Shown piece by piece: positions 1 to 64,000 of a DNA stretch of 64,000 nt (positions are counted from its first letter, which is position 1; the number at the start of each line of letters is the position of its first letter). The DNA is from Pseudovirgaria hyperparasitica (taxonomy: Eukaryota). The notes below the pieces were generated by a model. That model saw only the letters and a list, made by a program, of their open reading frames with translations, did not search any database and was not told the origin of the DNA. Location of the stretch: the NCBI GenBank assembly GCA_010093815.1, contig ML996581.1, one strand, 5' to 3'. Both the position numbers and the translations under genes were made by a program.

Positions 1-3000
1 TCTAGAGAGTAGCATGAAAGATACCTGGCATGGCTGCAGCAAAACGCTCATAGCTCGCATGGATTACTCAGAAGCCTGTTCACCCAACGAATGGTGATGG
101 AAGTCTCATATGCTGCCACTAGCTTTAGTGCTACGAAACAGCGAGACGTCACTAACGTGCCAAGCAAACTGTTCTATCGCTGTATGTGGAGGTCTTCCAG
201 AATGATTGAATCAGGTATAATTATGCCTCAGTCCGTGAACGTGTTTGGGTGACAGATAGCCCCCATCTTTAATATGCAATGTCGGGGGCATTCCTAGGTA
301 TGGCGACATCGCAAGTCCGGCGATCTCCACTTCTTGCTTTACTGTGCCCAGGCGGCCAAGCCGTTGATCCAGTCATGGGATCTTTACAGCCGAAGTTAAG
401 ACGATGAATCAGGAAGACTCCATGTTGTTGCGACATCTGTAATGGCACCCTTCAAGGGTTGCAATGCAGGTCTCCTGTAACACGTGATGTAGGATTGAAC
501 ATATGCGCGCATGTCATATCCTCCTATTATGAAACGTTCTCCGCAGTTTCGTATTCAAGATTAGCTTCACGTAGGGCCGACGTCCATAAGATGACTAACA
601 TTGGAGCAGGAATTGGAAGATTGGCCGTAGTATATATGTATGTATATATACATGCAACACTATCTGTGGGATGCCTGATGCTTGTAGTAGTGTTATTCAA
701 CAATCAGTTGCCGCCAGGGCCGTAGCTTTGGATGACACTCAATAACAGATTGGCAGGTGTACTATGTACATATTATATAGCATCAACTGGTGGTCTGAGA
801 CATGAAATTCGTTGACTTGCCCCCAGCCGCGCCCGGGGCCGCTGCGTGGATCTGGCGCTAGACTCTTTCGAGCGCGCGATTTGATTTGCTCTTCTCCTAC
901 GACATAGATAGAATCCTAAGTACATGTTCTATGCCATAGATAGAGACTTATTATAGTAGAACGTAAGTTGACAAACAAGAGGTGCTATTTTAGGCCGTTC
1001 AAAAGCTGAACGAGGCTAATACCTGCGATCGCACTCATACGTATACTTATAAGTACACATTTCAGGTATTATTACCGTATATTTAAATATAGAACCTGAG
1101 CTAAGGAGAAAGACATCGGGGAAGAAAGTGCCAAGGCCGGCAAGCAGACTCATTAAGTCTCTCGTCCCAACACCACAAGCGTTTTATAGCAACTACCATC
1201 TGCAATGATATCGTTCGAACATCAAAAAGCCAAACCTCAAGCTGAGACACTGCTGCACTGTTTAAGCCATCAGACACACTTCAAGGTGTTTTGATAAATG
1301 GGTTCCGCGGCGGTAAGGCACAGGGGAGTCACGACAACCTTGGAAGCCACCTGAACCGCCCGGTTCTTCGGCCAACTAATTAGGGACAAAATGCCTTTGA
1401 CAGTGGTCGTGCCGGTCCACCGACGACGACGCACCTCGCGTCACGATCTCCAGTATTGTGCACGCAAACTCTATCATTCATCTCATGGTCAATTCGATTG
1501 TGATAGAGATTGCTCCGCTAGTATATAGATTTGAGGAATATTGCGGTTCCAAGGGTGTATGTAGTAAACAGTTGATAGTTTCCACATCCATCCGGTCCGG
1601 TAAGACCAATGAAGCAGCTGTAACGAAACGAGAGTCCATCAACGGCATTGTATGAGTTAGTGTATACATACTACAAAGTGAGTTGGTCAAGAGAAGTCTA
1701 TCTGACCAACGTGTCCTCGCCGCTAATGGTCGAAAAAATGCCTCAACTCTGTGCTGCCCGAGATGATGTCAGCAAAGTACATAAGTAAACTCACTAATGA
1801 AGATCTAGACCTCTACGCTGGTTCAATGAGCAGACACGATGCAATAGAAATACTGTTGGGGCATGGTAGCGCCGCGGAGTGCTTTGCTTGCGATCGCCGC
1901 AGGCGTCAGGAAGTTTGTAAGCCCATTCCTCCTGGTCCGAACTTTGGACTCATGATAACAAATGGAACTAGCACGTCAAATTCGCAGCTGCTTGAGCCAC
2001 AAGATTAGTAGATTCGAGCCTTCACTTTACAGTGAGAGAATGTCCTATGCCGAGCGAACTGATGCCGGATAACAGACTGTGGCCTGAAGTGTGACGATGA
2101 TGCACGGCGTCTAGCAATTATCCGTCAACGAAGTGCACCTCCTGTGGGCAGACGCAGAGTCTCATTTCTTCCAGCAAGAGTGAAGGACTTGGTGATCCTC
2201 TCATAATGCAACAATCCCTTTTGAACTTTTGACAGAGCTCAGGCCTTTACTTTGACCTACCATCAGCTACCGCTACGTCATCTGGAGAAATGCCTACAGA
2301 TAAATAGAGCAGTGGTAGTGGCATGTGTAACAGTAATGCGCCTGTAGATCCAATTGTTATCGGTATGCCCACGAAGTCTGCTGATAGCACTCCGAAACGA
2401 TGCAGCCCATTTGGCAGCGGCAACTGGGCTTGCTTCCCCTTCTGTTTTCGGCTTGGAAACTTCTCGCTTAAGATCTATCTCGACTTGCCGCACACTCATT
2501 TTGCTTTCTGTCAATACCTTTCCGTCCCGTATCTTGTGCTCGTTGCTAGTGGCCCTCCTTGTCTGGATAACGAAGCGAACAATATGTTATTACGGAGTTT
2601 GAGTTATCCTCCCGCGTGGCAGGCATGTCTATCCTGACATCTCTTATCTTTAATTGCCGTGGCGTTTTCAAAACACAAAATAAGTACAACCCAAGTACTC
2701 GAGGGGCTATATGACGCCGACTTTGGATCAGTCCGATCACTTTAAGGCATACCAACACTGGACTCTCCGTCTAGGGGCTCATGTAAGCCATGTCCGCATT
2801 TCGTTCCTGATAACGAATGCAACATTAAGAGCCAACAGCTCTATCAGCGATGATTAGCATGGATGTACCACACTCCTGTCCAGTGAGAGAGATTAGGACC
2901 TAGCCCCATTTGACCGTTTCGGATCGTCATGGTCGGCGTCGTCAGTCATCCCACGCTACAGCAAGCCGCCAAGTCTCGCATTGCCCAAGTGTAACTCTGA

Positions 3001-3514
3001 CTGGCTGTAACTCTACAAGATAATGCCTGCAGAGAAACACGTGGATCAGGTTTGATGCATGCATAAGATACACGACGCGATAAGGCTGAGGCTGCATCAT
3101 TATCGACATCTCAGGTAGCGCCAGTGGCGCGCTGCTATCACCCTCTGGTAGCCAAACACACTGCGTCATGTTATATGGGGTTGTTTAAGCACGCATTTCC
3201 AATAGCACATCCCATGGTGTATGTTTAACACATGCAGGTCGGGATGTCATCGAAGAATCTCGTAAAGAATTAGGTATATATACATGTAAGCTGTTGAGCT
3301 TTCGGTGTCTAATGGTATCGCAGGAATAGTCTAAGAATGTTTTTCCTGCCCTTGACAACAAGATTCGCTATCCCCAACAGAACGCCGTTTTGAATGCATC
3401 CTCACCGACGTCTCGCGTAACGCCTTCTGATGCTCATACCCAGTAACACCAATTTCGGACTAGACATGACACTCCTTCATTATCCCATTTCGTCCCGGAG
3501 CATTGATCGTCAAA

Positions 3515-4588
3515 TCACAGAGACTTCTCGAGCTTAACCAGCTCGTCGAAAGCTTCGTGCCACTTGCGACTTTCTTCCTTTGATGGGCGAGGTAGCGGCT
3601 TCCGTCCATGGCCGCCGTAGTTGAAGTGCGACATCAGAGCAGCTTTGGTCCCAATAACACCGCCTTGAATAGCAACCCAATCACCTCGAGCAACCACTGC
3701 CTGCATCTTGCGGGCCTCCTTGAGTTTGCCTGCTTCAAACAGCTCACCAAGCTTGATGCAAGCTTTCGGTGCGATGTTGGCGAGACCTGCGATAATGCCA
3801 GAACCCCCGCCAATGAGTGTCTGGAGAGTGAAATCAGCAGACCCGCCCATACACATGAAGCCTGATCCTGGCTCTGCAACAGTAGCAGCGCGGGTCGCGG
3901 CGGCGACCCTGTTCAGCTTTCCGGTGTTACCGCACGTCAGCTTGACGCCCGTGATGTTGTCATGCTGAGCAAGCTCGATAATGATGTCGGAGTTGAGGTC
4001 CATGCCAGAGACAGCACCGGGATAGTTATAGATGATTATTGGGATTGGTGATGCATCTGCAACATCCTTGAAAAAAGTGGTGACAGTGTCTTTGGCAAAG
4101 AGGCCTTGGTAGTATGAAGGTGGCAATACCAACGCGTAATCTCCACCAGCCTGGGATGCTTCGTGGCACAATTCGATGACTTCTCTGGTCGATTGCGCGC
4201 CACAGCCGACGATGACAGGCATGTCGCTGAATCCGGCGTCATCAAGCGCCTTGCGTGTGGCCTTTGTCACGAGATCTCGTTCTCGGTGTGACAGATGGAC
4301 AGCTTCCCCGTTGCTACCCTGAGTGGTAATGCCGGCGACACCAGCTTTGGCCAACCGCACAGCATGGCTAGCCGTGGTCTCCAGGTCCAACTGATCCGTG
4401 ATGGGATCGAAGAAAGCTGGAGTGGGCACGTAGACACCGGGAGTCAAGACTCTACGGATGCCCATGGAATCGACGGAGCCGGATTCGAAGGAGTCGTTGT
4501 ATCGAGACATATTGTAGATGGCTTGGACAGCAGGTGAGGGTGAAGTGAAGCTTCCAGTTGGAGAGGGAGCGTCATGGTGAGGTGACAT
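3515..4588 (-). CDS. Dihydrodipicolinate synthase (DHDPS/NAL) family class I aldolase, related to fungal L-threo-3-deoxy-hexulosonate aldolase (GaaC/Lga1-like); 357 aa, single exon
   Basis: ORF translation has PGVYVPTPAFF, GSNGEAVHL, the IIYNYP tyrosine and the Schiff-base lysine in GVKLTCGN. A (TA)n TATA-like tract lies at 4742-4756 upstream. Substrate not determinable from sequence. Confidence 0.9.
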   Translation of the reverse strand: MSPHHDAPSPTGSFTSPSPAVQAIYNMSRYNDSFESGSVDSMGIRRVLTPGVYVPTPAFFDPITDQLDLETTASHAVRLAKAGVAGITTQGSNGEAVHLSHRERDLVTKATRKALDDAGFSDMPVIVGCGAQSTREVIELCHEASQAGGDYALVLPPSYYQGLFAKDTVTTFFKDVADASPIPIIIYNYPGAVSGMDLNSDIIIELAQHDNITGVKLTCGNTGKLNRVAAATRAATVAEPGSGFMCMGGSADFTLQTLIGGGSGIIAGLANIAPKACIKLGELFEAGKLKEARKMQAVVARGDWVAIQGGVIGTKAALMSHFNYGGHGRKPLPRPSKEESRKWHEAFDELVKLEKSL

Positions 4589-6464
4589 TATTTATAGCGG
4601 AAGTGGCGATAGTGGAATGTGTAGGGAGGTAATGGCAGGTGGAAGTGAGACAGCCAAAGCTTGGAGACAATTAACAAATCAAGCGTCAAAACAAGTCACG
4701 ATAACGAGGATGGCAAGCTTACGGTAGGAGCGTCCAAGGCTTATATATATATATATTTCACGATTCATGGCGCGGAGGATGGCCAGCAGTCCAGGACGGG
4801 GCTGTGTGGGGGTTCAGCTGACATGAGGTAACGCTCTGTGAGTGGGAAGACAAGAACGAGCGAGGGAGACCTGAACAAGGCGGCGAGTGAGCCGGACTGG
4901 AGCAATGCAACAGGATGTTTGGTACATTACACGATCCAGAGGCAACAAAACGGTTTTGGGGGACGACAAGGACAGGGCCACACGGGCAGTGAAATCCGAA
5001 TAGGAATGTTTTGTGGTACAAAATTAGCCCAAGAGGCGGTGACCACGAGGGTGCGGGGGCCTGGCATGATTCAGGAACAAGTGGCGCGCACGGAGCTGAC
5101 GGCCAATAGACAACGAGCAATCGAGCGACGCAACAGTGACAGAAGGACTGGGGCAGTTTGCCAATTGCTACTAACAGGTAACATGATAATATCACACAAG
5201 TAAGTACGGCATGAATTGATGCGGCAAAGAACTGGGGAACCAGGCACAGGGGGACAAGGGGAAGGGGGGGGAAGAAACCTGTAAAGAACTTCCCAATAGA
5301 GGCCTCCGGGTTCGCCTCTGAGAACTGCTCCTTTGTTCGCTAGATCCGAGGGCCAAGCGGGCTGGTGACGATCATGGAGAGAGTTGAGTAGGCGCAACAA
5401 AAGGCTACGATAGGCTAAAAGCCGGGGCTTTTGGGGGGAGGGGGAGGTCAGCCCACGGGCACAGCCAAATGCAGTCAAACAGCCCACTAGCAGTCTAGCA
5501 CCCAGCATATCAATCCGCCCGGGCAGCATGATCTTGCGTCGGAGCCCTCCATCAATAACAATATGCTCGACACTACTGGACAGCACCACTATAACGGATG
5601 CAAAAGATGGTTCGTCGTTTGTAGCGTGGGGGTGGGTCTTGCGTCTGCGTCTGCGTCTGTGGTCTTGCGTCTGTGTCTCCAGCATATCCTCGATCTAATA
5701 TCCCTAGCTTTCTATCTGGGGCTCAAGAGTCTAACGACTCGAAAGTCGAAAACAGAAGCATCCTTGACCTCCGGAAGCCTCGAGTCTCCAGTCCTGACTC
5801 CTCGTACTCTCTCCAAGCTCAGCTCCATGGCGCTTACACCAAGCCTACCAATTGACAGAAGAGGCACAGCTATCCAGGATCAGCAATGTCGGGTGATGCT
5901 ACTTACCTCTTACACACCGCACCGTACGCCTCTGCAGTTCATTCTATCGTGGTGCCAATGACGACGCCTGCTCCAGCTCCTGCGCCTAGTCTTCGTCTTC
6001 AGTCCTCACGCATCAACAGGCTCTCGCCGCATGGTCGTCAATCACAGCCAGCTCCTACGCAAGCGCTCGACGTGGCAGCTGGAGAAATGTGCACAGAAGG
6101 CTTTGATCGCATCACGCGGCGTCCGGTACAGTCATGGAAATGCTCCCTGGCGTCGTCGAGACCGAGGCCGAGGCCATTTGGGCAATGTTCGGATGGGCAT
6201 GGAAATACACTTGACGCGATAGGGGGACTGGGACTATACTGAACCCCCACGCTCCACATACATCTACCTTGTCCTTCCCCCGACAGCCACCCCCTTAGCT
6301 AGGTAAAGTCAGCTAGGTACCCCAGGAGGTGGCGGAACACCCTAGACTGACTTGTGCTGTGTCGAGGATGACAGCTGCGCACTCACTCACACTAATTTAC
6401 CGCCCGCTTAAGTTGACTCTAGTACGGAATCTGGACATGACACTCCCTGAAACACGATGACCAT

Positions 6465-6500
6465 CACCACCACCACCACCACCACCACCACCACCACCAC
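6465..6500. repeat. (CAC)12 microsatellite
   Basis: Read directly from the sequence. Confidence 0.95.
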
Positions 6501-9001
6501 TATTACCACCACACTCTTCGCTGATCACTGAGCACTCCATGTCCAAGTTTTCGAATTTTACATTCGACCATCTTGCCGACGGATCTGAATGCTTGGTCGT
6601 CCGAGTGAGCGCGAGTCGTAATGTCCACGTTGCCGTTGTCCCAACGCCGCAGGAAGACTCCTCGTGCAGGGTGTCGTGGAACATGCATCGTTGCTCGTGA
6701 CCCCGTTCGATGCACGGCTACTAGCTACTCACCTGGTCCATTCCATGAGGCAACCCAGGCGCGATGCAAGATATAGCCAGTCTTTGTGGCTTGTGCGACC
6801 CGGCGGAGTGGGAAAGATGGCATTGACTCTGCTCATCTTCGGTCTTTGCTGCCGGGCGCCGGTGCCGGATGCCGGGTACCTGAACAGAAGGCGGTCATTC
6901 TATCCTCCGCCCGTAAATCTTTCTTCCTGCTTTTTGCAAGGTACCGGCGCGTGGAGGCGTGGAGGGATGGATGGACGCGCAACCATGCAGTAAACAGTAT
7001 ATGTAAATGGAGTCACTCATGGACAAAACCCCCCACGTCGGCTTCTGGTAACGGTATAAGAAGGCTGGTGGAACGCTCATGGACAAGGGTAGTTCCATGG
7101 GATCGTACCAATTCTGTCTCCTCTCGCTTGCTTCCACATCGGCATAGGGCTTGGTCGCGCTCCTCACGCCACTGCTACAACTACTTCATCAACATCTGCA
7201 TCGTACTACATGTTACATCACTACCTAGGCCAAGGTACCGATCGCGGCTCCTGGATGTCGGGCTTCACAATCCCGTCTTCGTGTCATCAAGTCTGATGGG
7301 GACGTCGGCATGTGGATCCGTACGCTGCCACACTCTCTACGCCAGCACCATCGCCATTTGGTCTCGTTGATCAACACCATCACCGTTACGACGGTATGTT
7401 ATGGTATAGCATTGCATGCTATTACCAATCGGCTAGAGAGATCTGCACCTTGTGCTGTTACTCGCTCGTCCCGTCGCGCTATTACCCCACATTTCGATCT
7501 TTGACCATCCTAGTGGGGCTCCGGTGCTGCAGCTTAATGACTTCTTTACATGCTGACGCGCATATTCATGCAGACGTCGCATCCCGTTTCCATGCACGCA
7601 ATCAGCTCGACACGCTTGATTATCATCTTACTAGGCACGAGTCTCCAGCCACGGACTCAATGCCGTCCCATTAATATTGTGGAAGCTGATGGCTTACTTC
7701 GGTCTCTTTTGCTCGTTCTCGGCCGAGGGGGCGAGAGGGGCCAGCCTTACACATTACTACTGACTATCGCGTAGGATGTTATCGAGTGTGGAGCTGCCGG
7801 GCTCTTATAGGGACAGTCTGATTCGGTGGACAGCATCCTCGTCCGTCCCACAAGGCCTTCTCATGTCATCGAAACCTGGGGTCGTAGCGAGCAGGTATGA
7901 CTGGGGGCTTTTGTGCGCATGCCGCGGGAGGCCCCCAAGGTCTCGAATTGGACTTCGCATCAGCCACCAGAGCAATGTGGAGACGACCCAGTCTTTGTTC
8001 TCGGCTCGAATGGGAAATTTGGACGCTGCAGATACGTCGATATACCAGCGTTGCACGAACTAAGTTTGGCTAAAGCATATCAAGCTCTAATTCAGCTAGC
8101 TACATTGCTCTGACTAGTACAGTGGAATGTCCAACCACTCGCCTCGCCTGCTTTTACACCGAACAACAGAACATTGATGTTTCTAGATCCCCTGGCCTCT
8201 GGTTATCATTCTGGCGAGCAGAATATCCAAGAGTGCCGCTCGACCAAATCAACTCGTGTCCTGCGTAAAACGAGGGCTGAGCTTGTCGATCGATCTATTC
8301 ATCCCACGTCTCTCGCCACCACAAGCGGCTCGTTATTCGATGCAAACGTGCTATCAAGATCATCAAAGCAGGAATTGCTCGCGTGGGGCAATAATACCAT
8401 ATTCAGTCAAAAGGGAATCTCTCGGCGAACTATCGGGAGAAGTCAGCCTGCGCTTACTTACTCTGCTGCAACAGGCTGTGGAGCGGCTTCTCTGTGCGAC
8501 GTACGATGCCTCAGTAGTTCTTTCAGGCGATCACGACGTTCACTGTGGACTTTGAAGCCTAGAGAGCAAGTACCCAGAGTGAGATTCGAGCATTGGGTGT
8601 GTACTAACGATAGTGCTTCGCATAACGACAGTACGTGACTCGTAGACATAACGTTTCGAGACTTGAAAGCCGTCAAGAGTGCGTGAACCTGGCGTCGAAT
8701 ACGAATTTGCTCGTCAAACTTAATTTACCTTGTCTCGGCGTCTCTTTAGACGACAGCGCTGCGATGGTATGTCCACACACACACACGCACACACACACAC
8801 ATCTAAGCCCGCCACAACAGAGTTTCCTGACTGTCAAGCTTGATCCATGTACGGAAACAAACGCCATGGCTAACTATCATGGCTCCTTTTCTACTGCCTT
8901 CCGCTCCACCACATCCATCTGCCGTATGCCGCCTGACTTCAGGTAGCCCGCCTGCTTATGGGCGCTTGAACTCTCACAGTCTTCATCTCACAAATCCTAC
9001 A

Positions 9002-9029
9002 CCCCCCCCCCCCCCCCCCCCTACCCCCC
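9002..9029. repeat. Poly-C tract (C20-TA-C6)
   Basis: Read directly from the sequence. Confidence 0.95.
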
Positions 9030-9113
9030 TGAGCAATGAATAATCTCATCCCAATACCACGACACTATACCCACCTAACACGCCTCTCACCGGAACTTGC
9101 ATAGCAGCAGTAG

Positions 9114-9161
<48 letters not shown>
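9114..9161. repeat. (CAT)16 microsatellite
   Basis: Read directly from the sequence. Confidence 0.95.
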
Positions 9162-10843
9162 GAACATGACCGGCAACATCCACGTATCAATCAATCTATC
9201 CAGCTGAGTGTCAGACTTCGTTGTACACCAGGGGGAGGCGTGTCCGCCCTCAGCCTAAAAAGCAGGGCGTCCTCGATGCTCGATATAATTACTCCGTCGG
9301 GCAACGCAAGTCCGTTCCAGATGCATTCCTTCTCTCCTACGCTCAAAAAACATTGAGATATCGCCCTTTGCATAGCCTCTCTTTCATGCATACATGCAGT
9401 ACAGGTTTGAATGGAGAAGGGGGTTCCACAGCGCGTGCTGGCGGCCGAGTAGTCCGTTACACACTCCCCCCCAACACCCCCCCAACGCAGGTTTCCCAAT
9501 GTAAGGTTTATTTCAGACGTGGGATTGTCGTGCGTTGAGTTGCTTCCCCCTTGCTTGTGTTGTGGTACGTCGCGAGTCTGTCCGTGTTACTTCTAATGCC
9601 CGATGTCGGGTCTATTTTTGGGGGTTCTTTGTGTGTATGGGCGTCGGTGTGCTGGCCTGGGTTTGATGGGTGTCTGTTTGTCTGACACTCGCATGGACAT
9701 GCAAGGGGGTGGATGGTGCTATGGATGGTGCTATGAATCGTCCTGTGTCTGCACAGCCGCGAATCACATGGGCATGGGATAATACGGAGGGAATGTGGAT
9801 GTTCCGTCCTTGCCGGTTTACTTTCAGTCGAGCATGTGATGTTTGAGTGACTGGGATAGGGGTTATGGTTTGTATTTTGGATCCTTTGTTGGAATGTATT
9901 TAATAGGTGGGCGTGTGATGTGTTTTGTTTTATGGTTTGGTTCTGTCTGGCTTTGTCTGGCTCTGTCTGGCCTGTGGAAAAGACGTGGGGACTAGCCAAC
10001 CGGTAGCAAGACCGCGGATAGGAAACTTGACTTGATATAGCGCCGATCAGCAAGACTCATGGATAGCCAACGGGGCCCGGGGTCGACGGTTGAATAGGGC
10101 GTTTGGGAGATTTGGGAAGCTATGGAGATGGGTACGGGTACAGTAACTTCAAATTCGATATAGTCAGGTATATCACGAAATTTGCGAAACGAAGATGTCA
10201 AGTATGCACAAACATCTTTACAGATTCAGCCGATCATGTATCACCATGCCAGTGGTCTATAGAAAGGAAGCACGACCGTGCTTGAATCTAGCAAGGTCGC
10301 GGGCTATGCTTATGCTGATTTGAATGGATACTAGATGCTCCAGGTCTAGGTCTGATAGAGTGGGAGACCGTGTTGAGATCTGTGGATTGGGTGATTTGGG
10401 TTGCTGTGTTGATGATACGGTCATGTCATACCCATCATCACCAATTCAGGTATAGAGTAAAGATGAACCACGTACAGAGTAAACAAAAACTCCGTACAAA
10501 CGATGACTGCCCATGATAGGAGTTTAGCCCTAATTACTCTACGTAGCTCTCAGTGTAGGAGTCATGCAAGGACAATGGTAGAACGTGCAAGGTGCTGTGT
10601 TAGGTGGATGGTGACCGACTGAACACGTGCAGAAAAAGGGGATACTAAGCATGAACCGATATAAACCTCTAATTGTCCTTCGTAAACTTCTGCGAGTAAA
10701 TTTGACTGCCTGAAGCCGGTTTTATGGTTTGTTGCTTGTTGCTGGTCCTTGTAGGCTTGCTACTGTCTTTATTGCGGTGATGATACTGGTGATTCGTTTC
10801 TCCGAGACGTCAAAGTGGGTGTTCGAGTGTCTGAGCCGTTCTG

Positions 10844-10885
10844 AGTAACCTAATGTGCAAAAGTAACCTAATGTGCAAAAGTAAC
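10844..10885. repeat. Tandem 18-bp duplication (AGTAACCTAATGTGCAAA x2.3)
   Basis: Exact copies at 10844-10861 and 10862-10879 plus a partial third. Confidence 0.9.
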
Positions 10886-11006
10886 TGACCATGATGTCTA
10901 CCACAAGTCTTTTGCTAATGGACGTGGAGGAGTTTGATGTCTGAAATTTAAGGCTACCGTCAGGGTGCAGCTAAAGATAGATTAGCGAGCCTGAGGCCCT
11001 GAGCCA

Positions 11007-11034
11007 CCACGTCACGGCAGTGGAGCGCCACGTG
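11007..11034. promoter_or_regulatory. Candidate UPR elements (bZIP Hac1/XBP1-type ACGT-core sites) upstream of ERO1
   Basis: CCACGTCA (11007-11014, reverse complement of TGACGTGG) and GCCACGTG (11027-11034), about 500 bp upstream of the ERO1 ATG. ERO1 is an established UPR target. Confidence 0.55.
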
Positions 11035-11517
11035 CGCCATCCGAACCGACAAAGGACACGCTGCTTCGACCGGACAAAGTGAGGACTGCATTTGCATTTT
11101 ACGCTCGTTTCTCGATGAACATAATTCCTGTCTGTGGTTCAGCAATCCCTTTGCATACCTGCGCTCTCTTCTATGCTATACTCGACTAGTCAATGAGATC
11201 AAGTCTAGGACTAAGCCGCTCCTTCCACCTTAAGACCTTCCGCCTACCAGGTTCACCCCGGCTCAGGAAAGTCTTAGCACTTCAACACCTGGCCTCTTCG
11301 CCTCAGGACCCTTTACACCAGAAGATACTGTGACATCTGTGTTCAACAGAGTATTTGCGCTATATATCGCCAATCTGTAAGTGCTGTGTCCTGCTGTCCG
11401 TCCCCCGGTACTGCTCACCAACCTTCTGCACCTCTGGGATGCGCTTGACACACTCGCTGACTTTCGGATCCGCATAGCTCACATAGAACGTTCCGTGCAC
11501 ACTCGAGCCCTCGTAAT

Positions 11518-13422
11518 ATGAGGAAAGCGGAACAACTCTTCTACCTGGCCGTCTTCTCGCTGCTGGGTACGTCGCACACAGCGTCGCCGCAACTCAACGC
11601 ACGAGAACCGACAAAGAGCAAGAATGCGCCTCCGAATGTCTGCGATGTAAGCAATGCCAATTCCAGTGACTGTCATTCCCAGCCGTCTGTTCTCGTAGAT
11701 ACCCCCTCTAAACTTGTTTCCGTGCAGTTCGAGCCGGGCGCCATTGTCTCCGATGCTTGTGCCTCTTATTCCACCCTCGACGGCCTCAACGAAGCTCTGA
11801 GTCCGTTTGTCACGAAGATCACCCAGGACACCGACTTCTTCTCACACTACCGATTGAACCTGTTCAACAAAAAATGTCCGTTCTGGGATGATGAGAATGG
11901 CATGTGTGGCAACATTGCTTGTGCGGTGAACACGTTGGACAATGAAGAAGATATACCCCTTGTCTGGAGAGCGCAAGAGCTGGGTAAACTTGAAGGACCA
12001 CGGGCAAAGCATCCTGGAAAGAAAGTCAGAGAAGTGTTGAATGAGAAACCGCTGCATGGGCATCTTGGAGAAAACGTAGAAGAGAGTTGCGTAGTTGAGT
12101 CGGATGATGAGTGCGATGACAGAGACTACTGCATACCAGAGGATGAACGAGCAGATGCAAAGGGCGATTATGTCAGTCTTGTCGACAATCCAGAGCGATT
12201 CACCGGATATGCTGGCCCTGGCGCGCAGCAGGTTTGGGAGGCCATCTACAGGGAAAATTGCTTTTCAAAAGGCAGTCCAGAGGTAGTTGTTCAGACCCCC
12301 GGTTCTTCTGGTTCTTCGCTTGGCGGCTTCGCCGCACAGGATCTGCGTCAGGCCCTCAAGGAACAGGGAGTCAAGCAAGGTATCCAATCCGCTATCGCCC
12401 ACGGCTCTGGATCGGCTCGTGTTGACCCTATAGAATTTGACGACACTTGTCTCGAGAAGCGTGTCTTCCATCGCGTCATCTCTGGAATGCACGCTTCTAT
12501 ATCCACACACCTATGCCATGACTACCTAAACCAAACGACTGGAGAATGGGGTCCGAACTTGGCATGTTACGAGTCTCGCCTTCATAGTCATCCCGATCGA
12601 GTCTCGAATCTCTACTTCAACTATGCACTGGTTCTCCGTGCTGTAGGCAAGGTCCGCCAACACATTCAAAACTACTCTTTCTGCTCAGCCGATCCAACAC
12701 AAGATTCCAAGACCAAAAACCTCGTCCTCAATCTTGCCGCCAATGTGCCCTCAGCTGCTGAGATCTTCGATGAAACAACAATGTTCGCTGATCCATCGGT
12801 CATCGATCTCAAAGAGGACTTCCGTAACCGCTTCCGCAACGTCTCGCGGATTATGGACTGCGTCGGCTGTGACAAGTGCCGCCTATGGGGTAAAGTGCAA
12901 ACCGCAGGCTATGGCGCGGCGCTCAAAGTACTTTTCGAGTTCGACGAGTCCAACAGCGAAAACGATCCGCCGCTGCGTCGCACAGAGCTCGTCGCCCTGG
13001 TGAATACCCTCGACCGCCTATCACACTCGCTCAAAGCAATCAAATCCTTCCGCCACATGATCGAAGAGCGTGACGGGCTGGCCCAGACCCCAGACGCCGA
13101 GCCCTCACAGCTCCCTCACCCCATCAACGACGACGTTCCGCCCATCCAAAACAAGAAGAAGAAGGCAAAAGTATACGACGACGACGAGGAATGGCGGCCG
13201 AAACCCAGACTATACGACCCGGACGAGACATTCACGGAGATGCTGTACGCCGAGGCATACCTGGTCTGGCGCACGTACTGGTACGTGATGCGTCAATGGT
13301 GGAATCTGCCCCGCAAGCTGTACGCGATCGGGCTGTGGGAGTTGAGGCGTCTGTATGCCTGGTGGCTTGGGCTCAGTGTGCCGGAGAGGGGCTGGGCGTT
13401 TCGGACACCCGACGAGTTGTAG
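11518..13422 (+). CDS. ERO1: Endoplasmic reticulum oxidoreductin Ero1 (about 607 aa after removing the in-frame intron 11647-11727)
   Basis: Signal peptide; CPFWDDENGMCGNIAC cysteine region; YVSLVDNPERFTGY; FHRVISGMHASIS; inner active site MDCVGCDKCRLWGK (CxxCxxC); C-terminal PDEL. Confidence 0.97.
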   Translation: MRKAEQLFYLAVFSLLGTSHTASPQLNAREPTKSKNAPPNVCDVSNANSSDCHSQPSVLVDTPSKLVSVQFEPGAIVSDACASYSTLDGLNEALSPFVTKITQDTDFFSHYRLNLFNKKCPFWDDENGMCGNIACAVNTLDNEEDIPLVWRAQELGKLEGPRAKHPGKKVREVLNEKPLHGHLGENVEESCVVESDDECDDRDYCIPEDERADAKGDYVSLVDNPERFTGYAGPGAQQVWEAIYRENCFSKGSPEVVVQTPGSSGSSLGGFAAQDLRQALKEQGVKQGIQSAIAHGSGSARVDPIEFDDTCLEKRVFHRVISGMHASISTHLCHDYLNQTTGEWGPNLACYESRLHSHPDRVSNLYFNYALVLRAVGKVRQHIQNYSFCSADPTQDSKTKNLVLNLAANVPSAAEIFDETTMFADPSVIDLKEDFRNRFRNVSRIMDCVGCDKCRLWGKVQTAGYGAALKVLFEFDESNSENDPPLRRTELVALVNTLDRLSHSLKAIKSFRHMIEERDGLAQTPDAEPSQLPHPINDDVPPIQNKKKKAKVYDDDEEWRPKPRLYDPDETFTEMLYAEAYLVWRTYWYVMRQWWNLPRKLYAIGLWELRRLYAWWLGLSVPERGWAFRTPDEL

Positions 13423-13667
13423 ACGTCTGTATAGTACATGTATATATGCACATGAGCGTGGTGGAGCTTGGTAATATAGATAGGTGTTGATGCATGGCTT
13501 GGCTTAAGTTAACTTGGTATAGCATGGTATAGCATGGCATTGGCATGGTGTTTTCTTGTGTTTGCTTCAAGGAAAGAGCAATTTTCGCCCCCCGTCCGTT
13601 TCTAAGCATAGAGCGCCCTGTGGCTACATTCTACACTCCGATTGAATATACACGGAGGATTGAACGT

Positions 13668-13829
13668 TTGATTGATTGATTGATTGATAGATTGATTGAT
13701 TGATAGATTGATTGATTGATAGATTGATTGATTGATCGATAGATAGGCAGTTAGACATGCATATACACACACATAAATGCTTTATATACATATACATATA
13801 CATATATATACACACACACAAACACACAC
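13668..13829. repeat. Compound microsatellite (GATT/GATA)n followed by (TA/CA)n
   Basis: Read directly from the sequence, between the convergent ERO1 and fumarate reductase 3' ends. Confidence 0.9.
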
Positions 13830-14072
13830 CTCATCATCTCTTACCCCCCCCCCTGCCTGGATCATTTTCATCACTTGTCCGGCCCCCAACCCCACTTGCT
13901 GCGATTTGAATTTAAATTTTTTTTTTCAATCTCAAAAATCACGACTGAATTGGAGAATGAATGGCAAGTGGTTGGTTGGTTGGTTGATTGTCATGATGGA
14001 AATTAAATTGGATGGATGGTTGGTTGGTTGGTTGGGGTATATATATATATCATCAGCACTAATTAGAGTCTT

Positions 14073-14077
14073 AAGAA

Positions 14078-14109
<32 letters not shown>

Positions 14110-14336
14110 AGAAGAAGAGGAAGAGGAAGAGGAAGAGGAAGAGGAAGAGGAAGAGGAAGAGGAAGAGGAAGAGGAAGAGGAAGAGGAAGANNNNNNNNNN
14201 NNNNNNNNNNNNNNNNNNNNNNNNNNNNNNNNNNNNNNNNNNNNNGAAGAGGAAGAGGAAGAGGAAGAGGAAGAGGAAGAGGAAGAGGAAGAGGAAGAGG
14301 AAGAGGAAGAGGAAGAGGAAGAAGAAGAGGAAGAAG
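14073..14336. repeat. Purine-only (GAA)n/(GAAGAG)n repeat interrupted by a 55-N assembly gap (14191-14245)
   Basis: Read directly from the sequence; true length unknown because of the gap. Confidence 0.95.
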
Positions 14337-14762
14337 TTTGTGACATTTGATCCATAGACACACCAACTAACCCCAAATAACCCTCCTCCCACTAACCCCC
14401 AACAACCCCAGCAAAACGAATGAATGAAAACAAATCAAACCAAGCCACAGCAGGGTAAACAAATATCTCTAATCCCCCTTCCAGTACATTCAATTCACTA
14501 CCAAGAAACAAACGATTCAAGAAAAACTCATTCTAAAAAAAGTTTTCATTCATTTGCCATCTAGTAACTTGCGAATACAAAGATACGTTGCGACGCGACG
14601 TGAACCCCCCGGCCAAAATGTAATAAAATACAGCCAGCTATGAAAAGATGTATAGTCGAGATCATTCGTAAACCCGAAGACACAGACACTTCTTCCCCTC
14701 TCCCCCTTTTTTTTACAATTTATAACACCCTGGCTAAGCATACAGCAGCAGCAGCAGTACGC

Positions 14763-16820
14763 TCACGGGTCCAGGGTGATCTTCTGGCCCTTGACGCGGC
14801 CGATGACTATTTCGGGCGCGTACTTGGGAATAACCTCATCGTCGTGTAGCATCTCGAATTCCTCACTGGCGTCCTTGCCCATGTGGCTATATAGCGCCTG
14901 GGGACCGCCGGGGTGCTCGTCTACCCACTCGGTCAGATCAAGCACGATACCCTTGACGGCGATCCATAGATCGTCCTTCTTGTTGTGCTTGGCCACTTCC
15001 TCGAGCGAAATCTCCCGCTCGGGGATCTTGAACTCCTTTGGTGCGCTGGGCTTGGACACCTTGCCCGGGTCAGCACTGTCAGCACCAGCCTTCAAGATGG
15101 GGCCGGCCGAGGTCTGGGATTGTCGTGCTACGGCATCGGAGGCGCCGGTGCCTGATGAGCCACTCCAGTCGACGGTCACGCGGCCAGGTTGCGAGGGGTC
15201 GATGTGCAGAGAGATTTGGCCGAGACGCTGAGACGCGGACGACGCGCCTCCGGTAAGTGCCTTTTGGAAGAGGTACTTGCTGGCAGAGGCACCGGCAACA
15301 CGTCCGTATACGACGCATCCGAGAAGGGAGGATCCACCGAGACGGTTGGCACCGTGGACACCACCTGCCAACTCACCACAGACGAATAGACCGTCGAATG
15401 GCTTGCCCTCAGAGTTCAAGCACTCGGCCTTGTCGTTGATCTCGATACCACCCATGGTGAAGTGGAGCACTGGCTCCATCTCGGCAACGTGGAAGGTGTC
15501 GCTGATGTCAAATGGTAGATTGTGGAAGAACTTCTTGTTCCATGGGCACTTCTCCTTGCCCTCAGCGATGGCATTATATGTCTTGTATGTCTTCTGAAGA
15601 GCAGCGTCACCACAGCCGATTGTCTTTGCAAGTTCCTTGCCAGACATCTTCTTCATGAGGCCACGGCCAGAGTAATGCCTCGTGTGGAAGTCGAGGACAT
15701 TTGAGGCCTTCGAGTTGAGCACGAGGCGGATGGGCCAGTTGCCCTTCTCCTTCTGCTCCCACATCATGCCGGACACGTAGTCACGATGTCCGAGCTCGTC
15801 ACAGAAGCGCTCGCCCTTGGAATTAAGGAGAAGACCTCCCTCACCACGCAGAGCCTCGGCAGCCAAGAACTTCCACTTGGAACCAGGGTCCTTGGGGTCT
15901 ACAAGCCCGGTAGGGTGGACCTGGACCTTGTCCATATCAATGCCGTTGGCACCAATCGACATCAGCATTTTGTGTCCATCACCAGTGGCGTGCTGGCCGT
16001 TGGTCGTGGCAAGACCAAAGGTGTCTGGACGATGCTTCTTCAAAAGAGAAGAGTCACTGAAATCGGCAGCATAACCACCGGTGGCGAGGACGACTGGACC
16101 GTCGAGCGTGGTCTCCTCACCACCAAACTCGTAGGTCACACCAGTGATCTTGTTCCCGTCCTTGTTGACCTTGGTGACCTTGGCCTTCTTGATAAGCGCA
16201 ACACGCTCTGGCTCAGACTCGCATAGCTCTTCCCATCGTTGCATCAGGGCATATGTGATGGCCATACCGGGGAACTTGGCATCGTGGCCACGGTGAGTAC
16301 GGGGTTGGGAGTGACCACTGCAAGAAGATTAGCATGGAATCAAGAACCGGACTGCTCAAATACGCACCCCAGCCGTGAGACAAGAGTCAGATCGAGGTTG
16401 AAGACATCCTGCAGCCACTCGACGGCAGCTGAGGATTGATATGTGAGGACCTTGATCAGATCTGGACGAGCCTTGTCTCGCGCGGACTTCAGTGTGTCGT
16501 CGTAGAACTGCTTCACACTGTCCTCGATCTTGTGGTCGACTTGTGTCCTCGTCAGGGCACCGTTGATACCCGAGGTGGCCTTTGTGGAGTTTCCTCCCAT
16601 AAAGTCTTTGCAACGACGTCAGCTTCCAGCCCCGGGTGTTTGCGCAAGATACACATACTGTTCTTGTCAAGCAGAACGACGTTGCCACCAGCCAGGTAGA
16701 TGGAATGTGCGGCGCTCAAACCGGACACTATTTTATATTGTCAGCCTACAAACAGATATGCGGGAGTGGCGGCCAAGTGAACTTACAGCCGGCACCGACT
16801 ACGATGACTCTCTGCGACAT
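14763..16820 (-). CDS. OSM1: Soluble FAD-dependent fumarate reductase (Osm1/Frd1 flavocytochrome family) with C-terminal cytochrome b5-like domain; 631 aa; exons 16820-16787, 16727-16659, 16605-16368, 16317-14763
   Basis: Spliced N-terminus MSQRVIVVGAGLSGLSAAH (GxGxxG); GGNSTKATSGING; LGGHSQPRTHRG; VQVHPTG; EALRGEGG; LHFTMGG; GVHGANRLGGSSL; b5 heme motif HPGG. No targeting peptide is visible, so it is Frd1-like and probably cytosolic. Confidence 0.95.
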
Positions 16821-17917
16821 GATGGATATGCAATAAGACGATGAGGGTGGAGGTGAGGATGGAGAATGGAGAATGGAAGAAGGGAAGATGGAGCAGGAGA
16901 AGAGAGGATAGGAAACAAACAGCACGTGGAAGCAGACTGGCGGCGGGCCGAGTTCTTAAAGTGTATGGAATGGTCGGAGTGTGTACGATGCACTTGTTCC
17001 TCCTCTCGCTCTCACTCTCTCCCCACAGTCGCCCCAGACTCTCGCAGCAGCCTCGGTACAGTGGGGGCACTAGCAGCAGCATAGCCAGCCAATCGCGCCT
17101 ACCCGAATGTCAATGATTCAACAGTTGCACCCGTGCGTACTTGAGATGGCGCATATGCAATTATGGATAGCACTCTCTACTGACGCAGCTTGTTCTGTAA
17201 TAAACAGTTGCAGCTGTAATTAACCAACTTTAATAATTGTCACTATTATAAGGTCCTCGGCATGTGAAAGGCGACCTGCATGGGCTTCACAGGTTGCATC
17301 CTAGGCGTCTTGCTTATGACCTCCGTCACGCGCAACCCCAAAGCTCTGGCTGGCGGGAGAACGCTTGGGTCGTGGGCCCTGCGTGGGTCCTGAAAGAGAG
17401 AAAGTCTGGCAGCATGTATTAGCATGTGAAAGACCCCCGGAGCTGTATCAATTTTCTCCTATTTCCGATCTTCTTCACATCTGATATTCTCCCTTCTTCA
17501 TGGTACCTTTTGATGTCTGTATTCCATGGTGAGAATACTTGTTTTACTTGTCTACGTTTCTCATTGAAAGAACCCTAGCAGCCCTCGGTGTATCAGTGCG
17601 CGACCAACCCCCGAAGTGCCTGCTCAAACTGGTAATTCTCGCCTGTTGTCGCCAGTCTTCTGTCAGAACTATGTGCATTTGCGCATTGAACGCTGCGACA
17701 CGACTTGCATGACGATTCAGTCACCAAAGACACGCAGGAATACAGCTGTGCCATAATAGTGTATCTACTGATGTGAGCCTCTGCTAGCATCAATTGTTCC
17801 ACCAGTCATTGCAGACAACATGTACGTATTGAGGCATACTACTTGTAACATGCCGAACTTTTCAGATTATCACGACATTGCAACCAGACTGTCCTGCCAT
17901 CATAATTTCGGATCTAG

Positions 17918-18717
17918 TCAGACGACATTCTTTGCAAGCCACTGCTCCCAGTCCTCCTTCGAAAACCCACTCGAAATGCTTCCTTCTACGGCACCCTACA
18001 AACAGTTTAACACACATCACATTATATCAGTAATGCCAAATGATACTCACATTGAAGAGAACAGTAGGAGTAACATGAATGCCTACCAGTCGGTTGTACT
18101 TCAGGTCTCGTCAGCCCCAACTGCTCCCAACAAACTGTCGTGAGATTATGCATACCTTGACCAAAAGCTTAAGGTCGTTCGTCACGCCATTACCAATATT
18201 GAGTGCACCACCCTCCCCTGGCTGGTCCGAGATCTCCAAGAGCTCATAAAACTTATTTTCATCAATGCCGACACCTGCAGCAATCTTCCCTAGTCTCTTG
18301 TAGGTATCATTCCGAGCCTCGTTCACGACGTTGACGTCGAAGAACTCGGTTTGTTTCTCAAACAGCGCGTTGGAGAACTCCCAGAATTTGTTGGGCGCGA
18401 GCTTCAGGACGGCAATACCAGCCTCGTGAGTCAAAGTACTTGACGGATGCCATGGCTGGATCTGTTGTCGGAAAACGACTTGAAGCTTTCCAGCATACTT
18501 GTTGCGAACGAGAGGGAGGACGCTCTGGTACACGGTCGTGAACTGCTTCTTGGAGAACGGGCAGACGTAGTCGAGGTCTAGTGACGATATTTATTAGCTT
18601 GACCCTTCTATCAAAAGGTTCTTCCACTGGTCACTTACACAGCTCAAGACTGTGCACAGCCTTTGGCTGTCTGCTTTCGGCGAAGATTTGTCCAGCGAAT
18701 TTTGGTGCCAAAGCCAT
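17918..18717 (-). CDS. DsbA/thioredoxin-fold protein (CPFS motif), 208 aa; exons 18717-18639, 18577-18156, 18098-18051, 17995-17918
   Basis: Spliced translation MALAPKFAGQ...LELYLDYVCPFSKK...FRQQIQPWHPSS...RLVGIHVTPTVLFNG (cis-Pro TP loop of the DsbA family). Three GT-AG introns keep the frame. Confidence 0.85.
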
Positions 18718-18901
18718 TTTGCAAGTCTATTATGTATGTCAAGAAGCGGGGTAGAGGAAAGGAGTTGTAAAGGCTAGAATGCACAAGTATAATAAAGAGC
18801 CCAAAAAAATTGTTGTATGAGGTTCGATTGAAGACAAAGGTCTGATAGCTAGATATATAATTGGAATATGCCGATCTCCTTTAAATGACGCTCAATTGTA
18901 A

Positions 18902-18914
18902 TGACGTGACGTGA
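18902..18914. promoter_or_regulatory. Two overlapping TGACGTGA (CRE/UPRE-like bZIP) sites upstream of the DsbA-like gene
   Basis: TGACGTGACGTGA, about 190 bp upstream of the ATG at 18717. Confidence 0.4.
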
Positions 18915-20122
18915 GTCGCCGCAGCTCCGAACAGCGGTGCCGCAACTTTGGCGGGGCTGATCCTCTACGGATGGATTCAAGGTCAACCTATTTGCCCACC
19001 GTTAGCTTCCGACTCGCTATACGCAGCAGCAGCAAAACATGCAGAAATAAACATTCGTTCAGATTCCCAAAGTATAAGCATCGACGACCTGCATTTGTCG
19101 ATACCGGCCATGCCTTTTCCGGCTCTTCCTATCTTGAAGTTTTGTAAAGGGTAAAGAAAATCTCATCATCGAGGTGTGAATGTGTGGGCAAGGCGGCATG
19201 TTTCAACGTACCTGATCCGTTTCACCCATGTCTAGCCCAAACGTCTTGCGTATCTGATCTAAAGGCCAATATCCTGAAATCGTGCTGCGATAATTAGCGG
19301 ACGTGGAAAGCTGCACAGCCTCTATGATCAAGCGTCATTTGCATATAACGACGGATCTGGGAGCCGTGTCGAGGTGTTCTAACGCGACGATGTATCTGCG
19401 GCAGCAAGACGACAAACAAGATACCGACTGTTCTTAATTCAGCGATGACTGCATGGCGGAGACTCGCTATTGGAAAATCGCCAGACCACCGGAGCAGGTA
19501 AAGGTTCAACAGATATTCGTCACACTATGCATCACATTGCGTCCCTGCAGCCGAAAAATCTCGGTGCCTTGGTTGGCGGTAAGGTCGTACGTCGTAGAGC
19601 TCACGAAAGTATCGCATTTCGAACAGAGGGGTAAGTTTACCACAATAATGCCGTACAATTGTCTGTAGAGAGTTCGCTGTCGTGTAATCGCGAGTCTTCA
19701 CGGATGAGGGAGAGCAGGAGACAACCACGCGAAGAATAATATCGCCAAGACAAATTTCTTCGCAGACGCTGACATAATCATAGCGCTAGGACTATCACGG
19801 TAATACCTGGATCCAGTGCTCGGGAATACCTCTCTCGTCAACTCTCCAACAGTAACGTGATCGAACATCTAAACGTGTCATAATCATTAGCTGGGATACC
19901 AGAACCAGTTTGTCCGTCCCGTCATCATGGTTCTCAAACATGGGAGCCGCTGGGGATCTGCATTTGCTGATTAGTGTGGCCGGGCGACATGAGGGTACTC
20001 ATCTAATCAGCTTCAGGTGCGGGTGCTCACATGGTTGTCGAGACTCATATAGAAAGAAGCGAACAGAATGAAACTACTCCTCCCATTCTTCGCAGACATA
20101 ACTAGATTCCTGAACACCAAAC

Positions 20123-21190
20123 ATGGATGAAACCAGCGACCTCCCAAGCACAAGCACAAGCAGCAGCAGCGCCGCAAGCCGCGTCTTCGCCGTCGCCGAG
20201 CTCCTCGAACAAATCCTCCTCCATCTCCCCCAGAAAGACATCCTCACCTCCCAAACCATAACTCCATCCTGGCTATACACAATCAAAGGCTCCAGCAAGC
20301 TCCAACGCCGCCTCTTCCTCCTCCCCCAGCAGCCCCAGAACACCCCATCATCCAAATCCAAGCCCACAGGCAGCAAACACGACCCACCACCAACCCCCGA
20401 CAAAAAACACATCACAGTCACAACCTTCCTCGGCAGCATCCAAATCCCCCATCCCCTCCACGCAGCCTCATCCGCCCTGACCCCCAACAACACCACCACC
20501 ACCACCACCCCGGAGATCTGCATCAACCCGCTCCTCCCATCCATACCCACCCTCCCAGCCGGCCACTGGAGCATCACCGCAAACACCTTCAGCCCAACAT
20601 CAGCCTTCCCCTCGCCCGCCTGGCTGCCCATCCCGGACCCCTTACTCTACGACATATACCGCGCGCAAACGCCAACACTCGAGTACGACGCGCCCATTCC
20701 CCGCCTCCCACCATCGGATCCAGACACCTCCACCAGCTCAACCCCACGCGAGCCGCCTTCCGCAGGCACTACGCAGCACTACTCACCACCAACACTACCA
20801 CCACCACACTCATGGCGCGCAATGTACACATCCCAGCCGCCCGCGACACAGCTGCGACTCTCGCTCGTGCACGAACACGTCGTGCTCTCGTTCCGGAGCA
20901 AGAAGATGGTGCACTCGGCACGGGCGTACCGGAGCCGCATGCTGACCGCGGCCGACGGCGTGAAGATGGGCGCGGTGGTGGATGCCGCGGAGACGTTGCT
21001 GGCGGAGGAATGGGGCGAGCGGACACGCGAAGGGCCGAAGATGTGGGCGAGCCGGGAGCACGTCTGGATTGTGGAGGCGGTGGTGGCGAGCGCGGACACG
21101 GGCCCGCCGTGCAGGTGTCGGGACCGGGAGCGGTGGGACGGGGGAGGACGAGGCGTGTTTTGGAGGGATGCTGGGGATGAGGAGTGGTAG
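20123..21190 (+). CDS. Fungal F-box-like protein, 355 aa, single exon
   Basis: N-terminal VFAVAELLEQILLHLPQKDILTSQ...W...I...KLQRRLF F-box-like motif, plus INPLL and SWRAMYTSQPP motifs typical of this expanded fungal family. Confidence 0.7.
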   Translation: MDETSDLPSTSTSSSSAASRVFAVAELLEQILLHLPQKDILTSQTITPSWLYTIKGSSKLQRRLFLLPQQPQNTPSSKSKPTGSKHDPPPTPDKKHITVTTFLGSIQIPHPLHAASSALTPNNTTTTTTPEICINPLLPSIPTLPAGHWSITANTFSPTSAFPSPAWLPIPDPLLYDIYRAQTPTLEYDAPIPRLPPSDPDTSTSSTPREPPSAGTTQHYSPPTLPPPHSWRAMYTSQPPATQLRLSLVHEHVVLSFRSKKMVHSARAYRSRMLTAADGVKMGAVVDAAETLLAEEWGERTREGPKMWASREHVWIVEAVVASADTGPPCRCRDRERWDGGGRGVFWRDAGDEEW

Positions 21191-21647
21191 GTATCAAGTA
21201 TGTAAGTAAGTGGGAACGGATCTAAACACTGGATTTCGGGATGAAGAAGGTCTGATGTGTGTATCGAAGCGCATGATGCACTTTTGCGGACAGCTGCGGG
21301 TAGATGGAATTCATCAGGTTTCTGGCAACCAATGTTTAATTTACAGGACCCCCTAATACCAACTTGAGATAAAATGCGAGTATGACATTTTTCCAGATCC
21401 AGTTCTTTGAACACCAGTCCGTATCCGCCGTTGGATAGAGCAGGCTCGTGCTCCCAAATATAGACGCCGGCGCTAAATGCAGGAAAAAATAGATGTCAAA
21501 AGTCGATGACCGTGAGAGCGTGAGTACGATTGCGGTCGTGTGTATTAATTATGGCAATTGCAGTGATGGCTCCCCCTGTAGGTACCGAAATGATCACTCG
21601 GCCAAGATAGCACCTGTGTCGAGGTAGGTCGAGGTAGTTCAAAAGAA

Positions 21648-24600
21648 TCACTGCGGCTGCGAAGGCTTCCGCCCAAAATTGAGCTTCAGCTTCGGAGTCT
21701 TAGTCTCAGGCATCTGAGTACTCTGCGTTGCCCCAGTTGCACCGCCCATCAATGCTGCCGCTGCGCTGGCAAATGCGGGCGGAGGAGCATTCGTTGGCGT
21801 TCGAACTTTAGTGTCAAACTTCGGAGGGCTCATCTTTTGTCTCTTTGCAGGCGGCAAACCGATGGCACCGAAAGCTGCGGCCGCAGCTGACGCAGTGGGT
21901 GGTGTTGCAGCAGTTTTACTGTTGCTTCGTTGTTGTGTGGTTATATGCGGAGGGGCTGGTGTTGAGGGAGGTGGGAGGTTATGTGAACCTGAAGATCGAG
22001 GTTTTGGAGTTTTCAAAGGTTTCGATGACTGGGTTTCCCAGTCACGAAGACGCTTCTTAGACACTTTCAGCTTGACTACTAAAGACTGGGGTGAAGCTTT
22101 GTGGGGTAGTGGGGATGGGCGAGAACTTATTATAGGAGCTGTAGCAGGGACAGGGAGTTGAGCAGGAGAGGAAACGGGCGGCGTTCGCACTACTGGGGCA
22201 GCAGTGCTTACTCCAGTGTCTGAAGGTCGTGTTGAGAATTTGATCTTTAGGGGCTTCGTTTCTGCAAGCGGCGAAGGCGCCACTTGGCTACCGACGGGTG
22301 GGATTGGTTCAACTGTTGGAATGATAGAACCATCGGGTATCGCGAGCTGTCCTGGAACTGATTGCTTTGAAGTAGGGATTGGAATCAGCTTTTTTCCTTC
22401 CCAACGTACTCTCTCGCTTTCAGTGAAAATAAGTCGGCCCTCGCCGGCGTATGTCACCCGCCAGTAGCGTGGCATCCGGACTTTGATGACTAGTTTGTCT
22501 ACAGTATCGTAAAGCAGGCCACAGACGTCAAGCAGATCTTCGATCTCCTTGACGCCGGTTATCGATGACCTCAACGCGGATTCCATGGCGGTCTTGAGCA
22601 CCTCATTGTTACCCAAATCTTGCTTCAAGCCTGATTTCGCGAGATCCAAAGACTTGTTGCGCTGTTCGACACCTTCAGGATTTGTTTCTGCAGTCATCTC
22701 TTGTTCTACCACGAATCCGACGTTTTGAACATTAGTAGGTCGGACCGGCCGACTTTCAATCGTCAGTTCCCCTGTCGCGAATTGACCAAGACCACGTCCA
22801 AGAATCTGATATGCTTGTTCTCTCACGAATGGAGACGGGTCGGCTTCCAACTGGTGTACAAGGAACTTCACAAATGCACTATTTCGGAGCATGCCAAACT
22901 GTGTCAAGCAACCCAGCGCTTTCAGTCGGACCAGGTCTGAATTGCCAGGCCGGGTATATTGCATAAACTCGGACATTCTCCTTGGTATGGCACCCCTGAC
23001 CATTAACTTCAGTTGGCACTGTAGTGCGGTGATCGTGTAAACATTCTGAAATGAGGGTATCCATTCGTCGCTTCGTTGGTATCGGCTGAAGAGGTTGTTA
23101 GCGCTTTCGAGAACATCCAGGTCGTCAATTTCAGCTTGTAGGTCGTCACTGTTGACTCTCGGGACGCGTAACGTTTCAGCAAGAGCATCCATAAGACCAG
23201 CGACGTAAAAGTTATCAGAGAAATCATTCTCCGAATTGTCATTGTCTCGCAACCGATCCAGGAAGAAGTGCGAGATATCACTCGGGGCCTGGCCGTTATC
23301 GTCCTTGATCCTAGCCATCGCTTTGATGATAGACAGCTTGATGATATACGCCGCACGATTGGAAAAGTCATTCATCCGCGAGACGGCACTACCATTGACC
23401 TGGTTGCAGAACATCTCTGTAAACGCCTTCTTCAAATGCGTCTTGCCAACGAAGTTGCAATCGTTCCTGGTAGTAGCGAATGTCACTAGAGCATTAGCCG
23501 CCATTGTCCTGATTCCATGGTAGTATCGGCTGTCGGCAAGCGTTCGAGTAAGAATAGTTGAATATAACGGTTTCAGTAGTCGGTGTGCCGCTGACAGCCA
23601 ACGAACAGAGTCGACCTGAGCTACGACGTCCTTGTCTTGTTGCAGTTGAGACACAAACATGTAGTCCTCCATAGCGACCTGGATGCGACCCAGCCATTCA
23701 AAATCTGCATCCATGCGTATCCATTCGTATGATTCTTGCCCCATTTTGTCCTCGTCGTCCTTTGGCCAGTCAACCAGCGACCAATCTCTCATCTCATCTT
23801 CAGTTTGAAGAACATCGCCTAGACAGTAAATGAGGACATCGTTCTCATTGTCTCCGCCGACATCGATTCCAGCAGCAGCAGCAGCTCTCTCCTTAGCCCT
23901 CTTGCTTCGTTTCAGACGCTTGTATTTCGTATGATATGGAATCTCCGCTTTCGTCGTCACATCTTTGATGTCAATGATATGCTCGTAAGGAGTACCATCA
24001 GCCTCATGTATACGAACGGTCATAGGACCGGTGAATACAGGCTGTACCGGGCCAGCATATGCTTGATGGTTCTCTTCCTTTACTTCCCGCATAAAATTCA
24101 GCGAGGTCAGGTTCTCATCTGGTGATGCTTCTGCTTGTTGCATCTGACTTTGTCTGATGTTGATTTCCACGTTCATCTTCTTCTTATTGAATCTTTGACT
24201 GACAAAGAACAACGGACAACCGGCGCCGTAGACCCACTGCCGGAAGAAGACATCGAGCTTCATATGGCCAATTTTCTCGCATATATGCATAAAGCTAGCG
24301 GTGGAGATTTCGCCGTTCTGAAGTGTACCAGTTTTTGCGTTCAACAGCATCCGGTGAATGCACCGGGGGACACCATTCCGTCCGCTCGCCTTGATAAGAC
24401 GTTGGTTGAGTATGAACAGTATGGCAGGCGCTTTGAGCTTCATGAAGTCGAGTTCTTCTGGGTCAACGAAGAGAATCTTTCCAAGGTCGTAGACTGAGGG
24501 GCGCTTCACATCGAGCTCTGCGACTCTATCGGCGTAGGACTTTTGACGAAACCTGTAGTCGTTCTTACCGAAGAGGGTTTGGAGGAACATATCAGTCATG

Positions 24601-26018
24601 AAGAGAGCGCCCCCGACGACAACCCACCAATCCTCTGGTTGACTTGGTATAACATGTACACCAATCCATTGATTTGCTAATGCATTTGTCAAAGTCCTTG
24701 TGACCGTGTCGAGCGAGTCGAGTATTTTCTCTGGATATAGAAGTCTTGTGCTGCATATTGTCAGGGATGCAGTATCCACAACTTCTGTAGTCGAATCCTC
24801 TACGAAGCAGACGCTATAGGTTCCAAACGGATAGGAACCGAAGTTTATCACGAAGTAGTCTGTAGCGCTGGGCAATGTCATGCACGTATTGCGGACTTCT
24901 TCTGCTCGACCTGGTAAGGCGAACGCGCTGACACGAATGGCGTTAGATCCCAGCATGTCATCCTGGTCACTCTCACGGTATTCGGAGAGGTCAATATGTT
25001 CAAAAGGACCAATAGCAAAGCCGATATGGTGCGCAGCAACAGGCTCGAGACATGAGAAGGACACAATCTTCTTTGAGGCATCGGACAGATCGGCAACTTC
25101 ATCAGCCATCTCTCCCGAGCATATGACGACCAGGTCGAGGTTCTTCTCTTCCTCGTCGAGGTCCATTAGGTCTGGTAGAGCTTCATGAACAGAGTCATGT
25201 GGGGATAGTCCATTCCGCAATGTAGTTTCTGGAACCCTCGGATCGGGGAGCTCGGATTTCGGGAAAGCGTCACCTAATGTCTTGTGACATCGTACTGATA
25301 TTTCCCACGGACACCTGGATGACGCACTGTCGACGCAGGGAAAGACACATGAGGCACGGCCTGGGAGTGCTGAGTTCCTGGTATATGCATGCGGGTACTT
25401 GCAGTCTCCATCCTCGATGCCAGCGAAATGGAGCCCGTCTCTTATATCTGCAAGCTGAAATGTGATGTTGACTCTTAGGGGCCTGAACAACGGGCCTCCT
25501 TTATCATCCATTTTCAACAATGTGGAATCACCTCCTACATTGCCGTCCACTTCATCTCCTCTGCCACCTGTAGTCCTTGATAGCAAGATCTCGGCGGCTT
25601 GAGGTGAATTTGGATCCAACTCTTCAATCTGCACCCCCATCGGTATATCTATGGTGAGTTCCTCATGTTTTTGGGCACGCAGCCGATCGATTCTCGCACG
25701 AAGAAAGTGATGCTGATTGACCGTGACCGTAGGATATAGTGAGAGCCCTGAATATGGATCCACATGGTCTATTGGCGCCTGTCGGCCTTCCACTGAAGCG
25801 CGAATGGACTTGCACTGGCGACAGTTCAAGCTTATCGTCTTCAGTTCTTTCATCGTAGGCTGAATGGTAATTTCCGTCTTCCCTACCATAGTACGTGAGG
25901 CGAAATCCACATCGAACTCCAACTTCTGCGAGAGAACTGTAAAGCCGTGACCGGGCTCAAGAATCTGCGCTTCCGCCGCCTCCACCTCCAACTCAAGGGC
26001 TTCCAGCACCCCAGGCAT
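21648..26018 (-). CDS. TAF2: TFIID subunit Taf2 (inactive M1 aminopeptidase fold), 1456 aa, single exon
   Basis: Aminopeptidase-like domains with a degenerate zinc motif (NALANQW); FFRQWVYGAGCP; FTGPMTVRIHEADGTPYEH; WIRMDADFEW; QLQQDKDVVAQ. Confidence 0.95.
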   Translation of the reverse strand: MPGVLEALELEVEAAEAQILEPGHGFTVLSQKLEFDVDFASRTMVGKTEITIQPTMKELKTISLNCRQCKSIRASVEGRQAPIDHVDPYSGLSLYPTVTVNQHHFLRARIDRLRAQKHEELTIDIPMGVQIEELDPNSPQAAEILLSRTTGGRGDEVDGNVGGDSTLLKMDDKGGPLFRPLRVNITFQLADIRDGLHFAGIEDGDCKYPHAYTRNSALPGRASCVFPCVDSASSRCPWEISVRCHKTLGDAFPKSELPDPRVPETTLRNGLSPHDSVHEALPDLMDLDEEEKNLDLVVICSGEMADEVADLSDASKKIVSFSCLEPVAAHHIGFAIGPFEHIDLSEYRESDQDDMLGSNAIRVSAFALPGRAEEVRNTCMTLPSATDYFVINFGSYPFGTYSVCFVEDSTTEVVDTASLTICSTRLLYPEKILDSLDTVTRTLTNALANQWIGVHVIPSQPEDWWVVVGGALFMTDMFLQTLFGKNDYRFRQKSYADRVAELDVKRPSVYDLGKILFVDPEELDFMKLKAPAILFILNQRLIKASGRNGVPRCIHRMLLNAKTGTLQNGEISTASFMHICEKIGHMKLDVFFRQWVYGAGCPLFFVSQRFNKKKMNVEINIRQSQMQQAEASPDENLTSLNFMREVKEENHQAYAGPVQPVFTGPMTVRIHEADGTPYEHIIDIKDVTTKAEIPYHTKYKRLKRSKRAKERAAAAAGIDVGGDNENDVLIYCLGDVLQTEDEMRDWSLVDWPKDDEDKMGQESYEWIRMDADFEWLGRIQVAMEDYMFVSQLQQDKDVVAQVDSVRWLSAAHRLLKPLYSTILTRTLADSRYYHGIRTMAANALVTFATTRNDCNFVGKTHLKKAFTEMFCNQVNGSAVSRMNDFSNRAAYIIKLSIIKAMARIKDDNGQAPSDISHFFLDRLRDNDNSENDFSDNFYVAGLMDALAETLRVPRVNSDDLQAEIDDLDVLESANNLFSRYQRSDEWIPSFQNVYTITALQCQLKLMVRGAIPRRMSEFMQYTRPGNSDLVRLKALGCLTQFGMLRNSAFVKFLVHQLEADPSPFVREQAYQILGRGLGQFATGELTIESRPVRPTNVQNVGFVVEQEMTAETNPEGVEQRNKSLDLAKSGLKQDLGNNEVLKTAMESALRSSITGVKEIEDLLDVCGLLYDTVDKLVIKVRMPRYWRVTYAGEGRLIFTESERVRWEGKKLIPIPTSKQSVPGQLAIPDGSIIPTVEPIPPVGSQVAPSPLAETKPLKIKFSTRPSDTGVSTAAPVVRTPPVSSPAQLPVPATAPIISSRPSPLPHKASPQSLVVKLKVSKKRLRDWETQSSKPLKTPKPRSSGSHNLPPPSTPAPPHITTQQRSNSKTAATPPTASAAAAAFGAIGLPPAKRQKMSPPKFDTKVRTPTNAPPPAFASAAAALMGGATGATQSTQMPETKTPKLKLNFGRKPSQPQ

Positions 26019-26673
26019 GACGCCTTCTCTCTAGCCGAATATTTGAAGCGAAGTTGCCCTCCGAGCTCTCATATCTAGACAGAAATAGGCCGGAGTCTGA
26101 GGTTATCTTCCACGTTGATGGTATTCCAGGACGGCGCGCAGGCGAGGACGTCGCGCGAGACGCGAGACGCTAAGGGCGCGCAGAGATCGGGGGAGGATCC
26201 GTATAGAGATTGCGAATGCTATTCTCTTCCAGGCTTTCAGAACAGTCAGTAGTATGACGTCGAGATGCTGTGTGTCGCGGGTATAGATGTTCGCAAGAGT
26301 AAGTTTTGTGGTGGGCGGTGTTTGCGACTTCCGCAGGAGTTGTCTAACTGATTGGGCATTGACTCGTTGATGCCTCATATGCCAGGCATCAAAGCTGTGA
26401 CGTTTGCGACTCGTGATGAGAAGGGGTGAATGGTCCAGGAGATTCGAGTGACTCACTATAATGAATGGCGAAAGAAAGACTGTAACAAGACTATTGTTAC
26501 ATGCAGGTCTGTGTTTGACATCGAGCAGAACAATGGCTACCACAATTGCTACAATAATGTGTGCTATGTACCGCAATGTTCCCATAGTGCTAGGCTTGCT
26601 TAAACGCTGGACAACAATACACTCCCTTCCACTATAACGCCACCAATGCATATACGATCCCAAAACAATCCAA

Positions 26674-28250
26674 TCATTTGACATTTCCCGTACTTTCACG
26701 TTTCATGCGCCGCTTTTTTCGAGCATGGTCCTTCAATGCTTCTGGCGTAAGATAGTCATGTGGTAAGGTGAATTCGGTATCTGCCACCTCAGGAACAGGT
26801 TGACCGAACGCGAGCGCTGTTCGACCGTGTCGGTGTGATCCGAGGGCAGATGCTCGGAGGTGGGGTTTGGCGAAGAAAGAAGTGAAAGGCTCATTCGATT
26901 CTGGCTCAGGCGGATGCAGATAGACGACTGGAGGGTGTGCCTTCGGCCGCCTGGCGATGACCGACGCAGAACTTGCCTCTTGTAATAGCTGATGAGCAGC
27001 AGACGCATCTATGTCACTTGAATTCGGAGCATCACTGTCTTCTGCCGGGGTTGTTGGCTCGTCATCAACTTCACTGTGAGCTTTGCTCGCAGCTTCCTCT
27101 TCTTCGCGAGCCAACAATGCGGCCTCTTTCTCTGCACGTTGGCGCTTTTCTCCTTCTTTCCATATGCGGAACTTGTCGACGAGAGCTTGGACTTCAGAGA
27201 GAAAGTAGTTACGCTTCGGTTCCCAGTCACGCTTTTCCCCATCGGTCACACCAGATATGCCCATGATGCGCAACCAGTCCGGGCCCTGCAGACCTTCGAG
27301 AAGCCTGTCGAGGTGGACCTTCTCGTGCATGGCTCTTTCCTTCTCAATGTTGCGGAGTTGTTTCTCTTTGCGCTCTGCTCGCCGGTGTGGCGCAAAGAAA
27401 ACCTTGTCATCGAGAGGGTCCTCTTGAGATGGGTCATGATGTGCATGTCTATACAATGTTGAGAAATCAATGATTGGAAAGTTCATTTGCGAGGATCGCC
27501 GTTCGACAGTGTGTGTCGACGATTTGATAGATGGGCGCCGTGATTTGGGCGACAAGCTTGTTTTCGATGGGGACGGAGTCATGGCTTGAGCGATACCGGC
27601 TTTAATCGACTCATCGGTTACGAGGATGGGCGTGTCAAGATCCAGGAATTCTAGCTTGGTGAGCTTCATGGCCATATCAAATGATGATTTCAGTGCGAAC
27701 CTGGTTCTCGAGGAGCGTCATTTATCACATCGTCGTAATTACTGAAGTATATCGCAAGATCGCTTTTGAGCCTAGATCCAGCTCCATGTGATCGTAAAGA
27801 TCGTTTGTCCTCTTTCTTTTCGGTGTCTGTGTTGGGCGAGAGAAGGCTCTCGCTCCGTTCATTTGTCTTAAGGGTCAATTGATGAGACGAAAGGTCATCG
27901 GCAACAATGTCAAGAGTTTTCCGTACCCCATTAGTCGTTTGGAGAAGATTCCCATGCGGTTGTGTGACAGTAACTCGAGTAGGTGGTCTAGGGCGCTCGC
28001 GTGCAGCGCTCTTGCTCACTGTGGCGGTGCTCTTTTTCGAGGTCGGTTTAGGGGTACCTGGGTTCAGCTTAAGTCGCTTCCTGGCGACGGATGTTGTTTC
28101 GACGATGATGGGTAATGGGTTCGGATTTGCAGCGCGACGCGTCGATGCCGCGGGCGTCGCGGCGAGACTCTCCTGGCCAGTAGGCGCGCGGCTTTCAGAA
28201 TGAGCAGAACGACCGGACGACCTCAACGAGGGCTTTGAGGTACTGTTCAT
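26674..28250 (-). CDS. SAS4: Something-about-silencing protein 4 (SAS acetyltransferase complex subunit), about 508 aa; intron 27651-27700
   Basis: Sas4-like core DPLDDKVFFAPHRRAERKEKQLRNIEKERAMHEK...LQGPDWLRIMGISG. A 50-nt GT..TAG intron joins two ORFs in frame. Confidence 0.8.
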
Positions 28251-28937
28251 GGCTCGTTGGACGATATTGTGTCATTGTTCTCGCTAGCATTGCATTTAGA
28301 CTGCGATCGGGACGGAGATGCTGGCTTCGGACTCTTGCCATTGCCTGTCGTCAGGAAAATGAAGCGAGCTGGGGCTTTCCGCAATTTGTGCCTGAGGCAA
28401 GAACTTAGCTCGCCGCTAAGATAACAATGTTTAGGTTGATGACTGCCTTGTAGCCACTGATGATGCGTTTTGAGATTACAAGCAACAAAGTCTTCAGATC
28501 TGCGGTCTAATATGATATCCAGTCCACCTTCCTATAATACACGATCAAAGCATAATTATATTCTTACTCGGAGCCTTGTGTACTGAACACTAATCAATTC
28601 TGACATCTCACCCAAGAGGAACTCCAAAACTTCCTCCCCGTCCTAGTCGATGGAGTACATAATAATCAGTTAACGTCGAGCTTGAAAGTCTTAAAACAGT
28701 AACGTCTCACTATTTAATGCCAAGGGCGTCACCTGCTGCCTGTACGTGGTATTATCTGGTAAGCTCAATGTGATCTACGCATATTCACTTATGGAGGTGA
28801 TGATGGATGAAATTTGAAACATAATGTAATCCATTATTGAATAATTGCGGTACTACGAAGTGCTTGGTTTGCTTCGTCGAAAGTGGTATCTAGCAGGTGG
28901 AAAGTCGATTTATGTACTGGAATGAATTCGACGGGTC

Positions 28938-29354
28938 TCATGCAGCAGCTGGGGGCGCGGCAGGCTGAGCTGTGGTGGGAGCTGTGGTGGGAGCTGGGGT
29001 AGCCGCAGTATCAACAGTAGCTGGGGGTGCACTGCCTGGCGGCGCCGCCGTGGTCGTCGCAACAATTTCGGTGGTTGCACCAGTTGCTGGGTCTTTTTGC
29101 GTCTCGGTGGTGGTGACAGTGGCAGTTCCATCCTTGGCCTTGGCTTCAGAGGTAGCTTTCTGCTTCCCCTCCACGATGGCCTTGACGCCGGCTCCAATCT
29201 CCTTAGAAAACATGCCGAAACCACTCTTCTTCGCAAACTTCTCAGCTACAGACCCGGCGTGCTTGCCAGCATCCTTGTGGGCCGCGAGATCGTCTGCAGT
29301 CTTTTTGTTGACATGCTTATCTTTCTGCTCCTTGAACTTGTCCAGAAAACCCAT
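28938..29354 (-). CDS. Hypothetical 138-aa protein with Lys-rich N-terminus and Thr/Ala/Pro-rich tail
   Basis: ATG at 29354 (MGFLDKFKEQKDK); strong coding-like codon use; a plausible 5'-UTR intron at 29395-29462 (GTATCT..GCTAAT..TAG). Confidence 0.65.
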   Translation of the reverse strand: MGFLDKFKEQKDKHVNKKTADDLAAHKDAGKHAGSVAEKFAKKSGFGMFSKEIGAGVKAIVEGKQKATSEAKAKDGTATVTTTETQKDPATGATTEIVATTTAAPPGSAPPATVDTAATPAPTTAPTTAQPAAPPAAA

Positions 29355-30550
29355 ATTGGTGGATGATTTAGGGATTCCAAGTGAAGAAAATACGCTACAC
29401 AGCATTAGCCAGTCACATTTTAGACCAAGTGATGACTGAGGCAGTTCTTGAGTCACAGATACTGGAGATGGGAATATTGACAAGTGCAGGTGTTTGGATG
29501 GTGACGGATATTGAGTAAAGCTATACGAGCAGGAAGAAATAGGAGATAGTCACCTTTGCCCTGGAGGATCAAACGAGGAAAGAAGTGCCGGTGGAATCGT
29601 CGTCGGGAGGCACAGAAAACCTTGGGGCTGCACCTCAGCTTTTAAGCCTTTCTACTGTTAAGAATAGACATCCTTAATATGAAGCGGCATGGGTAACTAG
29701 GGGATTAGCTTCCCGCAAGTTGCTATCACAGAGCGGGCCAGCCTCAGCCCCTCGCTTAATTAATCTGTAAACGGTATTGATAAACGCCGCTGCTACCATA
29801 TTCAGCGCAGCGTCTCTCGCAGACAGGTGAAGCCTTGCAGGGAGCTGGGCGACAGTGTCACTGCACTTGTGGAATACGAAGAGCCAATGGTTTCTTAGAC
29901 TTGTCCATCGCGCCTCCGCCGAGGTTGCGGTAGTATGGTGACCCGAGCTGAGCTCAGAAGCTGAAGTCAACAGTTTCCCATACCGAAAAAAAAGAATTGG
30001 ACAAGGGGTCGATCAGGTGCTCAAAGGACGTTTTCCCTATTTCAAGGTTGTTGTGGATCCTGAACACTACAATTACCTGGCAAAGTAGGCTATCTCATAT
30101 TTTGTTGTTGGGACAGCCTTGCGTCGTTTCATTGCCTCTCGAGCCGCCCAGATATCCCCTCATAATCATTGGCTTGGTAGAACAGTTGATGGTATCGTGT
30201 CCGCAGGGATGACTTCTCTTTTGTTGGGTATACAAATCCAGGTCTACACGAAGGGCGTTGACACACACATCAATATAACCTCCTCGAGTCTTTGATAGTG
30301 TGCAGCAAAGTGATAACCAGACTGCGGCGGCGATGTGAGTCTTGAAGCTGTCTGCTTTTGTGTACAACACGCCAAACTTCGGTGTTGAGGCTTGTTCGAA
30401 TCATGCCATGTCTCCACGACCTAAGTATCAAGAGTTCATAGTCTTTACGATGAGCAGTCCAAGATAGAAATGGCATCAAACAGTACAAGATCCGTGGAGT
30501 ACGTACGATAGCCCCTGCCAGTGCGTAAGGACGCTTTTCGAAAGCTCGAC

Positions 30551-31309
30551 TTAGGAGAAGAGAAAATCTTTCAGCACGGGGGAGGCTGAGAATTCTGGAT
30601 TGAGAAGGACACAGCTATGTGTAATCAGTCACAATGAAGCTGTGATGCGGTGAACACATCACTTACTTCAGGAAGTATGCCAAACCTATTCTTCGTCGTT
30701 CAAGAAATCGCGGTCGGAGTTTTGCTGAGTCGATGTCAGTGAGTCACAGTGTGGTATCATGCAGAGTATACATACATATGACACTCTTTGGTGGCATCTC
30801 AGGAAGGGCTGCTTCAGCAAGAGGAAAAGTCTGAACCAATTTCTTCCGGAGATCATCGAATTCGGAGTATCTGCTAGGTCGTCAGTACCACCTGAAAGAT
30901 GATACTAATGGTATGTCGAACCTTTTCCGAATGGTCATTGGGCCACCCTTAAGAAGCATGAGGGTTAGACATTTGTATACAAGAAATTCTGGTCTAGACG
31001 ATTGAGACTTACATCAAGTGTCTCCACAATACAATTCCAGACGACATATGCGCCCACACCGGGTAGATTTCCGTCGACCACGACATAGTCATCGATCGTC
31101 ACATGTTTGGCCCAGAGTGCTCTGCTAGATTCGGAGTTCTCCTCTGTATTATCTTCAAGGCGGATAGTCTGACCGTTATCTGTAGAGATTTGGCTGGTAG
31201 TGCGTCGGTGGGCTCCCCAGTATGGTGGGATGATGTCTTGAAGGCTGGATTTTGAGGGACTATTGGATGACGAATGCTGGGGTTCTGGGTTTGGCATAGC
31301 ATCGGCCAT
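30551..31309 (-). CDS. YPT35: PX-domain protein Ypt35-like, 179 aa; exons 31309-31013, 30947-30922, 30870-30776, 30724-30667, 30614-30551
   Basis: Spliced translation GAYVVWNC...IRKRYSEFDDLRKKL...LPEMPPKS...FLERRRIGLAYFLNCVLLNPEFSASPVLKDFL is a PX domain. Confidence 0.88.
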
Positions 31310-32219
31310 GCATGAAGCGGCCTGGCGGCAGATAAGAACCGTGCCGAGAAGATGGTGAAGTGAGGGAAATGGATAGGCGTAGCCAAAAGTGTCGCAGCGC
31401 GGGGCGGCGATAATGATGCGTCAATGAATATGACGGGAGTTGGTGCCATGGATCATGATACCGTCTGACAGTAGCGCTGTGGAATCAGGAATCAAGATCA
31501 GGGTCCATTGATCCACAACGGCCACTCTTCTCCATGCAAATCCGTCGGATGGTCCCCATTGGCCAGTCCCTCAAGCTCTCTACCACTCCTCACGCATCTC
31601 AACAGCCATGAGACGGCATATGCTATTGATGTTGTTCTATTGATTCTGAGTCGGCATGTCGACGGCGACTAGTAAGGTCATGATGTTGCTGCTGTGTGGG
31701 ATGCATACCTCAGGTTGAGCCCACTAAACATCAATCGAATAGAAAACACTCGGCAGACAACCATCAAGTGTCACAGGGCTACTCCGCAGTGATGTCTTTC
31801 CACGACAGGTATTGATTAGCTGCACAAAGACTAACTTTTACTGGGAGTGCCACCATATTATTCGGGACTAACTTAGTCTGCAGCTCTGCGACAAGGCGGC
31901 CAGTGCTTTCAATATCTCCCTGTAGCGCGCTCCCTGTCAGTGTCCGACCACTTCTTCTCACAGCTCCGTTTGTTTCTTCCATCACAACCACCACTACACC
32001 ACACTCGCTTCTGGTCATCACCGTACACTCGCTTTTCTTCGTTGCTCACTTGCTCCTTTTACTCTAGAATCTTCTAATCACCCTTCGAAATCTCTTCATC
32101 CCGCTCCAATTCGTCTTTGGTACGTTGTTCTGCTTTTCTTGCCGTGCCACACGGCTACGGACCATGCCACTCCGTGTCACGCAACTGACTTGAGAATGGC
32201 AGAACAAACGAGATTCACA

Positions 32220-32956
32220 ATGCGGACCGTAACCATCACCTCTATTGTACTTGCCTTGGCCAGTAGCAGCTTCACCCAGAAGACTTACAACATCGACCCC
32301 AGCTCGGTCAGTTCAAGCGACAGACAGTCCTGGTGCTTGAATCAGAAGACCCAATGCCCTCTCATCTGCCTTCAAACCAACAATGGCGAAAGTGCTACGA
32401 CCCGCTCCAACACTTGTGATCCTGTAAGCCCGACTGTCTTTGAGATACATGATGATCTGGTCCTCACAAATACTACAGAAAAACCTCGAGTACAGCTGCG
32501 TTTGCGAAGATGGAACATCTCCAAACCTTACAGAATACTCCTTGACCATCCCATTCTACGAGTGCCAGGAATTTGGCAACCAGTGTGTGAAGAACTGCGG
32601 GCTCGCCAACAATGCCTGTGCAGACCGCTGCCGGTATGTTCAAAGTCTCTCACTTTATGACCTTCAACTAACCACACTCCAGCGCCGACAACCTCTGCGG
32701 AGCTCAAAGTCCCACACTTTCAAACACTACCAGCACTGTCGGGCCTAAATCTACAACTGGGCCGAGCGCCACTTCTGGAGCTGCCGATGCAGATGCAACC
32801 GGAGACAATTTCCAATCCCTTGATGGAAGCGACAACAACCAAGGCGGCAACAATGGCAACAACGGTGGCACCGGAGCAGCAGGAGTTTTAGGTGCCAACT
32901 TCGGATTCGCTGTTCTAGTGTCTGGCCTGATCGGAGGCTTTGCCGTACTGTTGTAG
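32220..32956 (+). CDS. Secreted Cys-rich, probably GPI-anchored cell-surface protein, 210 aa; introns 32424-32478 and 32634-32682
   Basis: Signal peptide; Cys-rich domain (WCLNQKTQCPLIC...YSCVC...TIPFYEC...CVKNC...CADRC...CGA); Ser/Thr/Gly linker; hydrophobic C-terminus FGFAVLVSGLIGGFAVLL. Confidence 0.85.
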
Positions 32957-33685
32957 AGAGATTAGTGACGCACCTCAGGACTTTCGACTGGGAGAGCTCA
33001 ACGCGTCTCGGACGCGTCAAGACGAACTCCCGCACCTCCTTACCATTACCGCTATTTTCGCACGTTCAACTCAGATTTCTATGAACGCATATTGAGCACC
33101 GGCGTTGCTGTCGGGGCACCGTCCACTCCTTGTAATACTGGCAAAGCATAGCGTCTCACACTGGCATGGTATTCTTGCATGGGCAGCTGGAGCAGGCATA
33201 TCTAGACTGTCTTTTCCGACTATATCCTTCTTTTAATGGATTGATAGGACCGCTAATGTCGAATAATGACTTGATCCCATATTTGAATATATAAAACAAG
33301 AGCGTTCTAGGAATCTTCAGATCTGCTGTGATGGCTCGTTTGTGATGAGCACCGCCGTTCAATCTTAAATTATACGCCAGAAGCCGACCGATACGTTCTA
33401 AGTTCCGACGCTAGCATAGTCGAGCCAACCAAATGTCCGTAGAGCCATGCGAAATTGCTCCGCAATTTAATGATCTGGGCGATCTGATCGGTCGTTGCCG
33501 TATCGAAGTTCCCCTCGTCTAGTCTTTCTATACGCAGGGAGAAACAATAATGGACGAAGAGTCCCTGGAATCCGCGAGTAATGACGGACGAACGTCAAGT
33601 TGTGCGTACAAGGCGAGCTGTTTATACATTCAGCTGTGCCGCTTTCACATTTTGTAGCTGTACACATCAATCAGTATCGCAGCAG

Positions 33686-35134
33686 TCATACTTTAACCGT
33701 GCCGTCACTCACATCAATATTATAGGGCCGCAGCGCGTCCTCAACCTCGCCCGTGATGAATTTCTCTACCTGCTGCGGCGCACGTCCTATGAAGCTGCTG
33801 GGCTCCATCAGTTTGTCCAACTCGCCATGAATCGGCGCAAAGAAGGCCGTCCGCTTGATGCGCTCGATCAAGTCATTCTGACCGCCCTCGTTCTTGACTA
33901 CTGCCGCAGCTTCATGGGACAGCACCCGAATTTCCTCGTGTGACTCCTGTCGCGATACGCCCTTCTCCGCTAGCGCCATGATGACGTTTTCCGTTGCCAT
34001 GAAGGGGAGCTCCTGCGCGATGCGGTTCTGGATGACCTTCTCGTACACAACGAGCCCGTTTGAGATGTTGTCTAGCAAGATTAGACACGCGTCGGCGGTC
34101 AGGAATGCTTCGGGGATCGTGATGCGGCGATTTGCGCTGTCGTCGAGACTGCGCTCGAACCACTGCGCGGCATAGTTTGTCAGGCCGTTGTGCGTCAGGC
34201 TTTGGAGATGGCGGCCCAGAGAGCACATGCGTTCGGAGCGCATGGGATTGCGCTTATATGCCATGGCCGACGAGCCGATCTGGTCTTTCTCGAAGGGCTC
34301 TTCCATCTCTTTGTTGGCGGCCATGCGGCGAATGTCGCCCCCGATGCGCTCGCAGGTGGCGCCAAAGTCAGCGAGGTAGTTGATTATAGTGGTGTCGACT
34401 TTGCGGGAGTAGGTTTGCGAGGTGATGGTGAAGGCCTTCTTGAAGCCGGCTTTTGCTGTGACGACGGCGTCGAGTTGCTCAACCTTGTCGTGATCGTTGT
34501 GGAAGACCTGCAGGAAGGAGGCTTGGGTACCGGTAGTGCCTTTACAGCCACGGAATCGGGAGGCGAGGGTATCACGAGAATGCTCGAGGTTGGTCAGGTC
34601 CATGAGGAGATCGGTGATGAAAAGAGCGGCTCTCTTGCCGATGGTTGTGAGTTGCGCAGGCTGGCCGTGTGTGTATGCAAGGCATGGCATGTCTTTGTAC
34701 TGCATCGCGAACTCGCTCAGTCTCTTTATACATGTCGCCAATTTCTTGATGAGGATGTCCAGACCATCCCTGAGGAATATGAGGTCTGCATTGTCAGTAA
34801 CGTAACAGCTCGTCGCCCCCAAATGTATGATGCCCGCCGCTGCCGGGCATGTCTGCCCGTATACATGAACGTGGGCCATGACATCGTGTCTTCTCCTACG
34901 CTCTTCCACGGCAACGTCTTTGAACTCTTCATCCGTGATTTGTTGGCTTGACCTTAGCTGGTCGATGGCTTCGTCACTGATATCACACCCCAATTCTTTT
35001 TCTGCCTCAGCAAGCCATGTCCACAGCTGACGCCATGTCGAGAATCGCTTCCGTGCAGAGAAGAGATATTTCATTTCATCGCTGCAGTAGCGCGTGTTGA
35101 GAGGTGACTGATAGACATCGTGCTCGGATACCAT
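33686..35134 (-). CDS. ADE13: Adenylosuccinate lyase, single exon
   Basis: [31 protein letters not shown]; signature [15 protein letters not shown]. True ATG is at 35134 (the ORF track starts at an upstream TTG). Confidence 0.97.
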
Positions 35135-35425
35135 CTTAAATTCCGACAACTGACCTGTTATTTAGGAACAATCAGCGATGTGATTTTTTTTCTTGAATCT
35201 CACGATGACGAGTGAAAAATTCATGGCGGGGGTGGGGCAAGCTGTTTCAATCTATACCCTTTTAAAGTGGGTACTCAGTTGTCGGTATGAGGGGTACTGG
35301 CATCATATGGTCGTCCAATTTGTCTGTATAGGCCGCTCAGGGTATTTGGAACCTTGTTCCCTCAATTTTTAAACTGCTTCCATATAACACTAAGCAGAAC
35401 CCATATTGAGTCTAAAAAGACGGAT

Positions 35426-36981
35426 TTACAAGTTGACCCGAAACTTGTGTCTAATTGTAGTGCCATACTTCATGAACACTAGTGGCGCTGGAGCCAGAGC
35501 TACGCCGATAAATGCAAAAACGCTGATGCCCCAGCCATACCCCAAACTTTTGAACAACGAAGGCGAAAACAGCGGCACGACCCCGCCGAAAAAGGACCTG
35601 AAGACAGCGCCTGCCGCTATAGCTGATGCAGCATAGGCTTCAAAAGAATCGATATAATAGTTTTGCACCGTGTTGATGATCATAACTTGTCCAATGCCGT
35701 AGAAATAGGTGGCAAGAAGTGTAACAGGCCATGGGGCCTTGTACTCTACAGTCCATGCAAACCTGAAGTGAGTCAGTAATGGTTTCATGTGGGGTTCGTT
35801 GAACATTATACCAGAAAAGAGCGCCAGGGACGAGTACCGAGCCAATATTTGTTAATGGAAGCCTGAATTCTGGCTTCCCTTTCCCGCCATCGTTAGAAGC
35901 AAGTCTGTTGTAAACTGTATCTATCTTAGGTACGAGGAACCAGACAGCAGTGAGGAATCCTAGTCCAGGACCAAGGTATATCAATCCTACTTGCTCCGAG
36001 TTGAATCCATACAACTCTCCGTAGATATCCTGGAAGTTTGTGTAGAGACTGTATGTAGTCGCGAATATCAAAGCCTGGTAGATAGACATAGTGATGACGA
36101 TTGGTTGCAAAAATATGCGAAAAGGCCGTGCTAGCGACGTCCTGAGTTTCCTTGAAAGGGGTCTTCGATCTTCACTTGTGAATGTGTACCTGTCAGTAAC
36201 ATCCTCAATTTTCTCGCGCGCTCTCTTTCGCAAAGCGAGGATCCTCGGTGCATACGATTCTTTCAAGAAAAGCCATCCAGCCAGAGTATTGGCAGCGCAG
36301 ACGATGAGGAGCACCCAATAGACCCATCTCCACCCAAGTCTTTGTACAATGACTCCACCAAACAATGGCCCCAACGTCGGGCCCAGCAAGGGACCTAGCA
36401 GATACCAACCAAACACACCAGCCCTTTCGCTTGCAGGGAACATATCACTGATTGTGCCACCACCATTGGCAATGCCTACACTTCCAAAAAATCCCGAGAC
36501 TGTGCGAACCGCAATCAGTAACTCGATATTCGGTGCGAGGGCGGCAGGTATCTGCAGCAGTGTGAAAGTGCTGAAACCGACCATGTACAGTACACGCCGG
36601 CCAAAGGTCTCTGAGAGAGGTGCGAGGACCAACGGACCGATTCCAAGCGCTATTACGAAGCCGCTTTGCGTCGCTACGACGGCCCGAGTGGACGTGTTGA
36701 GATCGTCAGCAACTTGCTGTATACCGGGTGTGAACATGGAGCTTGCAAGAGGGCTAAGAATTGCCATAGCGGCGATGACGGCTACGTTTGTCATTTTCTT
36801 GGAGCGAGGCCACAACCTCGGGTTCTCGCCATCGTCCTTTGCGAAATCAATGTACTGTTGGGCGTAAGAAGCTGTGAAAGTGAAGCTGATAGGTCTGGAA
36901 AGTGGATGTAAGTACCTCATATTGGGTTTCGGCTTGCTCGCCGCCGTCTCTTAGCAGAGGCGTACGTTCATCGTGTGCCAT
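35426..36981 (-). CDS. MFS drug:H+ antiporter (DHA1 family), 481 aa; introns 36855-36915 and 35763-35811
   Basis: ERTPLL dileucine-type motif; ENPRLW; APLSETFGRR; GPLLGPTLGPLFGG; GWRW; KPEFRL; YAASAIAAGAVFRS; LGYGWG. Confidence 0.92.
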
Positions 36982-37609
36982 GAGACTTAGTAGATTGAGA
37001 GCTCGAAGTGCCCGGAAAGTGAGAAGACGATAAGATGGCAATGAGAGCGACGAGCGACCATATTGCTAAGGAGTTAAGAAAAGATGGCAATGGACATTGT
37101 ATTGTGTGCTGTTGCCGCTTGCGCTAGAACGACGCGCAGATCCATCGTCACCGAGGCGTTCATCGATGACGAACCATGGCATACGGGCCTGTTGGGCAAC
37201 AACGTGACTAGGTAGGTCACTGGCTAGGCGACTCTGCTTTGCCCCCACTACCCGTATGGTTGTGGATCCTGGAAATCGGCATCTGCTACAGGGAGTGGAT
37301 TCCTATACTTTACAGATGGCATTGTGAATAAGTATGCATGACTGACGTAATCATTATGAGCTGCGTCTGACAGCGGTACTTCAAATATGATACAGTGTAC
37401 ATGAATTATTTGTGATACAGGTAGTTCCGTACCTTGAAGTGTCTGAAATATGTTACATGTAGTGTTCTGAGCCGCGAGAATCCCTGCCACCATGGGACAT
37501 ACAGTTGTGACAGAGGATCGGAGACGAAGAGGAATCCTCCGAATGTATAGATACCGAAGAAGCCGGCTTCCTTCGTCGACTGTGTACAAAATTCCACCAG
37601 CTGCCGCAT

Positions 37610-40224
37610 TTATAAAACTTCGCCGACAATTTTAGCCGCCTCTTTGTACGTTTTCAAAAGTTTTTCGCACTTTTCCCTTTCTGCCTTGATCGCATCATCC
37701 TCGTACAGTAAATCTTGAAAGAGGTCTTCCTTATATAACTCACTTACGAGCCTGTTTTGGACAACGTCTTTCGAAAAATTGACCAAAAGATGCATGATGG
37801 CTTTAGGGACCTGGTCAGCTATCGTCTCGCGAACGATATTGAAGTACGATGAGATAAGCCTCCGAATAAGCTCGGTCTCGAGAGCTTCTCGTTCCGTAAG
37901 CGGAGGAACATCACTTTCGCCAAATTGCTACCCAAGTGTCAGTGAGAGTGCGCAACAAATAAATAGAGAGGCTTACGAAAGGTGTGTCATAGTAATCACG
38001 GGCTTCCGACCCATTATCAAGCTCTTCTTGAGCTACCTCCAGAACATGACGGTCTGGTCGGTCGATGGTCCGGGTGTCGCCCCTTCGCAGGCTAGTAGCT
38101 ATGCTTGGCTGCGAGTTCTGGCTAACATGGCGACTTCCAGGTCGATTTTCTGGCACTTGCATGCCAACCGGTGCAGAACTAGGGACACCATCCTTACCGA
38201 AGAAATAATTTAGGAAGCTGTCGCGAGCGGATCCTTGAGCAGCACCATGGCTCATGCGATTTGGCGAAGAAGGGCGCGCATTGTTCAATGCAGATGCGAT
38301 ACTGTGTGCTCCATGGGTTCCAGTTCGCACAGCAGGAGACATGCTCCTACTAGTCTTCGAGTGACCTCTCACAGCCAGTGTTGACGGCTTGTCTGTAGCT
38401 TCCACCGCTTCTTCATCGTCTTCAGGAGTATCGACACCGTTCAAGCCATTGAGGTCTTTCTGGCGTCTCTTTTCGCGTTTGCGCCTCTCTTCGTTCAGTG
38501 CTATTTTCTTTTCCTGCTCCTTCCGGTCATTGATGACGGAAGACATAGCTGCTGCTGCGCCAAGAAAGTTGGGGTGGTTTGTGTTGATATATGCTCGTTG
38601 GATGGAGATCAGACTTTCCACGTAACTTGAGCATGGACCAAGACGTTCACGAAGAAGATCAGAAACTACTTCAATCAGTTTGCCTTGCAACCGAGGGTAT
38701 CGGCTTAGTTCGGTGGATCCGCAAGTGTGTCCGATTTTGATCAGCTCCTCGTAAACAAGCTCCACACACCGATGGCTGGGAATTTCGAGAAGTTTGATTT
38801 GAGGCTTCACAAGAAGGTCGAATGCCATTTCAGGGACAAAGAGACTCGGACGTGGTCCTGTCGAATTTCTGATCGCTGTACGGATGTCTTGAACCGAGAG
38901 ATTCGTATTTGGATCGATAAGTTCCAGTGAGTTTCCGAAGACCGAATTAAATATGTAGTAGATTCTGGCCCCACCACAAAGCTCTTTTGTAGATATTTCC
39001 GAAGACGTACCATCGATTGATGATATGAATGACGAGGCAAACTTTGTCATCTGTTGTAGGATAAGAGAACCGCGATGCTCCTTACCAGTAAAAGCTACGT
39101 CTCCATAGCTCGCCAATTCCTGTTGGGTCTGGCCCATCAACGTGTTCAGGCGGGCTTTGATATCAGGCAAACGTTCTCGGATGTGATTCATAAGGGTAGT
39201 ATTGAGGCTTTTTGCGAGAAACTGGGTGCCACATCGAGTCGCCATATTCCTATAGGCTGGATGGTGCCTAAAGAAGTCTCTTTCGGCTTGAAGCGCATCG
39301 GCAAGAGATTTGTTCCCCTGGATGTCTTGCTGTGACCTGTTTACAACTCCGATAAACCCCAGCTTGAGCGGATATACGCGCCCAGTGAGAATATCGAGAG
39401 CATTTGTGCCATGGTCCATCAGATCCAGTTTTGTAAGTACGCCTATGGTTCTTCTACCCATGGGATCTACGTGTCGAGCCAGTTTCAATGCCTCGGAATT
39501 AACAATGTCTACGTTGGCGGGAGACACGGCTAATATGATACTATTGGGCTTCGCGATATACTCAGTGATCAAGTTTCTCGTCTGCTTCTCAATATCTGTA
39601 GGCTGGTCGCCAATGGGAACCTACGGAGTTAAGTCTTGCAGCAAGTTAACGTGGGATCGACCAACCTTTGTAAGCCCGGGCAGATCGACCAGCGTCAAGT
39701 TGAGGACATGAGGCGAGTACACTTTCAGATTGATAGGTTGCCTATTGATGCCTTTGTTGTTTCCAGCTATGCGCGCCGTCTCTTGTTCGATTTCTCTCTT
39801 TATGTCTCCGAAGTCGAAAAATCTCCTCCCTGGGATATGGTGAAACTCACCCCATTCCTGATGACCTGCGACGCTCGCTGGTGTATGTGGTATGTGAATT
39901 TCATCGCCCTCTGGTCTATCATCCCGATCACTTGGAACGTTGATGAGTTGCAGGATCAATGGCCGACGGGTGACGATACCACTACCACGTGGAAGGAAGT
40001 CTCTACCGACAATGTTTTCGAGAACTGAAGACTTGCCGGAAGATTGCGACCCAACAACTACCTGAATGCAGCAGTGAGTTACGGCTCATTGTCTCTGAGT
40101 AAACGTCTGATGAAGTGGGGCATACTATTTGAGGCAAGTCTAAAGAGTCGTTTCCAATAGTATTGAAAACCAAGTCCTGAAGCTTGTTCACGATCCCAAG
40201 TAGATCATCGCCGAGAGCCGCCAT
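37610..40224 (-). CDS. DNM1: Dynamin-related GTPase Dnm1 (mitochondrial/peroxisomal fission), 818 aa; introns 40062-40125, 39621-39665, 37928-37976
   Basis: GSQSSGKS (G1), DLPG (G3), TKLD (G4); middle domain; insert B with FLNYFFG; GED with [13 protein letters not shown]. Confidence 0.96.
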
Positions 40225-41147
40225 GGTGGACAGGATGTTGTGCTGGAAGAGCCTCCTCTGCAGGGGCAATGTCCGCGACGATAAACAGAAGCTTTCGGGG
40301 TCGGTTGTTGCGATGGAGGGTCGTTATCGCAGGCCAGACACGGCTTCAAACCGCTGGTGTAGCTGTAGGTGGGCCGTTTGACTTGGATTCCAGGCACGTT
40401 TGGTAGTAGGAGATGATATGGAGAGATCGTGTTGGGTGCGCAAGTAATGTTTTCGCGGTCTTCTTCCAAGGCAGATGCAGATGCAGAGTACCACACATGA
40501 ATGGATCGGGACTAGTCAAGCCTCCGCCGAGGTCTCGCCACAATTCGGGCTGAGGCCAATCAACACTAGATACAACTTTCGGAATCGAGACTCAACTCCA
40601 CCATCCTTCCATTTGAGCTTCTGATCGTAAAACTTTACAGGCTCACCAACTATTGCCTTCAGCAAAGATTACAAGTAGTAAGCAACTAGGACATCAGGCG
40701 CAAGTATGTATGAAGTTGACAACAAAGCGACTCGGAGGGCGCCTCAACGGTCTCTGGCTGGACACAACACAGACTGAGAGTCCGACGAGGATAATTGGTG
40801 AATCACTTCGATCACTGAACTTTCAGCCCCGTTGATCATCTCCATAAGAAAAAGACTACTAGCGGCGAAAAATCGATGCCAATAACGCTTTGTATACAAA
40901 TCAACAGGTTGTCTGGGCGTTTGATGGAATAAGACCAGCTTCTTCAAACGAGTCTGCGTCGCTTTTGACTTAAGGTAATGACGAAGGCAGATTTTCTCGT
41001 CGTCACACAATCATACCAACTTGATCAAGTCTTATCATTAGACTGCGACCGGAGTATTGGTCATTTTTGACATTGTCCAATCTCATATGTGTGTTTGTTT
41101 GAGACCAGACTTCTGACCGATGTGTGTACACTTTACAAGGACCCTGG

Positions 41148-41185
41148 CCTCTATCAAAGACTTGTACCTCTATCAAAGACTTGTA
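41148..41185. repeat. Tandem 19-bp duplication (CCTCTATCAAAGACTTGTA x2)
   Basis: Exact copies at 41148-41166 and 41167-41185. Confidence 0.9.
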
Positions 41186-42277
41186 ATCGTTACGTTTTTT
41201 GGTCTGAGCTCCCATAGAGACAGAACGCATTGCACTGAGCTATTGGAAGGTACCTGCTAGTGCGTGATATTCCGCTTTGATGACCAAGGGACTGATGCGT
41301 GTACATAGTTACAACGTTATTATACTCACCGACCAGAAAAAAAGCCCCTGCTCTGAGGCCAGATGATCGTTGGAACATAGCGTATCGTCTTAGTCTTCCA
41401 GAGATCCCTCCCGACTTGATATATGACCAAGTGATATGGCTAGATATACAGTTTTCATCTTGCAAGCCCATGCGAATTCATGGCCTCAGACGTATGTTCA
41501 CTGCTCCAGCGCCAAGATGGCAGCACAAGGGCTATTCATAAGAACCTAGATGCATGAGTCAGACCGATTCAGGCAGCACCAGCTGATGGACAGCAGGACG
41601 GATGACAGATACACAGATCGAGAACGATTAACGTTGTGCGCACGGGTTCGTGTTGGAGGACGTGTGTCATGATCATATCAATTAATAGCTGTAGAGCATG
41701 CGGGTGGCTTGCAGCGGGAGGTGGGAGCCTCGCGGGAGCCTTGGTGCCTAGCAAAATAGCTTAGGCTGCTTAGTGCTATCTTGAAGTACTTATTGATTGC
41801 CCAAACGTCTCCTAGGCCATATATACTGAATAGAACCATGGTACCTATCAAAATACTAGGTTAGACTTCTATACAACTCTTCTCTTACGGTTGGCAGATC
41901 CGCGGTTCTACGAGCAGGTTTCCACGGCAGTGAAAACTTTGAATCCGCCCAGTGCCGCGCACGTGACCGCCAGAATTCCGGTCTTTGTCTCTCTGTGTCT
42001 AGTCACCTCATCCTTCTCTCTACACACCTCACTGCACACTGAACACTGAAGAAGACCACACAACATCAGACAACGCACTCAGACTCAACTCTCAACGTCC
42101 ACTTCAGATTTAACCTTCCAACTGCCACTTCGCTCCCCAACTAAAAAAACTCTTCTGTACCACAGTCGAGCCTCAAACCCAGCGTTCTGTCGCGACGCAA
42201 CACCAAAGTCGACAAGCATCACGCCAGGGTCGTCATCACGTCTATTTATAAGCCAGTCTCCTGCAACTCACTTTGAT

Positions 42278-44290
42278 ATGGCTCCGGCGGTCTCTAAACG
42301 GGTTGCCAGTAGCGATGGCTTCGCCCGTGGCGCTGCGCATAAACGTCGAAGCGGTGTTCGCACAGACCGTGACGGCGACCTGATGATGGATGCTACACCT
42401 CGGAACCAGAACAACAAGATTGGGAAGGGTAGGGGAAAGCCCACGACCAATACCTCGACCACAACCACGAATGGGACCGCGAAACCGCGAAACAATATCC
42501 ACGCAAAATCAACACAGAACGCGATAATAAGACATCTTACTTCAGGCAATGCAAACATCAAGCAAGCGCAGCCCTCCAACATAAAATGTACGCTACCGCC
42601 TTTCCGACACCATCAGTATACCTCACACTAACTCCACTAAGCAATCAAAGCGGTCAAAGTCTCTGGTTGGAAGAACAGCAAAGCCTCGACCAACGAAGAT
42701 GGCGGTGTTCATTCACTTCTTACTTTCCTGGAGAAGAAAGTCACCACAAACCTCACCAAGAAGAGCATATCAAATGGCAACCGAAAACCTGTTCAAGTTT
42801 CGCTCAAAAAGTATCACATCGACGGGGATGCCGTCATCATTAGCACGACTCCCGACGTGGGCGCCTCTCTATGTGTCATGAATAAATGGGTGTGGGCCGG
42901 CGTCAACCTCCAGATTGAACCAGCCCAACAGTCGAATGCGTTTTCGGACAAGAATGGTGGTGATCAAGAGATGCAAGCCGATGCAAGGCCTATTCTCACC
43001 GATTTGATCTCACGACGATACAACGCCGATCTCAAACTACTTGATCTAAGCGGTCTCGCCAGCGATCCTCAGTTGAAAGCCAACGGTGTGCTCACGAGCA
43101 TTGCGCAACCGGCAAACTTCTTTCCTGCTCTCATGAAAGTCTGCGACGAACAGTTCAAAACTGCTCAGGAGAAGCGAGATACAGTCTTCAGCGTCACTCT
43201 CGCCAATAACGACCTTAGAAGCGTATCTCCAGTCACTACACTGGCGCAGACTTTCCCAGACTTGAAAAATCTAGACCTTTCAAACAACAAGATACCCACT
43301 CTCTCGTCCATGATAAATTGGAAACATAAATTTCGAGCCCTTGATCAACTGCTTCTCAACGGCAATCCGCTTGAGCAACAGGATCCCGCCTTCTACATTC
43401 AAATTAGGAATTGGTACCCTGCACTGCGAACACTCAACAACCAACAAATACGGACAGACCAGGAAGCGCTTCAATCATCACATGGAGTCAAGAAGGCCCT
43501 TCCCGTACGCGGCCCTATGTTTCACGACGAAGGCGATATTGCCAAGAATTTTATCATCAGCTTCTTCGCGGGTTACGACACAGACCGTGCGGCATTGGTC
43601 AACATGTACTACGACACAGAGTCGATTTTCTCTTTCTCCCTCAACAACCGCGGCATCTCAGATCCACTCAGTCGACAGAAGATGGAGAAACAGGAATGGG
43701 ATGCTTATATTCGCAAGTCTCGCAACTTGAAAGCTCTCAGTCATCTTCCCGCACGAGTGAATCGTCAATACACAGGGCCGGCTAAGATCTTGGAAATCAT
43801 CTCATCTCTTCCCAAAACTCGACATCCTGACCTGGGAAATTCAGGACAGAAATGGTGCATCGAATGTCAGTCTTTACCGAGCGTTCCAGACGCAACCAGG
43901 CAGCACCCCGGTGGCGTCGGGGGACTTATCATTGATATTCACGGCGAATTTGAAGAGCTAGACGAGCGGGCTGGCAATGCCGAGAAATCACGCAGCTTCG
44001 ATCGCAATTTTGTCCTCGGCCCCGGCGTAAACGGCGGTGTAAGAATTGTCAGCGACACCTTGACCATTCGCGCCTACGGGGGATTCGCTGCGTGGAAACC
44101 AGATGAGCTCGAATCCAATGGACAGCAGGAGCCATTGATTACGGAAGTCTGCAGACGAACTGGTATGATTGTATCATTCTCGAAACAGTGTTTGGAGGAG
44201 AGTGGATGGAATCTCGAGGAAGCAATTCAGAGATTTGAAGGCGCGAAAGCAGCAGGACTGATTCCGGCGGAAGCATTTGTTCAGGCGTAA
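42278..44290 (+). CDS. MEX67: mRNA export factor Mex67 (LRR, NTF2-like and TAP-C/UBA domains), 652 aa; intron 42588-42641
   Basis: DRDGDLMMD; RRYNADLKLLDLS; LAQTFPDLKNLDLSNN; SRNL; LPKTRH; IHGEFEE; RSFDRNFVLGPG; CLEESGWNLEEA...IPAEAF. Confidence 0.94.
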
Positions 44291-44791
44291 GGATATACCC
44301 AGGGAAGCAAAAAGCTTTGTACTTTCGGATAATTTCATTGTATGGAGTTCGGGTGGCATGGATACAGCATTTGGTGTAGCGAATCATTGTTTCAGACGCA
44401 TAGTACGGCACGACTTTTGAGTAGTATAGAGTATATAGGGGACTGCAGAAATTTGGCTGCGGGGTGAACGGGTGGGCGGGACCCTTCACATCTTGTATAA
44501 TATCTACAGCATCCTGTCTCGGCGAAGCCGAAAGCTGGATGTCACAAACTACATATTACGAAATTTGCGCGCCACGCTGCTCAAGGTAATCTTTTCCGTT
44601 TCATCGTCCTAACCTGATTACGGCTTGATCGGAGAGCGATGAGTATAGAGACATACGGAAGTCACTTCCACACTTCCGATCAGGTAACGATCACTTCCGA
44701 CCTAACTGTAAGCCGATTTGTCTGTCTAGCTGGTGATTTCAGAACCGCTGGCCGTACGAAGTTTAAATCCGACTGAAGTCATAATACAACC

Positions 44792-45228
44792 TCATTCTGA
44801 CTTCTTCGACTTCTTATCTGCGTCTACCCGTTCCGACTCATCCTCTTTCACGGCAGCAATGATGTAACCAATCAGAACCACGTTTGCCATGACCGCGGCG
44901 GTTGCTCCCGCAAAAGTGGCATTGCCTGTGAATAAATGAGGTCGAAGCTATAGAAGAATCATGAGAGCTTTCACCTTTGAAAATAGTGTTTACCGTTGCA
45001 AAGTATGTACCGAGAGGTAATATAACCATTGCGAGCGTAGCAGCCAGCAACTTATATATCACTGAGCTTTTTGGGGTTAGCCACGAATGCATATTCTCAA
45101 GCAGATACTCACGCAGGCACGGCGGGCGAGATATCAGACTTCTCATTCGAAGGCGTTGAAGCCGCATTGCCGTTCTGATCGACATCGAGAACACCTTTCT
45201 CTGTTGATAGAATTCGCCTCGATGCCAT
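44792..45228 (-). CDS. VMA21: V-ATPase assembly factor Vma21, 113 aa; introns 45067-45112 and 44926-44974
   Basis: PAVPASVIYKLL...LPLGTYF...GNATFAGATAAVMANVVLIGYIIAAVKED; C-terminal KKSE dilysine ER-retrieval motif. Confidence 0.93.
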
Positions 45229-45719
45229 GGTGTCTGGTGTCACACTTTGCTGGTGTTTGAGGTCCCAAGTTCCGGTGATGACGAAACAAGTGAGGGGAGA
45301 GATGAGAAGGGACTTTACAGCGGTGATGTATACAACCAAAAGTCAATCAGGCGCAAAGAGGAGAGACTGTGTGATGGTACTCTTTGTATAGCGAAATTAT
45401 CAGACATTAAGCTCCGCTGTCTCTAGCTATGGATAGGGCTCAGCTCATTAAACGCCCAAATGCGGAAAGGGGCGGATCCATCTCTACGCGCTAAACCTCG
45501 GCCGGCGCGACGCGACTTTTCTTTGAGCTCTCTGAACTGGGAAATCCCATTCCCATTCACAATAATTAGAGCCCCACCACCCTACGTCCTTTCACGTCTT
45601 TCGAACGTTTGCGTCTGTGACTCGCACTTTTTGTCCACACTTACTCTCACTTACTACACTTTGCAACATCACGTCTCAAACCTAGAATATCAACGTTACT
45701 GAGGCACCACTCCTTCACC

Positions 45720-48700
45720 ATGGCGCATGACGATTTCGATGATGACATAGTCGACGAATACATAACACAAGCCACCGTTCCCCTTGATGCTCCAATATCA
45801 AGACCAAAAATCAGCTATGGTCGTTTGCAGGATCAGATCTCCCCCCCGACCGGGTATAACCCGCAATCGACGTACTCTACACAACCCACGCAATTACTAG
45901 GTACACCACCTCGGCGTGCACCAAACGTTCAAGTCGCTGCATCATCACCCTTCCAAAGTTCGCCTTACGCTGGATCGACGCGCTATGGCTACCATTCTTC
46001 ACATTCAAGCCAGCACATGCCGTCTCAGGAGACGCAGCGTCTGATCCACTCAATGGCTCCAAGAGGGACGTTTGTTGCTATACCAAAAAACCGGATAGTG
46101 GACGCGTCTCAAGGTGTCGCCCCTGGCGAAGACGAGCCAATATTAGCAGAAAATTCAGAAGACGAGTTGAGCCGCAACGTATCTCGTGCGAATATTCCCC
46201 GAACGTCTTTCAAAACAGGGTCCAATCCACACATAGTGCCAGAAACATCTCGGTCCTTCGATCCTAGTCAGTTCATATTCAAGGGAGTGCAGCGCAAACA
46301 GCAGCAGAATCAGCAGCAGCAGAATCAGTACCAGGTTCCCCAGAAGCGACAGCTTGACGACTCCGTTAGCGCATATGCAAATGCAAGTTCTTCTAGCAAG
46401 AGGCGATTAGATCATGGTAGACAGATGGGCCCAGCGAGAGCTCAGCCAGTAGAATGCGAAATGAGCTTGGACGATATTCCCGATTGGCATACCCGTAAGC
46501 TTGTGGAAGAAGTTAGGGATGTCACCCATAAATCCATAATCGAGTGTTACAAAGCATTGCAAGAATGTCGCAATCATTCACAAGACGCTATGGACAAGCT
46601 GCTCAGCCAGTCCCCTTCACCGTCTCCTAAGCACTCATCGGTCGCGGTAGAGGCACCTTCGAAGCCCACCATGAAGCGCCAGGTAGTGGACAAAGGTAGC
46701 ATTACGCAAAAGTACAGCCGTCAGGGTGCGGCCCAAGGTATGGCGAATCGTCCGCGCATTGTCCACACCATACCATCCTCCTCTCCACCATTGCCAGTAA
46801 GCCCTCCTAAGAAGACTCTGAAACGACTGAAAAGGCGCCCGCGAGCAGCTTCTTCCTCTGACGTTGAAGCCGCCGAAACCAAGCTTACTTCTGTTATCGA
46901 TATCCTGTCCGATGAAGAGCCGGTCATAGTTGAATCTAGCGATGATCATGCGGCAGACGATGTGCCGTACGATTTCAAAGACAGGTTGCTCAAATTCTTC
47001 AACAGCCGAGATGCTCTTGAGATTGCAGATCTTGCCCAACAGACTATAGAAGTGGCAGAGCTCATAGTTTCGAAACGACCATTTCGCAATTTGTCACAGG
47101 TTAGGGAGGTTGCTTTGCCAAGTCCACCTGATTCCGGCAAAGGCAAGAAGAGGTCAAAGCCGAAACCAATAGGCGAGAGGATTGTAGACGTATGCGAGGA
47201 CATGCTGGCTGGTTTGGAGGCGGTAGATGAGCTCGTCGACGCTTGCAACAGAGAGGGAAATGCCATTTCGAAAGAGCTTGGTAAATGGGGCATAAACGTC
47301 GATGGTCTTGCTCTCGAAGGAGAAGTAGCCATCACATCGCTTGGCCCGTCCAGCGCGAAAGATTCCGGTACAGGTACCCCTGAGCCTAGTAAGGATATTA
47401 TGACGGCAGACCTCCTAAAACAGCCATCAAACATGTCGAAAGACATTGTTCTCAAGGACTACCAATTAGTAGGCCTCAATTGGCTCTCCCTTCTCTGGAA
47501 GTTAAAGCTATCATGCATACTAGCTGACGACATGGGTCTGGGCAAGACATGCCAGGTGATAGCTTTCATATCTCATCTTAGCGAAACTGGTGTAGAGGGA
47601 CCGCACCTCATCATCGTTCCTGGTTCGACGTTGGAAAATTGGCTTCGAGAGTTTAAGACTTTCTCCCCAAATTTAGTCGTGGAACCTTACTACGGTTCTT
47701 TAGCGGAGCGTGCAGAGCAACGTGAAACAATCGAGCAGACTATTGACCGCATTAATGTCGTTGTCACGACGTACGATTGTGCGTGTCGGGATCCTGACAA
47801 CAAGTTTTTGAGGAGAATCGGGGCAGAAGTTTGCGTTTACGATGAGGGACACATGTTGAAAAACAGTACCACAAAGCGATATCAGCAGCTAATCCGTATC
47901 AAGGCCAAGCATCGTCTTTTACTGACGGGAACGCCGTTGCAGAACAATCTTCAGGAACTGATATCATTGCTCGCCTTCCTTATGCCGGACACTTTTATGG
48001 AGCATCAAGAACAATTGCTCCATGTGTTCAAGCACAAGACCAAAATCACCGATTCGGATCACTCCTCACTTCTTTCCCAAAAGCGAATCCAAAGAGCACG
48101 AGCAATGATTGCTCCGTTTATTCTTCGCCGAAAAAAACAACAAGTATTAAAGCACCTGCCAGCTAAACATCACCGGGTGGTGTACTGTGACCTTAGCGAG
48201 ACACAGAAGAAACTTTACGATGCACAACTTGCTCAACAGCGCAAAGTGCTCGAGGATCGTGCCGCTGGTATTGCGAACAACGATCGCGCTCTGAATCTAA
48301 TGAGGCTGCGACAAGCTGCAATACATCCTCTGTTGCTGCGTCATATCTACGATGATACTAAGCTCCGGAAGGTCGCCAAAGCACTTTGCACCGATGATAA
48401 ACTTCCTGATCGCAACGAGCAGTTGGTATATGAGGATATAGAATACTATTCTGATTACGCAGTCCACCAACTTCTACTAAAATTTCCGAGAAAGACTTCT
48501 CGGTTTATGCTCAAAAATTCGGAATGCATGAACAGCGGAAAGGTTGAGAAGCTTGCTGAGCTATTGAAGACTTTCCAAACCAACGGCGACCGGGCGCTTA
48601 TATTTAGTCAATTCACGACTGTGATGGACATTCTTGAACAGGTCCTGGAAGAATTGAACATGCCATTTCTCCGAATGGATGGGTCGACGCCCATTCCTCA

Positions 48701-49226
48701 GCGGCAGGACATGCTTGACGAGTTTTACAAGGACGAAAGCATTCCCGTTTTCATGCTGTCGACTAAGTCTGGTGGAGCAGGAATCAATCTGGCTTGTGCG
48801 AATAAAGTCATCATATTCGACAGCAGTTTCAATCCTCAAGATGACATTCAGGCAGAGAATCGGGCTCATCGAGTTGGTCAGACTCGTGAAGTCGAAGTCA
48901 TTCGTCTAGTCACGAAGGACACGATTGAGGAGCAAATTCTCCGGCTAGGCTTGAGTAAGATGGCGCTCGATGACCGTGTTGCTGGTGAAGCAGAAGACAA
49001 GAAAGGGAAGGCGATGGAAGAGAAAGGCATGGAATTGGTCGAGAGAATGATCATGGGGGAGGAAGTGGAAGAGTTGACTGAGGTGAAGAGGCCCAATGTT
49101 GTTGTCGAGTCCGAAGAGGACAGGACAAATTCGAAGAAAAGCACAAAGTCTAAGGACAGCCCAAAGGATGCCAAGGATGCTTTTACAGAACTGCTTAAAA
49201 AGAAGGGCGTCTCGCTTGCGAAGTGA
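45720..49226 (+). CDS. FUN30: SNF2-family chromatin remodeller Fun30/SMARCAD1/Fft, 1168 aa, single exon
   Basis: LKDYQLVGLNWL; ILADDMGLGKTCQ; STLENWLREF; DEGHMLKN; LLTGTPLQNNLQEL; LSTKSGGAGINL; FNPQDDIQAENRAHRVGQ. Confidence 0.92.
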   Translation: MAHDDFDDDIVDEYITQATVPLDAPISRPKISYGRLQDQISPPTGYNPQSTYSTQPTQLLGTPPRRAPNVQVAASSPFQSSPYAGSTRYGYHSSHSSQHMPSQETQRLIHSMAPRGTFVAIPKNRIVDASQGVAPGEDEPILAENSEDELSRNVSRANIPRTSFKTGSNPHIVPETSRSFDPSQFIFKGVQRKQQQNQQQQNQYQVPQKRQLDDSVSAYANASSSSKRRLDHGRQMGPARAQPVECEMSLDDIPDWHTRKLVEEVRDVTHKSIIECYKALQECRNHSQDAMDKLLSQSPSPSPKHSSVAVEAPSKPTMKRQVVDKGSITQKYSRQGAAQGMANRPRIVHTIPSSSPPLPVSPPKKTLKRLKRRPRAASSSDVEAAETKLTSVIDILSDEEPVIVESSDDHAADDVPYDFKDRLLKFFNSRDALEIADLAQQTIEVAELIVSKRPFRNLSQVREVALPSPPDSGKGKKRSKPKPIGERIVDVCEDMLAGLEAVDELVDACNREGNAISKELGKWGINVDGLALEGEVAITSLGPSSAKDSGTGTPEPSKDIMTADLLKQPSNMSKDIVLKDYQLVGLNWLSLLWKLKLSCILADDMGLGKTCQVIAFISHLSETGVEGPHLIIVPGSTLENWLREFKTFSPNLVVEPYYGSLAERAEQRETIEQTIDRINVVVTTYDCACRDPDNKFLRRIGAEVCVYDEGHMLKNSTTKRYQQLIRIKAKHRLLLTGTPLQNNLQELISLLAFLMPDTFMEHQEQLLHVFKHKTKITDSDHSSLLSQKRIQRARAMIAPFILRRKKQQVLKHLPAKHHRVVYCDLSETQKKLYDAQLAQQRKVLEDRAAGIANNDRALNLMRLRQAAIHPLLLRHIYDDTKLRKVAKALCTDDKLPDRNEQLVYEDIEYYSDYAVHQLLLKFPRKTSRFMLKNSECMNSGKVEKLAELLKTFQTNGDRALIFSQFTTVMDILEQVLEELNMPFLRMDGSTPIPQRQDMLDEFYKDESIPVFMLSTKSGGAGINLACANKVIIFDSSFNPQDDIQAENRAHRVGQTREVEVIRLVTKDTIEEQILRLGLSKMALDDRVAGEAEDKKGKAMEEKGMELVERMIMGEEVEELTEVKRPNVVVESEEDRTNSKKSTKSKDSPKDAKDAFTELLKKKGVSLAK

Positions 49227-49635
49227 GCACCCTGTCATTGTTGCATAGGAAGGAGTCTTTCGTCGTCAAGTGGGTTATTCAAAGCGCGCATTTGATCATG
49301 GATTAGTGTGCATAGTGATGGCGATTGGACCTCGGAGCGTGCCTTCTCAAATCATGGAAGCATAGAGCGCAAATCCATTGTTTACCATTTATGGTTGAAT
49401 TTCAGTCGTGACTTCGTGATTTTGGATCCTCCATCCTTCGACTCTGGCACGGTTGTAGCGCCAGGTCGCCTAGATCGTTTGCTCTTCGCCCGTACGAGAA
49501 CGACCTGGTGATGCGAACCCTGTTTTCTCCCCGTGTTCCTCGTGGCCTGATCCATGGTATCTATTCAGTATATGCAGCGAAGCCACATGAGCCCGACAAG
49601 CCATCGGCTATACGCAATAACTATTACAAGACGCC

Positions 49636-50075
49636 TCATCCCAGTATCAACTCATAGACTATGACTAACGTATTGATTGCGATGAGCGGTACTACTGTCA
49701 TGTTAGCAAAACCAACACCTGCACCATGTTCTACGTGCGTGCCGGGACTGACTCCTCATAACGGTTCGTATCGATGATATCAGGTTGATCATTTTGGCCT
49801 TGAAGCTTGCTGTATCTGGGCCGCCAAACTGGTCGGCTTGCGCGCTGCTACCCCATCCAACTGTATCGTACTGTCAGCCTTGGTGTCCATATGTGTGCGT
49901 TTGGCTTGGTATGCAATGCGGCTTACTGCGAGCGAGGAAACGATCTTCGGAGAGGACGGCGACGGCGTTCGTGAGGAGGATGAAGACTGCGGGCGAGTCA
50001 GCGGAGGTGCCAGAAATTGTTGCGGAAGGAGTGCGGACCGTAGAAGAGGTTCCCCAGGCCGAAGAAGAACAGCAT
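49636..50075 (-). CDS. YOS1: Yos1 (Yip1-Yif1 complex, ER-Golgi traffic; IER3IP1 family), 86 aa; exons 50075-50039, 49986-49927, 49860-49753, 49691-49636
   Basis: Spliced translation MLFFFGLGNLFYVFILLTNAVAVLSEDRFLARIGWG...KAKMINLISSIRTVMRIPLIAINTLVIVYELILG; all three introns have GCTRAC branch points. Confidence 0.93.
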
Positions 50076-51119
50076 TGTGTCAAAGAGGCGAACGAGATGT
50101 ATTCGTGTACGGCGTTGCAGCTTGTACTTAACAAGCAATGAAGAGGCCACGGCGACAGGGTGGAGAACGGAGCGGCGGTACGTTGGGCCGGTCGAGTGAG
50201 GCATCAAGGCATTCAAGAGCCCAGCACTGCTTAGAGATGCTCTTCGCGGCGTGTATCAGATAGAGCATTGGGTCCTGATCTCTCTGCGACAGTTGCGAGT
50301 GGTCTCTTTCAAGGTTGCCGTAATCTTCTTGACATGCGATAGTGTACAAGGCAATAATGTTACTTACATTTGTGCCTCACCAGCACAGTAGCCGAGAAAG
50401 GTCTGCGGAGTCGTCTCCGAGTGTCCCGCAGAGGTACGGTGGTGGTGCCTACAGTAGTAATTATAGCGACTAAAGCCTAGAGTTATAACCCCCGGTCCTA
50501 CCGGGATACCTATTAAACGTTTCCTACCGTTACCTAACCCAGAAATGTTCTGGGCCCTCGCTGGTGACACGCTATTATTCTAATTCATACTTCGTTCCCA
50601 CACCACATCCGCTGCTACAGACCCAACTAAATAATAGCGACTTTGGTTACTAATTCACTAGGCCACGATGCGATGCTTACCATCGCTGTTGTTGAAGCTC
50701 TCCTCTCTCTTCTCCGCCTTTCTCATCCTTTCATGCGACTGCGCTCTCCCATATCTCGCCGGACGCACTCTCATTGCGCCCACGCACTTCCCGATTCGGC
50801 CCGTCTCGACATTTAGATGTCTCCACAGCTGCGATCCCTCTCCAATACCGCGCACGCTGCTTTCACCACTGCGGCTCCCTCTGCCCAAAGAGATCGGCGT
50901 CGGCAGCGTTCCAGCTGTCCGCGCTAATCCACCCAGTTCCCAATCTCACAGTTGCAACACCTCCTCACTTGCGGATAATACTGCGCAGGAACCCTGCCCT
51001 GGACTCGTCCCAACCTGGCATCTTCCACCCTCGCTGAAGATCCACCTCTCCGCATACCTCTCGTCGTCGATCCCCTCCTCCCGTTTTCTCGTCTCGAGCC
51101 TCAAGTCGTGTCTAATGAC

Positions 51120-54100
51120 ATGACTGCCAGATTGGCGTCGTCAGACGTTCTAGGAGTAACCAGTCCACTATATTCCGACGAAGACGAGGACGGCACTGCC
51201 TCAGAACACAGTACTATTGTGGCTGGCGGCCGGCGCCTTGATGATCATGGCTTCTTCGACATGGCGCCTCGACGTCCTGGCTCGCCGGACTCTGTTCGCA
51301 GCGACTTATCTTTAGGCACGCAGCTGTCTACCTCTTCTACGATAGCCGCCTTGACCGCGCTCCAGTATCTCCCTATACCTCTACTCGTTCTTTCTTCATA
51401 TAAGACGGTCATACTTGCCAACGATGCTTTCGGAAAATTACTGGGAATTGACTTGCCCGCATTGGCTGAGGACGGCGAAACACTGCTGTCCATAACTGAG
51501 GTCGTGAGGGGACGCAAGATCGCTGATCTAGGCATAGACATCCTTAAAGATGGCTCACCGATATGGATAAATTGGGATGTGAGTATGGTAAATATGCTAC
51601 CATGACCGATGTTAATACTTCAACCAGGACCTCCTTGATCGAGCCGCAGAGCGAACTCCAGCACATCCCGACCCTGAGAGACATGGCCACATACATGATG
51701 GTCACACGTCGAACGAATCCCTACCAAAACTCACGTCTTCCAACTTGGCCCGCACTACGGTGCACGATGTTTCTGTCGATGTTCTAATATCTCAGCAAAG
51801 CGCTATTGCCAAGCACTGCTCATTGTCCACGCCACTGTCGTCCAATCTTATCATATCTACTTGGACTCTGGACAATGTACAGCATTACACCCTAACATTC
51901 ACAAGCGCAGCAGCATCTAATATACAGCCTGCTACTAGTAGGACTGTAGTCAAAGCTCATACCAGGCCGAGTGCCCATTCTGGCTCTTCGTCAGCGTCAT
52001 CCACGAAACGTTCAAAGGGAAGTTCGAATTCGAATTCTGACTCCAATGTTAGTACGCCAACCCTTCAGTCTCCGAATTTCCCCCCATATGGCCCTCCAAC
52101 TAAGCAGGATCATCCCGCAACTGCCTCGATATTCCAGAAGGCATCGCAGCTGAAAGATGCGATCTTGAATTCGGTAAACATGCCAGCATATGCTTTGTGG
52201 AAAGATGAGAGCTTTGGAATTCCCAACAAGGCACTCCTGGACCTCCTACCCGAGGATGCCATTCCTAACCCCGGAGATCAACGTGAGTTTCTAGGTCAAT
52301 ATACACTTTGGTCAGAAGACTTTGAGCGCGAGCTGGCCTTGGAGGAGTTCCCAATCATGGATCTCGTTCGGAATCAAGTCGCATTTGAGAATCGGCGAAT
52401 TGGGATGCGACAGCCCAAGACGGGAGCGCGCCTTATATTCGATGTACACGGAGAACCGATTACCCTTGAGTCGACGGGTGAATTCATCGGAGGTCTAGTC
52501 ACATTCAAGGACGTTACTGAATACACTGAACGAATCGCCGCTCAGCTCAAGGAGAACGACAAGCAATTTGAATCGATTGCTAATCTAGTTCCAATCCTTG
52601 TCTGGACGGGAACGTCAGATGGCTACATCGACTGGTTTTCGCAACGTTGGTATGACTTCACTGGTTTATCCCACCAGGAATCTGTTGGTACTGGTTGGAC
52701 TCTCGCAATACACGACGATGACTTGGCGGAAAGTGGACGGCGATGGCAAAAGTCTGTAGCGACAGGGTCTGAATACAGAATTGAATACAGAGTAAAACGA
52801 CGCGATGGGCAATGGAGATGGATGTTTGGGAACGCGATACCCTTTCGAGATTCTGACGGCAAAGCAGTGAAATGGTTTGGTACATGCGCAGATATTCACG
52901 AGACTGTAATTGCCCGGCAAGAAGCGAAATTGATGCGACAGCAACTTATTCAGACGATTGATCATGCGAAGATCACTCTGTGGGCAATCAATCGTGACCT
53001 AAAATTTGTTTTGTTGGAGGGCAATCGGATCTGGCAAGATAAGGTGAACGGCCGTGCGATCACTTCTGCAGACGTCATAGGACGTAATGTGTATGAGGCC
53101 ACCGAGAGCTTGGTTGGCCGCGACGATGCGTTACGGTTACGCGAACCAATTGAAGCTATCCTCAATCACCAGTCACGAACTGAGGTTCTCGAGGAGCAAA
53201 CGAATCACCAAGGACGAATCTTCCGATCAAGGCTTGTACCTATGCTATCGAACAGTCGCGTAGCTGGTGTTGAAGGAAACTCTTTCGTTGATGGTGTTAT
53301 TGGAGTAGCTATGGATATCACGGAGCTACGATCACGCGAGAACGATCTGCGGCGGCAAGAGAAAGAGAATACTAAGCTTCTTGCCAATGCTGTGGCTGCA
53401 AAGGAAGCAAGTCGCATGAAGAGCCAATTCCTTGCCAACGTAAGTTTATGCCTGCCATCAGATATGCTATCTCACTAACATGATCCAGATGTCCCACGAG
53501 ATTCGAACACCAATCGCAGGCGTGATCGGTATGAGTGAACTGCTCCTTGACACTGTATTAAACAAAGAGCAGTATGAATGTGCAGATAATATACAAAGAT
53601 CTGCCAACGCGTTACTGACGGTCATCAACGACATACTTGACCTATCGAAGGTTGAATCCGGGCGACTAGACATCGAAGAGGTGCAATTCAGCTTGTCAGT
53701 TGCCATTCGTGATGTGAACAAAATGATGGCCTTCGCTGCTCAACGAAAGAATATAGCGTACGAAAGCTATATTGAACCTACGATTGATCGAGATCTAAAA
53801 GTGATGGGAGATCCGGGTCGATTGCGCCAGATTCTCACAAACATCTTGACCAACAGTATCAAGTTCACTTCGGAAGGTACTGTCTGTCTGACGGTATCCG
53901 CAACTCAGGAATCTCGGGAGTCAATCAGCGTACAGTTTGTTGTTGAGGACACGGGTATTGGGATAGAAGAGGAAGTTCGCAAGCGCCTTTTCAAACCGTT
54001 CAGTCAAGCTGACTCGTCCACTGCTCGAAGATTTGGTGGTACTGGGCTAGGTCTGACCATCAGTAAGAACGTGAGTTATACGTACGATACCGATCGTGTA

Positions 54101-55594
54101 ACATGCTAACACGCGAAGCTTGTCGAATTGATGCATGGTAGCATTGGACTAGAATCAAAGCTGGGTGTCGGAACGAAGACCACCTTCTCGATACCTTTCA
54201 GCAAGGGACAGTACTCGAACGAAGGATCTCCTATCATAGCCTTAGGGTCGATACCAGATCGCCTACAGTCGGATGTTTCGGTGTCATGTGGAAGCTCCGA
54301 GGACCTAACACCACCATCGACACCTACAGTTGGTAATGGTGTGGCTAGTAGTCACCTCAATAGAGCAACGAGTGCACGAAGGACATCACATCAGCACAAT
54401 AGTGGCCCGGTGACAGCTCGCGGTGTTTTACCAAACGATCTACTCAATTTGACCGACGAAGAGAGACAGAAAATCGAAATCTTGGTGGTAGAAGACAACC
54501 CGATCAATCAACAGATTGCGCTCAAGACTATTCGAAAGCTCCACTTCTCCGTGAGAGCTGTATGGAACGGTCAAGAAGCACTAGATTACCTTAACGCCGC
54601 TCCAGCGCCAGGTCATCCAATGCCTAACATCGTGTTGATGGACGTTCAGATGCCGGGTGAGTACGAATTTGAGAGACATGCTGGTCACGACCACTTACAC
54701 CCCGTAGTACTCGATGGCTATGATGCCACACGACGTATTCGTAGGTTCGAAAACCCTGAAGTTCGAAATGTTCATGTTATTGCAATGACAGCGTCAGCCA
54801 TTCAAGGCGACAAAGAAAAGTGCGAAAAAGCAGGCATGGACGACTACCTGGCGAAACCCGTGAAAGGCAAGATTCTAGAGAAGATGCTGCTCAAGTGGGC
54901 GATTGCTGGCAACAAGCGCAGTAAAAAAGAAAATCATAAACCCAGGCCCTTGCCACTCAACGACTCCTCTAAATCCAAACCTTCCACATCTTCCACACCC
55001 TCGCCACCGTCCTCCATCCTCTCACCTGCGCACGGATCTCTCGATGCTAAGCTCGATAGCCTCGAGTTTCACCGTAACACAACACTCCTCCTTGCCTCGG
55101 AGTCGAACTCGGACTCACAACTGCGGCGCGCACAGGACGAAGAACAAGCTGCGTACTCACGCGACAACAAACTCCTCTTGGCATCCGAGAATCCACAGGC
55201 AGAGCCTATCTCTGTGCTTGAAGCTAATCTTCCAGCTATCCGCGGTATCGACGAGCAGACTGACGACCACTCCAGTCATGCGCTTACGGAGGAGAATATT
55301 GGACGCTTGGCGACGGAACAGCATCGTCGGAGGGGCGATCTCAAGCGGGGTGACTCCCTTTCCGCAGTGCCACAACTAAAGGCCGAGCTTAGCTATGACA
55401 GTCTGAAGGTACATCCCGAAACGAACGACAGTCCACAGGCCCCGGCGGATAGGGGTAGTCGCAGTAGTGAACAGCCGGGAAAGAGTAGTAGGTTGGGGGT
55501 ACCAAGACCGAGCTTACTGTCAAGGAAATATGGAAGCGAGCAGACGGTCACACCAGAGTCGAGTCTGGTTGAACAGCAGCAGCAAAATCAGTAA
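51120..55594 (+). CDS. Cytosolic hybrid sensor histidine kinase (PAS/PAC-HisKA-HATPase-receiver), about 1425 aa; introns 51579-51627, 53440-53488, 54071-54118, 54657-54707
   Basis: PAS/PAC (WFSQRWYDFTG...EYRVKRRDGQWRW...KWFGTCADIHE); H-box FLANMSHEIRTP; N box; DTGIG; GGTGLGL; receiver LVVEDN...MDVQMPVLDGY...KP. The architecture suggests the multi-PAS group V (HHK2/NIK-2-like), but the group is inferred. Confidence 0.93.
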
Positions 55595-56272
55595 TTTTTA
55601 CCGGTCATGAGAGAGTTTATGAAGATGGGTATTGGCACTTGGACATATCGCATGGATTTGGCGTAAATGGAGTTTTCACTGGCCTGACAAGCCTGAGGGC
55701 TCACTGCATATTTCTCTTTTGTTTCGATCTATAGACAGTGCTTGAATGGGCCAGGCATATATGGGTTACAAAATCGCATGAGGATACGCCCGGTCGGTTT
55801 GGTGGTTGGATCATATCCTGATATCATTGAACGCATAAGCAAATGAGGAATCCATCCAGAAAATGCGCTGTATGTCGTTTGAGCTAGAAGAATATATGTA
55901 TCCGTCCAGCTCTAGTAAGATGACAGTGGAAGTAAACAAAGGCTACAGTCATTGTGTATGTCTGATTCAGCTTATCATTTTACTTAACACTCGAAACCCT
56001 CTTTCTGACGCAAAGTTGATTCGATCCCATAATATTATTATGGAACACAATTGTTTAATGTAATGTTCTCTGCACTGTTCCGGTGGACGTCTTTCTGATG
56101 GCTTTTATGGCCCCTTTAGTGAGTTACGTAATCATGGAAGCCCTAGTAGCTAAACCTCACGACCCAGTAGCGCGGATCGCGCGTCACATAGCTGTGTACA
56201 TCCTCAAAAACTCTACCGACTTTTCTGTAGAACCACTCCAAGGCTTCACACCTCTGATCTCTCAAAACCAAT

Positions 56273-56952
56273 ATGAACTCTCCTCCCTCAGACAACGACA
56301 ATGATGACCTCGGCCCAGCCAGGGAGCCCACCCCGCAAGCGCGACCGCCTCCTCGCGAGAAAACCCAGATTCCCAAGCAAGTTGCGCGTGTAAAAGAGAG
56401 GCCGAGCGGAGACGAAGAGGTGGGTAGCTCACTGAAACTCGGCGAATTCCAGGGCGTGCACAGTTTGTCTGTGTCGGAAGCGCGTATTTTGGTCAATGCT
56501 GTGTTCAAGGACCGCAAGCAGCGAAGGCCAAATTGGAATTGGGACAAGGAGTGAGTGGTTCTGGCAGACTTTGCTGAACTTGTGCAGTCATTGTTCTGTG
56601 AAGAGATATTGGAGAAGGCATTATTATGCTAATATTTGCATTCAGGAATATCACGAAGATGGTAGACTACTTGGAGGAGTTCTCGAGGTTTAAGCAGACG
56701 GAAGCTAATGAGTCGCTTGAAAGAGTGCTGGATCAACGCCGTGAGCTGGAGTATTTTGAGCGCTCCCAACTTGGTATGCTTGCTTCACTTGGGTGATGTT
56801 ATCTGAGCTGATTTCTTGTAACAGCCAATTTATGCCCGGAGAGTGCAGATGAAGCAAAAACCCTCATCCCTTCCATCACGAACAAGATCAGCGATGACGA
56901 TCTACAAGAGCTTCTAAACGAGATCGGAAAGCTCAGGCAATTTGCCGAGTGA
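56273..56952 (+). CDS. RPB4: RNA polymerase II subunit Rpb4, 177 aa; introns 56551-56645 and 56774-56824
   Basis: GDEE...LKLGEFQGVHSLSVSEAR; DYLEEFSRFK; FERSQLANLCPESADEAKTLIPSITNKISDDDLQELL (HRDC-like). Confidence 0.95.
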
Positions 56953-57844
56953 AAGCAGTCATCCTCATGTTATGCTATGTCTATAGCTGAGCGTCGCCTT
57001 GAGTGAAGGAGACCGGACGCCCCCTTGAACCCCAGAAAATACTGATTGAGTGTAAATGCTAGCTCGGCTGAGATATTGCTGAAACTACGCAGAGATTACA
57101 GAGCCACATCGCGGCCTCGACGTAGATCAAGTGTTGTGCTTGAGAGCTCTGCGAAGATATTTCCCCAAGCCAACGCAAAGTATTCGAGTTGGAATATCGA
57201 CATTGCTTAGGTTGTTGTTTCACCCGAAACACGGCGTATGGTCAGAGGGTGACACGCACTATATACAGTGTAGATCCTGTAGCATAAATGCAGCACTTTG
57301 CACAGACCAGCCTCTTCTCTTTACGTCCGCAATAAGAGATTATAGTTCTAAGCTCTGTCAGACTGAAGAGTTTCGTTTGCGCCATAGGCCATAAACATCA
57401 GGCTTTAACCTACGCCTTTAGACCTTGCGGCATTTCTGTCGAGCAGTACAATGCAGCAGTATACGACAATGAATATCGGGCCCAAGAAGTTGTTCGGCAT
57501 CGAAGCCAAGCCGAAACTTCGGTGCCTCTTTCGTTCCCTTTGCCAGCAGTAGGCTTCAGGTTTGATACATGAATGCTTTTCGATGATCCGCATGCATACA
57601 GGGCTGCTCCTTTGGATAGACCGCATACATCATTTGGACTAATAACAATGCGTTCACCTCTATTTCAATTGCATATCTTGAACGTTTAACCGCTCCATGG
57701 GTTTGTGTCTAGTCAAATCCTTACTGTATATGTATCGGTACAAAGAAGCCTGAGAGGCCCGATGACATTGGCGCGTCGCAGAATACAAATACAATAACTT
57801 CGCTATATACAGGCAGATACGAATAAGGGGTATAACTATCAAAT

Positions 57845-60185
57845 CTAATGCACAGCGCAAACCTCTGGGTGATCCTTGCTTACCAGGCATAACGCCTGCG
57901 CTGGGACGCCAAAGGATCGAACAGGCCCTGCAGCAACGGCTGTTCCTGGGCTGTATCTGTCACACTGTTCCGCTCCCTTGATACTCATATCAACAAGGTT
58001 TTGCCCGCTGATGCAACTGTGTCCAGTAAGGCCACCCCCAAAGCGAGGATCTTTGTCGGCGATGACGAAAGCGCATGAATAGTACTCCTTAATCACACAC
58101 CAGGAGCTCAGGACTTCGCCCTTGGCGTTGAGAGTCTTGCCATGTCGGATACAAGCCTTGTCTGGGGATGAGGTGCAGAACTCCGCATTCTCATTAGGAG
58201 TCTGGTCCTGCACGATCGATCGACAGTCAGACATTCTGGCGCCGCTGCCTCTATAACCACCGGCGCAGTCGATAGTACCGTCAGATCTAGAGGGAAATAT
58301 CCGTGCGACCGGTCCATTGAGTGTGGAGTCGCCAGAGAAAGCTTCGTGTTTCGATCCTTCGCCGTTCAAAGGGCGGAAACCGGCCTCGTAAAATTGACCG
58401 TAGTCCGGACCATTCCACCAGCCTTTGTTGGGACCATTCTTGATACACTGGTTGATGACTTCCCCAATTTTTAGCATGCGATCTCGAAGATCTCCTCCAT
58501 ACAGTAGACTCACCATTCTCAGTAGTGTCCCAGCATTGTTGCCACTGGGAGCCTTGTGAGGGACTGCCACGGTATATGTACGCCTCTATATTACCTTCGA
58601 TAGCCACAGAGATTTCACAATCGGTCTTTGTGTCCCCCTGTTTGATTTTCACGTAGGAGCTGTCCAATCCTGCCGGAGTCTCACACTTATTGTTACATAT
58701 AACTAACGTACCGTTAGTCATAAATCGGTATCGTAGAGTAGAAATGTATTCACCTTCTCGCATTCGAGAGATCAGTGCATTCGGGTCTAGAGTCTCCGTT
58801 GTTGATATCAACTTCTCTGGAACGCTCTGGACGTTTTTGTCTCTGCAGGTCACTTTCTTCGGATCCGCGGTAGAATCAGGACCCGCAGGCATCTTACCCA
58901 ACTCTGGAAGCCCTGCTAAAGCAGCTTGCGCCTCAATGAGACGTGCTACATTAAACGGCTCGCAAGGCGGCTCTTGCTTAGATTCGTCCCAGCAATCACA
59001 CCCTTTCCAGAGGTCGTTGTCGTCCGCAAGACCCTTACATTTGCCATCGGCATCTATGCCGCCACATTCGAAGGCAGCTAATATTTCGTCGCCAGTTGGA
59101 CACTCTTCTTTGGGCTCGCAGTCGCAATCCCTGTCAGGTCCTTGGGTACATTTATTTGAATCGTCACCTTTGCATGTCTCATCCGAGCAAGTCGGTTTGT
59201 GCTCTTGCTTGCATTCGTCCTTACAAGGACAGCCAGTGTTCTCGCCAGATTGACACCAGCCCTGCTTGCCATCGCATTCAGAACATTTTGGTAGACTTGT
59301 CGTGGAACATTGCTTCTTGGGATGGCCCGTACCTGGAGGTGGAGGCGGGAACCCCATAGGAGTAATTGGGAATGGGATAATGAGCGGCGGTAATTCGACA
59401 CTGCTTGCCATCAGCAAAGTTTGACGAGTCACTTTCAGCTTCCGGGCACTTACCCCCTTCCTCCACCGCATGAACAGCCCTTGTAGGGCTGACCATACTG
59501 AGCCGTCAAGCCTGTACACTTACCACCACCAGCATCACCGCCACAATGGTTACAGTCTTTAATGCCGCCATCAGGACAGCAAGAGCAATGAGTGAATAAT
59601 CCGCTTTTCCCAGACTTGTCCTTCACTACCATTCTAGCATCGCAGACCCCCGGGACTTTGGTATTGCCACCGCAATTTGGATCGGTACAGGTTTGCGTGG
59701 TTTTGCCGTTGCTTTCAGGACAGACCTTGCTGTCATCCACCGGAAAACCTCCACCGTTGAGATCGCACTGGCAGCCTTTATACGCGATGCCTGTCTCGCC
59801 GCTTCCCTTGCATATCCCCATACCTGTGATTGCATCACCTCCGCATTGAGAACAGGCTAGGGAATCAGATTCGGGGCAACAGCCGCATATCGGGAACCCG
59901 TTTGAGGCCTGGATATGGCAGACCCCGTCGAGAGGGATATCTTCACACATCTTATCGGTACATTTCACTGCATTTCTTAAGTGTGATTCCAAAAATTTGC
60001 ATCGATTTTTATAACTTACGGGGCGGAAGCCCGTTGTCCTGAGGACATGGACTATTTGGTCGGAATGTTAGTTGCTGGCGAGGCAGCAATATAGCTCCGA
60101 CATCTGGTATGCCGACAGCGTGTACGGCTGTAGATAGAACGGCGACGGCGAAGCCTAGCACTAACTGTGATGTCATTTTGGCCAT
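57845..60185 (-). CDS. Large secreted cysteine-rich modular protein, 709 aa; exons 60185-60020, 59967-59454, 59400-58754, 58702-58514, 58458-57845
   Basis: Signal peptide MAKMTSQLVLGFAVAVLSTAVHA, then LLPRQ. Four GT-AG introns of 51-55 nt join three track ORFs and an unlisted first exon into one 2130-nt frame. Tandem 6-Cys modules. Confidence 0.8.
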
Positions 60186-60705
60186 CTCAGAGAGTCAAGT
60201 CGAGGATTGTGTGAAGAAGAATCGCTGCACACGAAGGCCAGAGAGCTGTATTTTATTGGTAGTTTCATGATACGCACGGGTAGATGCTTCAGGTCAGACA
60301 GTCGTGCAGGACTGAAACATTTCTCGCACGGTCTTAAAAATTTGCTACATTCAGTAACAAAAGACTCGAATACAGTCTGCATTAAGTACGGATCATCTAT
60401 TATCGCGTCACCGACAATCCTTTATCTTTGGTTTGTTTTTAACGTCACTAAGGTTGAATAAATGCAAAGTTTCCTTGTTGAGATTTAGAGCTGGCTAACT
60501 CATTGTTCGATACTAACTCAAAATCTCTATAGAACCTATAATTAGACATAGGTACGTACAATCCGAATCCATACTAGCCCAGCCTAGGCCGAGATGCTAA
60601 TAGAGAATATAAAGCTTAATCTACGCCTTAAGAAGATTGATAAGACGGTATTATTTAGATATAAGTAGTTAGATCGATTATCCTAGATTAAATGAGGTGA
60701 GGCAT

Positions 60706-60820
60706 ATATCTTGTTTCAAGCTAAATTTAGGTATTGTTAGAGCCATAAGTCGAAAATGATTGGTCAAGGCCTTCAGCCTAAGGCTTCAACAATACTTAAA
60801 TTTAGCCTCAGACAAGATCT
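60706..60820. repeat. Degenerate inverted repeat (49-bp arms, 17-bp spacer) in a TpA-rich patch; possible MITE or transposon relic
   Basis: 60706-60754 versus the reverse complement of 60772-60820 gives 38/49 identity by manual alignment, and 8 of the 11 mismatches are transitions. Confidence 0.75.
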
Positions 60821-61146
60821 AGGCTATATCCAGATATATACCTCACTTGATCTAATTTAATATAAGCAATCCAAGTCCCTTAGTATAGCATCTAACCAAT
60901 CATACAGTCCTAACTTGTATCCGATCATGTATGCCTGTAACGGAGCGGACAGTAAATGATGAGAAGGAGGCAGAAACTCTGCATTTGAAACATGCAAGAT
61001 CACCGCACGTCTTATTCAGCTATAACTACGTTGCTTTGAAAATTGAAGCCAGTTATCTCATCTGTACTTGTCTAATCCTCACTGCCTTCTCTTTACCAAG
61101 CTTTGTCTGTCTTTCCTGCTAAGCCCTGTTCGTCCTCGGTCTCATT

Positions 61147-62173
61147 ATGGTTGCTCTATTCTTCCTATCTACATTCGCTCTTTTCGCACCTTCTTTGGCA
61201 TTAACCTACTACATGGATACCTCATGCAATCCCTATCCAGCCGTAGGCCGGGCCCTGCCAGAAGCTCTCACCATGGCAAGACGCTCTAATGCCCGTCTCG
61301 GAGCCAATGATCCAGACATCCAAGTAGCCTTTCAACGCATCTTCAATACTGGCACGGACAATGGCGCCGCCGTTGCCGAGGTCCGACGCATCATGGGTGG
61401 TATTGCAGATATGACCGAGACCAACGACCGCGAAAGCTCTGGTGTGCGCATCTACTGCAATGAAGACAGGTGGTCCCTGCAAAAAGACCGCGAGAGGACC
61501 AACAAACTGATTAAAAAAAATTCGAGCCGAAATCCCGGCGATCAGATCTGGATCGACACCACGAACAACATTCCTTATGCTGGTCCGCCTGGTTGTAAAG
61601 TCCAAGATAGGATCGGTCAGGTCTTTCACTGGCCGCGACTACCACTGCAGGCCTCTCATTCAACCATGTCGCTCTGCAAGCCGTGGATTGAGGATCGTAT
61701 TGCAACGATAAAAGAGCAGGGCAAGAGAGATTTTTCCAGATTACGGCTGACCGGGGCCGGATTGTCACAGCTACTCAGTTTTATTGTGTTGCATGAATTG
61801 ACACATGTTCCGCCATTCCGTAGTAAGTAGTCTTTTACTAAGAAGACAGAGAGAGATCACCGCTAACACGCTTCCCAGCCAAGGATGTACATCCTGCGTA
61901 TGAATGGAATAATGTCGTTTCAAAGAGCACTGCTGATGCAATCAGGAATGCGGAGAATTATGGTACGATAAACCTGTCCCACCTGCGAAACCTGTGTCTT
62001 CTGTGTTTATAATAACCGTTGTAACAGCATTCTTTGGTCTGCTTGCTGTGCTTGGAGACGCGAATTATAAGCTTGAACATACTAAGCCAGAACAGAACTG
62101 GTCCGGTTTGCTCATCCATACACCTACCATCTGGCCTAGACAACTGTTCAATAATGTACGGTCTATAAGCTGA
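61147..62173 (+). CDS. Secreted zinc metalloprotease-like protein (HEXXH+D, M35/aspzincin-like), 301 aa; introns 61823-61878 and 61963-62027
   Basis: Signal peptide; FQRIF; VLHELTH followed after splicing by TKDVHPAYEW and AIRNAENYAFFG, matching the M35 GTxDxxYG and NADSY positions. Confidence 0.8.
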
Positions 62174-62562
62174 TGCAAAGATAGAATTGTCAGAATGCGT
62201 GACCTAATATGCTAGGGTCTTGTCGGTACTATTGCTAGAATGGTAGATGTTTTTGGGAAAGTATGAATTCAACGCTCGCGTGATGCGCCACCACTGTTTT
62301 CTGTTCGTACTTGACTTTGATTGGCTACCAATGAATTCTTGAGATTCATTGTTCTGATATTAGGTTGTTAGTTTCGAACAATACATTATTAACTGAAAGC
62401 TCTTACGTTATCCATATTAACTCCATGGGTGAGACTGCATTAGCGTTATGAAACCTGCCAGGCAGAATTCGGTTTTGTAGAGCATCGATGTCGATATTTT
62501 TGGGTATTATTGCACTGATATATATGTGTCCATTCAAGCTAACTCATCACTAGTTAGGTGCT

Positions 62563-63867
62563 TCATGCCTTTACTATATCATTGGTCGAGATATCAGTCT
62601 GCGCATAACTTTCTGCGTTGACCATCGGTGGCTTGATAGGCAGCAAGAACAACGAGGCCCCAATAGCAATGACCAATAATCTCCAGAGGATACTGACCAC
62701 TGTGTCAGTGATATATGCAGGTCCCCAATGATGGTATTCCAGTGGGCCCACGTGAGTGCCAATAATCTGTTCCAACCCCTTCAGGCAGAACAGGGACGAC
62801 ACGATAATGAGAGGGGATCGGAAGCGAGTCACCTCCTATAAGAATGGACGATCAGCTTCAATACCCGTAAGAGTCGGTCACCTTCGTAGACTTACGTATG
62901 CCAGATTGTATGGTTCGGACTGGTTGTACTTATCCTGTGCATCAAGATCCATTGCATTCGCCGGTCGAGGCGGGTAGCAATCTCGTTTGACCTTCCAAAC
63001 ATACACTACGCTGCCAATCATGAAGAGAGACCAAACAACCATGACCGACTCGTACCCGTTGCCAATGTGTTTCGCTTTGTCAAAATCACCAAACTCCCCC
63101 AGGTTGAGAGCATTGTCATACGTGATGCTCTGTGTCCCATGATGCGCAATCATGATCCAGTACGCTGTAAGAAAGCCCCAAGACACCGCCGTCAAGGCGC
63201 ACATGAAGAAAGCCAAAGCCCATGCGACGTATATGAACGTGTTGGCAAGCGAACGCTTCATATAGAGTGCCCGGAAGTAACTCGTATACTTCTTCATCGC
63301 GTATATGGCATAGCCCAGCTCCGTGATGCGCCACAGCAGCTCGCTGAAGACGGGGTAGTAGAAGAAGGTAAAGGGCCTTAGTTTCCAGTCCATGAAGGAT
63401 GTGAGCGTGATGATATCGAGCACCTGGACACTTACAAGCACACACACAAGTCAGCAGTAAGCACAAGGCAGAGAGGACACCAGAGCACATCTCACACTAT
63501 GAAGCACAGCGTACACGCGATAACGCTATATCTCTTCAAGCCCTCAATCACTCTAGCTTTACGCGTCAGGATCCCCTCGCGCGTCCCGATAACGCCCTGC
63601 ATAAACATCACAACCACCCCAAGCATGATCGTAATGATCAGAAATGCAAGGAGAGCGATTGGCGAGCGCTCCTGCTCGTACACATCAGCTTATGGGATTT
63701 TCCGCGCAGTGCACAAACAGACGTACGCATTCTTGTGCATTAAGCAGGACGCGTGCCTTGCCCGTTAACGTCGTGACATCGACGGGCACAAACCTAGGAG
63801 CGCACATGTTCCATGATCGCGCAGGGCCTGGGTATCGATTGCTCCCAAAACCAGTGGTGCGCACCAT
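62563..63867 (-). CDS. Orphan multi-pass membrane protein with about 7 TM helices, about 374 aa; exons 63867-63727, 63671-63496, 63430-62896, 62835-62563
   Basis: Four track ORFs join in frame through GT-AG introns with GCTGAY branch points; seven hydrophobic segments. The start could instead be the ATG at 63807. Confidence 0.72.
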
Positions 63868-64000
63868 GTTTTGCGACGCTGGGTGATGTCGGGGGAGGGT
63901 GGAAGGGAATCAGACAATGCGGTCTTGCGATGGACATTTTGGCGGGGCCAGGGGTCATCTTAAAGCTCGACTATGGTATACATTGAATCCACTTCGCTAG

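Follow-up and report, generated by a model that had tools for sequence, protein, structure and literature searches.

Do the three genes that follow RPB4 in Pseudovirgaria hyperparasitica act together, and what might they do? The question arises in a 64,000-nucleotide stretch of this organism's genome (the window). P. hyperparasitica is a mycoparasite that attacks rust sori (PMC3317363). A first-pass annotation of the window described the three genes (57845-63867) as lacking any housekeeping identity, and it proposed that they form an effector or antagonism module.

Three transcribed genes beyond RPB4

The coordinates were right and the genes are real. The gene adjoining them upstream is indeed RPB4 (Pfam PF03874, 43.7 bits). 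Nearly all of the introns of the three genes, which we will call A, B, and C, are skipped in spliced transcript contigs from two runs (X1 and X2). The gene models are demonstrated, as are their transcription and splicing. None of the three products matches any Pfam family at or above the cut-off.

Gene A lies on the minus strand, from the ATG at 60185 to the stop at 57845, and encodes a modular, Cys-rich protein of 709 amino acids that is predicted to be secreted. The joined frame of its five exons (60185-60020, 59967-59454, 59400-58754, 58702-58514, and 58458-57845) is open. One X1 transcript contig lacks the introns at 59453-59401, 58753-58703, and 58513-58459; the intron at 60019-59968 was placed by eye only. 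Gene B lies on the plus strand, with transcript and coding sequence spanning 60841..62173. It encodes 301 amino acids in three exons (61147-61822, 61879-61962, and 62028-62173), and both introns are skipped in the contigs from X1 and from X2. These contigs begin at 60841, which implies a 5' UTR of at least 306 nt. The product is identical, at every letter, to the public protein P0006. Gene C (63867..62563, minus strand) encodes an orphan multi-pass membrane protein of 374 amino acids. All three coding introns between its four exons (63867-63727, 63671-63496, 63430-62896, and 62835-62563) are skipped in transcript contigs.

Genes A and B are a conserved divergent pair

Genes A and B are transcribed away from each other. 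The region between them had been given as 960 bp, and from start codon to start codon we measured 961 bp (60186..61146), of which 60328-60840 is covered by no transcript contig. The decayed inverted repeat that had been noted in this region is also real. It is an AT-rich hairpin at 60669..60874 whose arms, of 53-58 nt, match at 71-77%. BLAST of the repeat against its own reverse complement gives E = 3e-10, and its DNA fold has z = -4.9, a level of folding that 0 of 200 shuffles reached. The repeat is present as a single copy within the 64-kb window, and it was not found at the related locus described next; it appears to be lineage-specific.

That locus (L001), from another fungus, takes up 21 kb of a metagenome contig whose full length is 155,762 nt. 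An orthologue of gene A on its minus strand is 70%, 57-68%, and 62% identical to the three exon translations, and a plus-strand orthologue of gene B is 53% identical over residues 1-301. As in the window, the two are head to head, with start codons 607 bp apart. When we compared L001 to the entire 64-kb window with tblastx, the real matches lay over A and B only, and the remainder scored 25.4 bits or less. The genes that flank the pair in L001 are other genes, none of which is shared with the window. Because L001 keeps the same head-to-head layout among unrelated genes, A and B are a conserved pair outside of synteny.

A second co-occurrence is probable, because the listings for P0013 (from the gene B family) and P0030 (from the family of gene A's C-terminal domain) agree: each is listed as 2 contigs, the longest of 81,040 nt. 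They probably share one further contig. The adjacency of A and B was checked in DNA for one other contig (L001), while the 81,040-nt case rests on the matching listings. Both families are rare and have the same narrow distribution. Three of the four matches to gene B are close relatives from metagenome or run assemblies only (the fourth is the window's own protein). Similarly, the window's own protein aside, metagenome or run assemblies are the only source of gene A relatives with the C-terminal domain. Gene A also has distant relatives in Hypoxylon, Chaenotheca, and Botryosphaeria, and no gene B relative from these was detected among the matches of the gene B protein search.

Since the A-B pair recurs among unrelated genes, the products of A and B probably work together. 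We also considered that all three genes might be unrelated, fast-evolving, lineage-specific neighbors without a common function, with A and B kept together only because a short shared head-to-head intergenic region is hard to split. Head-to-head pairs are reported to be common in eukaryotic genomes (PMC4089025), adjacency is DNA-verified just once, and the intergenic region has no motif or other sequence conserved with that of L001. However, the pair is intact in L001 even though both flanks are wholly different, the two families have the same narrow distribution, and a second co-occurrence is probable. Chance neighbors therefore seem to us an unlikely explanation, albeit one to be taken seriously.

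Gene C lies outside the conserved pair

The first-pass annotation had included gene C in the module as a 7-TM receptor or self-protection factor. That gene C encodes a multi-pass protein stands. Exactly seven segments is plausible yet unproven, because the number shifts with the hydropathy threshold: with the threshold at 1.6 a Kyte-Doolittle scan finds five segments, and lowering it to 1.2 gives six or seven.

The role assigned to gene C is not supported. When the three families were checked for co-occurrence, A and B were found together in L001, but tblastn with P0010, P0011, and P0012, whose best match had E = 0.62, found no relative of gene C within 10 kb of the pair in either direction. 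Among 1,835,955,588 representatives, the only relatives of gene C are P0011 and P0012, both distant. Also, no family or motif ties gene C to gene A or B. What could be said for a three-gene module is that gene C is tail to tail with gene B and that the 3' ends of the two transcripts overlap, with both covered by one contig. Furthermore, Zt-KP4, which is introduced below, is reportedly fungicidal even toward its own producer (bioRxiv 10.1101/2025.11.24.690098), so a self-protection factor is conceivable. Given the missing relatives, a module of the secreted pair plus gene C is the least probable reading that we considered. By sequence comparison, gene C is outside the conserved pair: a bystander, an unrelated orphan next door. 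Of the antagonism module as first proposed, the link between A and B survives, with L001 and the 81,040-nt listing behind it, and the membership of gene C does not.

Gene A encodes a modular protein with two domain families that are missing from Pfam

The predicted product of gene A contains 58 cysteines (8.2%). It begins with a putative signal peptide (aa 1-23; 60117..60185, minus strand, as are all the features of gene A), which we read from a hydrophobic segment in the sequence (19-residue Kyte-Doolittle peak of 2.18 at aa 8-26). This is the only hydrophobic segment of its kind; the C-terminus has no GPI-anchor-like one. Next come two large Cys modules in tandem, each about 70-85 amino acids long (aa 58-123 and 138-222; 59468..59962), as delimited by the Cys positions in translation P0001. 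The two have identical Cys spacing and are 70% identical to L001, and a Pfam scan assigns them to no family. A Pro-rich linker (aa 225-257; 59461-59310) precedes three small Cys modules (aa 258-363; 58992..59309, from the Cys positions in translation P0002), of a type that is also present in P0004 and P0005. The linkers of the protein are Pro-rich and Ser/Thr/Pro-rich.

The central conserved domain (CD, aa 412-548; 58331..58847) is split by the introns at 58753-58703 and 58513-58459. An alignment (A5) of the CDs from gene A, P0004, P0005, P0027, P0028, and L001 has 16 invariant columns. The CD matches no Pfam family at the cut-off, and just one of the five relatives that were scanned matches PF21691, weakly (E = 0.037). 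The C-terminal domain (CTD, aa 556-709; 57848..58309), a candidate for the KP4/Ecp2 fold, is represented by an alignment of 9 sequences (A4) and by a predicted model. Profiles of the CD and of the CTD have no matches among PDB sequences. The CD and the CTD represent two sequence families that are missing from Pfam. Relatives of gene A combine its parts in other arrangements; at the sequence level, domain shuffling among them is demonstrated. No chitinase, LysM, or chitin-binding domain was found by Pfam in the exon translations of gene A.

The C-terminal domain may have a KP4/Ecp2-like fold

We compared the predicted model of the CTD to 48,161 PDB representatives. The top two were Zt-KP4 (8acx_A; Z = 7.3, rmsd 3.4, 94 aligned residues, a Z that according to the tool's own note is typically reached by models without a true match) and KP4 (1kpt_B; Z = 5.1), and the third and fourth were lectins of the KP4-fold type. 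In Foldseek, chains of 8acx fill 7 of the top 9 rows, with a best E of 0.016 and a probability of 0.89; there were no matches at E ≤ 0.001. In the cluster that neighbors the CTD by Atlas features (score 0.83), 13% of members have Hce2. The model itself is of low confidence, with a mean pLDDT of 52.7 and 77 of 154 residues below 50. By Pfam, 0 of 9 members of the CTD family match PF14856 (Hce2) or PF09044 (KP4), even at E ≤ 10, and P0003 has no Hce2 or KP4 match. Structural groups 3 and 4 of the KP4 family are described as likewise lacking matches to these two Pfam families, and Ecp2/Hce2 is placed within the KP4 structural family (PMC12382754). With low confidence, the model suggests that the CTD is closest to the fold of the KP4/Ecp2 antifungal killer toxins.

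Alternatively, gene A could encode a structural or adhesive protein of the wall or surface (a Cys-rich stalk), and gene B a general nutritional protease, with the likeness to KP4 being an artefact of a poor model. The low confidence of the model, a Z in the background range, the lack of Pfam Hce2 or KP4 matches, and the linkers would all fit. But the two chains ranked first among 48,161 are fungal toxins or effectors with the KP4 fold, a result that Foldseek supports; no GPI-anchor-like hydrophobic segment is seen at the C-terminus of gene A; and the terminus of the CTD, with its conserved Cys, is present in 9 of 9 relatives. We consider this alternative improbable.

In being predicted to be secreted, in being Cys-rich, and in having a domain whose predicted alpha/beta fold is nearest to theirs, the gene A product resembles UmV-KP4 (1kpt) and Zt-KP4-1 (8acx). 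In contrast to KP4/Ecp2 proteins, which are mostly small and single-domain, the CTD terminates a large multi-module protein. There may be precedents: Stergiopoulos et al. 2012 reportedly described Hce2 fused to chitinase, and the zymocin precursor of Kluyveromyces lactis. The likeness is an Ecp2-like domain inside a secreted protein that is large, has several domains, and matures by proteolysis (for gene A, this is a prediction). Zymocin is matured by the Golgi Kex protease, whereas here an aspzincin gene adjoins, and gene A has no chitinase domain.

Gene B encodes a putative secreted aspzincin

The N-terminus of the gene B product has a hydrophobic segment that resembles a signal peptide. The putative active-site region (61792..61901, plus strand) includes HExxH with its catalytic Glu, as HELTH (aa 216-220; 61792-61806), and, beyond the intron, an aspzincin-like stretch (aa 227-233; 61881-61901). 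Four of four relatives have H216, E217, and H220 unchanged. Pfam's Aspzincin_M35 (PF14521) aligns to aa 213-256 only (E = 2.8e-6), with 28.3 bits against a gathering score of 30; a precomputed table assigns PF14521 to P0006. In M35 proteases, the third ligand is the Asp of a GTxDxxYG motif downstream of HExxH. The corresponding region is TKDVHPAYEW in the window (HxxYE) versus KDIDPAYGW in the L001 orthologue (DxxYG). In the window's protein, the third ligand could be the His, or else the Asp that lies two residues upstream.

The Atlas model of the exact protein has a pTM of 0.80. Compared to clusters in which 97-100% of members are Aspzincin_M35, it gives TM scores of 0.48-0.73 over 166-182 residues, with predicted models on both sides. 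Lysine-specific metallo-endopeptidase is the name of the cluster that is nearest by Atlas features (0.96; 2869 members). From its motif and predicted fold, the gene B product looks like an aspzincin/M35 zinc protease. Like the M35 aspzincins (deuterolysin, 1eb6, and peptidyl-Lys metalloendopeptidase), it has HExxH and, after it, the region of the Asp-containing motif, an M35-like predicted fold, and predicted secretion. It differs from them in falling below the Pfam cut-off, in having HxxYE in place of DxxYG, and in about 80 extra residues before the active-site helix.

PF13933 (HRXXH, the Pra1/Aspf2 family) is found in 18% of the members of that nearest cluster, so we also considered metal acquisition in the manner of PRA1-ZRT1, with gene B encoding a zincophore-like zinc binder rather than a protease and with the CxxC-type modules of gene A binding metal. 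PRA1 and aspf2 share the intergenic region upstream of them with a partner gene that is co-regulated; in PRA1-ZRT1 and aspf2-zrfC, the gene for a secreted protein is head to head with that of a partner to which it is functionally coupled, an arrangement reported to be kept over long distances (PMC3386192). The likeness to our locus is that gene B belongs to the wider HRXXH/aspzincin-like superfamily and is head to head with its partner. However, gene B has HELTH in place of HRxxH and retains the catalytic Glu, its partner is no ZIP transporter (Pfam finds no Zip family in the exons of A or in C), and the Cys-rich pattern of the gene A product, which is predicted to be secreted, is typical of disulfide-bonded proteins. 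A metal-acquisition pair is very unlikely.

Proposed function

We propose that A and B are a conserved divergent pair in which a carrier of a KP4-like CTD and an aspzincin act jointly in fungal antagonism, with gene C being unrelated. We hold this tentatively, as slightly short of an even bet. Under this proposal, the gene A product would be a disulfide-rich, 709-residue carrier that ends in a KP4/Ecp2-like domain, and the gene B product would be an aspzincin-type (M35-like) zinc endopeptidase that is secreted. Both would be exported by the secretory pathway and would act outside the cell against other fungi. Most likely, the protease would cleave the linkers of the gene A product, which would release or activate the CTD; alternatively, it might cleave the same target surface that the gene A product acts on. 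(Any action of the protease on the gene A product is something we infer.) Zt-KP4-1 and UmV-KP4 are reported to inhibit fungal growth (PMC12382754). A role in antagonism would fit the low-confidence KP4/Ecp2-like fold of the CTD, from which antifungal activity is predicted, and the mycoparasitic lifestyle.

Divergent pairs of effectors have been reported from Dothideomycetes and Sordariomycetes: the products of AvrLm10A/AvrLm10B and of SIX5/Avr2 are expressed together and bind one another (PMC10346447). Similarly, A and B are divergent neighbors, are predicted to be secreted, and are paired across species amid differing genes. But in pairs of the AvrLm10A type, both secreted proteins are small and a homologue of AvrLm10A/SIX5 (KP6-fold) is always one of the two, while here a 709-residue modular protein is paired with a zinc protease. 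Our searches of Pfam, the PDB, and the Atlas gave nothing that points to AvrLm10A/SIX5 in the A-B pair.

A bolder idea, which we consider doubtful, is that the gene A family is a fungal counterpart of the bacterial polymorphic toxins. In that case, a disulfide-knotted modular carrier would hold "business" domains that can be exchanged (the KP4-like CTD, the CD, further Cys modules, or other N-terminal domains). Outside the cell, a dedicated aspzincin, inherited along with the carrier, would mature this pro-toxin, and the mycoparasite would use it on its fungal host.

Head-to-head effector pairs and KP4-fold antifungals are both known; they are recent themes, and work on them has so far concerned small, single-domain proteins from plant pathogens. 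From this locus it seems that a large modular pro-protein can serve to deliver a KP4-like domain at its end, and that such a domain can be linked genetically to a protease that is secreted. The fungus that has the locus attacks rusts. If confirmed, the A-B locus would allow protease-coupled maturation of a toxin to be tested in a case of antagonism between fungi, and it would be a possible source of anti-rust proteins.

Head-to-head genes for two probably secreted proteins are kept together in another fungus

A metagenome scan for relatives of this locus gave one confirmed locus from 418 pattern matches. This locus (L001) spans 21,042 nt within a contig of 155,762 nt from another fungus. By tblastn, it contains a complete orthologue of the putative zinc-protease gene (gene B, CDS 61147-62173 of the window, + strand) at 10001-11042 (+ strand) and, directly upstream, a complete orthologue of the gene for a Cys-rich, probably secreted protein (gene A, 57845-60185, - strand) at about 9393 to 7028 (- strand). 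The A orthologue is 70%, 57-68%, and 62% identical to three exon translations from the window. Between the two start codons lie 607 bp in L001 and 961 bp in the window.

When we compared L001 to the whole 64-kb window with tblastx, real similarity was confined to L001 7023-11105 and window 57840-62233; the remaining matches were short chance matches of at most 25.4 bits. The flanks of L001, as read from open frames, contain dipeptidase-like, lactate-dehydrogenase-like, NF-X1-type zinc-finger, P450, and P450-reductase-like genes, none of which is present in the window. Since the pair is intact and its flanks are unrelated, A and B stayed together while both sides changed. We also noticed that a member of the B family (P0013) and a member of the A family (P0030) from the same source are both recorded as "2 contigs, longest 81040", so a single contig most likely carries both; adjacency is beyond that record.

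The first-pass annotation had described A, B, and a membrane-protein gene (gene C, 62563-63867, - strand) as one module. We confirmed the three genes, and RPB4 is upstream as that annotation had stated (PF03874 match, 43.7 bits), as is a gene whose product matches the response-regulator family PF00072 (62 bits). The module itself is borne out for the secreted pair, which has the same divergent arrangement in at least one further fungus; the inclusion of gene C is wrong or unsupported. No relative of gene C was found by tblastn in the 21,042 nt of L001 (best E = 0.62). Gene C is a true orphan: among 1,835,955,588 representatives, it had three matches with E ≤ 0.001, namely itself and two fragments (27-31% identity).

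Genes A and B also have few relatives. Among 2392 candidate longer proteins, exon 3 of A had two matches, from Hypoxylon sp. and Chaenotheca gracillima (30-33% identity). A profile of the last exon of A had 12 matches (E ≤ 1) among 323 candidates of similar length: the window's own ORF, one protein from Botryosphaeria dothidea, and others from metagenome or run assemblies. Exon 1 of B had four matches among 346 candidates, which were the window's own protein and three metagenome proteins (48-56% identity).

The inverted repeat that the first-pass annotation noted between A and B (60669-60874) is statistically real. It has one copy in the window and was not found when sought in L001, so it is lineage-specific and outside the conserved part; its absence from L001 rules it out as an element of the conserved pair. 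It is perhaps a decayed foldback element. Promoter conservation between the window and the L001 intergenic region was not above chance, either by global alignment or by the count of shared 8-12-mers compared to 200 shuffles.

Both genes are transcribed and spliced

We read the exons from the sequence and then compared transcript contigs from two public sequencing runs of unspecified type (X1 and X2, from the same sample and study) to positions 55500-64000 of the window. Eleven segments bounded by GT..AG on the expected strand are missing from the contigs, which therefore come from spliced RNA. Both introns of gene B and two introns of RPB4 are skipped in X1 and X2, and the three coding introns of gene C are skipped in the contigs. 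For gene A, only X1 contigs show splicing, at 59453-59401, 58753-58703, and 58513-58459; the first intron (60019-59968) is absent from the contig joints listed and was placed from sequence alone. Homologues also support the in-frame intron of 51 nt in gene A, since they lack its 17 residues.

The products of A and B have 709 amino acids (58 of them Cys) and 301 amino acids, respectively. In hydropathy plots, each has one N-terminal hydrophobic segment that resembles a signal peptide. The B product (P0006) is identical to the public P. hyperparasitica protein EJ05DRAFT_514220. No public model of gene A from P. hyperparasitica was found at 518 amino acids or more, and a bare ORF of 223 amino acids (P0017) was the only one at 111-364 amino acids (lengths of 365-517 lay outside both searches). 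The public annotation may lack gene A or model it wrongly, although the gene is transcribed and spliced.

The annotated product of gene C is EJ05DRAFT_152658. The public model P0010 (312 amino acids) starts at an internal Met and corresponds to residues 63-374 of our 374-residue product. An upstream exon (ATG at 63867, intron 63726-63672) is spliced in frame in a transcript contig, and its 62 additional residues complete the first hydrophobic helix. One X1 contig also shows that the 3' UTR of gene C has a 53-nt GT..AG intron (62406-62354, - strand), which lies 157 nt past the stop codon.

That contig extends into the 3' end of gene B, so the transcripts of B and C converge and overlap. Similarly, a 3208-nt X1 contig (window 56256-59768) joins RPB4 (+ strand) with gene A (- strand); single contigs cross both pairs, so the transcript 3' ends overlap in both. 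The RPB4 contig of X2 stops at 57653, and gene A is nearly uncovered in that run (bins 0-2.8). In X1 gene A is covered by the contig that is merged with RPB4, and contig depth cannot rank the genes. In X1 and X2 alike, the contig for gene B begins at 60841, a position within the right arm of the inverted repeat, so the 5' UTR of B is at least 306 nt. This UTR contains an upstream ORF of 63 codons (60931-61122, + strand).

Gene A encodes a modular protein

The A product begins with a signal-peptide-like segment. Two large Cys modules then follow in tandem, with their Cys residues spaced identically, and a Pro-rich linker separates them from three small Cys modules. After a second linker come a central conserved domain (CD, residues 412-548, about 135 amino acids) and a C-terminal domain (CTD, residues 556-709, about 150 amino acids). 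In each of the nine aligned relatives, the CTD ends in a conserved terminus that contains Cys. Neither the CD nor the CTD is in Pfam; no Pfam family reached its cut-off for any exon translation of A or C, or for ten relatives. A sequence search of the PDB with P0006, the translated last exon of A (P0003), a relative (P0005), and profiles of the CD and CTD (alignments A5 and A4) found nothing below E = 0.2.

These domains occur in other combinations. In P0004, P0005, and P0028, the CD is followed by further Cys modules in place of the CTD. In P0029, a Cys module and linker are joined straight to the CTD, without the CD. And in P0022, P0023, P0033, P0024, and P0026, unrelated N-terminal regions precede the CTD. 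Many relatives are ORF fragments from eukaryotic contigs, so these architectures are minimum statements, and they show that the A family is modular and shuffles its domains. The CD and CTD show no sign of an internal duplication (hhalign probability 0.13).

In P0022, P0023, and P0033, which are from metagenomes, the region before the CTD is a conserved stretch of about 100 amino acids without a Pfam match. This stretch might act as an additional carrier or binding domain of the CTD.

The linker before the CD (58848-58991), which precedes the CTD in P0029, has a short Ala/Leu-rich motif and then a Ser/Pro-rich stretch. This motif is retained in all relatives (P0027, P0029, and L001) and might serve for processing or docking.

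The C-terminal domain of A may have a KP4-like fold

An AlphaFold2 model of the last exon of A from a two-sequence alignment was unusable (pLDDT 28.3). With a nine-sequence alignment of the CTD, mean pLDDT was 52.7 and pTM was 0.50; core residues 41-110 had block means of 58-73, and 77 of the 154 residues were below 50. We compared this model exhaustively to 48,161 PDB representatives. The first match was Zt-KP4 (8acx_A, Z = 7.3, rmsd 3.4 Å, 94 of 112 residues), and KP4, the toxin of an Ustilago virus, came second (1kpt_B, Z = 5.1). Fungal lectins were third and fourth (Z = 4.6 and 3.7), and all others were at or below 3.2. Foldseek, as an independent search, gave no match with E ≤ 0.001 but had 8acx chains in seven of the first nine rows (best E = 0.016, probability 0.89); Foldseek against the viral structures in BFVD found no meaningful match. 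At the level of a lead only, an Atlas feature search with the last exon of A pointed to an Ascomycota cluster (0.83) in which 13% of members have Hce2. Another lead is a weak match of one relative's CD to PF21691, an LDL lectin family (E = 0.037), which is listed among the KP4-fold clusters (PMC12382754).

However, the model's confidence is low, the structural-comparison tool warns that Z of 7-8 is typical of models without a true match, and none of the nine CTD family members has a Pfam Hce2 or KP4 domain. According to PMC12382754, the Ecp2/Hce2 proteins are one group within the KP4 structural family, and two further groups lack any Pfam domain. Given this model, we put a KP4-like fold for the CTD at about an even chance.

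Gene B encodes a probable divergent aspzincin-like protease

Pfam's Aspzincin_M35 matches the active-site region of B just below its cut-off (E = 2.8e-6, 28.3 bits versus 30). The only relevant match among PDB sequences was deuterolysin (1eb6), over the same stretch of B (E = 0.81). The ESM Atlas has a model of the exact B protein (pTM 0.80), which compares to M35 clusters with TM of 0.48-0.73. By Atlas features, the nearest clusters (0.96) are large families of Ascomycota that bear the name lysine-specific metallo-endopeptidase; 18% of their members carry HRXXH and 11% carry Aspzincin_M35. Our best description of B is a divergent secreted aspzincin-like zinc protease of a known kind, which is probably active.

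HExxH is intact in B. The motif that comes next reads DxxYG, as is canonical for aspzincins, in the L001 orthologue (10756-10848), but HxxYE in B of the window (61881-61901). The third zinc ligand may have changed in B, or activity may have been lost.

Proposed roles of A and B

The arrangement of A and B resembles that of the effector pairs AvrLm10A/B and SIX5/Avr2, which are encoded head to head and cooperate, as described in PMC10346447. However, A-B does not appear to be a member of this group, as no AvrLm10A/SIX5 homologue emerged from the Pfam, PDB, and Atlas comparisons. The superfamily of B also recalls the PRA1-ZRT1 locus (PMC3386192), but A-B lacks HRxxH and a ZIP transporter and is not a member. 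In one literature search, no such pair was among the matches listed, so an aspzincin paired with a KP4-like modular protein may be undescribed so far. Two points limit the finding: the structural model is weak, and a single second locus is verified by DNA.

P. hyperparasitica is a Dothideomycete described as a mycoparasite of rust sori (PMC3317363), and its genome is one of a set of 101 Dothideomycetes (PMC7082219). UmV-KP4 and Zt-KP4-1 are reported to inhibit fungal growth (PMC12382754); according to a preprint (10.1101/2025.11.24.690098), Ecp2 does so as well, and Zt-KP4 is self-inhibitory. We propose that A and B are both secreted, that the CTD of A would be a KP4/Ecp2-like antifungal domain borne on a disulfide-rich stalk, and that B would act together with A. 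Most simply, B would cut the conserved linkers of A and so release or activate the terminal domain, although we think it rather unlikely that A is processed by B. Alternatively, B might attack the same target surface as A. As for the broader proposal that A and B are functionally paired, we consider it slightly favored.
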